The translations under genes were made by a program, and so were the position numbers. 64,000 nt of DNA from Gemmatimonadaceae bacterium (GTDB lineage: Bacteria > Gemmatimonadota > Gemmatimonadetes > Gemmatimonadales > Gemmatimonadaceae): assembly GCA_045803545.1 (NCBI GenBank), contig JBJMOW010000005.1:1024001-1088000 (forward strand). The letters are read 5' to 3'. A model generated the notes under the pieces. That model was given only the letters and a program-made list of their open reading frames with translations, was not told the origin of the DNA and searched no databases. The stretch's first letter is position 1. The number at the start of each line of letters is the position of its first letter. This document shows, one piece after another, positions 1-64,000 of the stretch.

Positions 1-56
1 TGTGCGTTAAGACGGACGGCGGGCTCGACGTCGGTGAGGGTAACGAGGACCTTCAC
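1..56 (-). CDS. 5' end of a CDS running off the window ([18 protein letters not shown]...), product unknown
   Basis: GTG (56-54) overlaps the mog TGA as GTGA; frame stays open to the window edge. Confidence 0.5.
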
Positions 57-577
57 GCGCGGTGCGGACCGGCGTTGACCGCCGGGCCCCCAGCCGGAAT
101 ATGCTCGGTGACCCTGCCGCTCAGGACATCACACGCATGCTGGATGATCGGATCCAACGCATCGAGGCCGTCGCGCACTCCGCTGGGCGAGCCCGGAAGA
201 TTCACGATCAACGATTTGCCACGCACGCCGGCGACACCGCGGCCCAACGCCGCGCGCGCGAAGTTCGGCAGCGCCATCACCCGAATTCGTTCGGCGATTC
301 CTTCCGCCTCGCGCTCGATGACTGCCCGCGTCGCTTCCGGTGTCACGTCGCGCGGCGCCAGCCCGGTGCCGCCGGTCGTGAGCACCAGATCGACACGGTC
401 ACCATCACACGCCTGAATCAGTGTTCGCACGATCTCCACCGTGTCGTCAGCGCAGCTGGTGGCGGCAACCAGATCGAACTTCTTTGCTTTCACCCAGCCA
501 ACGACGACAGCGCCGGAAGTATCCTGCCGCTCGCCTTTCACCACTGAATCGGATACTGTGACCACCGCAACACGCAT
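53..577 (-). CDS. mog: MogA/MoaB family molybdopterin adenylyltransferase
   Basis: [27 protein letters not shown] and NLPGSP motifs. Confidence 0.93.
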
Positions 578-581
578 TAAC

Positions 582-612
582 CGGGAGGCGGGAGGGGGGA
601 GGCGGGAGGGGG
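582..612. repeat. Tandem heptamer repeat (C/G)GGGAGG x4
   Basis: cgggagg cgggagg ggggagg cgggagg between gcvT and mog. Confidence 0.85.
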
Positions 613-614
613 TC

Positions 615-1718
615 TCACAGCCGGCTTCCGTTCTTGTAAAACGGCATTTTCACGACGGTCGCAGGAATTCGTTTGCCGCGAATCTCGATCTCCAAAACAG
701 ATCCTTCCGCCGCGGACGCAGGAGGTACATACGCGGTTCCAATCGGAATCCCCAGCGTCGGGCTCATCGTTCCGCTTCGCACTTCCCCACTCGGCGCGCC
801 GTTCACGAACACCGGATAACCGTGACGAGGGAACGCTCGCTCGCTCGTCGTGAATCCAATCAGTTTGCGCGGCACGCCCCGCTCTTTCTGCTTCACGAGC
901 GCGTCGCGCCCGACGAAGTCGCCTTTCTTGAACTTCACCAGCCAGCTCAGTCCCGCCTCGAGCGGAGTCGTGGTATCGTCGATATCGTTGCCGTAAAGCG
1001 CCATCCCCATCTCGAGGCGCAGCGAATCGCGTGAGCCGAGCCCGGCCGGCGTCACCTCGCCCGACTTCGTGAGCGCGTTCCACATCTGCGGCCCGTGTTC
1101 GGCGGGGAAATACAATTCGAATCCATCTTCGCCGGTGTAGCCGGTGCGCGAGATGTAAACCTTGTCGACCCCGGCGACGGTCCCGGTCTGATGCTCGTAG
1201 TATTTGATCTGCGCGAGGTCTGTGTCGGTGTGCTGCTGCAGAATCCTCTGCGCCTGCGGTCCCTGCAATGCGAGCAGCGCGATGTCGTCGCTGATGTCCT
1301 CGAGCGTGACATCGAATCTTCCGACGTACTGTGAGATGTGCGCGAAATCCTTCTCAATGTTGGAGCCGTTGACCACCATCAGCACACGATTGTCCGAGCG
1401 GTAGACCAGGCAGTCGTCGACGATCGTTCCATCTTCACGCAGAATGGTCGAGTACTGCGCCTGACCCGGCTTGAGCGATGCGACGTCGTTGGTGGTCACG
1501 AAGTTCACAAAGTCGACTGCCTCCGGTCCGCGCACTATGAACTCGCCCATATGGCTGACGTCGAACACCCCCGCCTTCTCCCGCACCGCCTTGTGCTCGG
1601 CGGTGATCCCGGTCGGGTACTGGACGGGCATCTCGAACCCCGCGAACGGCACCATCTTGGCGCCGAGGGCGACGTGGGTTTCGTATAGTGGCGTCCGCTT
1701 GAGAGTGGCTTGGGTCAT
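615..1718 (-). CDS. gcvT: Glycine cleavage system aminomethyltransferase T
   Basis: [44 protein letters not shown]; start set at MTQATLK. Confidence 0.97.
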
Positions 1719-1795
1719 CGCAAAGGGGTCGTTGCCCCAATATGCGCGATCCAATAGGTGAATTGGAGTGCCACCGTGACAATTTGGCAGCAGAG

Positions 1796-1831
1796 AAAAA
1801 CAAAGGGCGCCCATCCGACAGATGCGCGCCC
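1796..1831 (-). terminator. Probable intrinsic terminator of the 1860-2384 gene
   Basis: gggcgc-c-catc/gatg-c-gcgccc stem with an A-run on the + side (U-tract on -). Confidence 0.55.
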
Positions 1832-1838
1832 CTCAGAT

Positions 1839-1859
1839 CTTCCCGCTTCCCGCTTCCCG
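1839..1859. repeat. Tandem heptamer repeat CTTCCCG x3
   Basis: Three perfect units abutting the stop codon of the 1860-2384 gene. Confidence 0.85.
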
Positions 1860-2384
1860 CTAGTCCACCAGCTCTCCAGCGGTGACTTCGCGGACCTCGC
1901 CGATATCTACGCGCGAGCCGGTCACCATTCCCTTCAACACCTCGAACAGCACCACCGGCTTCGGCTTGTTCACCTTCATATAGGTAGCGGATTCGGCCTC
2001 GACCATGATCAGCGTAATCCGCGGATCGTTTGGTCCACCGTCGCGCTCGCCACCTGCGTCACCGAAATATGCCTTCCAGTCTTCCTTATACAGCTGGCGA
2101 ATTCGGTTTTTGTTCTTCGAGACGTGAGCGACGCCGGCGACTGACACCCACTCGCGTGACTTGTTGTTGAAGTAAGCGAGGTTCACGTGCGGATCGTAAG
2201 CGAGCTCGTCGAGCTTGTTGGTGTCGCTATCCGTCACGAACCACAGATCCGCGCCATCGATGCGGTCCTGGGTCGCCATCGGTCTGGAGACGAGCTGGCC
2301 ATTGGGGCGGCGAGTAGTAAACATCGCCGTCTCGATTCCCCTGATCAGGTCATACAACTCGTCGATCTTCTTTGAGTTCGGCAT
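1860..2384 (-). CDS. Pyridoxamine 5'-phosphate oxidase-like / general stress protein 26 family protein
   Basis: AMFTT..LVSRPM, LWFVT...K, WVSVAG, DPRITLI pattern; start at MPNSKK. Confidence 0.85.
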   Translation of the reverse strand: MPNSKKIDELYDLIRGIETAMFTTRRPNGQLVSRPMATQDRIDGADLWFVTDSDTNKLDELAYDPHVNLAYFNNKSREWVSVAGVAHVSKNKNRIRQLYKEDWKAYFGDAGGERDGGPNDPRITLIMVEAESATYMKVNKPKPVVLFEVLKGMVTGSRVDIGEVREVTAGELVD

Positions 2385-2396
2385 GCCCACGAATTG

Positions 2397-2412
2397 TGCA
2401 TTAAGGGTGCCG
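2397..2412 (-). promoter_or_regulatory. Candidate sigma54 -24/-12 promoter
   Basis: Minus strand CGGCACCCTTAATGCA = GG-N10-GC with GGCAC and TGCA. Confidence 0.5.
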
Positions 2413-2423
2413 ATAAAGCCCAA

Positions 2424-2455
2424 GAAGAAAGGCTCACTTTCGTGAGCCTTTCTTC
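2424..2455. terminator. Intrinsic terminator downstream of the HYR genes
   Basis: Perfect 14-bp stem gaagaaaggctcac/gtgagcctttcttc. Confidence 0.75.
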
Positions 2456-2486
2456 CGACGATTGAGCTGGTTCATGTACGCAGGCT

Positions 2487-4280
2487 TTATGAACCCCCGC
2501 GGACCTTGCCCCTGATTACGTCTGAATTGCTCGCCGGCGCACAACCCATCACTGCCAGGATTCTGCTTCCCGCGTTGAGCATGTAGGCGGCGTCACCAGT
2601 CGAGATGTTCGAGTTCTTTTTCTGCACCATGCTCATGAAGTCATACATCTTCTTGCATGCCGGAGAACCGCCTGCACTGTCATCGGAGGCAGACTGCAGC
2701 TGATTGACTAATGGTTGGACCGTACCATCTGGGAAGTTCCTTGACTTAACCCAGTCGATCAGGTTGCCGATCTGGAGGTGCGCATTGACCACGACGACCA
2801 GGAAGGATATGGACGAGTTGTTACCAGCGGCGTCCCACGCTGTGCATTTGACGGGCGTCGTGTCCATTGGGAATAAGCTGCCCGCGGCGGGCTCGCAGGA
2901 ACGCGCGGTCACGCCGACGTTATCCGTCACAGGAACGTTATCGAACTCCACGAGGGCGCCGCTCGGGCTTGTGGCGTCTACGGTCCAAACCGACGCAGTG
3001 TTCGTCATGTCCCAAACCGGTGCTTCCACATCGTAGACGTGAATGTCTTGCGACGTCGTCACTGCATTCTCGGCGCGGTCGGACGCCGTCCATGTAATCG
3101 TCGTTATGCCGACAGGATAAGGCGCATCGATCGGCTTGGCATCGCTACGCGTGCCGGCAATGGTGACGTTGGCGTCGCCGCAGTTATCAGTCGCAGTGGG
3201 TGGGGTGATGACAACCATCGCGTAATTCGCGCCGGGATCATTGTCGACGCTATCGTTGGCAGGCAGAGGCAGTGTGAAAGCCGGCTTCTGGAGGTCGCTG
3301 CTCGGAATAAGCGAGAAGCGTACTGCGTCACGTTGCAGCGAGAAAAATCGCTGTACACGCGGTTGGTCCATAAGCAAATCGGTGCTCCAGAAGGTGTCGA
3401 AGTTGGCAACCGACCCAGTCGCGTCTTCGATGCCCTGAGTAACGGTGTGGCGGTTCGTGAGCACCACCCTGCTGGTCGACATCTGCATGGTGTTGATGGT
3501 GATGTCGTTCGACCCCTCGGACAGAACCACCTGTGCTGTCAGACGGCCTGCCTGCGGCGAGATCGCCCCTACGCTATTGTTGTCGTTGTACTCTGGGATG
3601 TTGTTGTATTGAAGAATGAATCTGCGATTGGGAGCGGTGCCGCGTGTTTCCCAGCGGATGGGATCAGGAACCATATCGTCCTGCCAATCCGCCCACGCGA
3701 CGGCAATGATGTTATTGGGAGCTGACGTCGACGGGATGGGGCCGGCGCCCGGATATCCGTCCTGGCCCCTCTGGGTTGACGGAACGGTGCCGAAGAGAAG
3801 GAGACCATTCGAAGACACGTTGACCTTGTCGTATGTCTGCCCCTGGAAGTTGAAACTGAAGCCAAGCGGCACGTCGCTATCCGGAATGAACATGTCGTCG
3901 AGCACTGGGTAAGGCACAACGTTGACGGTGTCCTCCCAGGCGAACCCGGGCTTCGACTTACTGTAGCCGTTGAAGGTGCCAGTCCCACTACCGCAGGCGG
4001 CCGCGCTGGCCGCCGCCGACTTCGAAGCTCCGACGACGTTGCTGATTGGCTCGAGCGGAACCATGGTGGAGGAACTGCCAGGTATCGACGCCGCGGATAT
4101 CGAATCCTTCTGGGCGGCGGTATAGCTGATGAAGTTCGTCGGATGCACCCGGACGCGGATCGAGCCGTCGGGTGTCAGCATCGTTGACGTCGTATATGTG
4201 TCGCAAGAGACCGCGGCGACCAGGGCTAGTGCCCCGGCGAAAGACATCAGAGCGGTCGAGAAGGCGGTGGGGCGGCGCAT
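2487..4280 (-). CDS. Secreted/lipoprotein with nidogen-like domain, 2 HYR repeats and helical C-terminal domain
   Basis: Signal with VSC, LGFSFNFQG...SSNG...IAVAWAD domain, YPVGITTITWTASD and CTAWDAAGN HYR motifs; paralog of 4419-7340. Confidence 0.8.
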   Translation of the reverse strand: MRRPTAFSTALMSFAGALALVAAVSCDTYTTSTMLTPDGSIRVRVHPTNFISYTAAQKDSISAASIPGSSSTMVPLEPISNVVGASKSAAASAAACGSGTGTFNGYSKSKPGFAWEDTVNVVPYPVLDDMFIPDSDVPLGFSFNFQGQTYDKVNVSSNGLLLFGTVPSTQRGQDGYPGAGPIPSTSAPNNIIAVAWADWQDDMVPDPIRWETRGTAPNRRFILQYNNIPEYNDNNSVGAISPQAGRLTAQVVLSEGSNDITINTMQMSTSRVVLTNRHTVTQGIEDATGSVANFDTFWSTDLLMDQPRVQRFFSLQRDAVRFSLIPSSDLQKPAFTLPLPANDSVDNDPGANYAMVVITPPTATDNCGDANVTIAGTRSDAKPIDAPYPVGITTITWTASDRAENAVTTSQDIHVYDVEAPVWDMTNTASVWTVDATSPSGALVEFDNVPVTDNVGVTARSCEPAAGSLFPMDTTPVKCTAWDAAGNNSSISFLVVVVNAHLQIGNLIDWVKSRNFPDGTVQPLVNQLQSASDDSAGGSPACKKMYDFMSMVQKKNSNISTGDAAYMLNAGSRILAVMGCAPASNSDVIRGKVRGGS

Positions 4281-4310
4281 CGTAACTCTCATGAAGAGGG
4301 TTACCAGATA

Positions 4311-4401
4311 GACGACCACGACCCCCAAGCTCAACAGCGTTAAGGGCGCCTACAGGCCCTTAACGCTGTCTCACAGATACGTTGCGAGAATCAGATTTGT
4401 G
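4311..4401 (-). promoter_or_regulatory. Conserved upstream element, copy 1 (promoter/operator or cis-RNA)
   Basis: Colinear blocks shared with 7381-7472; perfect 14-bp inverted repeat at 4334-4369. Confidence 0.65.
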
Positions 4402-4418
4402 AGTAGAGCCTCGCCTGT

Positions 4419-7340
4419 TTATCCGCGGAAGCCCAGGCTGCGGGTGCTGGCCGGCGCCGCTACTCCGGCGCAGCCAAGTACGGACTGAATGCGTCTGGCG
4501 TCGGTGACCATCTTCGACGACTGCGCGGTTGAAAGCGAGCCGTTCTTCACCGACACAAGGTGGACGAAGTCGTCCATTTTCTTGCACGCCTGTGCGCCCG
4601 ATCCATCGCGGTCAGCCGAATTCAGCTGATTTACGAGCGGGTTAGCAACACCGTTGCTCAGGTTTAGCGAGCCGATGTAGTTCACCAGGTTGATGATCTG
4701 GTCATGTGCGCCCAGCACCTCTACGCCGAATCTGCCCGTCGTGCTGTGGCCAGCGGCGTCGCTAGCGACGCAAGTGATCTCCTTGTAGCCGATTCCCACT
4801 ACGCTGCCAGAACTCGGCTCGCAGACGAAGGAGACGACTCCAACGTTGTCCGTCGCGGTTGCAGAATACTTCACCACCGCACCACTCGGCGAAGTCGCGT
4901 TTACGGTGAAATCGCTCGGCACGGTGACGACTGGTGCTTCTTCGTCGCGCACGGTGATGGTCTGCGTGGCCGACGCGCTATTGCCAGACGCGTCCGTCGC
5001 TGTCCACGTGATGGTAGTCACGCCGACAGGATACGCCGCGGAGAGTGCTGCACGATCGCTACGCGCGCCATCGACTCTTACGAGCGGGCAATTTTCCTCG
5101 ACCGACGGCGAGCCGGTGGCGACGACTGCGCTCGGCAGGCCACGATCATTCGGCACCGATAGACTGCGCGGCGCCGTGATGCTTGGATTTTCCTTATCCT
5201 GCACCGTTACCGTCTGACTTGCCGACGCAGTTGCGTAGTCGTAGTCGGTGGCGGTCCACTTCACAGTGGTGACGCCCTTCGGATAGACAGCGTTGAGCGC
5301 CTGACCATCGCTTCTTTCACCAGCCAGCGACCAGCCATCGATATCGTCGTGCACAGAGGCAGCGCCGACGTTTACGCTGGCGACGCACACACCGCGATCA
5401 GTGTTGGCGACGATGTTCGCGCCCGGGGTTACGACCGGCGGAACGTTGCCAACAACGGTAACGGTTTGCGAAACTTTGGCGATGTTCTGTGAACCATCCT
5501 TTGCGGTCCACGTGACGGTTGTGACACCGACCTGGAATACCGCGCTGAGTGGCTGGTTGTCGCTGCGCGCGCCATAAACCTCGACGCTGCCGCAATTATC
5601 CGACGCGCCTGGCTGAGAGAGCGCCACGGTGGCGCGCGGGACGCCGCGCTCCTGCCTCACTGAGATATTGGAAACGGCTTCGAGCGATGGCGCCTCGAGA
5701 TCGTTGACAGTCACGAGCTGGTCAGCCGACACACTTGCGCCATCGGCGTCGGTCGCTGTCCACGTGACCTTGGTCAGGCCCTTTGGATAAGCCGCATCCA
5801 GGGCAAGCTTGTCGCTTCTTTCGCCGACAAGTTTGACTCCATCGAGATCGTCCTTGAAGACGGGCGTACCCAGGCTTGCGATGTTCGCAAGGCAGGCGCG
5901 CGCATCCGTGCTCACGACGATGTTCGCCGGCACCATCAGCTTGGGCGCAACGTTCGGGGTAACAGTAACGGTCTGAGTCGCGGACGACGAATTACCAGAC
6001 GCATCGAGAGCCGTCCAGGTGATCGTCGTCACACCGAGAGGGTAGCCGGCGTTGAGCGGAGCGTTGTCGCTGCGCGCACCAGACACGACGGCATCGTGAC
6101 AGTTGTCGCTGGTGACTGTCGCAGTTCCGACGCTCACCGAAGCGAAGGACACCGTGACGTTCACTCTCACCGAGATGTTGTCCGGAGCGGTCAGCGCCGG
6201 TTTTTCCTTATCGGCGACAGTAACTGTTTGAGTGACGCTCGACTTCAGTCCTTCGACGTCGGTCGCCGTCCACGTCACCGTGGTCGTGCCCTTCGGATAC
6301 GCAGCGCTCAGCTCGAGCGCGTCGCTGCGGACGCCGGTGATTGTCGCGCCCGGCGCATCATCCGTGAACACCGGCGCCGACAGCGTGGAGCTGCCAACGC
6401 AGGCCTTGGCATCAGCGTCGAGAGAAATGTTCGAAGGCGCCGTAATGACCGGCGGCTTGTTCGGCGAAACAGGCGTGAACTTTAGCCCGTCGTTAGTCAA
6501 AGCGAACTTCGCGCTGTCGCGACCGGCCACGAAATAGGATTCTGTCGCGGCGAGATTTTCGATGCCCTGCGTAAAGGCGCGCTTCGCGACCGTCGTGCTC
6601 AACTCTGTCGTGTAGAGCGCGATCTCATTCGATGATTCGTACAACACCAATTGTGCGGTGATGTGGCCGTTTCCGCCGTTCTCACCAATGTTGGTGAACT
6701 GCAGAATGAAGCGGCGATTCGGCGCCGAGCCGCGCGTCTCGTACTTGATCTGGTTGGTAGTTACCGGAACCCAGTCAGCCCAGCCGAGCGCGATGATGTT
6801 GTTGTTAACGTCCTTGAGATGAATGAACCGGCTCCAGCAGCAGCCGTCCGTCATGTTGGTCGGGTTGCCGTTGGCATCGAGTGCGCCAAATCCGACGATT
6901 CCGTTGCTGCCGATCGTCAGCTTGTCGAAGCTCTGGCCGTAGAACGCGAAAGTGAACCCGAGCGGGACGCCGGTGATTACGCAGTCGTCGCAGATCTTGG
7001 GCACCCTGACTGTGGGCGCCGCTTCGGGCGCAAAGGCGACAGCCGCGACGGTGTACGTCGGCGCGCCGGTGGCCGCCGAGAAGGAGCCGTCGGAAGGAGC
7101 GACCAGGTTCGCGCTCAAGCCGTTGGTGCCGAGTCTGGATGCAGCGGCGGCGACCAGCGGGTTCTTGAGCGAGTCGGGATAGCTGTACTCGATAACGGTG
7201 ACGTCGTCGCTCGAGGGCTGAGGGGTCATCTCCGGAGCCGTGCTCTCGGAGCAGGATGACACGACGGCGAGCACCGCAGTGCTCAAAGTCATGGTTCCAA
7301 GAAACCGTACAAAGCCCGAAATGCCAAGCGTGCGACGCAT
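4419..7340 (-). CDS. Secreted/lipoprotein with nidogen-like domain, 7 HYR repeats and helical C-terminal domain
   Basis: Signal with SSC; repeated RSD..L...YP.G.T.(V/I).WTA.D units. Confidence 0.85.
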   Translation of the reverse strand: MRRTLGISGFVRFLGTMTLSTAVLAVVSSCSESTAPEMTPQPSSDDVTVIEYSYPDSLKNPLVAAAASRLGTNGLSANLVAPSDGSFSAATGAPTYTVAAVAFAPEAAPTVRVPKICDDCVITGVPLGFTFAFYGQSFDKLTIGSNGIVGFGALDANGNPTNMTDGCCWSRFIHLKDVNNNIIALGWADWVPVTTNQIKYETRGSAPNRRFILQFTNIGENGGNGHITAQLVLYESSNEIALYTTELSTTVAKRAFTQGIENLAATESYFVAGRDSAKFALTNDGLKFTPVSPNKPPVITAPSNISLDADAKACVGSSTLSAPVFTDDAPGATITGVRSDALELSAAYPKGTTTVTWTATDVEGLKSSVTQTVTVADKEKPALTAPDNISVRVNVTVSFASVSVGTATVTSDNCHDAVVSGARSDNAPLNAGYPLGVTTITWTALDASGNSSSATQTVTVTPNVAPKLMVPANIVVSTDARACLANIASLGTPVFKDDLDGVKLVGERSDKLALDAAYPKGLTKVTWTATDADGASVSADQLVTVNDLEAPSLEAVSNISVRQERGVPRATVALSQPGASDNCGSVEVYGARSDNQPLSAVFQVGVTTVTWTAKDGSQNIAKVSQTVTVVGNVPPVVTPGANIVANTDRGVCVASVNVGAASVHDDIDGWSLAGERSDGQALNAVYPKGVTTVKWTATDYDYATASASQTVTVQDKENPSITAPRSLSVPNDRGLPSAVVATGSPSVEENCPLVRVDGARSDRAALSAAYPVGVTTITWTATDASGNSASATQTITVRDEEAPVVTVPSDFTVNATSPSGAVVKYSATATDNVGVVSFVCEPSSGSVVGIGYKEITCVASDAAGHSTTGRFGVEVLGAHDQIINLVNYIGSLNLSNGVANPLVNQLNSADRDGSGAQACKKMDDFVHLVSVKNGSLSTAQSSKMVTDARRIQSVLGCAGVAAPASTRSLGFRG

Positions 7341-7380
7341 CGTATACTCGGTGAAGGGGTCTGGTGGGTAACACCTATAA

Positions 7381-7472
7381 GACGACCACCGAGTCCAAGC
7401 TCAACAGGAGTTACGCCGCGCTGGCTGGGCTTAACCCCTTCTCACAGATACATTTCGAGTAGCAGATTTGTG
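7381..7472 (-). promoter_or_regulatory. Conserved upstream element, copy 2
   Basis: gacgaccac, ccaagctcaacag, ttaac, ctcacagatac and cagatttgtg blocks match copy 1. Confidence 0.65.
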
Positions 7473-7569
7473 TTCGAGCGATCTCACATTTCTGCGGAAC
7501 CGGCTGCGCTCCTTTGCTTTGGCGTGCGTGAGTCGTCAGGGGTGCCGGGGCTCCTTTGCGCGGAACTAC

Positions 7570-8511
<942 letters not shown>

Positions 8512-8563
8512 TGGCTCATGAGTTGCGCGAAACGTTGGATGGTTCTGTGCGTCGGAAATATAG

Positions 8564-8612
8564 AGGGAGGCGAGAGGCGGGAGGCGGGAAGCGGGAAGCG
8601 GGAAGCGGGAAG
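8564..8612. repeat. Tandem heptamer repeat CGGGA(A/G)G, about 7 units
   Basis: agggagg cgagagg cgggagg (cgggaag)x4 in the divergent argF/dehydrogenase intergenic region. Confidence 0.9.
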
Positions 8613-8648
8613 CGATTGTGGCAACTCACTCTCACACCGAGTCGAACA

Positions 8649-9818
8649 ATGGATTCATTGATTCGTGGATTCTTCAATTGCGCGGTGATTGTTGCGCTTA
8701 CTGCTTGTCACAGTGATTCGACCGGTCCAGGTGATGGCGGCTCCACTCCACCCCCAGGACTGACCCTCAAATTCAACTCTTTTCTTTCGGCTGGTCTGAA
8801 TGGACCTGTATTCCTGACTCAGCCGCTGAACGACGGAAGGATGTTCGTCGTCGAACAAGGCGGACGCATTCGCGTCGTACGTGATGGCGCGCTGCAAGCG
8901 ACGCCGTTCCTCGACATCTCGAGTCGAGTGTTGAGTGGTGGCGAGCGCGGATTGTTGAGCGTCGCGTTTCATCCTCAGTACGCGACCAATCACTACTTTT
9001 ACGTCTACTTCACGACTCAGACCAACGGCGACATTCGGATCGAGCGATTCACTACGACAACGAATGCCGAAGTTGCTGATCCAGCGTCATCGAAACTGAT
9101 CATAACCATTCCGCATTCACAGTTCTCCAACCACAACGGCGGACTGGTATCCTTCGGACCCGACGGAATGCTCTACGCGGGAGTTGGAGACGGTGGCAGC
9201 GGCGGCGATCCCAACGGCAATGGTCAGAACTTCAATGCCCTGCTCGCGTCATTGATACGCCTTGATGTGGATCACGGCGATCCATACGCGATCCCGGCCG
9301 ACAATCCATTCGTGAACCAGACCGGAAAGCGCGGAGAAGTTTGGGCGAAAGGACTGCGCAATCCGTGGCGCTATTCGTTCGACGCTGCAACCAGTTTGCT
9401 TTACATCGCCGATGTCGGTCAGGATGCTCATGAAGAGATCGACGTCACGGCTACCAATCGCGGCGGGCTCAACTACGGCTGGAACATCATGGAGGGATTC
9501 AGCTGCTACAGTCCCGCTTCCGGCTGCAACCAGACGGGCCTCGAGAAGCCGCTCATCGATTACCCGCACAGCCAGGGATGTTCGATCACTGGCGGATACG
9601 TTTACCGCGGCAACGACATTCCCGACATTCGCGGCCACTACTTCTACTCGGACTACTGCACGGGTTTCCTGAAGAGTCTTCGCTACTCGAACGGCACCGC
9701 GGTTGACCAGAAGGATTGGGGAATAACCAACAGCTCGGTGACGTCGTTTGGCGTCGATTTCGCCGGAGAGCTGTACATGATCACCGGCAACACCATTCTC
9801 AAGCTGGCGCAGGGCTGA
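8649..9818 (+). CDS. PQQ-dependent glucose/sorbosone (aldose sugar) dehydrogenase family lipoprotein
   Basis: LTAC lipobox, GERGLLSVAFHP, HNGG..FGPDGMLY, IPADNPF, GLRNPWR, DVGQ, NYGW. Confidence 0.9.
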   Translation: MDSLIRGFFNCAVIVALTACHSDSTGPGDGGSTPPPGLTLKFNSFLSAGLNGPVFLTQPLNDGRMFVVEQGGRIRVVRDGALQATPFLDISSRVLSGGERGLLSVAFHPQYATNHYFYVYFTTQTNGDIRIERFTTTTNAEVADPASSKLIITIPHSQFSNHNGGLVSFGPDGMLYAGVGDGGSGGDPNGNGQNFNALLASLIRLDVDHGDPYAIPADNPFVNQTGKRGEVWAKGLRNPWRYSFDAATSLLYIADVGQDAHEEIDVTATNRGGLNYGWNIMEGFSCYSPASGCNQTGLEKPLIDYPHSQGCSITGGYVYRGNDIPDIRGHYFYSDYCTGFLKSLRYSNGTAVDQKDWGITNSSVTSFGVDFAGELYMITGNTILKLAQG

Positions 9819-9831
9819 TGGAGGGCGAGGC

Positions 9832-9981
9832 ATGATTCGGAAGATCAAATCGGGCGAATACAGACTCTATTCGCGCAAGAAAAACCCGAAGACGGGACGC
9901 CGTCGCAACCTTGGCACCTTCAAATCGCTGGCAGCGGCCAAAAAACACGAACGTGCCGTGCAGTTTTTCAAGCGCGGATAG
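9832..9981 (+). CDS. Small basic protein, 49 aa (MIRKIKSGEYRLYSRKKNPKTGRRRNLGTFKSLAAAKKHERAVQFFKRG)
   Basis: ATG after GGAGG, fills the intergenic gap; absent from the ORF track because of its size. Confidence 0.8.
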   Translation: MIRKIKSGEYRLYSRKKNPKTGRRRNLGTFKSLAAAKKHERAVQFFKRG

Positions 9982-10056
9982 ACGGCTGTTCCAAGGGGTG
10001 CGCGCCGCCGTCGCGCATCATATGTTGGTAGAAATGCACCGCAACATTTCCGACGC

Positions 10057-12360
10057 GTGACGCTTCCTCCGCTTCACGCATCCGGCTCAGGCGACACCAC
10101 GTTTTCGCCCTCCTCCCCCCTGAACGAGCGCTACACCGTCGAGCGCCTTATTGGCCACGGCGGGATGGCGACCGTGCACCTCGCCGAGGAGCGCAAGCAC
10201 AGTCGCAAGGTCGCGATCAAGGTGCTGCGCCAGGAGTTCGCGGCGTCGGTGGGCGCGGAGAGATTCCTGCGCGAGATCGGCATCGCCGCGCGCCTTTCGC
10301 ATCCGCACATCGTCCCGCTGATCGACTCGGGCGAATCGGAGGGATCGCTTTACTACGTCTCTCCGTTTATCCCGGGCGGCTCGCTGCGTGACAAGCTGAA
10401 TAAGGAAAAGCGGCTGGCGATCGATGAGTCAATGCGCATCGCCCATGAAGTCGCCACCGCACTCGACTACGCGCATCGCAACGGATTCGTCCACCGCGAT
10501 GTGAAGCCCGAGAACATTCTGTTCGCCGACGATCACGCGCTGCTCGCCGACTTCGGCATCGCGCATGTATCGACGGCGACATCCGGTCGATCGCTAACCG
10601 GGGGTGGGCTCGCGCTCGGTACTCCCGAGTACATGAGTCCCGAGCAAGCGGCTGGAGATGCGGAAATCGGCGTGCCAGGCGACGTCTACGGACTGGCGTG
10701 TGTGTTCTACGAAATGCTTGCCGGCGAGCCGCCGCTCCGCGGTGCGACAGCGCGCGCAACGATGGCAAAGCAGGTGACCGAGCGACCGCGTCCGCTGCGC
10801 AGCTTGCGCCCCGATGCGCCCGCCGGCTTCGAGCGCGTGCTGGAGATGGCGCTCGCTAAGGATCCCACCCAACGATACCAGAGCGTCGTTGAATTCTGTA
10901 GCGCTCTCGATCGAGCGCGAGTCGAGCCCAGTCGACACTTTGCCACGACGACGCGCGCCATCGCGGTGCTGCCGTTCGTAAATCTGAGCCCCGATCCCGA
11001 CAACGAGTATTTGAGCGATGGCATCACCGACGAGCTGATCAACGCCCTCGCGAAAGTCGAAGGATTGCGCATCGCCTCGCGCACCTCCGTATTTGCATTG
11101 AAGGGCAAAGCCCAGGACGTGCGCGCGATTGGTGCGCTGCTCGAAGCAACCGAAGTTCTGGAGGGATCGGTCCGTCGCTCGGGCGACAATCTGCGCATCA
11201 CGGTGCAGCTGACGTCGACCGATGATGGGCGCCTGATGTGGTCGGAGCGATACGACCGCAAGCTCCACGATGTCTTTGAGATTCAGGACGAGATCTCACG
11301 CACGATCGTGACGACGCTGCGCGCGACGACCTTCGCCGACCTTGTGCTGGCCCCGCAAAGCCGGCACACCGACAACATCCAGGCTTACGGGCTCTATCTC
11401 CGCGGGCGCTATGAATGGAGCAAACGCACGTCGAAGGCTGTCGCTGAAGGGATCAAGTTCTTCGAGCAGGCGATCGCACTCGATCCATCCTACGCGCTCG
11501 CCTACACCGGCCTCGCTGATTCCTATTCGCTGTGGCTGGACTATCGGAACGTGCCGGTGCACGAGGGCCACGAGAAAGCAAAGTTCTATGCCCGCAAAGC
11601 GATCGCGCTCGACGAGTCGCTCGCCGAGCCGCACGCATCGCTGGCATGGAGTCTTTTCATTTACGACTGGAAGTGGGATGAGGCGGCGCGTGAGTTCCGG
11701 CGCGCCATCGAGCTCGATCCGCGCTACGCGCCGGCGCACCAGTGGTACGCATTCCTCCTTGCATCGCAGGGAAAGTTCGACGAGGCGCTGATCGAAGGGC
11801 ACACCGCTCTCGATAACGATCCGGCATCCGTCTCAGTGCGACGCAGCCTCGGCTACTGCTATCTCTACGCCCGACGCTATGAGGCGGCGCGTTATCACCT
11901 CGATCGCGCCATCGCGATGAACCCGGTGGCTGAGGAGAGTTACCGCATCCAGGGATTGATCCTGACCTTTGCCGGCGACTTTGTCGGCGCGGAGCGTGTG
12001 CTACGGGAAGCGCTATCGCTCGCGCCACCGAGTGGTGCGACTACCAAGGCGACACTGGCTTACTCTCTTGCGCGCGGCGGAGATCTAACGTACGCGCGCG
12101 AAGTCGCCGCCGAATTTGAGCGCCGACGGCAGACCGAGTACATCTCGCCGGTCGATATGACGATGCTCGAGATGGGTCTCGGCAATTACAACCCTGCACT
12201 TGGCTGGATCGATCGCTCGATCACCGAGCGACGCGGATGGGCGGCGTACCTGCGCGTGCATCCGCTCGTCGATCCGCTGCGCGGCGATTCTCGATTCGAC
12301 GAGTTGATCAAGAAGATGACATTCGATGCGCCCGCGGCTCCGCCGGTGATACTGCCCTAA
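10057..12360 (+). CDS. Hanks-type Ser/Thr protein kinase with TolB-like and TPR domains
   Basis: GHGGMATV, VAIK, HRDVKPEN, DFG, GTPEYMSPEQ; IAVLPFVNLS...DGITDELI; TPR-like helices. Confidence 0.93.
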   Translation: MTLPPLHASGSGDTTFSPSSPLNERYTVERLIGHGGMATVHLAEERKHSRKVAIKVLRQEFAASVGAERFLREIGIAARLSHPHIVPLIDSGESEGSLYYVSPFIPGGSLRDKLNKEKRLAIDESMRIAHEVATALDYAHRNGFVHRDVKPENILFADDHALLADFGIAHVSTATSGRSLTGGGLALGTPEYMSPEQAAGDAEIGVPGDVYGLACVFYEMLAGEPPLRGATARATMAKQVTERPRPLRSLRPDAPAGFERVLEMALAKDPTQRYQSVVEFCSALDRARVEPSRHFATTTRAIAVLPFVNLSPDPDNEYLSDGITDELINALAKVEGLRIASRTSVFALKGKAQDVRAIGALLEATEVLEGSVRRSGDNLRITVQLTSTDDGRLMWSERYDRKLHDVFEIQDEISRTIVTTLRATTFADLVLAPQSRHTDNIQAYGLYLRGRYEWSKRTSKAVAEGIKFFEQAIALDPSYALAYTGLADSYSLWLDYRNVPVHEGHEKAKFYARKAIALDESLAEPHASLAWSLFIYDWKWDEAAREFRRAIELDPRYAPAHQWYAFLLASQGKFDEALIEGHTALDNDPASVSVRRSLGYCYLYARRYEAARYHLDRAIAMNPVAEESYRIQGLILTFAGDFVGAERVLREALSLAPPSGATTKATLAYSLARGGDLTYAREVAAEFERRRQTEYISPVDMTMLEMGLGNYNPALGWIDRSITERRGWAAYLRVHPLVDPLRGDSRFDELIKKMTFDAPAAPPVILP

Positions 12361-12364
12361 CGGG

Positions 12365-12931
12365 TCAGCGTGATAGCTCGAAGCGAGCGACTTCTTCGTA
12401 GCGAGCGGGACCGCCGCCGAGTCGGCTTCGATACAGGACAACCGCGTCTACCGGCATTCGCAGTCCAATTCTCGTGTTGGGCGAGACGAGCGTCTTCACC
12501 GAGACGGGTGGCTCGATCCGGCTGAGGGTGAGATGCGGCCTGAACTCCTTGGACTCGGCGGGAAATCCCGCGCCGCGCGCGGCGGCTTCGGCGATCGCGC
12601 CGAGCTGAATCAGACGCTCAGCGCCCTCGTCGACGCCCACCCACAGAATTCGCGCGCGACGAGGGTGAGGGAACGCGCCCAACTCGGAGAACCTTACCGT
12701 GAACGCCGCGCCGCAAGTCGCCGCTTTGAGTCGCGGGATGATGTCTTCGCGCACTGAAGGCAGAGTCGATCCGAGAAACCGCAGGGTGAAGTGCCAGTTC
12801 GGCGGCGGGACCGGTTTGCCCGGTAGATTTGATGGCAGCAGCTTCTGGAGACCTCGTCGCGCATCGTCGGTGAGCGGCACGGCAATAAAAAGACGCTCCG
12901 GCTTTTCGGCCGCGTCAATGGTCATCGACAC
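12365..12931 (-). CDS. thpR: RNA 2',3'-cyclic phosphodiesterase (2H phosphoesterase)
   Basis: RLFIAV, HFTLRFLG and PHLTLSR 2H motifs. Confidence 0.92.
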   Translation of the reverse strand: MSMTIDAAEKPERLFIAVPLTDDARRGLQKLLPSNLPGKPVPPPNWHFTLRFLGSTLPSVREDIIPRLKAATCGAAFTVRFSELGAFPHPRRARILWVGVDEGAERLIQLGAIAEAAARGAGFPAESKEFRPHLTLSRIEPPVSVKTLVSPNTRIGLRMPVDAVVLYRSRLGGGPARYEEVARFELSR

Positions 12932-12937
12932 GATTTA

Positions 12938-14392
12938 CTAGAGGATGTAGCGACGCAGATCTTCGTCGTCGGCGATTGTCTTGAGGCGGTCGCGCACCAA
13001 CTGCTGGTCGACGCGAATGGCCTTCTGCTCGCTGTCAGGCAATCCGAACAGAACTTCCTCGAGCAACGTCGTCATCACGGTATGCAATCGACGCGCGCCG
13101 ATGTTTTCCATCCGCTCGTTTACGTGGGCGGCAATTTTCGCTATCTCGGCGATTCCATCAGGCGTGAATTCGAGCGATGCGCCGTCGGCCTCGATCAGTG
13201 CAGAGTACTGTTTGGTGAGCGCGTTCTCCGGCTCGGTCATTATCCGCACGAAGTCCTGCTCCGTCAAAGAATCCAGCTCGACGCGAATGGGAAATCTTCC
13301 CTGCAGCTCGGGAATCAGATCGCTCGGCTTGGCGACGTGGAACGCACCGGCGGCAATGAATAGCACGTGATCCGTCTTTACCATTCCGTGCTTGGTCTGA
13401 ACGTTGGACCCCTCGACGATCGGCAGCAGATCGCGCTGCACGCCCTCCCGGGAGACGTCGGGTCCACCGGTGCTCGGCCCGCGCTGGCCGGCGATCTTGT
13501 CGATCTCGTCGAGGAAGATGATCCCCATCGTCTGCACGCGGTCGAGCGCGTCGGCGGTGACGTCTTCCTTGTTGATCAATTTCTCCAGCTCTTCGCCGAG
13601 CAGAATCCGCCGGGCTTCCGAGACCTTCACCGTTCTTTTCTTTTTGCGCTTTGGCAGCATGTCCTGGAGCATCTCGGACAAATTGTCCATGCCTTCCGGC
13701 GCACCCTGCGGCACCATCATGTCGAACATCACCGGCGCTTGGGCAGTGACTTCGATCTCGATCTCGCGCTCTTCGAGATCTCCGTTAAGAAGCAGAGCCT
13801 TCAGTTTTTCGCGCGTGCGCTTGTAGCGAACTTCGGAAGCATCGGTCTCACTCGAGACGGCACCGGCAGGTGAGACGACGAAGAGATGCGCGCCACCGCC
13901 GGCGGCAGCGGTGGGTCTTGCTGCCTCTTTGATATCCGGCGGGACAGGCAGCAGCAAATCAAGCAATCGTTCTTCGACTTTCTGCTTCGCGATCTCCTGC
14001 ACTTCGCCTTCTCGCTCACCCCTCACCATATTGATGGCGCTCTCCACCAGATCGCGCACCATCGACTCGACATCTCGGCCGACATAGCCGACCTCGGTGA
14101 ACTTCGACGCCTCTACTTTCACGAAGGGTGCGCCGGCGAGTCGAGCCAGCCGACGAGCGATCTCTGTCTTTCCGACGCCGGTCGGTCCGACGAGGATGAT
14201 GTTGTTGGGCGAGATCTCTTCCCGGATTTTTTCCGGCGCGCGCTGACGCCGCCAGCGATTGCGCAACGCGATCGCCACCGCTTTCTTGGCATCAGCCTGA
14301 CCCACGATGTAGCGATCGAGCTCCTCAACGATCTGTCGCGGAGTCAGCGTCGTCAGCTTCTCCAGCGCCTGCTGGGTGCGGGGCGATGCCAT
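12938..14392 (-). CDS. hslU: ATP-dependent protease ATPase subunit HslU
   Basis: [40 protein letters not shown]-terminal RYIL; ATG overlaps the hslV stop. Confidence 0.97.
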
Positions 14393-14931
14393 CAGCCTGG
14401 CTCCAGCACTGTGATGTTGGCGTTGGTGTACACGCAGATCTCGGCGGCAATCTCCAGCCCGCGTTGCACGATCTCGCGCGGCGCCAGGTCGGTGTTCTGC
14501 AAGAGGGCGCGAGCAGCAGCGAGCGCGTAGGATCCGCCCGAGCCAATCGCCAGGATGCCGTCGTCGGGTTCGATGATATCGCCGGTTCCGGAGATTACAA
14601 AGCTGTGATCCCGATCGGTGACAGCGAGTAGCGCTTCGAGCCGGCGCAGCACCCGGTCGCTGCGCCAATCCTTGGCGAGCTCGACCGCGGCGCGCGGCAA
14701 GTTCCCGGGATAGCGCTCGAGCTTCTCTTCGAACTTCTCGAACAGCGTGAACGCGTCGGCCGCCGCGCCGGCAAATCCCGCCAGCAGCTTGCCGCCGTGT
14801 AGGGACCGCACCTTCTGGGCGTTCGATTTCATCACCGTTTGACCAACGGTGACCTGTCCATCCCCGCCGAGGGCCACCTTCCCGTCCCGGCGGACAGAAA
14901 GAATGGTCGTCGACCTGACCTTTTCGAGCAT
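14392..14931 (-). CDS. hslV: ATP-dependent protease subunit HslV
   Basis: TTILSVR, GDGQVT, GFAG, IGSGG, ICVYTN. Confidence 0.97.
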
Positions 14932-14943
14932 GGATGAAAGTAA

Positions 14944-15073
14944 CGGGAAGCGGGAGGCGGGAAGCGGGAGGGGGGAAGCGGGAGGGGGAACGGGGAAACC
15001 CCGAGCGCCAGGCTACGCCTCCCGCTTCCCGCTTCCCGCTTCCCTCTTCCCGCCTCCCGCTTCCCGCTTCCCG
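14944..15073. repeat. Inverted pair of heptamer arrays: 6 G-rich units (14944-14985) and 8 C-rich units (15018-15073)
   Basis: cgggaag/cgggagg array facing a cttcccg/cctcccg array. Confidence 0.9.
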
Positions 15074-15106
15074 CTCCTTCGCCCCGATCTTGCTCTTAAG
15101 CTTCCT

Positions 15107-15487
15107 ATGAGAGTCGAACAATTCCCCCTGCTACTCGGAGTTCTGGTAGCGTTGGTTGGCTTAACGATCCTTCTGGACGCCTGGCAAACCGGGGGTGTCG
15201 CCCCATTCCGCGAGCGCCGCCGCCGTGTCCGCGCCGTGCCCAATAAAGGGGGTCAGACGCTGATTGCCCTGGGTACGCTATGCATGGCTGCCGCGCTGTT
15301 CGGCCGAGATACGTGGCGCTGGGGGACGATCGCGGTGCTTACGGGCGCGGCGCTGCTTATCGTCGGGTCGTTCATGAACCGCGCTTATTTAAAGGAAGTG
15401 CTGCTCTTCCGCGGAGCCGCGCGCAGGGGTCAAGGGGAGTCGCACTCGCGGATCGATCAGACGCCGCCCAAGACCAGGATCCGCTGA
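15107..15487 (+). CDS. Hypothetical membrane protein (about 3 TM)
   Basis: ATG MRVEQFP, three hydrophobic segments, fills the gap between hslV and the oxidoreductase. Confidence 0.7.
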
Positions 15488-15495
15488 CGCAGTTC

Positions 15496-16218
15496 CTAAA
15501 CGCCCCCGTACCACTCATATCCACGGTCCGACCAGTAGCCGCCGTTCATCGTCGGCATGAACACGATTCGGGTGAGATACTTGGTGTTCTTGTAGCCGAG
15601 TTTGACGGGCGAGTAGACCCGCGCAGGAGCTCCGTGCGCTGGCTCCAGTAGCTTGCCGTCGAGCCCGTAAGCGACGACGGTCTGAGGGTGCATCGCACTC
15701 TCCATGTCCCAGCTCTCGTGATATTCGTCGTCGAATGATTGGAAATCGACGAACTTCGCCTGCGGATCGGGCTGCACGAGTGCGGCGAGGTCTTTGAACG
15801 GAACGCCCGTCCACGTTTCGACAGCCGTCCATCCCTCGACGCAGTAGTGATTCACCCGATTCGATATCTGAGGCAGCCGCTGTAGGTCATCGAGAGTCAA
15901 TCGCAGCGGAATGCCAACCATGCCGTTTACTTCGAGCGACCACTTTCCGCGCGCGCTCTCATCCCATACCGGAACCGTGGGCGCGACATAGTACGATGGA
16001 AGCTTGTTGCCCGCATCGTACGCCCCTCCCCGCACGACATCCATTCGCGTGTGCCGAAACAATTTCGTCTCGAGGCCGCGATTCTTGCGCTCTGCGTACT
16101 TTAGCAACCGGTCGGCGGCCTTTGGTCCGCGCGAATTGCACGCAGCGATTAGAGCCGCGGAGATCAGTCCGCTGCTGCGCCAGATGAACTCGCGGCGATC
16201 GGGATCGCGCTCGCTCAC
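15496..16218 (-). CDS. Molybdopterin-dependent oxidoreductase, sulfite oxidase/MsrP-like, Tat lipoprotein
   Basis: RREF Tat motif, AAC lipobox, HYCVEGW, HPQT, HGAPAR, KLGYKNTK. Confidence 0.88.
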   Translation of the reverse strand: MSERDPDRREFIWRSSGLISAALIAACNSRGPKAADRLLKYAERKNRGLETKLFRHTRMDVVRGGAYDAGNKLPSYYVAPTVPVWDESARGKWSLEVNGMVGIPLRLTLDDLQRLPQISNRVNHYCVEGWTAVETWTGVPFKDLAALVQPDPQAKFVDFQSFDDEYHESWDMESAMHPQTVVAYGLDGKLLEPAHGAPARVYSPVKLGYKNTKYLTRIVFMPTMNGGYWSDRGYEWYGGV

Positions 16219-16964
16219 GTTGGCTCCGACGGCGGCGCCGGGATCACGGAAGGTGATCGTCGTCGCGGAAAGAGATGGTAGAACGGCCGCGCGTTGCGCA
16301 CCTCCGGCGAATACTCAGGATTGTAGTTCCCCGTGATCATCGACGGGATCGAATACGGATCTACCGCAAACACCATGAAGACGTGCACCACGCTCAGGAT
16401 CACGATCCCCAGCATGGCGAGGAAGTGCCAGTAACGCGCCCACACGTAACCGCCAAATAATCCAGTGAGCGGCGCGAGCTGCACAGGCTTCCAGATCGCG
16501 AGACCGGTGAGCACGGCAAGGAGCCCGAACACAGGCAACAGAAAGTAAGCGGTCTTCTGCAGCGCGTTGTGCTTGCCCTGATGCGGATGGTCCTTGCGAC
16601 GGAAGGTGTAGAACTTGACCATCTGCCAGCTGTCACGAACATCGCCTTTGCGCGGGACCAGATCGCGCCATTCACCGTGCAGATAAATGAACGTGATGTA
16701 AACAAGCCCATTGACGACGAGCAGCCACATCGCCGCGAAGTGCCAGTGGCGCGCGCCACCGAGCCAGCCACCGAACGTCAGCCAGGCCGGAATTGGCTTG
16801 TGCTCGAACGGATAGCAGCAAAACATCTCGCCCTTGCGAGCGAACGCGGGATATGCGTTGAAAATACGAAGTCCGCTGCCGACCATAATGATGATCGCAA
16901 GCACGTTCACCCAATGGGTGACGCGAACGATCCAATGATGGCGTTTTGCCGGCTTTGTGTGCAC
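16215..16964 (-). CDS. Di-heme cytochrome b subunit (Ni_hydr_CYTB/YdhU-like)
   Basis: RVTHW, RHWHF, HNALQK, RYWHF...VHV; 4 TM; coupled to the oxidoreductase. Confidence 0.88.
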   Translation of the reverse strand: MHTKPAKRHHWIVRVTHWVNVLAIIIMVGSGLRIFNAYPAFARKGEMFCCYPFEHKPIPAWLTFGGWLGGARHWHFAAMWLLVVNGLVYITFIYLHGEWRDLVPRKGDVRDSWQMVKFYTFRRKDHPHQGKHNALQKTAYFLLPVFGLLAVLTGLAIWKPVQLAPLTGLFGGYVWARYWHFLAMLGIVILSVVHVFMVFAVDPYSIPSMITGNYNPEYSPEVRNARPFYHLFPRRRSPSVIPAPPSEPT

Positions 16965-16983
16965 AGCGAGAAACTACTGCCGG

Positions 16984-17949
16984 CTAGGCCCGCGGGTGAG
17001 CCTTGTTGTAGACCTGCTTCAAGCGCTCAATGCTCGTGTGAGTGTAAATCTGGGTGGTAGAGATCGACGAGTGACCCAGCAGCTCCTGCACGGCCCGCAG
17101 ATCGGCGCCGGCGTCGAGCAGATGTGTCGCGAACGAGTGACGCAGCGAGTGGGTCGAAAGTCCGGAGCTTTCGTCGATGAGATCGAGGAAGCTCTTAACA
17201 GCGTTCTGGATCGCCCGCACGGAGATGCGCTTTCCTCGGCTGCTCAGAAAGAAGGCGGTGCGGTCCCCAGCCTGCCCAATCGCGCGCAGCAGCTCGTCGC
17301 GCTTCGACTCGTAGTTTCTCAACGCGAGCTGCGCGTGATCGCCAATTGGAATGATGCGCTCCTTCCTGCCCTTCCCCCGCACCTTCACTTGTTGCGACAG
17401 TAGATCGATGTCCATCCGATTGATACCGCGGAGCTCCGACAATCTCATACCCGTTGAATAAAACAGCTCGAGGATCGCCGAGTTCCTGATATCGGTGAAT
17501 CGGCCTGCCTGCGCGCGCAGCTGGGCGTTCTCGAATAGCAGATCGATCTGCGTGCGATCGAGATACGCCGGGAGGTACTTGTCCTGCTTCGGTGTGTTCA
17601 CGCCGCGCGCTGGATTCGCCTCCACGATCTCATTTCGATGCAGATACTTGTAGAAGCTGCGAATCGCCGACAAGCTGCGCGCGATGGAGCGCTTGTTGAG
17701 TTTCTTGCGCGTCAGGTGTCCGAGAAAGCCGCGAATAGCCAGGCGATCGAGCCCCTGCCACGTCCACTCCCGCGCACCGTAGTAGGAGCCAAGGAATTGA
17801 ACAAACTCATCAAGGTCGCGTCTGTAGGCGACGACGGTATTGGGAGAAACGTCGCGCTCTTTTTCGAGGTGGGTTAGAAAATCCGAGACTGGCTGCGGCC
17901 GATCATCGTTCCCTGCATCCGCAGCCCGCTTCCCGCCTCCCGCCCTCAC
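16984..17949 (-). CDS. xerC: Tyrosine recombinase XerC
   Basis: SPNTVVAY, TGMRLSE, GKGRKER, HSLRHSFATH, LLGH...TQIYTH; start set at the GTG overlapping the trmFO stop. Confidence 0.9.
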   Translation of the reverse strand: MRAGGGKRAADAGNDDRPQPVSDFLTHLEKERDVSPNTVVAYRRDLDEFVQFLGSYYGAREWTWQGLDRLAIRGFLGHLTRKKLNKRSIARSLSAIRSFYKYLHRNEIVEANPARGVNTPKQDKYLPAYLDRTQIDLLFENAQLRAQAGRFTDIRNSAILELFYSTGMRLSELRGINRMDIDLLSQQVKVRGKGRKERIIPIGDHAQLALRNYESKRDELLRAIGQAGDRTAFFLSSRGKRISVRAIQNAVKSFLDLIDESSGLSTHSLRHSFATHLLDAGADLRAVQELLGHSSISTTQIYTHTSIERLKQVYNKAHPRA

Positions 17950-19340
17950 CGGTTCACCATCGCGCCGAGCACATCGTTCGCCTCGATCCAAATCTGCATA
18001 TCCCGTAGCGCACGTTCGGCGAATAGCTCCCGTTTCTTTTTCTTGTCGCGAATCTTTTCGCCGAGATCGTCGAGCAGACCGAAGTTGGCATTCATCGGCT
18101 GAAAATGCGCAGGATCTGCTTCTCGCATGTAGCGATAAAGCGCCCCCAGCATCGTGGTCGGCGGCGGGATCACAGGCTCGTCGCCGTTGAGCAAGCGCGC
18201 GAGGTTGATCCCGGCCAGCAAACCTGTAGCGGACGATTCCGTGTAGCCCTCGACGCCAGTGATCTGGCCAGCGAACAGAATCGTCGGATCGTCTCGAGTC
18301 GACAGATGCGCGCTCAAAGCACCCGGCGAGTTGAGGTAGGAATTCCGATGGATCGATCCGTAGCGGAGAAATTCCGCCTGTTCGAGACCCGGAATCATTC
18401 GCAGCACTCGCTGCTGCTCCGGAATCCGCAGCCGCGTTTGAAAGCCTACGAGGTTCCACATCCGCCCGGCGCGATCTTCCTGACGCAGTTGCACGACAGC
18501 GTACGCTTCGCGCCCAGTCCGCGGATCGCGCAACCCGACCGGCTTCAGTGGGCCAAATCTCATAGTGTCGCGCCCCCGCTTCGCCATCACTTCGACCGGC
18601 ATGCAGCCTTCGAAGTAGGGGACTTCGTCGAATTCATGCCCGTGATACTGATCCGCAGCGATCAGCGCATCGAGAAACGCGTCGTACTTCTCGCGCGACA
18701 TCGGACAGTTGAGATAGGCGCCGACATCGTCCGCGCCATCCATTGTCTCCTTCCCATAACGAGAGGCGCGAAAGACTACGGCGTCATCGATCGATTCCCG
18801 CGCGACGATCGGCGCAATCGCATCGTAGAACGCCAGGGCACCGACTCCGAGCCGTCCGCGAATGGCCTCGGCAAGTTTGTCTGACGTGAGAGGACCGGTT
18901 GCAATAATGCACGGCCCATCCAGCGTCGACACTTCACCGCGGCCTACGGTGATGCGTGGCTCACCAGCAATGCGTTCTGAAACTGTCGACGAGAAAACAT
19001 CGCGGTCGACTGCGAGAGCAGTTCCCGCCTGCACTCGTGCGAGGTCGGCCGCCTCCAGAATGATCGAGCCAAGCAAACGCATTTCCGCCTTGAGGAGTCC
19101 ATGCGCGTTGGTGAGCTCAGTGCTCTTGAAGGTGTTCGAGCACACCAGTTCGGCGAGCTGGTCGGTCTTGTGCGCCGGCGTCGTCACGACCGGCCGCATT
19201 TCCTGGAGCTTTACATCAATCCCGCGCGACGCGAGCTGCCACGCCGCTTCCGACCCGGCGAGCCCGCCCCCCACGACGGTAACGGCGGCCGGCCCGAGTC
19301 GCGCCTCCCGCCTCCCGCTTCCCGCTTCCCGCCGGTTCAC
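17946..19340 (-). CDS. trmFO: tRNA m5U54 methyltransferase TrmFO (Gid)
   Basis: GGGLAGSEAA, ELVCSN, FYDAIAP, FEGCMP, GFQTRL, FAGQITGVEGY, FQPMNANFG. Confidence 0.96.
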   Translation of the reverse strand: MNRREAGSGRREARLGPAAVTVVGGGLAGSEAAWQLASRGIDVKLQEMRPVVTTPAHKTDQLAELVCSNTFKSTELTNAHGLLKAEMRLLGSIILEAADLARVQAGTALAVDRDVFSSTVSERIAGEPRITVGRGEVSTLDGPCIIATGPLTSDKLAEAIRGRLGVGALAFYDAIAPIVARESIDDAVVFRASRYGKETMDGADDVGAYLNCPMSREKYDAFLDALIAADQYHGHEFDEVPYFEGCMPVEVMAKRGRDTMRFGPLKPVGLRDPRTGREAYAVVQLRQEDRAGRMWNLVGFQTRLRIPEQQRVLRMIPGLEQAEFLRYGSIHRNSYLNSPGALSAHLSTRDDPTILFAGQITGVEGYTESSATGLLAGINLARLLNGDEPVIPPPTTMLGALYRYMREADPAHFQPMNANFGLLDDLGEKIRDKKKKRELFAERALRDMQIWIEANDVLGAMVNR

Positions 19341-21745
19341 ACTGCCACTGCTTCAGGTTCCGGCGTCGGCGCGACGTCCCACTCGTTCGCGCACTTGATG
19401 CAGCGACGATAGTCGCCGCGCGTCTTGGTGAACTTCGCCTCGGCGCCGACGTAGCCGCATTCCGGGCACTTCTCCGCCACCGGCTTGTCCCACACCACGA
19501 AGTCGCACTTCGGATAGTTGGAGCAGCCGTAGAACGCTTTGCCGCGCTTCTTCGAGCGCCGAACCGCAATGTCGCCGCCATCCTTCGGACACTTCACCCC
19601 CGTCGGCATCGAGCGGGTACCGCGACACTTCGGGAACTTGCTGCAGCCGAGGAATTCGCCGGAGCGACCGTGACGAATGACCATCGGAGCGCCGCACTCG
19701 TGGCAAATCTCGTTGGTCGGCTGGGCGGGCTTGCGATCGCCACGCAGGGGACGCGTGTACTTGCACGCCTTCGGATGATTCTCGCAGGCGAGGAACGGGC
19801 CGAAGAATCCACCGCGCGGAACAAGCTTGCCGCCGCAATCAGGGCAGCGCTCTTTCTCCACGGCGGACAAATCGTGCGCCTCACCAATCAACGCTTCGAT
19901 GTCGGCGCCCTTTACGGATTTATCGAACGGCCCGTAGAAGTCCTTGAGCATCTTGCGCCAGTTCACATCGCCGTCCTCGACCTTGTCGAGATCGGTTTCC
20001 ATGTGCGAGGTGAACCTGACATTGAAGACATCGGGGAAGCTCTTCACCATCACTTTCTCGACCTGGTCGCCGAGCGAAGTCGGGAAGAACCGTCGCTGCT
20101 CGAGATTCGCGTAGCGGCGATCGACAAGGGTCGACACGATCGACGCGTAGGTCGACGGACGGCCGATGCCGAGTCGCTCGAGCTCCTTGACGAGGCTCGC
20201 CTCCGAGAAGCGCGGTGGCGGCTCGGTGAAGTGCTGTGACGGAGTGATCGCCTTGACCGGGATCTCCTCGCCCTTCTGCACGCTCGGGAGCCCCTGCTCT
20301 GCCTCGAGCGGCTTTCCTTCCTCCGCCTCGCGCGATTCCTTGTACAGCTTCTGGTAGCCGTCGAACTTGACCACGCTGCCGGTCGCTCTGAACAGGAAGC
20401 GATCGAACTCGAAATCGATTGTGGTGGTGTCGAAGATCGCCGGAGTCATCTGCGACGCCATGAAGCGCTGCCAGATCAGCTCGTACAGCTTCCACTGATC
20501 TTCCTTGAGAAACTTGCGAACGTGCTCGGGCCTGCGCGTCGGATCCGTGGGGCGAATCGACTCGTGCGCGTCCTGCGCATTCTTCGATTTGCCGTCCGAG
20601 TACAGACGCGGAGCGTCAGGCAAATACTCGGCGCCGTACATCATCTTGATGTAGTCGCGCGCCTGCATCGCTGCCGATGCCGCTACGCGCGTCGAGTCGG
20701 TACGCATGTAGGTGATGAGACCAACCGCACCCTCGTTGCCGAGCTCGATGCCTTCATAGAGATCCTGCGCCAGGCGCATGGTGCGCTTGGAGCCGAAGCC
20801 GAGCTTCTTGGCCGCATCCTGCTGCAGAGTGCTGGTCGTGAACGGCGGCGCCGGATTCTTTCTCCGCTCGCGCCGCTTGATCTCGCTGACCTGGAAAGTC
20901 TTGCGCGATTTCAGCGCGTCGAGAATCGACGTCGCTTCGCGCTCGTTGTTGATGACTGGCTTCTTGCCGTCGAGCAGATGGAGCTTGGCGGTGAACTGCT
21001 GCCCGTCTTCCTCTAGCAGCGCCTCGATCGTCCAGTACTCGACCGGCTTGAACGCGCGAATTTCTCTTTCTCTCTCGACCAGCAGACGCAGCGCGACTGT
21101 CTGCACGCGTCCGGCTGAAATCCCCTTCTTCACCGTCTTCCAGAGAACCGGGCTCGCCTTGTAGCCGACGAGCCGATCGAGCACGCGACGCGCCTGCTGC
21201 GCATCTACCTTCCGCTCGTCGATCTCGCCCGCGTTCTGAATTGCGGTCTGCACCGCATCGCGCGTGATCTCGTGGAACAACACGCGGCGAACCGGTGCCC
21301 CGTTGCGGGACTTGATCTGCTGCGCGACGTGCCAAGCGATGGCTTCGCCTTCGCGATCAGGGTCGGTCGCCAGGAAAATTTCGCGGGACGTGCGCGCCGC
21401 CGATTTCAGCTCGGCGAGAGTCTTTTCTTTCCCGGGGATCGTCACGTACTCCGGCTCAAAGCCGTTCTCGATGTCGATTCCCATCTTTTTTTCGGGGAGA
21501 TCGCGGACGTGACCAATGGTCGCGCGCACGCGATACGCCCGACCGAGGTATTTGCCAATCGTCTTTGCCTTGGCTGGAGATTCGACGATGACGAGCGAAG
21601 TACCACCCGGCTCGCTGCCGTTGCTCTCCTCGATGATCTCGGGCCCTGCCTGCCTGGCTTTTGAAGCGCGCGACGCAGTCTTGGTCGCCCGTTTCGTCTT
21701 AGCCGGTGTTTTCGATGTTGCTTTAGTTGTCTTGGCTCGCGCCAT
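19337..21745 (-). CDS. topA: DNA topoisomerase I with C-terminal zinc ribbons
   Basis: LVIVESPAK, ATDPDREGE, SAGRVQ, ITYMRTD, GIGRPSTY; Cys-rich ribbons. Confidence 0.97.
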   Translation of the reverse strand: MARAKTTKATSKTPAKTKRATKTASRASKARQAGPEIIEESNGSEPGGTSLVIVESPAKAKTIGKYLGRAYRVRATIGHVRDLPEKKMGIDIENGFEPEYVTIPGKEKTLAELKSAARTSREIFLATDPDREGEAIAWHVAQQIKSRNGAPVRRVLFHEITRDAVQTAIQNAGEIDERKVDAQQARRVLDRLVGYKASPVLWKTVKKGISAGRVQTVALRLLVEREREIRAFKPVEYWTIEALLEEDGQQFTAKLHLLDGKKPVINNEREATSILDALKSRKTFQVSEIKRRERRKNPAPPFTTSTLQQDAAKKLGFGSKRTMRLAQDLYEGIELGNEGAVGLITYMRTDSTRVAASAAMQARDYIKMMYGAEYLPDAPRLYSDGKSKNAQDAHESIRPTDPTRRPEHVRKFLKEDQWKLYELIWQRFMASQMTPAIFDTTTIDFEFDRFLFRATGSVVKFDGYQKLYKESREAEEGKPLEAEQGLPSVQKGEEIPVKAITPSQHFTEPPPRFSEASLVKELERLGIGRPSTYASIVSTLVDRRYANLEQRRFFPTSLGDQVEKVMVKSFPDVFNVRFTSHMETDLDKVEDGDVNWRKMLKDFYGPFDKSVKGADIEALIGEAHDLSAVEKERCPDCGGKLVPRGGFFGPFLACENHPKACKYTRPLRGDRKPAQPTNEICHECGAPMVIRHGRSGEFLGCSKFPKCRGTRSMPTGVKCPKDGGDIAVRRSKKRGKAFYGCSNYPKCDFVVWDKPVAEKCPECGYVGAEAKFTKTRGDYRRCIKCANEWDVAPTPEPEAVAV

Positions 21746-21749
21746 TTTT

Positions 21750-22010
21750 TTAGTGTACCGTGTTGTTGTCGCTGCTTCCGGATGAATCTTCCAGACCCGT
21801 TCCTTCGAGCAGGCCGCGCAAATCATCGAGTGCGATGCGTCCATCGAATTGCATCAAAGCGCGCTCGATGATGTGCTCCAGCTCCAGGCCACTAATCGCT
21901 CCCGACCCGCTGAGCGACAGCAGGTGGCCCCACGCCTCGGGCGCAAAACGCCCCCGCTCGTGCGGGCCCATCACGCGAAATGTGGTATGTGAAGGAGTTC
22001 GTTCGTCCAT
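21750..22010 (-). CDS. Short Smg/DUF494-like protein
   Basis: FRV..PHE..RF..EAWGHLL.L...LE..IER resembles the Smg C-terminal half; directly upstream of topA. Confidence 0.65.
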   Translation of the reverse strand: MDERTPSHTTFRVMGPHERGRFAPEAWGHLLSLSGSGAISGLELEHIIERALMQFDGRIALDDLRGLLEGTGLEDSSGSSDNNTVH

Positions 22011-22020
22011 TTCCACCCAG

Positions 22021-22560
22021 TCAGCTGTTGGAGATCGAGCCGAGCTCGACCACCTTGGCTATAAGTTGTTGTCTGGCAAGGCGTTCCGTGTCAAAGACAG
22101 CATCTGCTGTCTCGTATAAAGCCCGCCTTTTCTCATACAGTTCCCGAAGCGCTACCACCGGGTCGCGTCCCGCCAGCAAGGGACGCGTCTCCACCCGACG
22201 CAATCGACGAGCGACCGACTCGGGTGACGCTCTAAGGTATATGATACGTCCAGCGGAACGCAAAAGTTCGACAGCGCCCTGCTGAGTAATCCATCCCCCG
22301 CCCGGCGAAAGCACCATTCCCTCGCTGGAGCTCAGCTCACGCGTTAGCTCCAGCTCCATGTCGCGAAACGCATCTTCACCACGAAGCTTGAAGATGTCCC
22401 GCACGTTCATTCCCGCCCGCTTTTCGATCTCGGCGTCGAAATCCAGAAACGGTCGTCCCAGCTGACGCGCCGCCGCCTTTCCAATCGTCGTTTTTCCAAC
22501 TCCAGGAAGCCCGACGAGGATCAGATGCGGCAAAGAGTTTCTAACGGCCCTTTCTGTCAC
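22021..22560 (-). CDS. aroK: Shikimate kinase
   Basis: GLPGVGKTT, FLDFD, GEDAFR, GGG, RPLL; start uncertain. Confidence 0.93.
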   Translation of the reverse strand: MTERAVRNSLPHLILVGLPGVGKTTIGKAAARQLGRPFLDFDAEIEKRAGMNVRDIFKLRGEDAFRDMELELTRELSSSEGMVLSPGGGWITQQGAVELLRSAGRIIYLRASPESVARRLRRVETRPLLAGRDPVVALRELYEKRRALYETADAVFDTERLARQQLIAKVVELGSISNS

Positions 22561-23728
22561 TGAGCGCCGCAATGTAACTGGAGTAGTTCCGCTTTGTCTC
22601 GACGAGCGAGTCGCCGCCGAACTTCTCGAGAAACGCCTGCGCCACGATGAATGCTGTCATCGACTCGGCGATTACTCCCATCGCTGGAACTGCCGTGACA
22701 TCACTTCGTTCCGCGACTGCCTGGGCCTGCTCGCGCGTCTTCATCTCGATGGTTCCGAGTGGACGCATTAGCGTGCTGATCGGCTTCATCGACACATGGA
22801 GTAGGATCTGCTCGCCGTTGGTGATGCCGCCCTCGAGCCCGCCCGCCCGATTGGTGCGACGGCGCACGCGACCGGCTTTGACGTTTTTTTCGTCGGGATC
22901 GATCTCGTCGTGAACGTCGGATCCCTTTCGCTTTGCCGCCTCGACGCCGAGTCCGATCTCGACCGCTTTCACCGCGGGTATCGACATTAGAGCGGCTGCC
23001 AGGCGCCCATCGAGCTTGCGATCCCACGAGACGTGCGAGCCGAGTCCGACCGGTACTCCGTCGCAGATGACCTCGGCGATTCCGCCGAGTGTGTTCCCGT
23101 CAGCCTTGGCGGTGTCGATGCGTGCGATCATTTCTTTTTCGGCGTCCGCATCCAGGGTGCGCAACTGCGATTGGTCTGCGGCCGCGTTCAGGTCCCCGGG
23201 CATCTTTCCCGGCCGCTTCGCGTCGACACCACCGAGATGAACTATGTGACTGCCGAGCGTGATGTCGAACTCGCGAAGGAATCGCTTGCAGATCGCGCCG
23301 CCGGCGACGCGAGCGGTCGTCTCCCGTGCCGACGCGCGCTCCAGCACGTCGCGAGCGTCATCACGGTCGTACTTGAGCATGCCGGAGAGGTCGACGTGTC
23401 CGGGGCGCGGACGAGTGACCACTCGTTTTCGCTCCGGATCGCCCTCACGCGGCGCAGGATCCATGATCTCCTGCCAGTTCTTCCAGTCGCGATTGTGAAT
23501 GATCATCGCGATCGGTGAGCCAAGCGTCTGGCCGGCCCGGACGCCCGAGAGGAACTCGATGTGGTCCGACTCGATCTTCATGCGTCTGCCTCGCCCGTAG
23601 CCCTGCTGGCGGCGTCCCAGCTCGACGTCAACGTCCCCGGCGACAAGCGGCAGTCCGGCCACCATTCCTTCGAGAATGGAGATGAGTGCTGGACCGTGTG
23701 ATTCGCCGGCGGTAGTGATTCGGAGCAT
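22541..23728 (-). CDS. aroC: Chorismate synthase
   Basis: TAGESHG, RPRPGH, ERASARET, GGLEGG, MKPIST, ERSD. Confidence 0.97.
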   Translation of the reverse strand: MLRITTAGESHGPALISILEGMVAGLPLVAGDVDVELGRRQQGYGRGRRMKIESDHIEFLSGVRAGQTLGSPIAMIIHNRDWKNWQEIMDPAPREGDPERKRVVTRPRPGHVDLSGMLKYDRDDARDVLERASARETTARVAGGAICKRFLREFDITLGSHIVHLGGVDAKRPGKMPGDLNAAADQSQLRTLDADAEKEMIARIDTAKADGNTLGGIAEVICDGVPVGLGSHVSWDRKLDGRLAAALMSIPAVKAVEIGLGVEAAKRKGSDVHDEIDPDEKNVKAGRVRRRTNRAGGLEGGITNGEQILLHVSMKPISTLMRPLGTIEMKTREQAQAVAERSDVTAVPAMGVIAESMTAFIVAQAFLEKFGGDSLVETKRNYSSYIAALSDRKGR

Positions 23729-23794
23729 CGGCCCCAAAGAGAACCACGAGCGTGCGCTGGGACAACCCCCGCCGTGCCGACGCCATACAAAAGC

Positions 23795-23824
23795 AAAAGG
23801 CCCGACCGATTGGCCGGGCCTTTT
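23795..23824. terminator. Intrinsic terminator ending the pil operon
   Basis: aaaaggcccg...cgggcctttt. Confidence 0.75.
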
Positions 23825-23841
23825 GAACGAGCTTTAATCGA

Positions 23842-26268
23842 TTACGGGCAGGTTGTGGTAAAGGTGTTCGGAAGCTGTGCGATTACCACGCCCTTCGCGG
23901 TCGCTCCGACGAGCACCAGCTGTCCGCTGGGTCGCAGTGCGGCCGTGACCGGACCGATGATCGGGTCTCTGATCGGAATGGTTCCGACTCTGAGATAGCA
24001 GTTCGTGTCGTAGATCTCGATCAACGGCTCCGACGACGCGGCGAACACGAGTCGGGTGTTGAGCGGGAACGAATTTGAGCCGGTGTTCTGCGGGTGGAAG
24101 TCGAGTCCCGCGTTGCTGGCGGTGGTGTTGAAGATACCCATCAACCGCAGCGCCGGGTTCAGCACGTAGGTCGAGTCAGCACGGATCGCCGACAGGCCAC
24201 CGTCGAAGTTGATCGCGACACCGAACAGTCTCGCCGACGTATTGGCGATGAAGTCGGAGACGTCAACCGGCGGTGAGACACCGAGGTCGATCCACCATTC
24301 CGTCGCGTCATAGCCACGCTCGACGTCGTACATCATGGCGCGGCTGTTGACGACACTGCCACCTTCGCCGAATACCGAGCGGTGGAAGTCGCCCGAGCTC
24401 CGCACGAATGTCGTATCTCGGAATGCCAGCGATTGCGCTCTGACGACCGTCGAGCCGAGGGGACTGAACGCCGGTACAATAATGACTTGTCCAACGCCAT
24501 CTGCATCCCGGCGGAGGATTTCCAAAGTATCACCGCGAGCGCCGGCCTGACCGATCGCCTGCTCGAAGAAGAAGTGTGACGTCGTCGAATCGGAGTGACC
24601 GGCGGGCGTGACACCCTTGGTCAGGTTCTCCCAGCGCAGCGTTCCATTGAGATTGTCGAACGGCGGCGTCTGTCCAGGCGTCGGTGTCGTCGAGTACGTC
24701 AGGATCACGTCCTGACAAACTCCACCAACCTGATGACAGGTCGCACCGATGTATTGCGGACGATCGCTGAAGTCATAGACCGTACGCACTCTGATTGGCA
24801 GACCGCTGGTCGCTGACGTCGTCGTCGTGATTGTTGCTACGATGAGGTTCGGCAGCAGATAGCGGAACACTTCGAGACCGCTGCCGCTCGCTCCCGCATC
24901 GAGATCGATGTAGCTGATTTGCGTACCGCCGGAATTGGCAACGAGCAGCGTGTCGCCCTTGGTTCCATTACGATCGCGTGGCCACGCGCTGATACCCCAC
25001 GGGCGCGAGCCCACGATAACCGGTGCTTTGAACGAAGAGTCGGCCAAATTGAAGACTTCGACTCTGTTCTTCGTGATATTCGTGAGGTAGAGGCGATCCT
25101 TGCCCGGATGGTACAGAGCATCGGCAACCTGTCCGCCGAACGGCAGCGAGCGTGTGACACCCGCCACTACGGTTACAGTGTCGACACGATCGAGACCGCT
25201 GGCCAGCTTGGCATAGGCTCTCACGCCGTTTGAATTGCGCGCGAAGACCTGGATGTAGGCGGTCGTCGGGAAGGTCGTGTACGGCAGCCTCATCGTGAAG
25301 GTGTGCGGCTGGAACGTCAACTGACCGTTCGAGACAAACGTCGACGAGTCGTCGATCGCTCCGCCCGGTGTGCTTCTGACTTCATAACCGAGCTGCGAGA
25401 TCCCGCTTGGGTCATCAGCTTCGACGTGCACGGTGTCCGTGACCTCGACGCGACGCACGTGACCGCATGCGTTGTCATACGCGGAGTTACCGATGCAATA
25501 CTGGTTGACCACCGGCACCGAGTTGATCTGCGCCGCGGTCTGAACGTTGATGGTGATGCTTGGACCAACTGCCCGCTGTCCGAGCGAGTCGCGCAGGAAC
25601 GGCGTGATAGTAAGCGTACCAGGCGCTGCATTGGCCGGTATCGCGATGGTATCCTGCATGGTGGTCGAATCGAGCAGCGGACTCGCGAACAGCACCGAGT
25701 CGGCGCGGACGACAGGACCAGTCGAATTCAATCCGAGTGACATTACCTTCGTCGCCGCCTTGCCCATCACGGTGACCAGGATCGACTTGCCGACGACCGC
25801 GGAGCTGCCCGAGAATGGACTCAGGACCTGCACCTGCGGGGGCGGCAGGTTTCCCGTCGCCATAATCAGGGTGTCGACGCCAGACGTGTTTCCGGCGCCG
25901 TCGATCGCCTGAGCGGTGATCGTGACCGGCGTTCCCGGTGGAACCGTGCGGCTTGCAAACAGCGTGAACGGCAACTGAATGTCAGTAACCGTGCTGGTGA
26001 AGGTCGTGTCGAAGACTGCGCCGACGGCTCCGATCGCCTGAACGTGGATGGTCTTCAGGCCGAGGTTGTCCTTCGCCTCGGTGTTGAAGCCAATCACCGT
26101 ATCAGCGAGGCCGGTGCGGGGAGTAAGCGAGAGTGTGGGCGGAATGCGGTCTCTTAGCGGATCGATCGACGTGTTGTCATTGCACGCGACGATTCCGAAA
26201 GACACCGACGCCGCAACCGCGGCTACTACAAAACCGCGGCGCAGGACGCCGAAAGGAGCTTTATACAT
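23842..26268 (-). CDS. Large hypothetical lipoprotein (Ig-like domains plus beta-propeller-like region), last gene of the pil operon
   Basis: IVAC lipobox, AIDGAGN Ig-like motif, RLYLTN..NRVEVF and VGSRPWG propeller-like blades; AAGG before ATG 26268. Confidence 0.75.
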   Translation of the reverse strand: MYKAPFGVLRRGFVVAAVAASVSFGIVACNDNTSIDPLRDRIPPTLSLTPRTGLADTVIGFNTEAKDNLGLKTIHVQAIGAVGAVFDTTFTSTVTDIQLPFTLFASRTVPPGTPVTITAQAIDGAGNTSGVDTLIMATGNLPPPQVQVLSPFSGSSAVVGKSILVTVMGKAATKVMSLGLNSTGPVVRADSVLFASPLLDSTTMQDTIAIPANAAPGTLTITPFLRDSLGQRAVGPSITINVQTAAQINSVPVVNQYCIGNSAYDNACGHVRRVEVTDTVHVEADDPSGISQLGYEVRSTPGGAIDDSSTFVSNGQLTFQPHTFTMRLPYTTFPTTAYIQVFARNSNGVRAYAKLASGLDRVDTVTVVAGVTRSLPFGGQVADALYHPGKDRLYLTNITKNRVEVFNLADSSFKAPVIVGSRPWGISAWPRDRNGTKGDTLLVANSGGTQISYIDLDAGASGSGLEVFRYLLPNLIVATITTTTSATSGLPIRVRTVYDFSDRPQYIGATCHQVGGVCQDVILTYSTTPTPGQTPPFDNLNGTLRWENLTKGVTPAGHSDSTTSHFFFEQAIGQAGARGDTLEILRRDADGVGQVIIVPAFSPLGSTVVRAQSLAFRDTTFVRSSGDFHRSVFGEGGSVVNSRAMMYDVERGYDATEWWIDLGVSPPVDVSDFIANTSARLFGVAINFDGGLSAIRADSTYVLNPALRLMGIFNTTASNAGLDFHPQNTGSNSFPLNTRLVFAASSEPLIEIYDTNCYLRVGTIPIRDPIIGPVTAALRPSGQLVLVGATAKGVVIAQLPNTFTTTCP

Positions 26269-26279
26269 GCGAGTCACCT

Positions 26280-28346
26280 TTAACGGGTGGCTGGTGGCGG
26301 GGACGACGAGCCGGGTAGCGGCGCGCCATCATCGACGATGTGAGGAGTTACGAGGATCAGAAGATCACGCTTTTCGTCCTGGGTACGCGTCTCGCCGAAG
26401 AGTCTGCCGATCAATGGCAGGTCGACGAGCAGCGGAATACCCGACTTGGATTGCGTGGTCTGAGTGACGGTCAGACCGCCGATAACGGCGGTCTCGCCGT
26501 CGCCGACGAGGAGCTGAGTGTCGCCCGCCTGCTTGCCGAAGATGTAGCCGGCATCTGACGACGCGAGCTGGGCATCCGAGTTCTCGGCGTGGAGCAGGAG
26601 GAGGATCTGACGGTTGTTGGTGATATGAGGCGTCACCGTGAGGATGATACCGACCTGCTTCATCTGCACCGTCGCGCGTGGCTGCGCCGCGGGGTTGGCA
26701 CCACCCGACAGGTTCGCTGTGTTCGCGTCGAGCACGCGGATCGGAATTTCCTGACCGACCTGGATCGAGGCTTGTCGGTTGTCGAGCGTCACGATGCTCG
26801 GCTCGGCCTGAAGATCGGCGAGGCGAACTTCCTGCAACGCGTCGAGGAAGCTGGTGAGCTGGAACTTGCCGAGCGCCGTCGAGAAAATGACGCTGAGCGC
26901 CGGATTGATGACTCGTGAGTTTGCGTTCGCGATCGCCGACAGCGCGTTTCCGCCGAGCAGAATTCTGTCACCGTTGAAAGGCGTGCCGCCACCGAGGGCA
27001 TCGGGAACTCCGTCGCCGTTGGTGTCGATTGGCTTGAGGGTCGAAGGATCCGGACGCTTGATAAGCTGACTGAAGAATTGATCGGTGCCCGTGCCGAGAT
27101 CGTACGAGAGGCCGATGTCTTCAATGTTGGTTCTGTTGACGAAGATGATCTTGGCCTTGATGCCGACCTGCGGGGTGCGAATGTCGAGGTTGCGCACATA
27201 CTGCAGGACGTCGGTCAGGCGCGAAGCCGTCTCGGTGATGATCAAGGTGTTGGTGACACTGTCAGCCGCAACGAGACCGCGTGCAACGCAGTTCGGACGG
27301 CCGAAGCTCACGACGTTCGGGCTGGACGGAGCGCCACCCAGGCCGGTGCCTTGCGGGCAATCTTTCTGGAGAAGCTGCTGAATCGTCGGCACCAGCGCGC
27401 TTGCACGCGCGTAGTTGATCGAGACCAGCTGCGTCTGCAGCGGCTCCGACGCCTGGCGGTTCAGAATGTTGGAGTAGCTGTCGACGGTGATGATTCCGGA
27501 GATCACATCTTCCGAGGCTGCCAGGCCCTGGCCCTGGAGGATCGCGCGGAGCGCGACGTCCCACGGCTGGTTTCTGACTTCGGCGGTGACCGTTCCGTTG
27601 ACATCCTTGCCGACGACGATCGTGCGTCCCGAGAATGCGGCGAACGATGCGATCACGTCACGAATGTCGGTGTCCTGGAACGTGACGGTGATCGGCGGCT
27701 GCTGTGACTGCTGAACCTGCGAGAAGAGCGCGATCGGCTTGTCGCTGGTTGACGCTCTGCGCGTCGGCAGCGGCTCCGGCTCGACGGCAACCGGTGCGGG
27801 ATCGTCCTGTGCGTCGGCCTGTTGAGAGGTCTGCGCTGCTGTCTGGATAGTTTGGGTCGGGATCTGACGCGCCGGTGCGGGTGACGCCGTGTACTGTCTA
27901 GGAGCTGGCTTCGGTGCGACTGTGGCCGCCGCATAACTGCGACGCGACGTGGTCGCCCACGAGCTGTATTCGGCGGTCTTGCCACCGGTCACCGCGACGC
28001 GAACTTCGTTCGCGTTGCGCTTCACTTCATATGGATGCTTCGCGTCCAGCTCGATGACGACGCGGACGATGTTCGGACGGTATTGCGAGTATCTGACGTT
28101 GGTGATGCCGCCGCGCGAGACCATGTCGTAGGTCCGGTGCGACATGTCGAGCGTTGCTCCTTTGAGATCCACCACAACTCGAGCGGGCGCGTCGAGTGTG
28201 AAGTCCTGCACATCGACGGCGGAATTTACGCCGATCACCACTTCAGCCTTCCCGGATGACGGGACTACGCTGAGCGAGTGAACGGTTGCAGCCGTGGAGG
28301 GCAGAAACAGGAGCGCCGCCGCTGGCAGCGCTTTCAACAAACTCAT
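26280..28346 (-). CDS. pilQ: Type IV pilus secretin with AMIN domain
   Basis: PARVVVDL AMIN domain, FQDTDIRDVI, PWDVAL, TLDN, LTVTPHI, IPLL.DLP.IGRLF. Confidence 0.92.
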   Translation of the reverse strand: MSLLKALPAAALLFLPSTAATVHSLSVVPSSGKAEVVIGVNSAVDVQDFTLDAPARVVVDLKGATLDMSHRTYDMVSRGGITNVRYSQYRPNIVRVVIELDAKHPYEVKRNANEVRVAVTGGKTAEYSSWATTSRRSYAAATVAPKPAPRQYTASPAPARQIPTQTIQTAAQTSQQADAQDDPAPVAVEPEPLPTRRASTSDKPIALFSQVQQSQQPPITVTFQDTDIRDVIASFAAFSGRTIVVGKDVNGTVTAEVRNQPWDVALRAILQGQGLAASEDVISGIITVDSYSNILNRQASEPLQTQLVSINYARASALVPTIQQLLQKDCPQGTGLGGAPSSPNVVSFGRPNCVARGLVAADSVTNTLIITETASRLTDVLQYVRNLDIRTPQVGIKAKIIFVNRTNIEDIGLSYDLGTGTDQFFSQLIKRPDPSTLKPIDTNGDGVPDALGGGTPFNGDRILLGGNALSAIANANSRVINPALSVIFSTALGKFQLTSFLDALQEVRLADLQAEPSIVTLDNRQASIQVGQEIPIRVLDANTANLSGGANPAAQPRATVQMKQVGIILTVTPHITNNRQILLLLHAENSDAQLASSDAGYIFGKQAGDTQLLVGDGETAVIGGLTVTQTTQSKSGIPLLVDLPLIGRLFGETRTQDEKRDLLILVTPHIVDDGAPLPGSSSPPPATR

Positions 28347-28966
28347 TGACGTTGCCTCATTTTAGTCGAATCGGGCGGCGCGATCGGCAGAAGCTCCTGC
28401 CGGCTGTAACCGAACTCTTCGATCGTGAAAATCACTGCCTTCGGTTGAATCGCGGCGACCCGCATTCTGCCGATCGTCTGGCCAACTCTGACCTTGTACT
28501 GGTCGTATTTAGACGTGACATCGCGCAAAACCGCAACAGAGTTTTGCCCGCGTGGATCGTAGGCAACACCGACCAGCTTGAGGTCCTGCAGCAACGGTTT
28601 GAGATCAGACGTTGTAAGCAGTGACACAAATGGATCGCGACGGCCGGAACCTTCGTATGCGAATACTTCGCGGTTGATCAAAGCCTTGGGCGCAGTGTCG
28701 GCGGCCGGCTTCGCAGTCACGGGCGCGGCACTGTTCAACGGCTTGAGCGGGGACGGTGGCGTCGCCGCTGCCTTTGAATTCGCGGCAGGATTCGAGACCT
28801 TCGTCGTCGTCGGAGTAGGAGCTGAAGCAGCCGGCTGCGCATTTGGACGCGCGACTACTGGCTTGGCGACGTTCGCGCCCGGACGCGATAACTGCGCGTG
28901 CGCCTGTGCGGACGCACCGCTCGCGAGCGCCGTCACCAGGATGAGTCCGAGAGATACTTGCTTCAT
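28343..28966 (-). CDS. PilP-like protein
   Basis: RRDPF, LKLVGV, VRVGQTIG; position between pilO and pilQ. Confidence 0.7.
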   Translation of the reverse strand: MKQVSLGLILVTALASGASAQAHAQLSRPGANVAKPVVARPNAQPAASAPTPTTTKVSNPAANSKAAATPPSPLKPLNSAAPVTAKPAADTAPKALINREVFAYEGSGRRDPFVSLLTTSDLKPLLQDLKLVGVAYDPRGQNSVAVLRDVTSKYDQYKVRVGQTIGRMRVAAIQPKAVIFTIEEFGYSRQELLPIAPPDSTKMRQRQ

Positions 28967-28968
28967 TA

Positions 28969-29586
28969 TTATTTCACCGCTGAGGCTGGTGCATAAGGCG
29001 TTGAGCGAGCGACGTACGTCTGCACCTGAAACTCGGTGTCGACCAGTGACTCACCTTTCTTCACCCTCGCCTTGGTCTTGTCGGCGACCGGGTGAAGCTT
29101 GATTGACATCGTTACTGGAGCGATGATGCGGTTCAGCGATCCCACGTTGCTGAGGAACTGTCCCACCGGGTGATAGCCGCCGATCACCGCCAGCTTGTAG
29201 CGGTAAGTATCGAACTGCTCACCGGGGAGAACCGGCATCGGTTCAACAGTGGCCAGGTCCAGTCCGACGCGACGCGCAGCCGTCGAGATATCCTCGAGCA
29301 GTGCCGGTACTTCATTGCTCCTCGGAACGAGCTGGCGCATCACCTTCAGGCTCTGATCGTACTCCGCCGTTTGCGCTTTGAGCTTCTGCAGGCTTCCCTG
29401 CGCGATGTCCGCCTTCGCCTGCTGATTCTTTTTGTCGAGAGAATCGACATGCGCCTGAGCCACCGCCATTTCCTTCGATTTCGGCTTGTACAGGAAGTAC
29501 CAGTAAGCACCGAGTAGTAGCACGGCTGCGATGCCGATGCCGACCAGCGTCTGCTCGCGCTTGGTCATGTTTGCGCCGATAGCCAT
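28969..29586 (-). CDS. pilO: Type IV pilus assembly protein PilO
   Basis: N-terminal TM, VP...EVPALLEDIS, GGYHPVGQFL. Confidence 0.88.
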   Translation of the reverse strand: MAIGANMTKREQTLVGIGIAAVLLLGAYWYFLYKPKSKEMAVAQAHVDSLDKKNQQAKADIAQGSLQKLKAQTAEYDQSLKVMRQLVPRSNEVPALLEDISTAARRVGLDLATVEPMPVLPGEQFDTYRYKLAVIGGYHPVGQFLSNVGSLNRIIAPVTMSIKLHPVADKTKARVKKGESLVDTEFQVQTYVARSTPYAPASAVK

Positions 29587-30413
29587 TACCGCACCGCCGA
29601 GACTACGAGTGGAACTGTCTTGACCACGAATGGAGGCGGAGCTTGCGTCTCTGCCTGCAGCGTGAACTCGGTTACTTCCTTCCCTTCCGCCTGCACCAGG
29701 TCCGACCGCGTCAGCTGCACGTTCTGAATGAACGGCGAGGCCTCGAGCGACTTCATGAATCGCGTCAGTGCCTGAATGTCGACGGTGTGACCAATGATCT
29801 TGAAGTTGATTTGCTTGGCGTCGGCGAGGAGTGAATCCGATCTCACTCTCTTGGCGCGATCGCGCTCAAGCTGTCTCTGCCTCGGCGACTTCGTCGCCTG
29901 ACCGGCAGTATCCGGATTGGCAGCGGCTCCTTTCTTCACCACGGTGTCGGCCATCGCGACGCTTTTTGCCGCGCTCGTCTGCGAGACTTCCACCAGCCAG
30001 GTGTACTGCGGCAGCGCGCTGCTGATCTCGTACATCAGATGCGACCACAGGTACCGCGAGTCGTCGATCGACTTGATGATCGCGATCTGCTGGTACAGCG
30101 AGTCGCGCGTCGCTTCAGCTTTCGCCTTGGCATTGAGCACCGCGCTGTACTGCGCCGAATCCTTGACTGCCTGATTCTCACGCGCGTCGAGCATCGCGGC
30201 TCTCGCCGTCTGGCTGATGAACATCAGGACGATCAGAGCGCCAGCCGCGCCGGCAGCGCCGATCGCACCCAGCATGTACTTGTCGGTGATCTTGTCGGAG
30301 AGACCGGCGAACCACTGTGCCGGATGAATCTCCATCTTGAAGCCGGAGCCGGTGGTGGCCTTGCCGCGCTTCTTCTTCTTGGCGTCGCCGGGGAGCAGGT
30401 TGATTTCAATCAT
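29586..30413 (-). CDS. pilN: Type IV pilus assembly protein PilN
   Basis: IEINLLP, TM, LP..TWL, LEASPF. Confidence 0.88.
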   Translation of the reverse strand: MIEINLLPGDAKKKKRGKATTGSGFKMEIHPAQWFAGLSDKITDKYMLGAIGAAGAAGALIVLMFISQTARAAMLDARENQAVKDSAQYSAVLNAKAKAEATRDSLYQQIAIIKSIDDSRYLWSHLMYEISSALPQYTWLVEVSQTSAAKSVAMADTVVKKGAAANPDTAGQATKSPRQRQLERDRAKRVRSDSLLADAKQINFKIIGHTVDIQALTRFMKSLEASPFIQNVQLTRSDLVQAEGKEVTEFTLQAETQAPPPFVVKTVPLVVSAVR

Positions 30414-30431
30414 TTTCTATGCGTCTCCGGA

Positions 30432-31472
30432 TCAGTTCTTTCGCAGCGCGAGGCCGATCGACAGCATCAGCAGCGGCGCGACTTCGTCGGTCACCAGCGA
30501 ATCCATGGCGCCATCGCGCACCGTCATCGTGGCGAGCGGATTGGCGAGCTCCACTGGCTTGCGGAGGCGCTGACCGAGAGCCTCTGTAAGGCCTGGTGTG
30601 CGCGAGCCACCGCCGCAGGTGTAGACTGCCTTCATCTGGCCGTCGCCCTTGAGCGACGTCGACAGGAACGCGATCGCGCGCTCCAGTCCGGTTGCGATTT
30701 CTTCAGTCCGCGCGGTGATGACGGAGTCCAGCTGCGGTGAACGATCGTAGCCCCGAATGAGGGCTTCGGCGTCGGCGGCTGAGAGTCCATGCTCGCGCTG
30801 CAGATCTTCACGAAGACGACGGGTGCCCACCGGCAAATCGCGGGTGAGAATTGGAACTCCGTCGTCGAGAATGTTGATGTTGGTTACTTCATGGCCGATG
30901 TTGACGAGGCCAACGGCGCCGCTCATCGCGGCGGGATAGTTCACTTCAAAGGCGTTGTGGAGCGCAAAAGCGTCGACATCCATCTGCATTGGTGTGATGC
31001 CAGCCTCGGCGAGGATGCGGAGCTTGGCTTCGACCAGATCGCGCTTGGCTGCGACAAGGAGCACGCTCATCTCGTCACGACTGTCGCCGTTCTCGTCCAG
31101 AATCTGGAAATCCAGCTCCACCGAGTCGACGTCGGGCACGTGTTGCTCCGCTTCCCAGCGCATTAACTCGCGCGCCTGCGCTTCCTTGACGCGCTCAGTC
31201 TTGATTCGCTTGATGATTACATCGCGGCCACCGACGGCGGCGACAACGGCCTTGGTGTTGGCGTCAACGGATTCGATGGTCTGGCGGATGATGTCCGAGA
31301 CCATGTGCGGATCCATCACTTCGCCTTCGACGATCGCATCGTCGGGGAGCGGAGTGATGCCGACCTTGACCAGTTCTGGTGTGGACTTCGAGTGATCGAC
31401 CACGGCGACCTTGACCAGGCCGGATCCGATGTCGAGCCCTACGGTAGTCTTCTTCCGGCCAAATAACCCCAT
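30432..31472 (-). CDS. pilM: Type IV pilus assembly protein PilM
   Basis: VGLDIGS, LDFQ, VLLVAAK, DVDAFAL, GGGS, NP, IGLALR. Confidence 0.93.
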   Translation of the reverse strand: MGLFGRKKTTVGLDIGSGLVKVAVVDHSKSTPELVKVGITPLPDDAIVEGEVMDPHMVSDIIRQTIESVDANTKAVVAAVGGRDVIIKRIKTERVKEAQARELMRWEAEQHVPDVDSVELDFQILDENGDSRDEMSVLLVAAKRDLVEAKLRILAEAGITPMQMDVDAFALHNAFEVNYPAAMSGAVGLVNIGHEVTNINILDDGVPILTRDLPVGTRRLREDLQREHGLSAADAEALIRGYDRSPQLDSVITARTEEIATGLERAIAFLSTSLKGDGQMKAVYTCGGGSRTPGLTEALGQRLRKPVELANPLATMTVRDGAMDSLVTDEVAPLLMLSIGLALRKN

Positions 31473-31681
31473 CGCGGCCCTTTCTATGAAATAAGAAGCG
31501 GGTTTTACTCGGGCGCGCGCCGCCTTTCTACGAGCTAGAGGCGTGACAACCCAAGAACCCTGTTTGCTTGCATTTCCATGGAGACCAACCGAGTGGCACT
31601 GCTGCCTCCTGAGTCCGTCACCATCGTTCGAACTAAGACACGATTCAATTGGCGCGAAAGTAACGATGGGCTCCCGAAAGC

Positions 31682-32113
31682 TCACAAAAGCTCCGACCAC
31701 CAAAAGTCAGGAATCGGGTCGACAACCATCGAAGAATCGGCGCTGATTTTGACGCTGATGACCACTCCGATACGTCGCACCGCCTGGCTGTGAGACGATG
31801 CTGATCGTGCCTCCGCCACAATCGCGTACAGAGTCGAGTCGAGGCGGGTGATGGATAGCGAAACCGGCATCGCACCGTCGAAGATTGTGGATAACTCCGC
31901 TCCGCCGACACCGATTTGCTGTGAAGGACGACGCGTCCAGCCGCCAATCGTGCTCGCAACGGCAGACTCCGCGGCGAGCAGCGCCTGCTCTCGCTTCGCC
32001 GATGCGCTGGAGACCTGTGTCTCTTCCGTCGTGGCGACGAAGACACCCGCAACCAGGACGGCGATCAGGAGCATCACAAGGAGAGCAGCGGCCAGCACAA
32101 AGCCCCTTCTCAT
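31682..32113 (-). CDS. PilX-like minor pilin
   Basis: RRG-FVL class III signal lacking E5, followed by ALLAAESA. Confidence 0.75.
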   Translation of the reverse strand: MRRGFVLAAALLVMLLIAVLVAGVFVATTEETQVSSASAKREQALLAAESAVASTIGGWTRRPSQQIGVGGAELSTIFDGAMPVSLSITRLDSTLYAIVAEARSASSHSQAVRRIGVVISVKISADSSMVVDPIPDFWWSELL

Positions 32114-33036
32114 TCGAGGCGGTTTCGAATGGCAACCGACACCCGCGCCGAATCACTCGGTACCCAACGGCGTCCTTCGAGGAGGAGGCTCTGCCGGCTG
32201 GCGGCACGCGCAGTGACGTCGACTCGTCCCAGGGACATCGGTGACGTGGCAACTCGAGCGCCGGCACGATCGAAGTATTCGAACACGAGCCCGGATTGGG
32301 TCGGGTCGCGGCTATAGGGGCGGTAAGGGCCACTTACTGGCTGGACGGTACCGCAGATCGATGGCCCGATCGCGTTGCAGCGACGATAACCGAGATACCA
32401 TTCACCGTCCGACGCGCGGTACAAGCTGTAGCGATTGCGACGAACGAATCTCACTGGCGAGCCTGGATGCACTTCGCCGTTCAAAGGAGCTTGTAGCGAC
32501 ACGAAGAACGCCGCGCCCGCGCTGCCTCCCAACTCCGAGCCACCCGAAAAAGCGGACTCCGGCGGACACGTTGTCGCCGCCACCCGACTACTGAACGCTA
32601 CAATCCTTGTCCGCTGCCATCTCTGAGAAGAAGGTCCCGAGTCGGTGTAGAAGACCGCGAGGTCACCCGTATCCGGCTGGATCGCAAAGGATGTCAGACC
32701 GGCGGCCGGACTCAGTCCTATCTCCGAGTCGCCAAGGCGCTGGCAAACGACAGAGCTTCCAATGGCCGAGAAGAACTCGATCGCTGAATCTGCCAGCAGC
32801 CGCGCGGTATCGGCCACGGACATACCGCGCAAGTCAGTGCTAAGAACTTCGATCGCGTCGCGAACGCTTTGCCTCGTCGTGATCAATTCGCTGCCGCCGA
32901 GGTAGAAACGTTGCTGCCGCAGCAACAGCAAGCCGATTGTGCTGCCAATGATGCCGGCAATTGCCAACACCGCCGTGAGCTCGATCAAGCTGTACCCGCG
33001 CGCCCGTTTTAGCAGCGCAGTCTCCTCGGCGCGCAT
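32110..33036 (-). CDS. PilW-like prepilin-type protein
   Basis: RG-YSLIEL prepilin motif, LSTDLR, several Cys. Confidence 0.8.
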   Translation of the reverse strand: MRAEETALLKRARGYSLIELTAVLAIAGIIGSTIGLLLLRQQRFYLGGSELITTRQSVRDAIEVLSTDLRGMSVADTARLLADSAIEFFSAIGSSVVCQRLGDSEIGLSPAAGLTSFAIQPDTGDLAVFYTDSGPSSQRWQRTRIVAFSSRVAATTCPPESAFSGGSELGGSAGAAFFVSLQAPLNGEVHPGSPVRFVRRNRYSLYRASDGEWYLGYRRCNAIGPSICGTVQPVSGPYRPYSRDPTQSGLVFEYFDRAGARVATSPMSLGRVDVTARAASRQSLLLEGRRWVPSDSARVSVAIRNRLE

Positions 33037-33209
33037 TGGGAGATCAGCACCTCGGTGCGGTTCGCTGCTTCACGCGCGACAGCGGCCCTTCTAGCGTCCC
33101 CGCTTAGCTCTCGCGCAATAACAGCGCTGGTGCTGGCGAGCGCCAGCCCGCCAACGCAGAACACGAACACCGCGACTACGGTTTCGATCAGTGTGTATCC
33201 GTGAGGCAC
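33009..33209 (-). CDS. Short PilV-like prepilin-type protein
   Basis: G-YTLIETVVAVFVFCVGGLAL prepilin motif. Confidence 0.75.
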   Translation of the reverse strand: MPHGYTLIETVVAVFVFCVGGLALASTSAVIARELSGDARRAAVAREAANRTEVLISQCAPRRLRC

Positions 33210-33271
33210 GCGACGACTCTAGTCGAAGCTGCCACTGTCTGCGTCATTCGCGCGTTGCGCGCGAAATCAAA

Positions 33272-34654
33272 TCACTTGGGCTCGGTGGCCAGTCCGTAAC
33301 GCGACAGCTTGCGATACAAGGTCGAGGGATCGATGCCGAGGACTTCAGCCGTGCGCGGCTTGTTGCCGCCCTCGTTTTCCAACACCCACATGATGTATGC
33401 GCGCTCGATCGTATCGAGCGTCGGATTGGTCTGCACTGCTTCGCTCACCAGCGGGTCGGACTTCGGCTCGACGACGCGCTCCGGCAATGCAGACAGCGGA
33501 ATGGTGTTGCCCTTGGCCAGAATTACCGCGCGCTCCAGCGCGTTCTCGAGCTCTCGCACGTTACCAGGCCACGAATAGCGCTGCATCGCCTCCAACGTAT
33601 CGGGCTCCAGGGTTCTCGCCGGCTCGCTCCTCGCTTCTCCCGCGCGCCTCAGGAACGCTTCCGACAGCAACGGGATGTCGCCCGGACGATTGCGCAGCGG
33701 CGGCAGCACGATCGAGATCACATTCAGTCGATAGTAGAGATCGCTCCGAAAGCTGCCGCGCTTGATCTCGTCTTCGAGATCTCGATTCGTCGCCGCGACG
33801 ACGCGCGCGTTGACAGGCTTTGCTTCGGTAGCGCCGACGGGGATGATCTCACGCTGCTGCAGCACCCGCAGCAGCTTCACCTGCGTCGCCGCGGTCGTCT
33901 CGCCGATCTCGTCCAGGAAAAAGGTGCCTTCGCCAGCCGCCGAGAAGAGTCCTTCCTTGTCGCGCGATGCGCCGGTGAAAGATCCTTTGACGTGACCGAA
34001 CAGCTCGCTCTCCAGCAGACTCTCCGGCAGCGCGCCGCAGTTGATCGAGAGGAAGGGCTTGTTGCCGCGGGGCGACAACTCGTGGATGTAGCGGGCGACG
34101 ACTTCCTTACCCGTCCCAGATTCTCCCTGCAGCAACACGGTCGAATCCGTGGTCGCCACTGACTCCGCCACCTGCAGCGCGTCCAGCCACGTCTTGCTGT
34201 TGCCGACGGGCCGGCCGCCCTTCTCTTTCCTCTTGGCATCCGAGCGCAGCACGCGAGTCTCGCGTTTGAGATTGCGATGCTCCGCTGCTCGGCGGAGGAT
34301 GGTCACCAGCTCTTCGTTCTTGAACGGCTTCTGGATGTAGTAAAAGGCGCCGTTGTTCACTGCCCCGATCGCCGACTGCAGGCTCGCCTGCGCCGTCATC
34401 AGAATCACGACCGCGTCGGGGTCGTGCGCGCGCACCGAGGACAGGATGTCGAGACCGGTGACGTCCGGCATTCTGACGTCGGTGATGATCAGGTCGGGCT
34501 TGAGTGCCGCGATCTGCTCGAGGCCTTTCTTGCCGCCGAGTGCAGTGTAGGGAATGAATCCTTCGCTCTTCAAAAGAATGCGTACGGCGTCAAGAATTCC
34601 CTGTTCGTCGTCAATGACGAGGACCGACGGGGCGGAGCTGGTGACGGTTGTCAC
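33272..34654 (-). CDS. Sigma54-dependent response regulator (PilR/NtrC-like)
   Basis: Receiver domain, GESGTGKE, ESELFGHVKGSFTGA, FRSDLYYRL, Fis-type HTH. Confidence 0.93.
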   Translation of the reverse strand: MTTVTSSAPSVLVIDDEQGILDAVRILLKSEGFIPYTALGGKKGLEQIAALKPDLIITDVRMPDVTGLDILSSVRAHDPDAVVILMTAQASLQSAIGAVNNGAFYYIQKPFKNEELVTILRRAAEHRNLKRETRVLRSDAKRKEKGGRPVGNSKTWLDALQVAESVATTDSTVLLQGESGTGKEVVARYIHELSPRGNKPFLSINCGALPESLLESELFGHVKGSFTGASRDKEGLFSAAGEGTFFLDEIGETTAATQVKLLRVLQQREIIPVGATEAKPVNARVVAATNRDLEDEIKRGSFRSDLYYRLNVISIVLPPLRNRPGDIPLLSEAFLRRAGEARSEPARTLEPDTLEAMQRYSWPGNVRELENALERAVILAKGNTIPLSALPERVVEPKSDPLVSEAVQTNPTLDTIERAYIMWVLENEGGNKPRTAEVLGIDPSTLYRKLSRYGLATEPK

Positions 34655-36063
34655 GCGGGCCTCTTGAGGTTTGCCCTCGGCGTGCGGCGACGCGATGCTA
34701 CTTCCTCACCCAGCTTGGGGATGATCACCGTGAATTTCGTGCCGCTTCCTCTGCCGCTGCTATCGACCAGGATGAAGCCGTGATGTGCTTCGACAGCGCG
34801 ATGGACGATCGACAGGCCAAGTCCGCTCCCGCCGGTCTTCGTCGTCACAAAGGGCTCGAACAATCTTTCCTTGATAGAGTCTGCGATACCGCGGCCGTTG
34901 TCGCTGACCTGGATCATCAGCGCGCCGCGCGTGAAGTGCGACGCCTGAGGCGGCAAATGCTGGTGCGAGATCTCGGAAGCTTCGATCACAACTTCGTCGC
35001 CAGGAGAAGAAGCCTGCACTGCGTTTAACAGGAGGTTGAAGATCGCGCGGTGTAGCAGATCGTCATCGCCAACGACGACCAGTGACTTTGAAGGAAACAC
35101 CTCGCGGATGCGCACGTTCTCGGGCTTGCTCGGATGGCGGGCGACTAGATCGGCAGCGTGATGCGCAATCTCGACAAGGTCCGCCTTCCGCACGCTGGTA
35201 ACGCCAGTGCGCGCGAAATCGAGGAACTCGGAGAGCAAACGTGACAATCGATCCGACTCGCGCTGAACGAGCTTGGTCAGCGTTCTGGTGTCTTCGTCTG
35301 CGGCCGGCACTTTCGCCAGCAGCTCGGCGGCGCTTCTGATTGAAGCCAGCGGATTCTTGATCTCGTGCGCGAGCGAGGCACTCAGCTCGGCGACGGCCTC
35401 AAGTCGCTCGGCGCGGGTATGAAGACGCTCGACGTCAGCCTCACGAAGCCTGAACGCGGCCAACTCTGCGGCCATCTCTTCCCGATTGCCGTGTGCCTCG
35501 CGCAGCCGCGCGCCGATATAGCCGCATCCGAGAGCTACCGCTCCGAAGATTCCCAGCTGTACCAATACTGGCGTGTCGAACACCGTCGAACGATCCGCGA
35601 TCGTGATCGAGAAGTAGAAGACATCGCCCAGCAACGCGATCAGCACGACGCCCGCCGGCGGCAGCAACAGCGCACTGATGGCGATGACCAGGATGTACAG
35701 CGGCGCCAATTGGGATAGCGTGGCGGTCTGCGTGACGTGAACGATCGCTGTCACAAGCAGCAGATCGAAGATCGTCTGCAGATAGAAGAACGTGTCGCCA
35801 AGACCGTTCGGCCGGCGCGCGGCGTACAACATCGAGCCGCCGGTGAAGAACATGCTCGCGATAAACGCCAGCGTCGTCAGCAGTGTCGCTGTACTGTCGG
35901 CACGCCGCCAAACGACGATGGCCGCAATGAAGATTGCCGATGCCAGCGAAAGCCGGCCGATATAGAGGACTCGAAGGACCCTCTCCCGCCCCCCGCTATT
36001 GGAAGCAGGAAGCGTTAGCGCTGGCTGAGGGGCCGCGGGACTGACCGGGACTGCCGGAAGCAA
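34651..36063 (-). CDS. Membrane sensor histidine kinase (PilS-like); start uncertain
   Basis: About 6 TM, AHEIKNPL, NLLLNA, DNGRG, FVTTK, GSGLGL. Confidence 0.88.
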   Translation of the reverse strand: MLPAVPVSPAAPQPALTLPASNSGGRERVLRVLYIGRLSLASAIFIAAIVVWRRADSTATLLTTLAFIASMFFTGGSMLYAARRPNGLGDTFFYLQTIFDLLLVTAIVHVTQTATLSQLAPLYILVIAISALLLPPAGVVLIALLGDVFYFSITIADRSTVFDTPVLVQLGIFGAVALGCGYIGARLREAHGNREEMAAELAAFRLREADVERLHTRAERLEAVAELSASLAHEIKNPLASIRSAAELLAKVPAADEDTRTLTKLVQRESDRLSRLLSEFLDFARTGVTSVRKADLVEIAHHAADLVARHPSKPENVRIREVFPSKSLVVVGDDDLLHRAIFNLLLNAVQASSPGDEVVIEASEISHQHLPPQASHFTRGALMIQVSDNGRGIADSIKERLFEPFVTTKTGGSGLGLSIVHRAVEAHHGFILVDSSGRGSGTKFTVIIPKLGEEVASRRRTPRANLKRPA

Positions 36064-36173
36064 GTATTCCAAGCTGCGTGGGTTAGAGACTGACGTCAAT
36101 AAGACGCTTCGGCGGGCTCCTAAGTCTCTACTACTATATAGATTAGATGAATATGGTCCTGGGACTAGTTGCC

Positions 36174-37520
36174 GTGGAGGCCGCGGACCCTCCAAGTATC
36201 ACCGTGGCGACGAGCAGCATACTGGCAGTACTGGGACTCGTCGCCATCAACGGGTTCTTCGTGGCCGCCGAGTTTTCTTTGGTGGCTGCTCGACGCAGCA
36301 AGCTCGACGAGATGATCGCGAAGGGCGACCGTGGTGCAAGGGTCGTCCAGACCGCCCTCAAGGAAATCGATCGCTACATCGCCGCCACTCAACTCGGTAT
36401 CACGATCGCTTCACTGGCGCTGGGCTGGGTCGGCGAACCCGTACTCGCTCACCTTTTCGACCAGACGTTTCGATTCATCGGTCTGAATCCGTCGGCTACT
36501 GCCACGCACGTCGCGGCGGTCCCGGTCGCCTTCTTCCTCCTGACGTTCTTCCATATCGTGTTGGGCGAGCTGGCGCCAAAATCAATCGCGCTTGCCAGTC
36601 CGGAGAGGACCGCCAAGGCAGTCGCCCGGCCGTTGATGGTTTTCTCCCGTTTCATGTCGCCTCTGATCTGGTTGTTCAATGGAGCGGCCAACGGACTGCT
36701 GCGAATCTTCGGCGTCGAGCCAGCGAGCGATCAGGAAGGCCACAGTCCCGAGGAGATACGTTTTCTGGTGATGCAGGCGCACGCGCGCGGCACCCTCGAT
36801 GAGTCGGACAGGGCGATGCTGGCGGGCGTGCTCGATTTCCACGAGAAAAAAGCGCGGGACGTGATGCGGCCTCGAACAGACATCGTCGCGCTCGAAATCG
36901 AGTCTACAGAAGAAGAAGTCTGGGAAGCCCTGCGTCGCGAGCGGTATTCCCGTTATCCGGTCTACCGTGAATCACTCGACGATGTCATTGGCGTCTTCCT
37001 CGCCAAGGATTTGTGGCTTCATTCGGGAGACGCACCGTTCAATCTCGCCGACTTCGTCCGTGAGCCGATGTACGTTCCCGATAGTCGACCGGCCGAGCGC
37101 GTGCTGGACGATCTGCGCCGCACTCGCGCGCACATGGCAGTCGTGCTGGACGAGTACGGCGGCACCGCCGGGATCGTAACGATGGAGGATCTCGTCGAGG
37201 AAGTAGTCGGCGACATCTCCGACGAATACGATTTCGCGTCGCGTGAATCGATCGTGACTGATGGCGTGCTCGAGCTCGCCGGATCGATGTCGCTGATCGA
37301 CGTCCGCTCCGACTACCGCATTCCGATTCCTGAAGGCGACTGGACGACGCTGGGCGGTTACGCGTTCGCGAAGCTTGGTCGCCTGCCGCGGATGGGAGAC
37401 CGGATTCAGATTCCGGGTGGCGAGATGGAAGTCGTAGCGATGGATGGTCGCCGCATCGCGGCGTTGAGAATTCATCGGGCCGGCGTCAGACAGCCGGCGC
37501 CGGTGGCACAGCCGGCCTAA
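36174..37520 (+). CDS. CNNM/CBS/CorC (hemolysin-family) transporter-associated protein
   Basis: NGFFVAAEF, QLGIT, GELAPK, SRYPV, DEYGGTAG, TLGG; start uncertain (36147-36174). Confidence 0.92.
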   Translation: MEAADPPSITVATSSILAVLGLVAINGFFVAAEFSLVAARRSKLDEMIAKGDRGARVVQTALKEIDRYIAATQLGITIASLALGWVGEPVLAHLFDQTFRFIGLNPSATATHVAAVPVAFFLLTFFHIVLGELAPKSIALASPERTAKAVARPLMVFSRFMSPLIWLFNGAANGLLRIFGVEPASDQEGHSPEEIRFLVMQAHARGTLDESDRAMLAGVLDFHEKKARDVMRPRTDIVALEIESTEEEVWEALRRERYSRYPVYRESLDDVIGVFLAKDLWLHSGDAPFNLADFVREPMYVPDSRPAERVLDDLRRTRAHMAVVLDEYGGTAGIVTMEDLVEEVVGDISDEYDFASRESIVTDGVLELAGSMSLIDVRSDYRIPIPEGDWTTLGGYAFAKLGRLPRMGDRIQIPGGEMEVVAMDGRRIAALRIHRAGVRQPAPVAQPA

Positions 37521-39937
37521 AGTTTCCTTCTAAAGACCCCGCACGCGTCGACCGCGGTGGAGTCGCGCATGCGTTTCGCCCGCTCGATGCTGCATGGCAG
37601 GAGCGATGCGCGCGCAACCCAGTTGCCGCGCCGCCGCGCGCCGAGATCGGAGACGAACCGGTCGACCAATGGCGCTCGCTTCGGATCGAATGCCGAGAGC
37701 GCGGCCGCAGACTTGATTGCGAGATCACTCTCGCGCGACCGAACGTAGAGCAGCGGCAGATGCGCCGCCACCGCGAGATCGGCGCTCGGAATCGGACGGT
37801 CGATCGGCTCGCTCCGATCCCACACCGCTTCGGTGTACTTGGCTTCGAGATAATCCGAGTAAAGCTTCGCTGCTGATCCACTGCGTCCGGAGAACTCGAG
37901 TCGTTTGCCCATCGCGAGGTAGATGTCGGGCGAGCCGACATAGCCGTGACGCAGCGAGCTTTGCAGCATCACGAGGGCGGAGTCACTTTTGCGCGCCCCG
38001 AGATAAGCACTGGCAAGACGGTAGCGCGGCTCTCCGAGCATTGGATCACTCTTCACTGCATCGTTGAGCACCACAATCGCCCGCTCGTAATCGCGCTGGT
38101 CGAGATATACGTTCGCAAGCGCAAGCCTTTGCTCGACGCGGTGCGGACTCAGATCGATCGCCTTATGCAGCACGTCAATCGCCTGCTGTCGGTAAGCCGA
38201 GGCGTGGTAGAACTCGGCGGCGAACATCAGCAAGCCGGCCTCGTGGGTGTAGAGCCTGTCGTTCAATGAGTCGTGCGCTATCTCCTTTGCAAATGCGTCG
38301 AGCGACTGTTTGATTGCCCGATCCACCTCCAGGCGTTCCGGTTGGTCGCGCTGAATCTCGGCGAGATCTGACCGCAAAGTGCTGAGGTACTGCGCCATGA
38401 CCATCGGCGTGTGTGCAGTTTGGGGCGCGTGGGAGCGAGCGAGGATGTCGTATTGCGAAAGTGTCGCGTCGATTGTCCCGCGCGGCGAGTCGATCTTTGC
38501 GAGCGCACGATCGGCGCGCAGCGGAGCGTAGCCTTCCCAGATTAGCGCACCAACGAGCACAGACATCAGGGCAATCGCGAGCACCGGCTTGCTTACGGGG
38601 ACCGGTGTCTCGCTGGTGGCCGGCTCCAACACAATCGACCCGACCGTTCCGCGCGACGCGATCAGTGCCGCCAGCATGATCCAGAGCATCGTCGAGTTCA
38701 AATCGAAGAACCAGAACACCAGATAAATCGCGTACGCTGCCTGCAAGCCGCTGAGCACCGCGAGCGATACGACATTCAGTCGACCAGCCCGATACGCGCG
38801 CGACAAAGTCACACCGATCGCAATCCAGATTGCGGCGAATGCAAGGATTCCGATCAGGCCGCCCGTAGCGAGCATCTCCAGGTACTCGTTGTGAGTCCGA
38901 TCGAAGACGTCAGTGTCGAGCCGATAAATATTGGGATCGAAATGCGCGCTCCAAACCAGATTGTGTGCCTCGGGACCGTAACCGAGGAATGGGCGATCCT
39001 TGAAACCCTCGATCGCGGCGCGCCATTGCATTGTGCGGGACTCATCTCTACCCGCCGGATTGGTCGCCGCGAGTCGCTCCAACACTTCTGGCATGTTCCG
39101 AGAAAACGCGCTCGAGGGGAATGTCTTGACGATGATCGCGCTGCCGCCAACTACGATGCTGAGCGTGACTGCCGCCAGCAGTACGGCAATTCGAATCCTG
39201 CGTCCCGCGCTGATTGCGGCGTAGATGACCGCGCCGAACAATCCTGCTGCTACCAATCCGATAATTGTGCTGCGATTCTCGGCGAAAATGAGTGCGAGAA
39301 GATTGGTAAGCGCGGCGGCGAGATACAGCAGTCGAAAGCGCGCGCTGATGGAAGCGAGGTACGCAGCGGTCGCAATTCCCATCAGCAGGTACGCCGCCAA
39401 CAATCCGGGGTTTCCGATCGTCGCGCTGCTTGCGCCGATATAATCTGCGGGCGACGGCGACGCTGCGAGCTGGAAGTGCTCCACTATCCCGATCACGCTG
39501 ACAATCAGACTGACGACGAGTGCCCCATTCAAAACCCACCGCCAATCCTCATCGCGCAGCGTGCGCAGTAGGAGGAAGAAGAGCAGTAGATGAACCCAGG
39601 CCCATACTCCGCCCATCCGCTCGAAGTCGCCGAAAAGGCTATGCATGCGCGCCGGCGAGAACAGCGCGGAGAGAAATGAAGCGGCAACAAAGACAAGGAG
39701 CGTCCAGAAGATCGGCTCATCCCGCAGATCGATCGTTTTGCCGCTGAAACACACCGCGAGAACGAGCGCGCCGATGCCCAGCTCGACGATGACGCGAAAG
39801 AAAATGTTGCGCGGTACAACGTAGGGGAAAAAGAAACCGGAACCGACGATCAGCGGAACGAATAGAGATGCAAGCAACAGCACGATGATCGCGTTGCGCC
39901 AGGAAAGCTCGGGCAGGACAGCTCTGGAAATTCGCAT
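37517..39937 (-). CDS. O-antigen ligase/Wzy_C family membrane protein with C-terminal TPRs
   Basis: Many TM, ATIGNP, NRS, R..QW...RPFLGYG, DRTHNEYLE, TPR-like tail. Confidence 0.82.
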   Translation of the reverse strand: MRISRAVLPELSWRNAIIVLLLASLFVPLIVGSGFFFPYVVPRNIFFRVIVELGIGALVLAVCFSGKTIDLRDEPIFWTLLVFVAASFLSALFSPARMHSLFGDFERMGGVWAWVHLLLFFLLLRTLRDEDWRWVLNGALVVSLIVSVIGIVEHFQLAASPSPADYIGASSATIGNPGLLAAYLLMGIATAAYLASISARFRLLYLAAALTNLLALIFAENRSTIIGLVAAGLFGAVIYAAISAGRRIRIAVLLAAVTLSIVVGGSAIIVKTFPSSAFSRNMPEVLERLAATNPAGRDESRTMQWRAAIEGFKDRPFLGYGPEAHNLVWSAHFDPNIYRLDTDVFDRTHNEYLEMLATGGLIGILAFAAIWIAIGVTLSRAYRAGRLNVVSLAVLSGLQAAYAIYLVFWFFDLNSTMLWIMLAALIASRGTVGSIVLEPATSETPVPVSKPVLAIALMSVLVGALIWEGYAPLRADRALAKIDSPRGTIDATLSQYDILARSHAPQTAHTPMVMAQYLSTLRSDLAEIQRDQPERLEVDRAIKQSLDAFAKEIAHDSLNDRLYTHEAGLLMFAAEFYHASAYRQQAIDVLHKAIDLSPHRVEQRLALANVYLDQRDYERAIVVLNDAVKSDPMLGEPRYRLASAYLGARKSDSALVMLQSSLRHGYVGSPDIYLAMGKRLEFSGRSGSAAKLYSDYLEAKYTEAVWDRSEPIDRPIPSADLAVAAHLPLLYVRSRESDLAIKSAAALSAFDPKRAPLVDRFVSDLGARRRGNWVARASLLPCSIERAKRMRDSTAVDACGVFRRKL

Positions 39938-39938
39938 C

Positions 39939-40655
39939 TCAGTTGCCCGGGCTCTGCGTCAGCTGGTCGAGAAGGGCCGGAGTAATCGTGTGTCCGCCCT
40001 GGAACCTTATCATCTCATACGAGATCCCGAGGTGCTTCAGTTTCGCCTCTTCGCTCTGGATACGTTCGACGCTCGCGAACTCGTCAGCGTCGCCGAATGT
40101 CACCGTCACCGGTCCGTGCAATGTCAGTCGCGCCGCGGCTCGTTCATCCAATTCCGCAGGCAACATACCGGAGGCCACGACAAGGCGGTCCGGCTCGACT
40201 TTCCCTCTCACGACCCAGCGGACCACTGTCGAAGCACCCTGAGAAAACCCGAGCACCCAGAGCCGCACTTTCGCGCGATCGACGACACTGAAAACCTCGT
40301 CATGAAGCAGGTCGAGATAGCTGACGTAATCGTCGATCTCTGATTCACGATCCTCCGACGTCATCCAGCTGGCGCCGATAGGAGTTCCCGGAGGATGCGG
40401 CCCGCCTTTAGGAGGCGAGAGGTAATAGCGTGAGAGCGCTTCCGGCGCAATGAACAGGCGTCGCGGGCTCTCGAGCGGAAGGAAACGAGAGAGAAATCGC
40501 GCTGCGAGATGCCCGTGTCCGTGACAAACAAACCAGACCTCGCTCAGATCCGCCTCGAGCGAGCCCAGCATCGCATAGCGCGCTGAGCGGGGAACTGTCA
40601 GGTGGCGCTGCTCGAAGACACGGTGGTCTTTAGGCTGCGCCTGAGGGGTTGTCAC
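39939..40655 (-). CDS. Phospholipase/carboxylesterase-type alpha/beta hydrolase
   Basis: HG, GFSQG nucleophile, GDADE, FQGGH. Confidence 0.85.
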   Translation of the reverse strand: MTTPQAQPKDHRVFEQRHLTVPRSARYAMLGSLEADLSEVWFVCHGHGHLAARFLSRFLPLESPRRLFIAPEALSRYYLSPPKGGPHPPGTPIGASWMTSEDRESEIDDYVSYLDLLHDEVFSVVDRAKVRLWVLGFSQGASTVVRWVVRGKVEPDRLVVASGMLPAELDERAAARLTLHGPVTVTFGDADEFASVERIQSEEAKLKHLGISYEMIRFQGGHTITPALLDQLTQSPGN

Positions 40656-40750
40656 GATGAGAATCTGCGATTTGGAAGGTAGGGCTGGAACATGACTTGC
40701 CCACTTCAGGAATCTACCATTTCGAGTCCGAGATGGTTCACACGACTGCT

Positions 40751-41590
40751 ATGAACACGGCTCTAAATACGCAGCTGTATCGATTGATCGCCGCGGCCTA
40801 CCTCTGCGCGATGGTTGGTTGCTCCGTATCGCAGGATCAGGAAGTCGAGCTGGGCCGCCAAAACGCTGCCCAGATCAACGCGCAGTTGCCAATCATCCAG
40901 GACCCCGCGGTCGCGAACTATATCCAGGACCTCGGCATGTCGATCGCGAGCAAGACGAGCCGCAGCGATCTGGATTGGCACTTCTATGTTGTAAATACAA
41001 AACAAGTCAACGCATTCGCGCTGCCGGGCGGGTTCGTCTACGTCAATCGCGGCCTGATAGAGAGCGCCGACAGCCTCGACGAGCTGGCTGGCACACTCGG
41101 CCATGAAATTGGCCACGTCGTCGAGCGACACTCGGTAAAGCAGATGGAGCAAGCCCAGAAGACCAACATTGGTATCGGTGTTCTGTGCACCCTCACCAAC
41201 ATCTGTCACAGCGGGATCGCGCAGGCGGCGGTGCAGGTTGGTGGCTCGGCGTACTTCGCTCGGCACAGCCGGCTTGACGAGCTACAGGCTGATTCCGAAG
41301 GCGTCGTCAACGTCTCGAGGGCGGGTTACGATCCGCACGGAATTCCCGAGCTGTTTCAGGTGCTGCTCAAGGAGCGCGAATATCAGCCGACGAAGGTGGA
41401 AGGATGGTTCATGGATCATCCACTGGAGGAAGCGCGAATCTCGAAGGCGGATCAGTTGATCAAGACGCTGCCGGAGGCGAGAGGAAAACAATTCCTCGCC
41501 GACACCCCGGAATTTCACGCATTCAAGAATCGAGTCGCCGCTCTACCCGTTCCGCCAGAGCCAGCGCAGGTCCCGGGACAAGGCCCGTAA
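40751..41590 (+). CDS. M48 family metallopeptidase (lipoprotein)
   Basis: VGC lipobox, VNAFALPGG, HEIGH, ELQAD, DHP. Confidence 0.9.
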   Translation: MNTALNTQLYRLIAAAYLCAMVGCSVSQDQEVELGRQNAAQINAQLPIIQDPAVANYIQDLGMSIASKTSRSDLDWHFYVVNTKQVNAFALPGGFVYVNRGLIESADSLDELAGTLGHEIGHVVERHSVKQMEQAQKTNIGIGVLCTLTNICHSGIAQAAVQVGGSAYFARHSRLDELQADSEGVVNVSRAGYDPHGIPELFQVLLKEREYQPTKVEGWFMDHPLEEARISKADQLIKTLPEARGKQFLADTPEFHAFKNRVAALPVPPEPAQVPGQGP

Positions 41591-41597
41591 CGGGGCG

Positions 41598-42860
41598 CTA
41601 TAGGTAGCTGAGCCACCAATCTCTCCTTCTCGCTTTGAGATCGGCGTACCACTTACATAGCGGGTAGAGCAACAGCACCCCAAGCGCCCACATCGCGTAA
41701 ACGGTTACCAGGCCGAAGCCCGCGCCGGGCTTGGCAGGCGGGTCAAGCACAAGGTTTCCAAAGAGGTGGTCGGTCGGCTTTCCCGCGAGCACGCTGGCGA
41801 CGATTGCGATGGTGTGCGCGACGATCCATTGCAGAACGTAGAAGAAAAGCGGAACTCGCCCGTAGGTGATGAAGAAACTCCGCCAGCCACCAGTCGGCTT
41901 TTCGTCAGCCCACGCCAGGAACATCAACGAGGGACCTATCGTCATCAACAAAAAGAGAAGCGATGGCGGATACTTGGAGACGGCAAGGAAAGACAACACT
42001 GTTTTCACCGGCGTGTCCTGCGACGACCAGCGCGACGGATCGCCGTAGACATTGATCCACCGCAGCACGATGAACCCCACCGTCAGCAGCAACCCTGCTC
42101 GCATCAGGTATCGTCGACGCTCGCCGGATTCGAGCCGGTACACCGAGCCAAGCGCGTAACCAGCTGCCATCACGCCGACCCATGGGATCAGAGGATAAAG
42201 CGCGAACACCTTGGGACCATCGGCGCCGAACGGGAAAATCAATCCCGGCACGTGCAGTACGTGCCACACCGAAGCCCAGAATCCAGGAATCGGCGTGCCC
42301 GGGCCGGCCCACGAGGTAACGGTCACACCGTCGAGGAGATCGTGGAGGGCAATCATCCCAATCCCGACTCCCGCAATCGCCGGCAGCGGCAGATAGATAA
42401 GACCTGCGAGCACGATCATGCTCCAGCCGATTGCCCAGATCACCTGGAGGAAGGACGCCAGCGTCAGCACGTCGACGTTGAAGAAGATCACAAGGCGCAC
42501 AACCGTCAGCTCGAGGAAGATCAGCCAGAGACCACGCGTCCACAGGAACCGGGACAACGACGGCGTAGGCTTTCCACGCAACGTCTGGAAGTACGCACCG
42601 GTGCCGGCGAGAAAGACGAACAATGGCGCGCAGAAATGCGTGATCCACCGCGTGAAGAACAGCATCGGCGTCGTCTTCGCCACGTCGGTCGGATCGAACA
42701 AGGTTGCCTGAAAGTGGACAAAGTCGCGGGTGTGATCGAGCATCATGATCACCATGATGATGCCGCGGAGCAGGTCTACTGAATCGATGCGGGTGCGAGC
42801 CAGTGGCGTGTAGGGTGCGACTGGCGTTTTGGGCGGATACTTGATTGCAGGTGCTGACAC
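41598..42860 (-). CDS. DUF1624/HGSNAT-like membrane protein
   Basis: RIDSVDLLRG..M.LDH.RD, TRWITHFCAP, KYPPSL. Confidence 0.85.
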   Translation of the reverse strand: MSAPAIKYPPKTPVAPYTPLARTRIDSVDLLRGIIMVIMMLDHTRDFVHFQATLFDPTDVAKTTPMLFFTRWITHFCAPLFVFLAGTGAYFQTLRGKPTPSLSRFLWTRGLWLIFLELTVVRLVIFFNVDVLTLASFLQVIWAIGWSMIVLAGLIYLPLPAIAGVGIGMIALHDLLDGVTVTSWAGPGTPIPGFWASVWHVLHVPGLIFPFGADGPKVFALYPLIPWVGVMAAGYALGSVYRLESGERRRYLMRAGLLLTVGFIVLRWINVYGDPSRWSSQDTPVKTVLSFLAVSKYPPSLLFLLMTIGPSLMFLAWADEKPTGGWRSFFITYGRVPLFFYVLQWIVAHTIAIVASVLAGKPTDHLFGNLVLDPPAKPGAGFGLVTVYAMWALGVLLLYPLCKWYADLKARRRDWWLSYL

Positions 42861-42894
42861 TATTCGTGGTGTGCGGTAGTTTTTGAGCTATCCA

Positions 42895-44298
42895 ATGAAA
42901 CGATTCAGTCTGCTTGTCGTTGCAATTCTATTCTCCGCGCCAGCGACAGCATATCCGCAAGCAAAGGCCATCAACTGGGATTCGCTCAGCGCCGAGACGT
43001 TACGTACGCTATCAAGCTACCTCCAGATCAACACCACCAACCCGCCCGGCAATGAGCTGGCCGCGGCACGCTGGCTAAAAACCATTCTCGATCGTGAAGG
43101 TATCGAGACGCAGATTCTCGACACTGTCGAGCTCGGCGCGAACCGGGCGAACCTCTATGCGCGGTTACGCGGCAACGGCACCAAGAAAGCGATCGCTCTG
43201 GTGCACCACATGGACGTCGTGCCTGCAACGCCGGCGTCGTGGTCGGTCGATCCGTTCTCGGGGCTGATCAAGGGCGGGTATATCTGGGGTCGCGGCGCGA
43301 TCGATATGAAAAGCAACGGCGTCGCTCAGCTGATGGCGATGATCGCGCTCAAACGGTCCGGTGCCACACTCAACCGCGACATCGTCTTCATCGGCAACGC
43401 CGATGAGGAGCTCGGCTCGACCGGTGGGCTCGTCTTCGCGCAAAGGCATCCCGATCTGCTGCGCGACGTCGAGTACCTGATGACTGAAGGCGCCGACAAC
43501 GTGCTCGATTCCACCGGCAAGGTCGTGTACTTCGGAGTCGGTGTGGCGGAAAAGCGAACATTCTGGCAGCGGCTCACCGTCAACGGAGTTCCGTCGCACG
43601 GATCTCGGCCGACTCCTCAGAACCCGGTGCCCAAGCTGGTCACCGCCCTCTACAAGATCTCGCAATGGCAGACACCGCTTCATGTCACGCCCGGTGTCGA
43701 CAAGTTCTTCCGCGACATTGCTCGCACTTATCCGCAGCCGCAGCACCGCTGGCTCTCGAATGTACGTATCGCGCTGGACAATCCCCGGACGCGAGAATGG
43801 ATTCTGAGCGACGTCACGTGGAACGCCATCCTCAGGAACACCATCTCGCTCACCAGCCTCACCGGCTCCAACAAGACCAACGTCATTCCCGGCGTCGCGA
43901 TGGCGGAAATCGATATCAGGCTGCTGCCCGATCAGGACACGACGGAGTTCCGCGAAACCCTGAAGAGGATCATCGGTGATACGGCGGTGCATCTCACGCA
44001 TCTCGCCAACACAAAGCCGCCGCTCGAGAGCCCGGTCGAGACCGACCTGTTTCGCGCGATCGAGCGCGCCGCCCACGACCGTGAGCCAGCGGCGTTCGTG
44101 ACGACGCCGATGGAAACAGCGGCGACGGACAGACCGACTTATCGCAAACTTGGAATCGTGACCTACGGATTCAGCCCGTTCAGGATTCCACGCGCGGAGA
44201 TCCAACGCGGGATGCACGGCAACGACGAGCGTCTCTCAGTGGAGAACGTCGGGTACGGGCTGCGGTTTTACTACGACATACTGCGCTACGTGCAGTAG
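42895..44298 (+). CDS. Secreted M20/M25/M40 family metallopeptidase
   Basis: Signal peptide, HMDVVP, WGRGAIDMK, DEE, HGS, HGNDE. Confidence 0.92.
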   Translation: MKRFSLLVVAILFSAPATAYPQAKAINWDSLSAETLRTLSSYLQINTTNPPGNELAAARWLKTILDREGIETQILDTVELGANRANLYARLRGNGTKKAIALVHHMDVVPATPASWSVDPFSGLIKGGYIWGRGAIDMKSNGVAQLMAMIALKRSGATLNRDIVFIGNADEELGSTGGLVFAQRHPDLLRDVEYLMTEGADNVLDSTGKVVYFGVGVAEKRTFWQRLTVNGVPSHGSRPTPQNPVPKLVTALYKISQWQTPLHVTPGVDKFFRDIARTYPQPQHRWLSNVRIALDNPRTREWILSDVTWNAILRNTISLTSLTGSNKTNVIPGVAMAEIDIRLLPDQDTTEFRETLKRIIGDTAVHLTHLANTKPPLESPVETDLFRAIERAAHDREPAAFVTTPMETAATDRPTYRKLGIVTYGFSPFRIPRAEIQRGMHGNDERLSVENVGYGLRFYYDILRYVQ

Positions 44299-44309
44299 TC
44301 GGCAGCGCG

Positions 44310-44531
44310 TCAGGCTTTGTGCCTGAAGGTGATGCGTCCGCGGGTCAGATCGTAGGGTGAGACCTCGAGCGTCACGCGATCACCGGCGAGCACACGGATC
44401 CTGAATCTCCGCATCTTGCCCGCGATGGTGGCGTGAACGTCGTGGCCGTTGTTCACCTGCACGCGAAACGTCGCGTCAGGCAGCACTTCGGTGACGATAC
44501 CTTCCAGCTCGATTGCTTCCTCTTTTGCCAT
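44310..44531 (-). CDS. infA: Translation initiation factor IF-1
   Basis: [11 protein letters not shown]...GKMR...[25 protein letters not shown]. Confidence 0.96.
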
Positions 44532-44555
44532 ACTCCTCCAAATAATTGAGCTATT

Positions 44556-44599
44556 GAAAAACAACGAGGCCGGTCTGGAGTTGTCCAGACCGGCCTCGT
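44556..44599 (-). terminator. Intrinsic terminator between csp and infA
   Basis: Perfect 16-bp stem acgaggccggtctgga/tccagaccggcctcgt followed on - by UGUUUUU. Confidence 0.75.
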
Positions 44600-44626
44600 C
44601 TTCATGGTGCAATTGCCAAGCTTCGC

Positions 44627-44839
44627 TTACGCGCCGATCTTGGTGACGTTCTCCGCGGCAGGACCCTTCTGGCCTTGCACGACGTCGAACTCAACACGCT
44701 CGCCCTCGGCGAGGGATTTGAAGCCCTGGCCCTGGATCGATGAATGATGAACGAAGCAATCCTTCTGTCCGTTCTCTGGCGTGATGAAGCCAAAACCCTT
44801 GGCATCGTTGAACCACTTAACCTTTCCGGTGGTACGCAT
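44627..44839 (-). CDS. Cold-shock protein (CspA family)
   Basis: GKVKWFN..KGFGFI, FVHHS, GQKGPAA. Confidence 0.96.
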
Positions 44840-44938
44840 TGCGGTACTTCCTCTTCAATTGGGTCGGAAGTGCCGTGTTGCGGAACCGATCCGACTTCGT
44901 GTGTTGCGATCACTGTGACCGCTCTAAGGCTTGATATC

Positions 44939-44967
44939 AAAAAAGGACCCGTCAACACCCCAGGTCC
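44939..44967 (-). terminator. Possible terminator of the DUF72 gene
   Basis: ggacctg/cgggtcc stem followed by U6 on the minus strand. Confidence 0.5.
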
Positions 44968-45044
44968 CCATAACGGTATCCTGCCAGCTCTCGCGCAATG
45001 AGTTGCGCTTGAGGGATTTAATGTAGTCGGATCCGGTGTTGTGG

Positions 45045-46013
45045 TCAACGCGCTTGAGTTGCCGGAATTGGCTCATTTGCCGGCTCGGTGTACCCTTCCA
45101 CCGCGTCGCGATAGGCGTCGAAAACGCCGCTCGGAACCGGGACCTTTGAGCCGGTCACCATCGACTTCAGCATTGCTGCGTTGGCGACTGCCTTTCCCTT
45201 GTAGTGATTGTTGGTGACTACATACGCGTCGCTAACGGTCGGATCGGCGGCGATCTCATTTACCCGCTCGACCCAGGGCTCCAACTCGTCGGCCTTGTAC
45301 AAATAGTTGTACCGCTGCTCTACCGGCGCTTTATCACGGAACCAGTCCTTATAATTGCGCCCGTGCACCCGGACGTAAGCGACGTGCGATGTCACGTGTG
45401 CCGATGGGCCGATCGAATTGTGATAGAGGGGTTGGTCGATGTTTACGAATCCAACCCCATCGTCCGCCAGCGACGCCATGAACTCCGGTGCCAGCCATGA
45501 GGTGTGACGCACCTCGACGACGAGCGGATAGCGGTTGAAGGTCCGCACGACATCGCCCAGCCACTCGCGACTCTCGTCGGTCCTCTTGAAGCTCCACGGG
45601 AACTGGAGCAGCACCGCGCCGAGCTTGTCTGCGTCCATCATGACGTCGAAACCCGCCAGCACCTGGTCGACTTCTTTGGTGGTCCACGCCGAGTCGCGCT
45701 CGTGGGTGAACCGCTTCCACAGCTTGGCGGTGAAGCGGAAGGCGCGATGCTCTTCCACGCGCTTTACCCACGACGCGGCCGTGCGCGCGACGGGCGGACC
45801 ATAGAAACTGGAATTGATCTCGACCGTATCGAAGAAATCGGCGATGTAACGGAGCGGATCGAAGCGGGGCGGCTTCTCCTCGGGGTACACCACCCCCTCC
45901 CAATCCTTGTACATCCAGCCCGCCGGTCCAAAACGCAGCGTCGCATGACCGGCCGTACCGCTTTTGCGCCGGGATTTCGCGCCTGGGCTGGTTTTGGCGG
46001 ATCGTGGGATCAT
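45045..46013 (-). CDS. DUF72 (YecE-like) protein
   Basis: GW.Y.DW.G..YP, VEINSSFY, LLQFP, EVRH, YVRVHGRN, YLY, NNH. Confidence 0.9.
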   Translation of the reverse strand: MIPRSAKTSPGAKSRRKSGTAGHATLRFGPAGWMYKDWEGVVYPEEKPPRFDPLRYIADFFDTVEINSSFYGPPVARTAASWVKRVEEHRAFRFTAKLWKRFTHERDSAWTTKEVDQVLAGFDVMMDADKLGAVLLQFPWSFKRTDESREWLGDVVRTFNRYPLVVEVRHTSWLAPEFMASLADDGVGFVNIDQPLYHNSIGPSAHVTSHVAYVRVHGRNYKDWFRDKAPVEQRYNYLYKADELEPWVERVNEIAADPTVSDAYVVTNNHYKGKAVANAAMLKSMVTGSKVPVPSGVFDAYRDAVEGYTEPANEPIPATQAR

Positions 46014-46097
46014 AACCGTATTAATGCTTGTTCAGTGCCATTTGCCCGGTCGCCTGTGGTAGCCATCGACGCCAGGTCTTCGCACATTTTTTGGCGA

Positions 46098-47030
46098 ATG
46101 CCATACGCTTTCCACACCGCTGACGTATTCACCGATCACCTGCACGGTGGCAATCCGCTCGCCGTCGTTCCCGATGCGCGCGGGCTCACCGACGATCAAA
46201 TGCAGATGATCGCCAAAGAGTTCAATTACTCGGAGACGGTCTTCGTTTTTCCGCCGCGTGAGACGGCACACACGCGCAGCGTACGGATCTTCACTCCCGG
46301 CAGAGAGCTGCCGTTTGCGGGCCATCCGACCGTGGGTTGCGCTTTTGTGCTGGCGACCATCGGCGAGGTCCCGCTCGACGGCGAAGAGCAACGAATCGTG
46401 CTGGAGGAAGGAGTCGGACCGATTCCAGTCTCGATTCGCACGCGCAATGGCAAGCCGGTCTTCGCGCAGCTGACGTCGGCCAAGTTGCCGGAGATAAAAG
46501 ACCCACCGCCTCCACCGGAGGTACTCTGCGAGATACTCTCACTCGAGCCGAGCCACATCGTCGCGGATGATATGCTGGAGCCTGAGGCAGTGTCGTGCGG
46601 GGTGCCCTACCTTTTCATCCCCATCAAGAAGCCCGAGATGTTGTCGTGGGTAAAGGTCGACATCGCGAAGTGGGAGCAGGCGCTGCACGACTATTGGGCG
46701 CCGGAGATGTTCATCTACAGTACCGAAGACTGGAGTCACATCTTCGAGGGTGGACATATTCGCGCGCGAATGTTCGCGCCTGGTTTGGGAATAGGTGAGG
46801 ATCCAGCTACCGGAAGTGCCTGCGCAGCCCTCGCCGGATTCCTCGCACTGCGCGCCGACACCCGCGATGGGACGCTGCGCTGGACTGTCGATCAGGGAGT
46901 CGAGATGGGACGCCCGAGTCGATTGGAGCTCGAAGTGGATCGGACGCGTGGGCAGGTGGCAGCGATCCGTGTCGGTGGGTCGTCGGTGCTGGTCAGCTCG
47001 GGCACTCTTTACGTCGACGGCGAAGCCTAA
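46098..47030 (+). CDS. PhzF family isomerase/epimerase
   Basis: DVF...GNPLAV, SETVF, RIFTP..ELPFAGHP, EDPATGSA, QGVEMGRPS. Confidence 0.93.
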   Translation: MPYAFHTADVFTDHLHGGNPLAVVPDARGLTDDQMQMIAKEFNYSETVFVFPPRETAHTRSVRIFTPGRELPFAGHPTVGCAFVLATIGEVPLDGEEQRIVLEEGVGPIPVSIRTRNGKPVFAQLTSAKLPEIKDPPPPPEVLCEILSLEPSHIVADDMLEPEAVSCGVPYLFIPIKKPEMLSWVKVDIAKWEQALHDYWAPEMFIYSTEDWSHIFEGGHIRARMFAPGLGIGEDPATGSACAALAGFLALRADTRDGTLRWTVDQGVEMGRPSRLELEVDRTRGQVAAIRVGGSSVLVSSGTLYVDGEA

Positions 47031-47464
47031 GTCGTCTTCGACGACTCGCCCGGCACAGGCTCTTTAGTTCCCCAGCGTCGCCGATCGCCCGGCTGCCGCG
47101 GTGGCAAAGTTTCGCGCGCTGTGTAGTCGGTGAGCGCAGCGACGATGAGAATGAGGACACCCATCACGACAAAGAAATTGCGTGACACTTCCTGGCCGCT
47201 GAACCCAAAGATCCACGGTGCGACGAGCACGAATAGCCCCGCCACCAGCTCGATCGCGCCGTGAATCCTGAATGGAATCCACTTGAACGGGCCGAGTGGA
47301 AAGTCAGTGCACGCTGTCAGCAGCAGGTGAATTCCAGTCAGCCAGTACGCGATCTTGCTGGCTGTGGTGTGCTGGAACCCAAACACCATTGGCGCGTTGA
47401 GAAACACAGCGGCGACAGCATAATCGAGTACGCCGTGCACACGCGCTGAAATTGGTTTGCTCAT
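47027..47464 (-). CDS. Small membrane protein (SPW-repeat-like)
   Basis: HGVLDY...P..FGF repeated as HGAIE...APWIFGF. Confidence 0.75.
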   Translation of the reverse strand: MSKPISARVHGVLDYAVAAVFLNAPMVFGFQHTTASKIAYWLTGIHLLLTACTDFPLGPFKWIPFRIHGAIELVAGLFVLVAPWIFGFSGQEVSRNFFVVMGVLILIVAALTDYTARETLPPRQPGDRRRWGTKEPVPGESSKTT

Positions 47465-47494
47465 GACAGCCGGCCTCAGCTCACGGCGGTGTCG

Positions 47495-47818
47495 CTACTC
47501 CAGATAGTGATAAAGACCGTACAACGCCACGCCGGCTCCGGCAATGATGATGATCGTACCCGGAGTCTCACCCACGATGGCGCCGACGATCATTGCACCC
47601 ACACCGACAGCCATCATCGCGACATCCTGACCCTGGTTCCGACAACACGGCGCAGCAGTGACCTTGGTCGAAGCGTTGACCTTCGATTCGCTGACTTGGA
47701 AGCCGACCGCCGCCGACTGTAGCGTCGGCCCCTTCGCTTGGTTGCGGGACACCTGCTGCGCGTTGGAAGATCCGGGGATTAATGCAAGTGCACAGACACT
47801 GAGTGCCAAAAAGCGCAT
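47495..47818 (-). CDS. Hypothetical secreted/membrane protein
   Basis: Signal peptide, two C-terminal hydrophobic helices, GGAG RBS. Confidence 0.7.
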   Translation of the reverse strand: MRFLALSVCALALIPGSSNAQQVSRNQAKGPTLQSAAVGFQVSESKVNASTKVTAAPCCRNQGQDVAMMAVGVGAMIVGAIVGETPGTIIIIAGAGVALYGLYHYLE

Positions 47819-47934
47819 TTCTTTCTCCGTTCGAGGAAACAATTAGACCGAAGACGCGCTTGCGTCTCCTGTTTCAGGAAATCGGAGTGCCCTTGCGGCA
47901 ATAAACGTGCACGATGCGCACGCGCACGCGGGCC

Positions 47935-48735
47935 TTACTGGCCCCTGTTGCGATAATGACGGTTGCGCCGGCTGTCCGGAATGTCGACGGTGCCGCTGAC
48001 ATCGGCGTAGTCGATGTCGCCGCTGCCCTTGTTCTCGACGCGGAAATCCTTGCCGACCTTGTGAACCTCGATTCCGCCGGAGCCGTCGTTGCGGACAATC
48101 ACCGAGCCGCGCACATCGGTGGCGTTGATTCCGCCCGATCCGTCGCTCTCGACCGTGAAGGAGCCAGTGACGTTGCGCACGTCTATATCACCCGAGCCGT
48201 CGTTGACGCTAACGTCGCCGCCGACGTTCTCGATCGTGAGTGATCCTGATCCGTCGCTGACACGCACAGAGTGTGCGCCATCGATCAACAGCTCGCCCGA
48301 ACCGTCGCCCATCTCGAGATCGCCAACGTTGTAAACCTTGGCGTCACCGCTGCCGTCCGAGATGTCGGCGTTCATTCCTTGCGGCACCTGAACAACGAGA
48401 TCAAGCGCGGCCTCGCCGTTATCGTTCCACCCGTCTTGATCGGGGATGTCCGCTTTAATAAAGACGCGATCGCCATCACGCTCGGCGATCAATCGAATGT
48501 CGTTGAGCAAGCCCTGCGACGAAGCGCGGGCAGTGCCGGTGACCTCGACTTGCGTCAGACCAGGCTTGCCTTCGACGCGCAGGCTGCCCGCCGCGGCTTC
48601 CACCTGGACGATGCGCGCACCGTTCGCATTTACGACGGCATTGCGCGGCGCAGTATACGCGCCCTGGGCGTGCGCCGCTGATCCTATCAAAAAGGGCGCT
48701 GCCGCTACCGCTGCGCCTCGAAACTGCCGCTTCAT
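47935..48735 (-). CDS. DUF4097/adhesin-like beta-repeat secreted protein
   Basis: Signal peptide, repeated DGSG(D/S/G) units. Confidence 0.8.
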   Translation of the reverse strand: MKRQFRGAAVAAAPFLIGSAAHAQGAYTAPRNAVVNANGARIVQVEAAAGSLRVEGKPGLTQVEVTGTARASSQGLLNDIRLIAERDGDRVFIKADIPDQDGWNDNGEAALDLVVQVPQGMNADISDGSGDAKVYNVGDLEMGDGSGELLIDGAHSVRVSDGSGSLTIENVGGDVSVNDGSGDIDVRNVTGSFTVESDGSGGINATDVRGSVIVRNDGSGGIEVHKVGKDFRVENKGSGDIDYADVSGTVDIPDSRRNRHYRNRGQ

Positions 48736-48761
48736 GGGTACTCCGTTCAGGTGTGCCGGGT

Positions 48762-48788
48762 TAGACAACCCTACATGCTGTACGGTTT
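48762..48788 (-). promoter_or_regulatory. Candidate ECF sigma promoter AACC-N15-TTGTC
   Basis: Same motif and spacing as upstream of the ECF sigma gene (57211-57236). Confidence 0.55.
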
Positions 48789-48814
48789 GTAGACCCGACG
48801 GTTTCAGCGATAGC

Positions 48815-50011
48815 TCAGGGGAGCAGTGAAAGCTTCCAAATGCCGTTGAGCATGTCTGACGCGTACAGCTTGCCGCCGGCGATCTGAACGCCCCAAATGT
48901 AAACAGGCGGGCCGTCGACCAAACCGTGACCGACCTCGCGGCCCATTGCAGCCAGATTACAACGGCCGATCAGATCTCGCTGTGATGCATCACACGATGA
49001 GAGGTCGCCGCTGACGTCGATCACGCGCACACCGCCGTTGTAATAAGCGGCGTACAGGAGAGCGCGACTCTCGTCCATGAAGAAATTGTGGGTACCGGCG
49101 CCGTCAATGTGGAAGAACGCGACTTCGTGTGGCGATGCGAGGTTGCTGACATCGACGACATGGATATCGCCACTTGCCGTCGAGCCCACGAAACCCGGGC
49201 CCTCCTGCCCCACGAATGCGTAACGCTTTTCGCCGGTGTTGGGGTTCTTGTACCACCAGATGTTGTGAGCCTCGCCGCCAACAGTTGCGAGCCTGCTCAA
49301 CTCGACCGGATTGGATGGTGTGCCTCCGCTGCCCCCGCCGCCGATATCCCAGATCTTGATGCCGGCATCCCACACTGCGATGAACAAAATGCCGTCACGG
49401 ACGAAAGTATCGTGCGTGTACGGCGCACCCATCGTCTGCGTGTAAACCTGAGTCGGCGTGGCAGGATCGGTGATGTCGACTATTACCAGCCGCGCCAATC
49501 CCGAATTGCCAATGTCGACGGCGAGGAAAGCGTACAGGCGGCCGTTCACGCGCTCCACGTTTGCTGTGTGCACACCGGGATCAGTGAGCCCGGTGGTGTA
49601 GCGCGTGATCAGCTGCGGCTTTCGCGGATTGGCGAGACTGTACAGAACGATCGACCCGGGACTGAACTCTGTCGCAACGACCAACAGCTGGCCGTCGTCG
49701 CTCGTCTGGATGTCGCCGAGGGTCACAGCGTTCGGCACGATCAGCGAATCGATCAGAGTAGGAATGTCTCCGCTCACATCCCAGATCTTCACCGCGTTCC
49801 CTGGAGTACCGCGATTTCCCCAGGTCGTGGTGTAGGCGACGCTGCCGACCGCCCATACCTCGCCGGTGAAGCGGTCCTGCACCGAACCGTTGCCCAGCAC
49901 GGTGAGAGCCCGGGATCCGTGCGGCGGCGCCTGGAGGGACTGCCCACTTTCACATCCAGTTGAGAGCGCGATGAGAACGGCGATGCCAGCGGCGAAGATG
50001 ATTCCTTTCAC
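48815..50011 (-). CDS. LVIVD-repeat beta-propeller lipoprotein
   Basis: STGC lipobox; LVIVDITDP, IHVVDVSN and VRVIDVS repeats. Confidence 0.82.
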   Translation of the reverse strand: MKGIIFAAGIAVLIALSTGCESGQSLQAPPHGSRALTVLGNGSVQDRFTGEVWAVGSVAYTTTWGNRGTPGNAVKIWDVSGDIPTLIDSLIVPNAVTLGDIQTSDDGQLLVVATEFSPGSIVLYSLANPRKPQLITRYTTGLTDPGVHTANVERVNGRLYAFLAVDIGNSGLARLVIVDITDPATPTQVYTQTMGAPYTHDTFVRDGILFIAVWDAGIKIWDIGGGGSGGTPSNPVELSRLATVGGEAHNIWWYKNPNTGEKRYAFVGQEGPGFVGSTASGDIHVVDVSNLASPHEVAFFHIDGAGTHNFFMDESRALLYAAYYNGGVRVIDVSGDLSSCDASQRDLIGRCNLAAMGREVGHGLVDGPPVYIWGVQIAGGKLYASDMLNGIWKLSLLP

Positions 50012-50041
50012 TTTGGCGGTCCGAAGAGTGAACGCGACTTC

Positions 50042-51247
50042 TTAGTTCTTGTCATGTGACTGCGGCATGTTCATACCCCGCATTGATTCCGATGGCCGCG
50101 CACTTATGGCGGCGCCGTACCGGCCCATCCGCATGTGCTCCATCCCAAAGCCGATCTTCATTCCCGCCGACAAACTCCAGATGGTGCTCGAACCGTAGAA
50201 CGTGCGAGGATCGAATCCGGCCGGTTGCAGTGTCGGAGCAACGCGCGCGCGCGCAACTTCGGCGAACGGCTCGTATGAGATCCTGTTAGTCGATAGCTCC
50301 ACTGCTGCGCGAGCAGTCAGAATGGTCCACCGTGACCGACCGGAGATACTCAAATCGGTCGGAGGAACTGGCGAGCGAAATTCGTTGAGCAGACGTTGCT
50401 CGTCGGGCCGCTCGGTACGCTCAATTCGAATCGCGCCATTGACGCGCTGGTACTTCGCCCAGGTTTCTGCCAGCATCGATGTGAACGCGAATATTTGGTC
50501 CGAGCCGGCGTAGTCATTGGTACGCGCCCATTCGACCAACGCGTAGCCGGAGTGCTGGTTATCCTCGAGCCGGATCGATGCGCTGTGCTTGCGCTGATCA
50601 GCGCCGCCGCCAGCCGGGTTCTCCGGCGATTTTACACGCGCGTAGCTCGTCTGCAGCTCTGCCTGAGTCCACGGCGTGTAAGACACGCGTGCAGACCAGG
50701 AATCCCAATACCGATTTTGATTCGGCACATCGCCCGGACCGGTTGGCTCATCGCCGTTGAACGAGCTGGCTTCCAAGACAAAATCGCTGACCCGCAGCGC
50801 ACCAACTGCAACCGCGCGCTCGAGGATCTGGGACAAGTGGTGATTGATCGGATACTTCTCGATCGGTCTCGCCATCGGATCGTCGGTGCCAAAGGCCGCG
50901 AAGCCCTTGCCCACAGCGAGCGAGATCGCGTTTGATCGCTCACCGCCGAACCGTGTCATCGACACCAGCATCAGCTCGTGCAGGTAAGTGTGCGGATGAC
51001 GGCGATCGACGTAACCTTCACCGTAGATCCCGGGAGTCAGCTCACCTCGCTTGATGGTGAGACCCTCGAGATTGAGTGTCGCTTTCATCGACAGCAGGTC
51101 CCGCCACGGGTTCAAGTCGAGCATCACTGCCGGCTGCGTCAGGTACCCCTCAGTAAAAGCGCGGTCGTGAACGGCAGGTGATACTCTGGTTACGACGCCA
51201 ATGGCTTGTGCGCCGACCATTAGCTGCGCGAGCAGAAAAAGAATCAA
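50042..51247 (-). CDS. Hypothetical protein, probably an outer-membrane beta-barrel, with His/Met motifs
   Basis: Alternating beta-strand pattern, DRRHPHTYLHE, NHH, Met-rich tail; start uncertain. Confidence 0.65.
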   Translation of the reverse strand: MILFLLAQLMVGAQAIGVVTRVSPAVHDRAFTEGYLTQPAVMLDLNPWRDLLSMKATLNLEGLTIKRGELTPGIYGEGYVDRRHPHTYLHELMLVSMTRFGGERSNAISLAVGKGFAAFGTDDPMARPIEKYPINHHLSQILERAVAVGALRVSDFVLEASSFNGDEPTGPGDVPNQNRYWDSWSARVSYTPWTQAELQTSYARVKSPENPAGGGADQRKHSASIRLEDNQHSGYALVEWARTNDYAGSDQIFAFTSMLAETWAKYQRVNGAIRIERTERPDEQRLLNEFRSPVPPTDLSISGRSRWTILTARAAVELSTNRISYEPFAEVARARVAPTLQPAGFDPRTFYGSSTIWSLSAGMKIGFGMEHMRMGRYGAAISARPSESMRGMNMPQSHDKN

Positions 51248-51318
51248 AGCTTTATGGGTGGCAGAGGACGCGAGTGCGGTGTATTCTTTGACTCGAATAT
51301 CGCATGGGGGAGTAACAC

Positions 51319-51921
51319 ATGGTGAAAAAGACAGCGCTCACCGCGCTCGTAGTCGCGTCGATCACGGCGTCCGGTGTCGCCGGTGCACAAGCTGCCACCG
51401 CCACAGCGGCAAGCGCTGGCCCCGCGATCAATGACCTCGCGCCTGACTTTTCGCTTACCGGCGCAGATCGTTACGGCGTCCTCAAGACCCCGGTCAAACT
51501 TTCCGACTATCGCGGCCGGACCGTCGTACTTGCCTTCTTTTTTCAGGCGCGGACCAAAGGCTGAACGATCCAAATGGAGGCGTACCGTGATCAGTACGCC
51601 ACGCTCTTCAACAACGGCCGCAACGTAACCGTCATCGGCATCAGCGTCGACCCGGACACTGCACTCGCGTCATGGGCGCGCGACGAGGATTTCCCGGTGG
51701 TGTTCGCCAGCGACCCGGGTGGAACGGTTGGCAAATCGTACGGCGCATTTGACGAGAAGAACAAACTCGACAACCGCTCGCTGTTCGTCATAAGGCCTGA
51801 TGGCCGAATCGCTTACGTAGCGAAGCCGTTCAAGGTGCTGACGCCGTCCGCATACACGGATCTTGCGGCGGTAGTGGACAGTCTCGCGCCGCCCGCCGCC
51901 AAAGGCACGTCCGACAAATAG
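51319..51921 (+). CDS. Exported AhpC/TSA (peroxiredoxin-like) selenoprotein, Sec at in-frame TGA 51562-51564 (residue 82 of 200)
   Basis: ORFs 51319-51564 and 51574-51921 are in frame; APDFSL, LSDYRG.TVVLAFF..ARTKG-TGA-T, VIGISVD, SD, RSLFVI..DG.I; SECIS-like hairpin follows. Confidence 0.85.
51579..51600 (+). promoter_or_regulatory. Candidate bacterial SECIS element
   Basis: ggcgtac-cgtgatca-gtacgcc hairpin starting 14 nt after the TGA, G at loop position 2. Confidence 0.7.
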
Positions 51922-51955
51922 AAAAGCCGCGGACTTTTGAGTCCGCGGCTTTTTT
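51922..51955. terminator. Bidirectional intrinsic terminator
   Basis: aaaagccgcggact-tttg-agtccgcggctttttt between convergent genes. Confidence 0.85.
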
Positions 51956-51990
51956 GCCTACGGCCAACCGCCGTCGCCTGGCTATCTCGG

Positions 51991-52491
51991 CTACAACGCC
52001 TTCCGGATCGCTGCGTCGAGATCCTGTTTGCCACCCAGTCCTGTGTACACAACCCTTCCGGTCTTGTCCAGCACGACGACGTACGATGTCGCCGGCGCGT
52101 CGAATGCGCCCGCAGCTTTCCCATCGGTGTCGTAAAGAGTTTCGTGCGGCAACGGATGCGCAGCCAGCCAGCGTCGGACTTTTTCCGGCGACTGATTGAT
52201 CGCGACGGCTAACGCGAGAAACTTCACTCGCTTGCCATACTTCTTTTCCGTCTCGAGAAGCGTCGGCATCAGCTCCCGGCAGTTCGGGCACCACGTAGCC
52301 CAGAACTCGATCAGCACTGGCGTCTTGCCGATGTACTTGCTGAGGTCGACTGTTTTTCCGTCGAGCGCATTCACTGTCACCGCCGGTGCCGCCGCCCCAA
52401 CGTCGATGCCAAGATCCTGCGCGCGACCCGTACCAGCCACAGCGACAACAAGTCCGCCGGCGATTGCCAGTGTCTTAACTCTGAATGCCAT
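51991..52491 (-). CDS. TlpA/ResA family exported thiol-disulfide reductase
   Basis: Signal peptide, FWATWCPNC. Confidence 0.9.
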   Translation of the reverse strand: MAFRVKTLAIAGGLVVAVAGTGRAQDLGIDVGAAAPAVTVNALDGKTVDLSKYIGKTPVLIEFWATWCPNCRELMPTLLETEKKYGKRVKFLALAVAINQSPEKVRRWLAAHPLPHETLYDTDGKAAGAFDAPATSYVVVLDKTGRVVYTGLGGKQDLDAAIRKAL

Positions 52492-52521
52492 TCAAATCTG
52501 TCCCGTCGCCTGCAGCGGATG

Positions 52522-52551
52522 GCTATCAGCTAGCTGCTATCAGCTACCAGC
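52522..52551. repeat. Second heptamer repeat type, GCTAnnn x4
   Basis: gctatca gctagct gctatca gctacca gc. Confidence 0.6.
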
Positions 52552-52582
52552 GGTGAATTGCGCTTTTAAGTTCGCAGTCTGT

Positions 52583-53299
52583 CTAGATGATCAGCTGTCC
52601 CATTTGCACAAGGTAATACTCCGCAACGCCCAACATGATCAATGCAAAGATCCGCTTGATCCATAGCATCCATGTACCAGCGCGCGGTAGCCTCGCCAGC
52701 GAGCCGCTGAACAGACCCACGATTACGAGCAGCGTACACATCCCGAGCGAAAATACGAAGAGGTAGATAAAACCAAGCACTCCGCTTTTTGTCGTCGTCA
52801 CCCACGTCAGGACAGCTGCCATCACCGGCGCCGAGCAAGGCGCAGCGACCAGTCCCGACACCGCGCCCATCAGAAACACTCCGTACGGAGTCCCTCCCTC
52901 TCCAACGCTGGACGCTCGCGTCAGCAGCCACGATGGCACACTCACCGGCACCACATCCAGCATCGCCAGCGCGGCAACGATCAGAAGATTCGCCATCGCG
53001 AAGTAGAGCCACGGATTGGTGCTCACGGACCCGAACAGGGTTCCAGTCAATCCAGCGAACAATCCGAGTGACGCATAGGCCAGCGCCAGGCCGAAGACGT
53101 AAGTGAAAGTCAACAGCACTGTTCGTCCACGCGGCCTCGGTCCGATTCGAACTGAATTCCCGCCGACGATCGCCGCAGTGATGGGAATCATCGGATAGAT
53201 GCAGGGCGCCAGGCTCGTGAGCACGCCGGCGATGAAAAGAATCGGCAGCGCGGTTAGCGGATTCGATGACAACCGCTGGGAAATTCCAGTAAAGTCCAA
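52583..53299 (-). CDS. ccdA: CcdA/DsbD-type transmembrane electron transporter
   Basis: SLAPCIYPMIP and AAPCSAP, 6 TM, LPRAGTWM. Confidence 0.9.
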   Translation of the reverse strand: MDFTGISQRLSSNPLTALPILFIAGVLTSLAPCIYPMIPITAAIVGGNSVRIGPRPRGRTVLLTFTYVFGLALAYASLGLFAGLTGTLFGSVSTNPWLYFAMANLLIVAALAMLDVVPVSVPSWLLTRASSVGEGGTPYGVFLMGAVSGLVAAPCSAPVMAAVLTWVTTTKSGVLGFIYLFVFSLGMCTLLVIVGLFSGSLARLPRAGTWMLWIKRIFALIMLGVAEYYLVQMGQLII

Positions 53300-53343
53300 A
53301 GGTTTCTGTTGAGGAAACTTGCAGAGGAAAAACTACTAGCTTG

Positions 53344-53393
53344 GGGCTGGCTGCTCATAGCCAGGCTCGGGTTGGCTGCTCATGCCCAGCCTC
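53344..53393. repeat. Tandem 25-bp imperfect duplication
   Basis: gggctggctgctcatagccaggctc / gggttggctgctcatgcccagcctc (4 mismatches). Confidence 0.7.
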
Positions 53394-53398
53394 GACAT

Positions 53399-53439
53399 TA
53401 AACAAAACAAAGGGTCGGCGCCTGCGCACCGACCCTTTG
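53399..53439 (-). terminator. Terminator of the ECF/HEAT operon
   Basis: caaagggtcgg...ccgaccctttg stem, U-rich tail on -. Confidence 0.7.
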
Positions 53440-53510
53440 GTCGACTAATTCAACCTCACGGCCACCGGCTGAAAGCTCGCGGCCGCCAGCTGGTCCTTTC
53501 GTCTAGCCGC

Positions 53511-54326
53511 TCACTGCCTGGTCAGAATCTGCTCGAACAAATCCAGCGCTCTCGGATCCCCCGACTGCCCAAGCCAGAACATTGCTTTCTTTCTGATTTC
53601 GGGATCCTTGTTGCTCTTGGCTATCGCAATCAGCGCGGGAATTCCTTCTTCGCGCGGACGCTGTGACAGTGCGAACACTGCCTGCTCCCGCACTTCCCGA
53701 TCGACGCCATTATCGACGACGATATCCGACAGACCGCGCGTCGCCGCCTCACCTGCCGCCTGGCCTACCCAGAACACAGACTGAGTGCGCGTCGACCTTG
53801 GAAGATTATCGTTGCGCGCGAGTTTGATCAGCGAGGGCCAGACATCCGCGCTATCGACCAGCGTCACGGGAAGGATTGCCTTCTCTCCCATACTTCCGCG
53901 CTCAGTTTGGGCCACCGAGAGCAGGTAGTTGGCGATCTCGCGAGCGGGAACCATGCCAAGATCTACAACGTCTGACGCAGCCGGACGCCACCGACCGCCA
54001 ACGTAAAACCTCAGGTCGGTTATCTCACCACGCCGCCGGTCGATCACCAATCGCCCGGGACCGTGACTGCAATCGTCCTCCCACTCCACGTCGCGCGAGG
54101 TGTTCCATCTGCTGTCGCCCCACGTCATTCGGCCACGACCGCCCGAGTGCGAAATTGAATTGCCGCTGCCACAGATTTCCGGACGAACGTTGAAGGACAT
54201 CCGTACACTTCCATCCGAAACCTTTGCGACCTGACTGGCGATGCTCTGTGCCTGCGCGGCAGCCGCCGCGATGGTAGCGACGCCAATCGCCGCTGTCGCT
54301 ACCCGTGCAAATCCGCGCGCACTCAT
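53511..54326 (-). CDS. Exported HEAT-repeat protein
   Basis: Signal peptide; VREQAVFALSQ and IRKKAMFWLGQ repeats. Confidence 0.85.
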   Translation of the reverse strand: MSARGFARVATAAIGVATIAAAAAQAQSIASQVAKVSDGSVRMSFNVRPEICGSGNSISHSGGRGRMTWGDSRWNTSRDVEWEDDCSHGPGRLVIDRRRGEITDLRFYVGGRWRPAASDVVDLGMVPAREIANYLLSVAQTERGSMGEKAILPVTLVDSADVWPSLIKLARNDNLPRSTRTQSVFWVGQAAGEAATRGLSDIVVDNGVDREVREQAVFALSQRPREEGIPALIAIAKSNKDPEIRKKAMFWLGQSGDPRALDLFEQILTRQ

Positions 54327-55774
54327 TTGTTGATTAGATCGAGAAGGAACTGCTGCACGCGCGGGTCACGCGACTGACCCAGCCAGAAGATCGCCTTCTT
54401 GCGCAGGTCAGCGTCCTTCTCGGTCTTTGCAATGTCGAACATCTTGTCGATCGCCGCCGGCTCGCGCTGACGTTGCGACAGAACGAAAATGATCTGCTCC
54501 TTCATCTCGGTGTCGTTCATCCGGTCATAGAGCTGCGCCAGCTGAGGAATCGCGATCCCATTCTGACCGGCCCAGAACAACGCTTTCTTGCGCAGCTCGA
54601 TGTCTTCCTTCGTATTGAGGGCAATGTTCATCAGCCATTGATCGTTGCCCGCACCCTTCTGCTGTGACAGCGAGAACAGAATCTTTTCCTTCAAATCCTG
54701 GTCGGTGAGCCGCGTATACAGAGTGCGCAGGAACTCCGTATTGTCGCTCGAGCGGCGCTGCCCGAGCCAGAAAATCGCCTTCTCGCGCAAATCGGACGAT
54801 TCGCTCTCTCTCATTGCGAAATCGCGCAGAACCTGCTGCGCCCTCGGCTCGTTCTGCTGCGACAGCGAGAACAACGCTTTCTCCTTGATGTTCTCGTCGC
54901 CGTTGCCCTGCAGAATCTGCTCGAGCAATCCGGTCGAACCTGGAACCTGCGATAGCCAGAATACCGCCTGCTCGCGGACTTCCTGATCCGGATCGCTGCG
55001 TGCGACGTTCATCAGAATGTTCGCCGTCTCGGGCGTCCGCTTCTGCGACACCAGGAACACTGCTTTGCGACGCAGCGCTGCCGAGCATGCATCGCGGCGC
55101 TCGAGCACTTTCTTGAGGATCGGCATCGCCTGATCCGCATCCATTTGCAGCAATGCGTTCAGTGCGGCGATACGGTCGTCGTCCTCGTCGTCGTCAGATG
55201 GACAGCTGCGGCCCTGCTGCGGAGCCGTGCCGACTGTGCCGGGGTCTGCCTTCTCGGTGATGGTCCTGGCGCAGGATTCGTCACCGCGCTTCGCCAGCTC
55301 ACCGCAGACACGAGTAAAGAGAGTCGCGCCGTCTGAAGAGCTGGCAATACTTGGAAACCGAGTCTTCAATTCGTTGAGGCGATCGCGTGCGCTGCTCAGC
55401 TCGTCGTCGCCGCCGCTGCGATAAAGTGAGTAGGCCTCGTAGTACATCGCCTGGCCTGCGTACGCCGACTGCGGATAACGCTCGGGAATGCGGTGGAAGA
55501 TCTCCGCCGCACGCTTCCAGTCGCTGCGCGCCATCGCTTCTCGTGCCAGTCTGTAAAGAGAGTCAGCCGGATCTGCTTTCGCCCACGGCTCTGGGGGAAG
55601 CGGATTGGCCTGTTGATCGAGCGACTTGAACTCGTCGCTCAGTTGCGGCTGCGCGGTGCTGAATCCCAGCCGCGCAAGGCTCGAGTCAATGGTTGAAGGG
55701 CTGACCGGAGCTTTTTGCACTCCGATCGCCGACGAAATTATTGCTGCTGCCGTGAGTAGGGTTCTCATAGTCAT
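54323..55774 (-). CDS. Exported TPR plus HEAT-repeat protein
   Basis: Signal peptide, BamD-like TPR (RYPQSAYAGQAMYY), alternating KA.FWL.Q / FSLSQ repeats. Confidence 0.85.
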   Translation of the reverse strand: MTMRTLLTAAAIISSAIGVQKAPVSPSTIDSSLARLGFSTAQPQLSDEFKSLDQQANPLPPEPWAKADPADSLYRLAREAMARSDWKRAAEIFHRIPERYPQSAYAGQAMYYEAYSLYRSGGDDELSSARDRLNELKTRFPSIASSSDGATLFTRVCGELAKRGDESCARTITEKADPGTVGTAPQQGRSCPSDDDEDDDRIAALNALLQMDADQAMPILKKVLERRDACSAALRRKAVFLVSQKRTPETANILMNVARSDPDQEVREQAVFWLSQVPGSTGLLEQILQGNGDENIKEKALFSLSQQNEPRAQQVLRDFAMRESESSDLREKAIFWLGQRRSSDNTEFLRTLYTRLTDQDLKEKILFSLSQQKGAGNDQWLMNIALNTKEDIELRKKALFWAGQNGIAIPQLAQLYDRMNDTEMKEQIIFVLSQRQREPAAIDKMFDIAKTEKDADLRKKAIFWLGQSRDPRVQQFLLDLINK

Positions 55775-55784
55775 TGGAGGGTCC

Positions 55785-56627
55785 TCAACTACCATGCTGC
55801 GCGCCCGCTGGAATCGCGGTGCGCAGCCTCGTCATTACGTGGTTTTGCTGAAGCGTTTTTTCGATCAGGTCGCGATCCTGTGGCGTGCTGCCGGGCGATA
55901 GCTGCTGGACGATCTGGACTAGTACGAGCTCCAGGTCCTGCAACAACGGACGCCGCTGCGGATCGTCGCCGACTGGAGAGTCGATTAGCAGACGCGTGTT
56001 GGTGAGCAGCTGGCGGGCCCACGTGCCCAGCTGCGCATCCATCTGTTGGTCGGCACTCGAACGACTTCTGAATGAAGTAAGGAGTGCTTCTGCCTCACTG
56101 AGATTCTGCATTGCGGTGAGCTGATAGGCGGAGCTCGAACGAGTCGACGCCCGCGGTATCTCTACCGCCACGCGACTTTCAGCGCCACCAACATCAGTGT
56201 TGCGGCGCTGGCCGCCATTCGAAGTAGCGGGTTGCGGCTGATGTGAGCTCTCGCCGCCCGTCGTTGCAACCTGCGCAGGCGAGGCGCTACCGGAGTCGGT
56301 CTGATCCGGGCTTACCGTTACCGGGGGCTGTGGGATTGAAGGATTAGCTGCAACCAACGGAGCCGCTTGCGGCGCCGTCAGGCGACCGATTCCAACACCG
56401 GTTGCAATCAGCAGCATCGCTGCCGCTGCTGCCCCCAGCCATACCCGCGTTCCGAACCGTCTCTCGTGAACAGGCGACGATGCTCCGCCCCCATAGACCA
56501 CACGTGGTCCGGCCGCACGCTTCGCCTGAATCGCACTCCACATCTCTTCACGTGGAACCCGAACCGGCGGAACGTTATAGGTCTGTGTTGTCTTCTTGAG
56601 AAACTTCTCGAAATTCTCTTCAGTCAT
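55785..56627 (-). CDS. Putative single-TM anti-sigma factor
   Basis: ATGA overlap with the ECF sigma; MWSAI, one TM helix, extracytoplasmic domain. Confidence 0.72.
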   Translation of the reverse strand: MTEENFEKFLKKTTQTYNVPPVRVPREEMWSAIQAKRAAGPRVVYGGGASSPVHERRFGTRVWLGAAAAAMLLIATGVGIGRLTAPQAAPLVAANPSIPQPPVTVSPDQTDSGSASPAQVATTGGESSHQPQPATSNGGQRRNTDVGGAESRVAVEIPRASTRSSSAYQLTAMQNLSEAEALLTSFRSRSSADQQMDAQLGTWARQLLTNTRLLIDSPVGDDPQRRPLLQDLELVLVQIVQQLSPGSTPQDRDLIEKTLQQNHVMTRLRTAIPAGAQHGS

Positions 56628-57199
56628 GACACCCACTCCGGTGCAAAGTCCGCCAGCATGACGCGCAGTTTGCTTCTCGCTTGAAACAGGTGCGACTTCG
56701 ATGTCCCGATCGGGATTCCCATCGCTTCGCTGATCTCTTCGTGCGTGTAGCCTTCCACGTCGTGCATCACGAACACTGTTCTGTATTTCTCCGCCAGCGA
56801 GTCGATTGCTCTCGCCAGTCTCTCCTTCAGATCCGGCTCCGCCTCTTGTCTGGCGAAACCAACCGTTATTCCCTCTTCAATCGGCGCTTCCCGACTACGC
56901 TGACGCTTCGTTTTTCTCAAACCGTTCAGCGTCACCGAGAGACCGATCGAGTGCAACCAGGTCGACAACGATGATTCCCCGCGAAAGCCGCCGATCTTCT
57001 CGAATGCCCGGATAAACGTCGCCTGCGTGAAATCACGCGCCAGCTCGTCGTCACCCGCCAGCCGGAACGTCAGCCGGTAGATCCGATCAACATATGTCTC
57101 GTATAACTCACGCTCGGCGGCCGCATCGCCAGCAACCACACGCGTGATGAGTTGGGTATCGTTCACCGAGCTCCGAGACTCGTAGGCAACCAGTTGCAT
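56624..57199 (-). CDS. ECF RNA polymerase sigma factor
   Basis: DFTQATF, FRGESSLSTWL, VFVMHDVEGYTHEEI, GTSKS.L..AR. Confidence 0.93.
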   Translation of the reverse strand: MQLVAYESRSSVNDTQLITRVVAGDAAAERELYETYVDRIYRLTFRLAGDDELARDFTQATFIRAFEKIGGFRGESSLSTWLHSIGLSVTLNGLRKTKRQRSREAPIEEGITVGFARQEAEPDLKERLARAIDSLAEKYRTVFVMHDVEGYTHEEISEAMGIPIGTSKSHLFQARSKLRVMLADFAPEWVS

Positions 57200-57210
57200 T
57201 GTCGAACTTC

Positions 57211-57236
57211 TGACAATGGTTGGGGGGAAAGGGTTG
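57211..57236 (-). promoter_or_regulatory. Candidate autoregulated ECF promoter AACC-N15-TTGTC
   Basis: Minus strand caacc ctttccccccaacca ttgtca just upstream of the sigma ATG. Confidence 0.55.
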
Positions 57237-57280
57237 AGGTTCCCATTAAGGGCGGCGTAGAGGCCTCGGCACGTAGTTAC

Positions 57281-57443
57281 CAATCACAAAACAAAAGCCC
57301 GGAGCTACCGGCGAGGCAGCTAGTTAGCGCCGAGCACGGTTGAAAGCACGCTTCAATAGATCGCGCGCCGCGAAAAAATCAAACCGCGCTCGGCGCTTAG
57401 CTGCTCCCAAAGCTGGTAGCTCAGGGCTTTTGTTTTGTGATTG
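57281..57443. repeat. 163-bp imperfect palindrome (MITE/REP-like element or structured RNA)
   Basis: 32-bp terminal inverted repeats with 2 mismatches, plus nested 7-bp and 16-bp stems. Confidence 0.8.
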
Positions 57444-57484
57444 CCCGCCATGAGCGCCAATCTTTGCGCCGAGACAGGGCGGGC

Positions 57485-58525
57485 CTATTTCCGCCCGAGC
57501 AGCCTATCCCAGGCTCCCCCCGCTAAGCCGAGAGCATACTCCGCCCACCACTTCCCCGCCGCCGGCCCGCCCCCGCACGTTCCGTCAGACTCACCGGGAG
57601 CTTTGATCCACAGGAATGCGTCCACGAGCGGATTCCCCGTGCGCGTGGTCGGCGTTTGACCGATTCGCTGGCCGGTTGGATTGCACCAGTTGCCGGAGTT
57701 GGTCGCGTTCTGGCCATTGCGACTGGTGTCGATCACGAAATGCTTTCCGCCGACCCGCTTGGAGACCTCCATGCCGTACGCGACGTTCACCGAGGTGCCG
57801 AGGAAATTGGAGATATTGAGACTGAATCCATCGGCGTCGGCGATACCGGCGCGAGTCAGCCGGTTCGCCATGTCCGCGGGATTCACCCACTTCGCGTGAC
57901 CGGCGTCGATGTAGACCGCCGCGCCTTTCGCCTTGAGCACGCGCACCGCGTCGTGAATGAGATCCATTCGCTCTTGCTGCTGTTGCGCATTGAGGCAGCT
58001 CATCCCCGCGAGCGCATCGGGTTCGAGAATCACGACTGCTTTGCGGTTGCCGATGCCGTTGGCGAATGAGCGAATCCAGCGTTTGTACGCATCTGCGCCC
58101 CCCGCGCCCCCCGCCGAGTATTGACCGCAGTCGCGATTGGGAATGTTGTACGCGACGAACACCGGCAACGCGTTGGCGCCGGTGATTCGTGACACCGCGC
58201 TCGAGACATCGCGGCCGATGTCGACGTTCCATCCACCCATCCACTGCGCCAGCGGCTGTGCGGCGATCTTGTCCATCAGCGCCGCATCGGATGGACGGCT
58301 GTTACGCCACGCGTCGGCCTGGCGCTTTGCCGAGGAAGCGGGATCCACGAAGAGCTTGGCGCCGGAGAAAAGATTGATGAAGGCGCGACTCACCGTCTGG
58401 GCAGTGACGGGCCGGGTGCTCGCCAGCGAACACACCGCTATCGCCAGCGCTACGGAGGTAGCGTTGCGAGCTCTTGCGGAATTGTGCGCGCGCATTGCAG
58501 TGCGCGCAGTAGGAGTACGCGGCAT
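57485..58525 (-). CDS. Glycoside hydrolase family 6 (endoglucanase-like), secreted
   Basis: YNIPNRDC, ILEPDAL, YIDAGH, IDTSRNG, WCNP, LWIKAPGESDG; start uncertain. Confidence 0.92.
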   Translation of the reverse strand: MPRTPTARTAMRAHNSARARNATSVALAIAVCSLASTRPVTAQTVSRAFINLFSGAKLFVDPASSAKRQADAWRNSRPSDAALMDKIAAQPLAQWMGGWNVDIGRDVSSAVSRITGANALPVFVAYNIPNRDCGQYSAGGAGGADAYKRWIRSFANGIGNRKAVVILEPDALAGMSCLNAQQQQERMDLIHDAVRVLKAKGAAVYIDAGHAKWVNPADMANRLTRAGIADADGFSLNISNFLGTSVNVAYGMEVSKRVGGKHFVIDTSRNGQNATNSGNWCNPTGQRIGQTPTTRTGNPLVDAFLWIKAPGESDGTCGGGPAAGKWWAEYALGLAGGAWDRLLGRK

Positions 58526-58685
58526 AGCAGGCAAAAACGCTCACGAGCACTGTGACCAGAGAGCCACAGCCGTGATCGGCGAGATATAATCCGTTAAGCG
58601 ACGGCGCGGTACTCACCGCACCCGCTCCATGGTGATACACCCTCTCACTCTGCTGTTCCTGAACGCTCGCGAGTTTTCCGCGCCG

Positions 58686-58701
58686 AGGCACGCGCCCTGC
58701 T
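58686..58701 (+). promoter_or_regulatory. Candidate sigma54 -24/-12 promoter
   Basis: AGGCACGCGCCCTGCT = GG-N10-GC about 70 nt upstream of the SRPBCC gene. Confidence 0.55.
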
Positions 58702-58773
58702 TTTTGTCTATCTCCTTTTTGGGCGCGAGAGAAAGGCTTTCGCAGAACCTGCAGCTATGAAGTGAGGGTAAAC

Positions 58774-59832
58774 ATGGGCACCGAGATTCACAGCGAAGTC
58801 GAGACGAATGAGCTTCCACTCTCGCATCGACCCCGGCGGTCACAACGTACGAATACGAAGGCAGCGGTTCGAGGAGCTCCGGACCACTACAGCGAGACGC
58901 AGGAGACTGATAAGGACCCGGTCACCCAAGCGCTTGGATGGTTCAGCATCGCCCTCGGCGCTGCCGAGCTTCTCGCTCCCGGCGCGGTCGCGCGAGTGAT
59001 TGGCGTGGACGAGGAAGAAAATCGCGGCCTTCTCCGCGCATACGGAGTACGGGAGCTAATCGCCGGCGTCGCCATCGTCAGTCGGCCGAAGCCTACCTAC
59101 TGGATGTGGAATCGTGTGCTGGGCGACTGCGTCGATCTCGCGTCACTTTACCGCGCGATGGGCACGCCCGGCAACAATCGCGTGAAGCTCGCTGCCGCAA
59201 CCGTCGCCGTTCTTGGCGTTACCGCGATGGATATCGCGTGTAGCGTTCAGCTCACCAGCGAGAACAAGCCGAGCACGGGACACGATGCGGGAAGCTTCAT
59301 GCTCCCCGAGACTGTCGATGGCACTCAGCTGCTGAGCGCCGTGATCACGGTCAACAAACCAGTGAACGAGGTTTACGCGTTCTGGAAAGATCCGACCAAC
59401 TATCCTCAGTTCATGAGCTCGCTGGAGTCCGTACACGTCACCGGCGATGGCAGCTCGCACTGGAAGGTGAAAGCACCGATCGGCCTCACCGTCGAGTGGG
59501 ATGCGCAGATGGTCAACGACGTGCCGAATGAGCTCATTGCGTGGGAGTCTGTAGATGGTGATGTGAACAACACCGGTACGGTACGGTTCAAAGAGGCCGC
59601 TGGAAATCGCGGCACCGAAGTCGAGCTGCAAACCCAGTTCAAACCAAAAGCCGGTCCGGTGGGAGCGAAGATCGCGCAGCTCTTCTCCACCGTTCCCAAG
59701 ACCCAATTGTCGAACGATCTTCGTCGCTTCAAGCAGTTGATCGAGATCGGTGAAGTTGTGAAGTCCGACGCTACCGCCGTTCCGGGGCTGCACCCAGCTC
59801 GGCCACCCAAGTACAGCGAAATGGAGGCTTGA
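58774..59832 (+). CDS. SRPBCC (cyclase/dehydrase) family protein with N-terminal membrane region
   Basis: LGWFSIALG, VYAFW...PQFM, SHW, EWDA, LIAWES, DLRRFKQLIE.GE. Confidence 0.88.
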   Translation: MGTEIHSEVETNELPLSHRPRRSQRTNTKAAVRGAPDHYSETQETDKDPVTQALGWFSIALGAAELLAPGAVARVIGVDEEENRGLLRAYGVRELIAGVAIVSRPKPTYWMWNRVLGDCVDLASLYRAMGTPGNNRVKLAAATVAVLGVTAMDIACSVQLTSENKPSTGHDAGSFMLPETVDGTQLLSAVITVNKPVNEVYAFWKDPTNYPQFMSSLESVHVTGDGSSHWKVKAPIGLTVEWDAQMVNDVPNELIAWESVDGDVNNTGTVRFKEAAGNRGTEVELQTQFKPKAGPVGAKIAQLFSTVPKTQLSNDLRRFKQLIEIGEVVKSDATAVPGLHPARPPKYSEMEA

Positions 59833-59835
59833 GCG

Positions 59836-61008
59836 ATGAGAGCGACCTGCTGGGAAGGTGCCAAGCACGTGAAAGTCGAGGACGTGCCTGATCCGAAGAT
59901 CCTGAACGACGGCGACGCGATCGTGCGAATCACATCAACCGCGATTTGTGGCTCCGACCTTCACCTCTTCAACGGCTTCATGCCGACGATGGAGCACGGC
60001 GACATCCTCGGACACGAATTCATGGGCGAAGTGGTCGAGATCGGCAGGAAGGTGAAGAAAGTCAAAGTCGGTGATCGCGTCGTCGTGCCGTTCCCGATCG
60101 CATGCGGCGCGTGCTGGAGTTGTCAGCATGACATGTGGTCGTTGTGCGAGAACAGCAACCCGAACGCGTGGATCGCGGAGAAAATGCTGGGTCATTCGCC
60201 TGCCGGCGTCTTTGGCTATTCGCACATGCTGGGCGGGTTCGCCGGCGGACAAGCGGAATATGCGCGAGTCCCATTCGCGGACATCGGTCCGCTGAAAATT
60301 CCTGAAGATCTTTCTGATGAAAAGGTGCTATTCCTGTCCGATATCTTTCCGACCGGCTACATGGCCGCCGAGATGTGCAACATCAAGCGTGGCGACACCA
60401 TCGCGGTTTGGGGTTGCGGGCCGGTCGGACAATTCGCGATTGCGAGCGCGAGACTGCTGGGTGCCGAGTACATCATCGCGATTGACCGTTTTCCGTATCG
60501 CCTGCAGATAGCGAGGGAACGGGCAGCAGCTGATGTAACAATCAATTACGAGGAGACGAACGTCCTCGAGGCGATCAAAGAGCTGACCGGAGGACGCGGC
60601 CCCGATGCCTGTATCGACGCAGTCGGACTCGAAGCACATACGCCCGGCTTGCAAGGCTTGTATGACAAGGCTAAGCAATCAATGAGATGGGAGAGCGACC
60701 GCATCAGCGCACTCCGCCAGGCAATACTGTCCTGTCGCAATGGCGGCACCGTCTCGGTGATCGGCGTTTACTCCGGCTACGACGACAAGTTCCCGCTCGG
60801 GTCGGTGATGAATCGGTCCCTCACCATTAGGACAGGACAGTGCCATGTGCATCGATACATGAAGCCGCTCCTGGAGCACATCAAGAACGGTGACATCGAT
60901 CCAAGCTTCGTGATCACGCACAGAATGTCGCTTGAAGATGCGCCTGTGGGTTACGACATCTTCAACCACAAGGAAGACGACTGTCTTAAGGTAGTTCTTC
61001 AGGCGTAA
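59836..61008 (+). CDS. Zinc-dependent alcohol/formaldehyde dehydrogenase (YbdR-like)
   Basis: ICGSDLH, GHE, C..C..C.......C, SDIFPTG, GCGPVG. Confidence 0.92.
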
Positions 61009-61052
61009 GGGTCTGGAACATGCGCGGCTGCGGGTGATACACTGTGCCGCGC

Positions 61053-61499
61053 ATGTCCAGACCTGACGAAACTCCGCCTGAGGTCGAGAACACTCCGCAC
61101 CCCGACATATCGCGTCAGTCGCCGTGGAGATTGCTGGGACGTGCGCTGCTACTGCGATGTCCCAACTGCGGTGCAAAGCACATCTTCACCGGCTTCTTTG
61201 GTCTGAAAGAGCGTTGCCCGAACTGCGGGATGTTGCTGGAGCGCGGTGAATCAGACGCGTTCATCGGGGCTTACACACTAAATCTGATCGTCGTCGAAGT
61301 CCTGCTCGCCTCAGCGTTCCTGATTGTGATGTTGGTAACCTGGCCGACGCCGCCGTGGGATGCGCTGGAGTGGGGTGGCGTCGCGCTCTCCATTCTTGGC
61401 GCGATTCTCTGTTATCCGTTCGCCAAGACAACCTGGCTGGCGATCGACTTGATGTTTCGACCACAGCGCCGCGAAGACTTCATCACACGGGTGAAATAA
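61053..61499 (+). CDS. DUF983 family membrane protein
   Basis: Two CPNCG motifs followed by two TM helices. Confidence 0.82.
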   Translation: MSRPDETPPEVENTPHPDISRQSPWRLLGRALLLRCPNCGAKHIFTGFFGLKERCPNCGMLLERGESDAFIGAYTLNLIVVEVLLASAFLIVMLVTWPTPPWDALEWGGVALSILGAILCYPFAKTTWLAIDLMFRPQRREDFITRVK

Positions 61500-61525
61500 A
61501 AAAAAGCGAGACATCGCAGTCTCGC
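61498..61525 (-). terminator. Terminator of the DUF1906 gene
   Basis: gcgagac/gtctcgc stem next to an A8 run. Confidence 0.65.
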
Positions 61526-61544
61526 CGTTCAATTTGTCACCGCT

Positions 61545-62522
61545 TTATTCGCCCACTGGCACCGAAGGCGACGGAAGCATGGCGACGTTGACGTCGATTG
61601 GGAGCTTCACGCCGTTGTGAGTCTCGACGACGTCGAGGATACCTTGCCACACCTGCGCGAAAGAATGACCGACTTCGGTCGGATTCTTGTCGGGCGCAAA
61701 GCCGCGACCGCTCGCGATCCAGAATGGCGGATCCTTGGAAATGCCCGCCGCCGTGTAAACCTGCTTCACATCGCGGTAAATGAGATTCGCGTTGTAGCTG
61801 TGCGCGTAGTAACCGGGCGTAAAGCGGCCATCGGCAAGAACTCGCTGGGTCCACGCTTCGTAATAGCCGCGCATCGCCCCGGGCACGGTCTCCATGCGCT
61901 CGATGTCGAGGAAGATGACCGTGCCGTTTGCAAATCCTTCGGCTGCAGTCTTGGTTATCGCGTCGCTCGCGTCGGCGGTTCCGCGCGACGCGCTCACGAA
62001 CTGACTCGAGCAGGACGCGTTCGGCGTAGCACGCGGCGCGACGACGACTCTCACCGCCACGCGCTTATTGACGTAACGCACCACCCGCTTGCCACTTTTC
62101 AGCTTCACTGTCGTGCGGACTCTTTTCGTCACATACCGGGTGACAGTGACCTTCTGTCCCGGTATCCTGCCCCACGTTTGTTGGCCGACGTAGATCACCG
62201 CCATTCCCCAGCCCATATCTGTCAGAGTCTGGCGCTTTCCTTCCCAGGTGTCGTCGGTGTGACAAGGCGCAGATAAATAGTAGCCGACCCAGCTGTATGG
62301 CTTGTCGGCCGTGAGCCAGGCCTTCATCGCATCGTCACCCGGGTAAGCGAAAGTGTCGAAGCCGAGGTGGGGACCGGTATCGGACAGATCGTCAGCAATG
62401 GTTTCTGCGGCGGTCGACACCACTTCATCGATCGACGGCGCTTGAAGCGGAGTCGTACCCGTACTCACAATCAATCCTGCTGTGAGTAATGCGAGGATGG
62501 ACCGCCAGTCAATTTTTGGCAT
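61545..62522 (-). CDS. DUF1906 (Rv2525c/GH25-like) putative peptidoglycan hydrolase
   Basis: Signal peptide, GFDT..YP, WVGYYL, IYVGQQ, IFLDIE, VWQG, IDVN. Confidence 0.8.
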   Translation of the reverse strand: MPKIDWRSILALLTAGLIVSTGTTPLQAPSIDEVVSTAAETIADDLSDTGPHLGFDTFAYPGDDAMKAWLTADKPYSWVGYYLSAPCHTDDTWEGKRQTLTDMGWGMAVIYVGQQTWGRIPGQKVTVTRYVTKRVRTTVKLKSGKRVVRYVNKRVAVRVVVAPRATPNASCSSQFVSASRGTADASDAITKTAAEGFANGTVIFLDIERMETVPGAMRGYYEAWTQRVLADGRFTPGYYAHSYNANLIYRDVKQVYTAAGISKDPPFWIASGRGFAPDKNPTEVGHSFAQVWQGILDVVETHNGVKLPIDVNVAMLPSPSVPVGE

Positions 62523-62774
62523 TGCTGTCCCCCAACTCGAATAGGCGGGATGGTGACACGCGTCGATTCCACGCGTCACGTGGTCGTTTCGGCTATACCC
62601 GCTCAATTGAGATCGTTCCGCTGACCTCTTCGCCTGTCCCTGGCAGGTGACAGATGAGCGCGGATATCGGTTTGTTAGCTCTTTAACTGGTGGGCATTCA
62701 ATAACTTAGCGTTTTGGCACGGCTGGCTTTGCTCATGCCAGATAAGGGGCCCAACCTCTTCTGTGGAGTCGCTT

Positions 62775-63944
62775 ATGCACCACCTGCGACGCGTTTTGGT
62801 AGGCCTCTCTGGAGTCCTATCGTATTTGGCAGTACCCGTTGCTCTTCACGCCCAAGCAGCCGGGGGTGTTGAGTTGTTCGGGGCCCTCGATAGCTCGGAC
62901 CCCGTAACCCGTACGCTCGGCGGATTATCGCTTAGTCTGGGAACGCCGTATGTCGGAATCCGAGGTAGCGGGGCGATCGGTCAGTCGACATTGACTCCGC
63001 AGTTCGGTGGGACGACCGCCGGGCCATCGGACGTCGTCTGGTCGACGAATGCCGACCTCCTGCTTGGTCCAATGAACGCCGGTCTTGGCGAGGGGTTCAT
63101 GCCCTACACTTTCATCGGTCTTGGGCTCGAGAGCGCGGCACAGCCAACCACTTTTACTGACGCGATCCGTACGTGGGGATATGGTGGCGGAATCCAGCTC
63201 GGCCTGGGCAGCCTCGTGTCGGTGAACGGTGAAGCGAGATTCAAACGCCTCGCTGCACCAGCGACCTACGCCGACTCGCAGTTCGTGCGCGGCGTCGAAT
63301 ACCGCGTCGGAATCGGTTTCCACTTTGGCGGCGGACGTTCGCGATCTTCGGTTTACTCGCGTCGCACCGTCGATCGACCGCCGAGTGCATCTCGTCCAAC
63401 ACGCGCACCATCGCGCACCAGGATCAACTGGCCAGTAGTCAACACTACCTCTGCGGCCGGCGCCGCTCGCAGAGTTGTGCCGACCGCGGAACAGTACATC
63501 GGCGTCCCTTACGTGTATGGTGGAACATCGCCCCGGAGCGGCTTCGATTGCTCGGGGTTTGTTCAGTATGTGTATGGGCAAAACGGGATCGACCTGCCGC
63601 GCACGTCGCGGCAGATGGCTGGGACCGGCGTTGCGGTGTCTACCCGGGCGCTCGCGGTTGGCGACCTCTTACTGTTTCAACAGGGCGGGCAGATCAGTCA
63701 CGTCGCGATATACGCGGGCAATGGACGTTTCATCCACTCTTCGTCCAGCGGACGCGGCGTGCGATATGACGACTTTAACACACGCCGCGGCAGCTGGTTC
63801 GCCGATCATCTGGTTGCCGCTAGACGGGTAACTGGTGACAGTCGCATATTTGGTAATACCTTCGGCAATGCACTGGCTGGCGGGTCCGTAATCGCGTTCG
63901 ACCACCTGGATCCCCCCGACAGCGCCCCTCCACCGTCCAAATGA
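62775..63944 (+). CDS. NlpC/P60 (C40) peptidase with N-terminal outer-membrane beta-barrel-like domain
   Basis: Signal peptide, PYTFIGLG...YRVGIGFHF, then GVPYVYGG, FDCSG, LPRTS, HVAIY, FIHS. Confidence 0.87.
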   Translation: MHHLRRVLVGLSGVLSYLAVPVALHAQAAGGVELFGALDSSDPVTRTLGGLSLSLGTPYVGIRGSGAIGQSTLTPQFGGTTAGPSDVVWSTNADLLLGPMNAGLGEGFMPYTFIGLGLESAAQPTTFTDAIRTWGYGGGIQLGLGSLVSVNGEARFKRLAAPATYADSQFVRGVEYRVGIGFHFGGGRSRSSVYSRRTVDRPPSASRPTRAPSRTRINWPVVNTTSAAGAARRVVPTAEQYIGVPYVYGGTSPRSGFDCSGFVQYVYGQNGIDLPRTSRQMAGTGVAVSTRALAVGDLLLFQQGGQISHVAIYAGNGRFIHSSSSGRGVRYDDFNTRRGSWFADHLVAARRVTGDSRIFGNTFGNALAGGSVIAFDHLDPPDSAPPPSK

Positions 63945-64000
63945 GCGACTCCAAGTCCGAACTCCGCCCATTCAGCGACCTTGAAAAGCCGCACCCGGTC
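63941..64000 (+). CDS. 5' end of a CDS running off the window (MSDSKSELRPF...)
   Basis: ATGA overlap with the NlpC/P60 stop; frame open to the edge. Confidence 0.5.
   Translation, partial: MSDSKSELRPFSDLEKPHPV

Follow-up and report, generated by a model that had tools for sequence, protein, structure and literature searches.

A predicted exported peroxiredoxin-type selenoprotein of Gemmatimonadetes with phenylalanine at the position of the motif proline

Bacterial peroxiredoxins that carry selenocysteine (Sec) in a TxxU motif are a known selenoprotein family (PMC1088965, PMC13188914), and excerpts of a review describe their PxxxTxxU motif as highly conserved (PMC13188914). Excerpts of three papers describe the motif proline as absolutely conserved, or as mandatory in any functional peroxiredoxin (PMC4749874, PMC3013668, PMC3322552). 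One of these describes PprX of Caulobacter crescentus, an exported BCP/PrxQ-like peroxiredoxin that is reduced by TlpA, itself fed by the DsbD-family protein ScsB (Cho et al. 2012, PMC3322552). Our literature search, conducted mostly without full texts, found no description of a Gemmatimonadetes Sec-peroxiredoxin family or of loss of the motif proline. In the part of the 2016 survey supplement consulted, the sole entry for the phylum is Gemmatimonas aurantiaca, given as Sec-negative, and the portions of the deep-Sep supplements searched do not mention the phylum. The input table of BSepDB (2026), in the part consulted, includes Gemmatimonadota genomes, so the genes may already be catalogued there as peroxiredoxin selenoproteins.

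Here we analyse a gene in a 64,000-nucleotide stretch of Gemmatimonadaceae DNA, the whole of which we call the window. We put a probability of about 0.8 on the reading that two listed ORFs are one gene, that its UGA very likely encodes Sec, and that the product is a predicted exported, one-selenium, peroxiredoxin-type peroxidase recharged by CcdA–TlpA.

The interrupted frame and its product

Taken as a stop, the TGA at 51562-51564 divides the frame into ORFs of 81 and 115 amino acids. It is the sole in-frame stop inside a frame that runs from an ATG at 51319 to a TAG at 51919-51921 (context AFFFQARTKG*TIQM), and an earlier interpretation made from the DNA letters alone (the sequence-only reading), which had joined the two ORFs into one frame, agrees with the sequence on this point. 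Translation also bears out its description of the joined product as 200 amino acids long, devoid of Cys and carrying the Arg of RSLFVI. The gene has the following features:

51306-51312, plus strand: Shine-Dalgarno-like GGGGGAG before the ATG (sequence)
51319-51921, plus strand: full ORF, 200 amino acids with TGA taken as Sec (U82), AhpC-TSA/peroxiredoxin fold (PF00578, E 8e-29; AlphaFold pLDDT 95; AhpE 1xxu, TM 0.82)
51319-51387, plus strand: predicted signal peptide (MVKK, hydrophobic core, AGA-Q cut), judged by eye
51541-51543, plus strand: Phe75, where PxxxT/SxxC has Pro (alignment to 2ywn and AhpE)
51553-51555, plus strand: Thr79 of TxxU (T 93, S 5, G 1 in 99 Sec genes)
51562-51564, plus strand: TGA at the peroxidatic position, Sec82 (sequence, alignment, conservation, sequencing contigs)
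51673-51675, plus strand: Trp119, invariant, aligned with the active-site Trp/Phe position of peroxiredoxins (alignment)
51775-51777, plus strand: catalytic Arg153, in DNRSLFVI (invariant in alignment A1; aligns with the peroxiredoxin Arg)

The match of the joined protein to PF00578 lies over the cut-off. In alignments with solved peroxiredoxins, the TGA codon falls on the peroxidatic Cys of the AhpE/BCP peroxiredoxins. Thr79 and Arg153 match the Thr of the motif and the catalytic Arg, respectively, and Phe75 occupies the place of the Pro of PxxxTxxC; the replacement of this Pro by Phe had been suspected in the sequence-only reading and is confirmed. An AlphaFold model of residues 34-189, computed with Cys substituted for Sec (pLDDT 95), has AhpE and Bcp4 as its top fold matches, about equally near (TM 0.82-0.85, Foldseek probability 1.00). 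None of the NCBIfam peroxiredoxin models reaches its cut-off (PrxU NF040737, 65.2 versus 270 bits; BCP, 57.6 versus 140 bits). Set against the PREX definition of a peroxiredoxin, the protein has the fold, the Thr/Ser, Sec at the catalytic position and the Arg, and lacks the Pro of PxxxT/SxxC (F75). It is predicted to act like an exported 1-Cys-type peroxiredoxin, yet falls outside the strict Pro criterion.

In the 99 TGA-containing genes inspected (the Sec genes), a hydrophobic upstream window, judged by hydrophobicity, is found in 98, the T or S of T/SxxC is kept in 98 and the catalytic domain is free of Cys in 98; the Arg motif was located in 97. Homologues in databases bear the names of Gemmatimonadaceae and relatives. 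The two other peroxiredoxins of this genome are without a signal peptide and keep the Pro. Divergent from the gene, on the minus strand at 50042-51247 of the window, is a 401-amino-acid protein with His-rich motifs and without a Pfam or NCBIfam match, which adjoins 12 of 30 close loci.

Selenocysteine machinery, the TGA codon and the hairpin

The sel genes, whose presence the sequence-only reading had proposed as a check, are found in the genome (93% complete): selA (561 bits), selB (356), selD (379) and tRNA-Sec (selC, 65) all score over cut-off. The selD gene (G000:C3:40928-42120; L009, L014) has its own in-frame TGA (CAG-U-ASK) and a hairpin, GGTC-CGGGT-GACC, the loop of which (CGGGU, at +16) starts similarly to that of the peroxiredoxin gene; selD is immediately followed, on the same strand, by tRNA-Sec.

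The TGA is no sequencing error: it is covered with 0 differences by a DNA contig that is possibly from the source sample (X1) and by a contig from an RNA library of another study (X5). The gene is also matched at 100% by RNA-library contigs from three studies, although contigs do not reveal whether or how strongly a gene is transcribed. Several assembled contigs end inside the SECIS (51569-51614 of the window), and in one soil RNA library a 47-nt contig over the SECIS reaches a depth of 75, which would fit a stretch common to many species.

A search of homologues for Cys or TGA at this position, also suggested beforehand, returned both. Among 61 relatives, every one of the 46 matches with E <= 4e-40 carries the TGA; the other 15, which match more weakly and have no stop, are Cys paralogues. 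Of 261 genomes drawn from the phylum, 207 gave a match at E <= 1e-38, and the stop column of the tables splits these into 174 with a TGA-containing match and 33 without (30 of the 33 confirmed as Cys from the locus). selA is present in 172 of the 174 TGA genomes versus 1 of the 33 others, in a tally of related, non-independent genomes that takes in one unpublished genome (G197) on which nothing rests. Both TGA genomes that lack selA are fragmented assemblies with selB and tRNA-Sec. G078 (locus L110) is the sole Cys-only genome among the 33 with selA, selB and tRNA-Sec.

At the DNA level, the close loci number 135, comprising 99 TGA and 36 Cys genes, a distant paralogue (L056) having been dropped from 37 Cys loci. 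All 99 TGA genes have the TGA at the identical peroxidatic (Cp) codon, down to about 48% identity, and all 36 close orthologues of the other kind have Cys there. A search of genome contigs for related loci yielded five close ones, all with TGA; 20 distant loci were left out.

Downstream of the TGA lies one further element:

51579-51600, plus strand: SECIS-type hairpin G-GCGTAC-CGTGATCA-GTACGC-C, core 51580-51599, over codons AYRDQYA (folding and conservation)

The sequence-only reading described this as a perfect 7-bp hairpin. Its position and pairing stand (it begins 14 nt past the TGA, with the loop beginning at +21), but the outer, seventh pair is not conserved (GC 28, CG 12, TA 5, TG 1 and non-pairing 23; n = 69), whereas the inner 6-bp stem is intact in 99 of 99 TGA genes, including one with a double compensatory change (L125) and one with a G-U pair. 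The stem of 6-7 bp, the 8-nt loop CGUGAUCA and the +21 spacing lie within the bacterial SECIS criteria set out in a figure legend (PMC13188914). The loop rule stated in the consulted part of the same source is G[G/U] (PMC13188914), and the loop variants CGUG and CGGG fit it. The loops in the 99 genes are CGTGATCA (91), CGGGATCA (5) and CGTGACCA (3). In 69 Sec genes, fixation at the third positions of the six hairpin codons (+6 to +11) reaches 97-100%. It is 39-90% at the remaining synonymous sites in the flanks, and the corresponding codons of 20 Cys orthologues show 45-65%.

The hairpin is significant because it is conserved; as a single sequence it does not rise above chance (z = -1.14; 25 of 200 shuffles fold as well). 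Given this z value and the number of TGA-interrupted frames in the genome that pass a loose bacterial-SECIS filter (723, or 143 with a stricter loop filter), hairpin stability was rejected as evidence. A de novo scan of the selenoproteome by hairpin alone was too noisy, with only selD and the peroxiredoxin gene recognised among the 143 rows.

We conclude that the UGA is almost certainly read as Sec, as the sequence-only reading held: the sel genes are present, the codon is conserved in 99 of 99 genes, Cys stands at its position in 36 close orthologues, and conservation of the hairpin is confined to genes with the TGA. Were the TGA instead a true stop (in a pseudogene, a split gene or a sequencing error), or read as another amino acid, this would fit the output of gene callers, which routinely split Sec-peroxiredoxin genes of Gemmatimonadetes (C-terminal fragments are 60 of 120 among the database matches listed), and four full-length records among the matches listed in which Trp or Leu stands in for Sec. 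Such a reading is very improbable in view of the same TGA in 99 genes, the frozen hairpin, the strict co-occurrence with the Sec machinery and the agreement of independent contigs, and the downstream fragment would have neither a Cys nor a signal peptide. Database entries of the family that show Trp or Leu in place of Sec (P0002, P0050, P0029, P0046 and P0131) probably represent mis-translated or read-error TGA codons.

The motif proline and its association with selenocysteine

Position 75 is, the catalytic column aside, the column that best separates the Sec from the Cys forms. In the 99 Sec genes it is F in 48, Y in 36, I in 3, V in 2 and P in 10; it is thus non-Pro in 89, with 84 of these 89 replacements being aromatic. 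In every one of the 36 close Cys genes it is P. The Cys form seems almost to require Pro; for the Sec form it seems optional, and an aromatic residue usually takes its place.

Since this Pro is held to be mandatory, canonical activity of the Pro-less enzyme is not guaranteed. Sec may be inserted into a protein that is not a general peroxide scavenger; it might, for example, specialise in peroxynitrite or lipid hydroperoxides, or act in the envelope as a redox sensor or relay. The loss of the defining Pro in most Sec genes, the scores below every NCBIfam peroxiredoxin cut-off and the retention by the genome of two canonical peroxiredoxins without signal peptides would suit such a role. We nevertheless think it improbable, given the retained Thr/Ser and Arg, the full peroxiredoxin fold and the existence of close orthologues, at 50-74% identity, with a canonical PxxxTxxC, and we retain the peroxidase reading.

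Trees were built with the Sec/Cys and Pro-position codons masked and are unrooted. Monophyly of the Sec forms is rejected (AU test, p = 0.00055), and the masked trees require 7-16 switches between Sec and Cys. The near-identical 20-nt SECIS across the class leads us to infer, on these unrooted trees, one gain of Sec followed by reversions to Cys. In an 80-row protein tree, about 4 of 5 supported contrasts go in the same direction and 0 in the opposite one (p = 0.125); because of this p value, loci were added and the analysis was repeated. A hand-thinned, 101-row protein tree has 16 switches, 7 of them forced by strong branches (median p = 0.031, range 0.031-0.219). An unthinned, 135-row DNA tree, in which the SECIS was also masked, has 10 switches in all bootstrap trees, 7 of them forced (median p = 0.031, range 0.016-0.063). 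In each of these two larger trees, 5.8 of the 7 supported contrasts go the same way and 0 go the opposite way, with about 6 informative pairs. A first tree of 157 rows was a quick tree only and was left out of the conclusions.

Within two genera (g59 and g39), Sec goes with Y or F in genomes that have selA, and Cys goes with P in those without it; in a third (g15), P occurs in both states. Among the database matches listed, 3 of 54 Cys proteins combine Cys with Phe. These exceptions to the Pro–Cys coupling (P0055, P0098 and P0099; FFFKARTSGC) have an eroded SECIS peptide, with His at the +2 residue in two and Arg in one. More distantly, 6 of 83 parsed Cys proteins among 150 representatives are non-Pro (19 unparsed, 45 fragments). 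Three loci of one genus (L083, L107 and L111; g20) have a Cys-peroxiredoxin followed in tandem by a Sec-peroxiredoxin, the Sec copies of which keep Pro.

We give an even chance to a history in which a class-wide exported selenoperoxiredoxin swapped the motif Pro for an aromatic residue, and lineages losing the Sec machinery independently re-evolved Pro while reverting Sec to Cys; a change from Phe or Tyr to Pro takes two nucleotide substitutions. The association of Pro with Cys need not be functional epistasis; it could instead stem from selection relaxed by Sec, common descent of a small number of Cys lineages, errors in the trees, or Cys paralogues acting as donors in gene conversion. The supported contrasts are few (5-7), the taxa of the protein trees were hand-picked once the pattern had been seen, Cys and Sec copies do occur in tandem in one genus, and both Cys+Phe and Sec+Pro forms exist. 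Against this, the unthinned 135-locus DNA tree, with codons and SECIS masked, keeps its 10 switches in all bootstrap trees without an opposite contrast, and the Pro replacements are overwhelmingly aromatic. Moreover, when Cys genes are compared with their paired Sec relatives, residues specific to the family persist in the flanks and identity does not dip consistently at the active site; this is a weak test and thus a weak argument against gene conversion. We regard these alternatives, taken together, as rather unlikely.

For the coupling itself, we lean slightly towards a chemical explanation drawn from the sequence comparisons: a selenolate would need no Pro, and the aromatic side chain may shield it, whereas the Cys enzyme would need Pro. 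If Pro did re-evolve with Cys, the family would be a repeated natural experiment marking Pro as a sulfur-specific catalytic aid, and one neighbouring residue would tune the active site for selenium versus sulfur. It has long been asked why enzymes use selenium over sulfur and what else must change when they switch, and nature offers few matched pairs for the comparison. Sec and Cys orthologues at 55-74% identity occur in this family in all four combinations of Pro or aromatic with Cys or Sec, so the question becomes directly testable among close orthologues. The Pro-less family also breaks the motif that databases use to filter functional peroxiredoxins.

CcdA–TlpA neighbours and relation to known systems

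Three features follow the peroxiredoxin gene:

51922-51953, no strand assigned: 14-bp hairpin with an A-run before and a T-run after it, between convergent genes; likely bidirectional terminator (folding, sequence)
51991-52491, minus strand: exported TlpA/ResA-like thioredoxin (WCPNC), candidate reductant (domain search, synteny)
52583-53299, minus strand: CcdA/DsbD transmembrane electron transporter (PF02683, E 7e-48; synteny)

Upstream of ccdA, on the same strand (53511-57283 of the window), are an ECF sigma factor, a putative anti-sigma factor and two HEAT-repeat proteins; this region is a possible regulator of envelope redox genes.

With no Cys in the catalytic domain, resolution of the oxidised Sec must come from a thiol outside the protein. 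In the mechanism we propose, SelB would bind the hairpin and deliver Sec-tRNA at the UGA, 21 nt ahead of the loop, and the protein would reach the periplasm by way of its predicted signal peptide. There, by analogy with peroxiredoxin chemistry, Thr79 and Arg153 would hold Sec82, which would become a selenenic acid on reducing H2O2 or an organic peroxide. The resolving thiol would most likely be that of the WCPNC TlpA, to which CcdA would pass electrons from thioredoxin in the cytoplasm.

Synteny and the Caulobacter analogy make the neighbouring TlpA the probable electron donor. A tlpA in convergent orientation, not co-transcribed with the peroxiredoxin gene, lies downstream of 49 of the 99 Sec genes, in seven families; this neighbour is absent at the other 50 and at all close Cys genes (flanks of 1.5-2.5 kb, a few cut by contig ends). 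Distant exported Cys-peroxiredoxin paralogues (L061, L062, L063, L065 and L066; family f2) lie directly downstream of tlpA on the same strand, in an operon-like arrangement, and ccdA was also detected at four of these five, a second link of the CcdA–TlpA relay with an exported peroxiredoxin.

Alternatively, a small thiol or another envelope thioredoxin could recycle the Sec peroxidase while CcdA–TlpA serves cytochrome c maturation or other clients. The convergent orientation with a terminator between the genes, the many Sec genes without a TlpA neighbour, a second TlpA/CcmG-like protein in the genome and the best NCBIfam match of the neighbouring thioredoxin (ResA, under cut-off) all suit this arrangement, which we consider possible but doubtful. 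Adjacency to tlpA is nonetheless kept across seven families, and in a second peroxiredoxin lineage the gene directly follows tlpA. The genome has its ccmE/ccmF-like genes and another DsbD at other places, this DsbD and the second TlpA/CcmG-like protein may serve the other clients, and transfer from TlpA to PprX offers a precedent, as described in the consulted part of the Caulobacter study (PMC3322552). The TlpA reading suggests a CcdA–TlpA–selenoperoxidase route of peroxide removal in the Gemmatimonadetes envelope.

Sec-peroxiredoxins and envelope peroxiredoxins are already known as classes; the additions here are the Pro replacement coupled to Sec and the probable CcdA–TlpA link. Like the bacterial Sec-peroxiredoxins (PF00578/COG1225), as excerpts describe them for the prototype PrxU of Eubacterium acidaminophilum (NF040737), the present gene has TxxU, an in-frame UGA with a downstream SECIS and an AhpC-TSA domain. 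It differs from them in that Pro is mostly absent, a signal peptide is predicted and there is no Cys, and it scores 65 versus 270 bits on NF040737. Like PprX, as partially consulted, it is a peroxiredoxin, here possibly BCP/PrxQ-like, that is exported (here by prediction) and accompanied by TlpA and a DsbD-family protein, the donor link here being drawn from synteny. PprX, however, uses Cys, in a PXXXTXXC motif, and also has a resolving Cys, whereas the present protein has Sec, no Pro, no resolving Cys, and CcdA in place of ScsB. The best sequence and fold matches are the 1-Cys peroxiredoxin AhpE of Mycobacterium tuberculosis (1xxu) and Sulfolobus Bcp4 (2ywn), at about 31% identity and TM 0.82-0.85. 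AhpE is mycothiol-dependent (compare the PDB title of 5id2) and, as here, has a single catalytic residue. Both AhpE and Bcp4 keep Pro and Cys and are without an N-terminal extension; the gene described here differs in all three.
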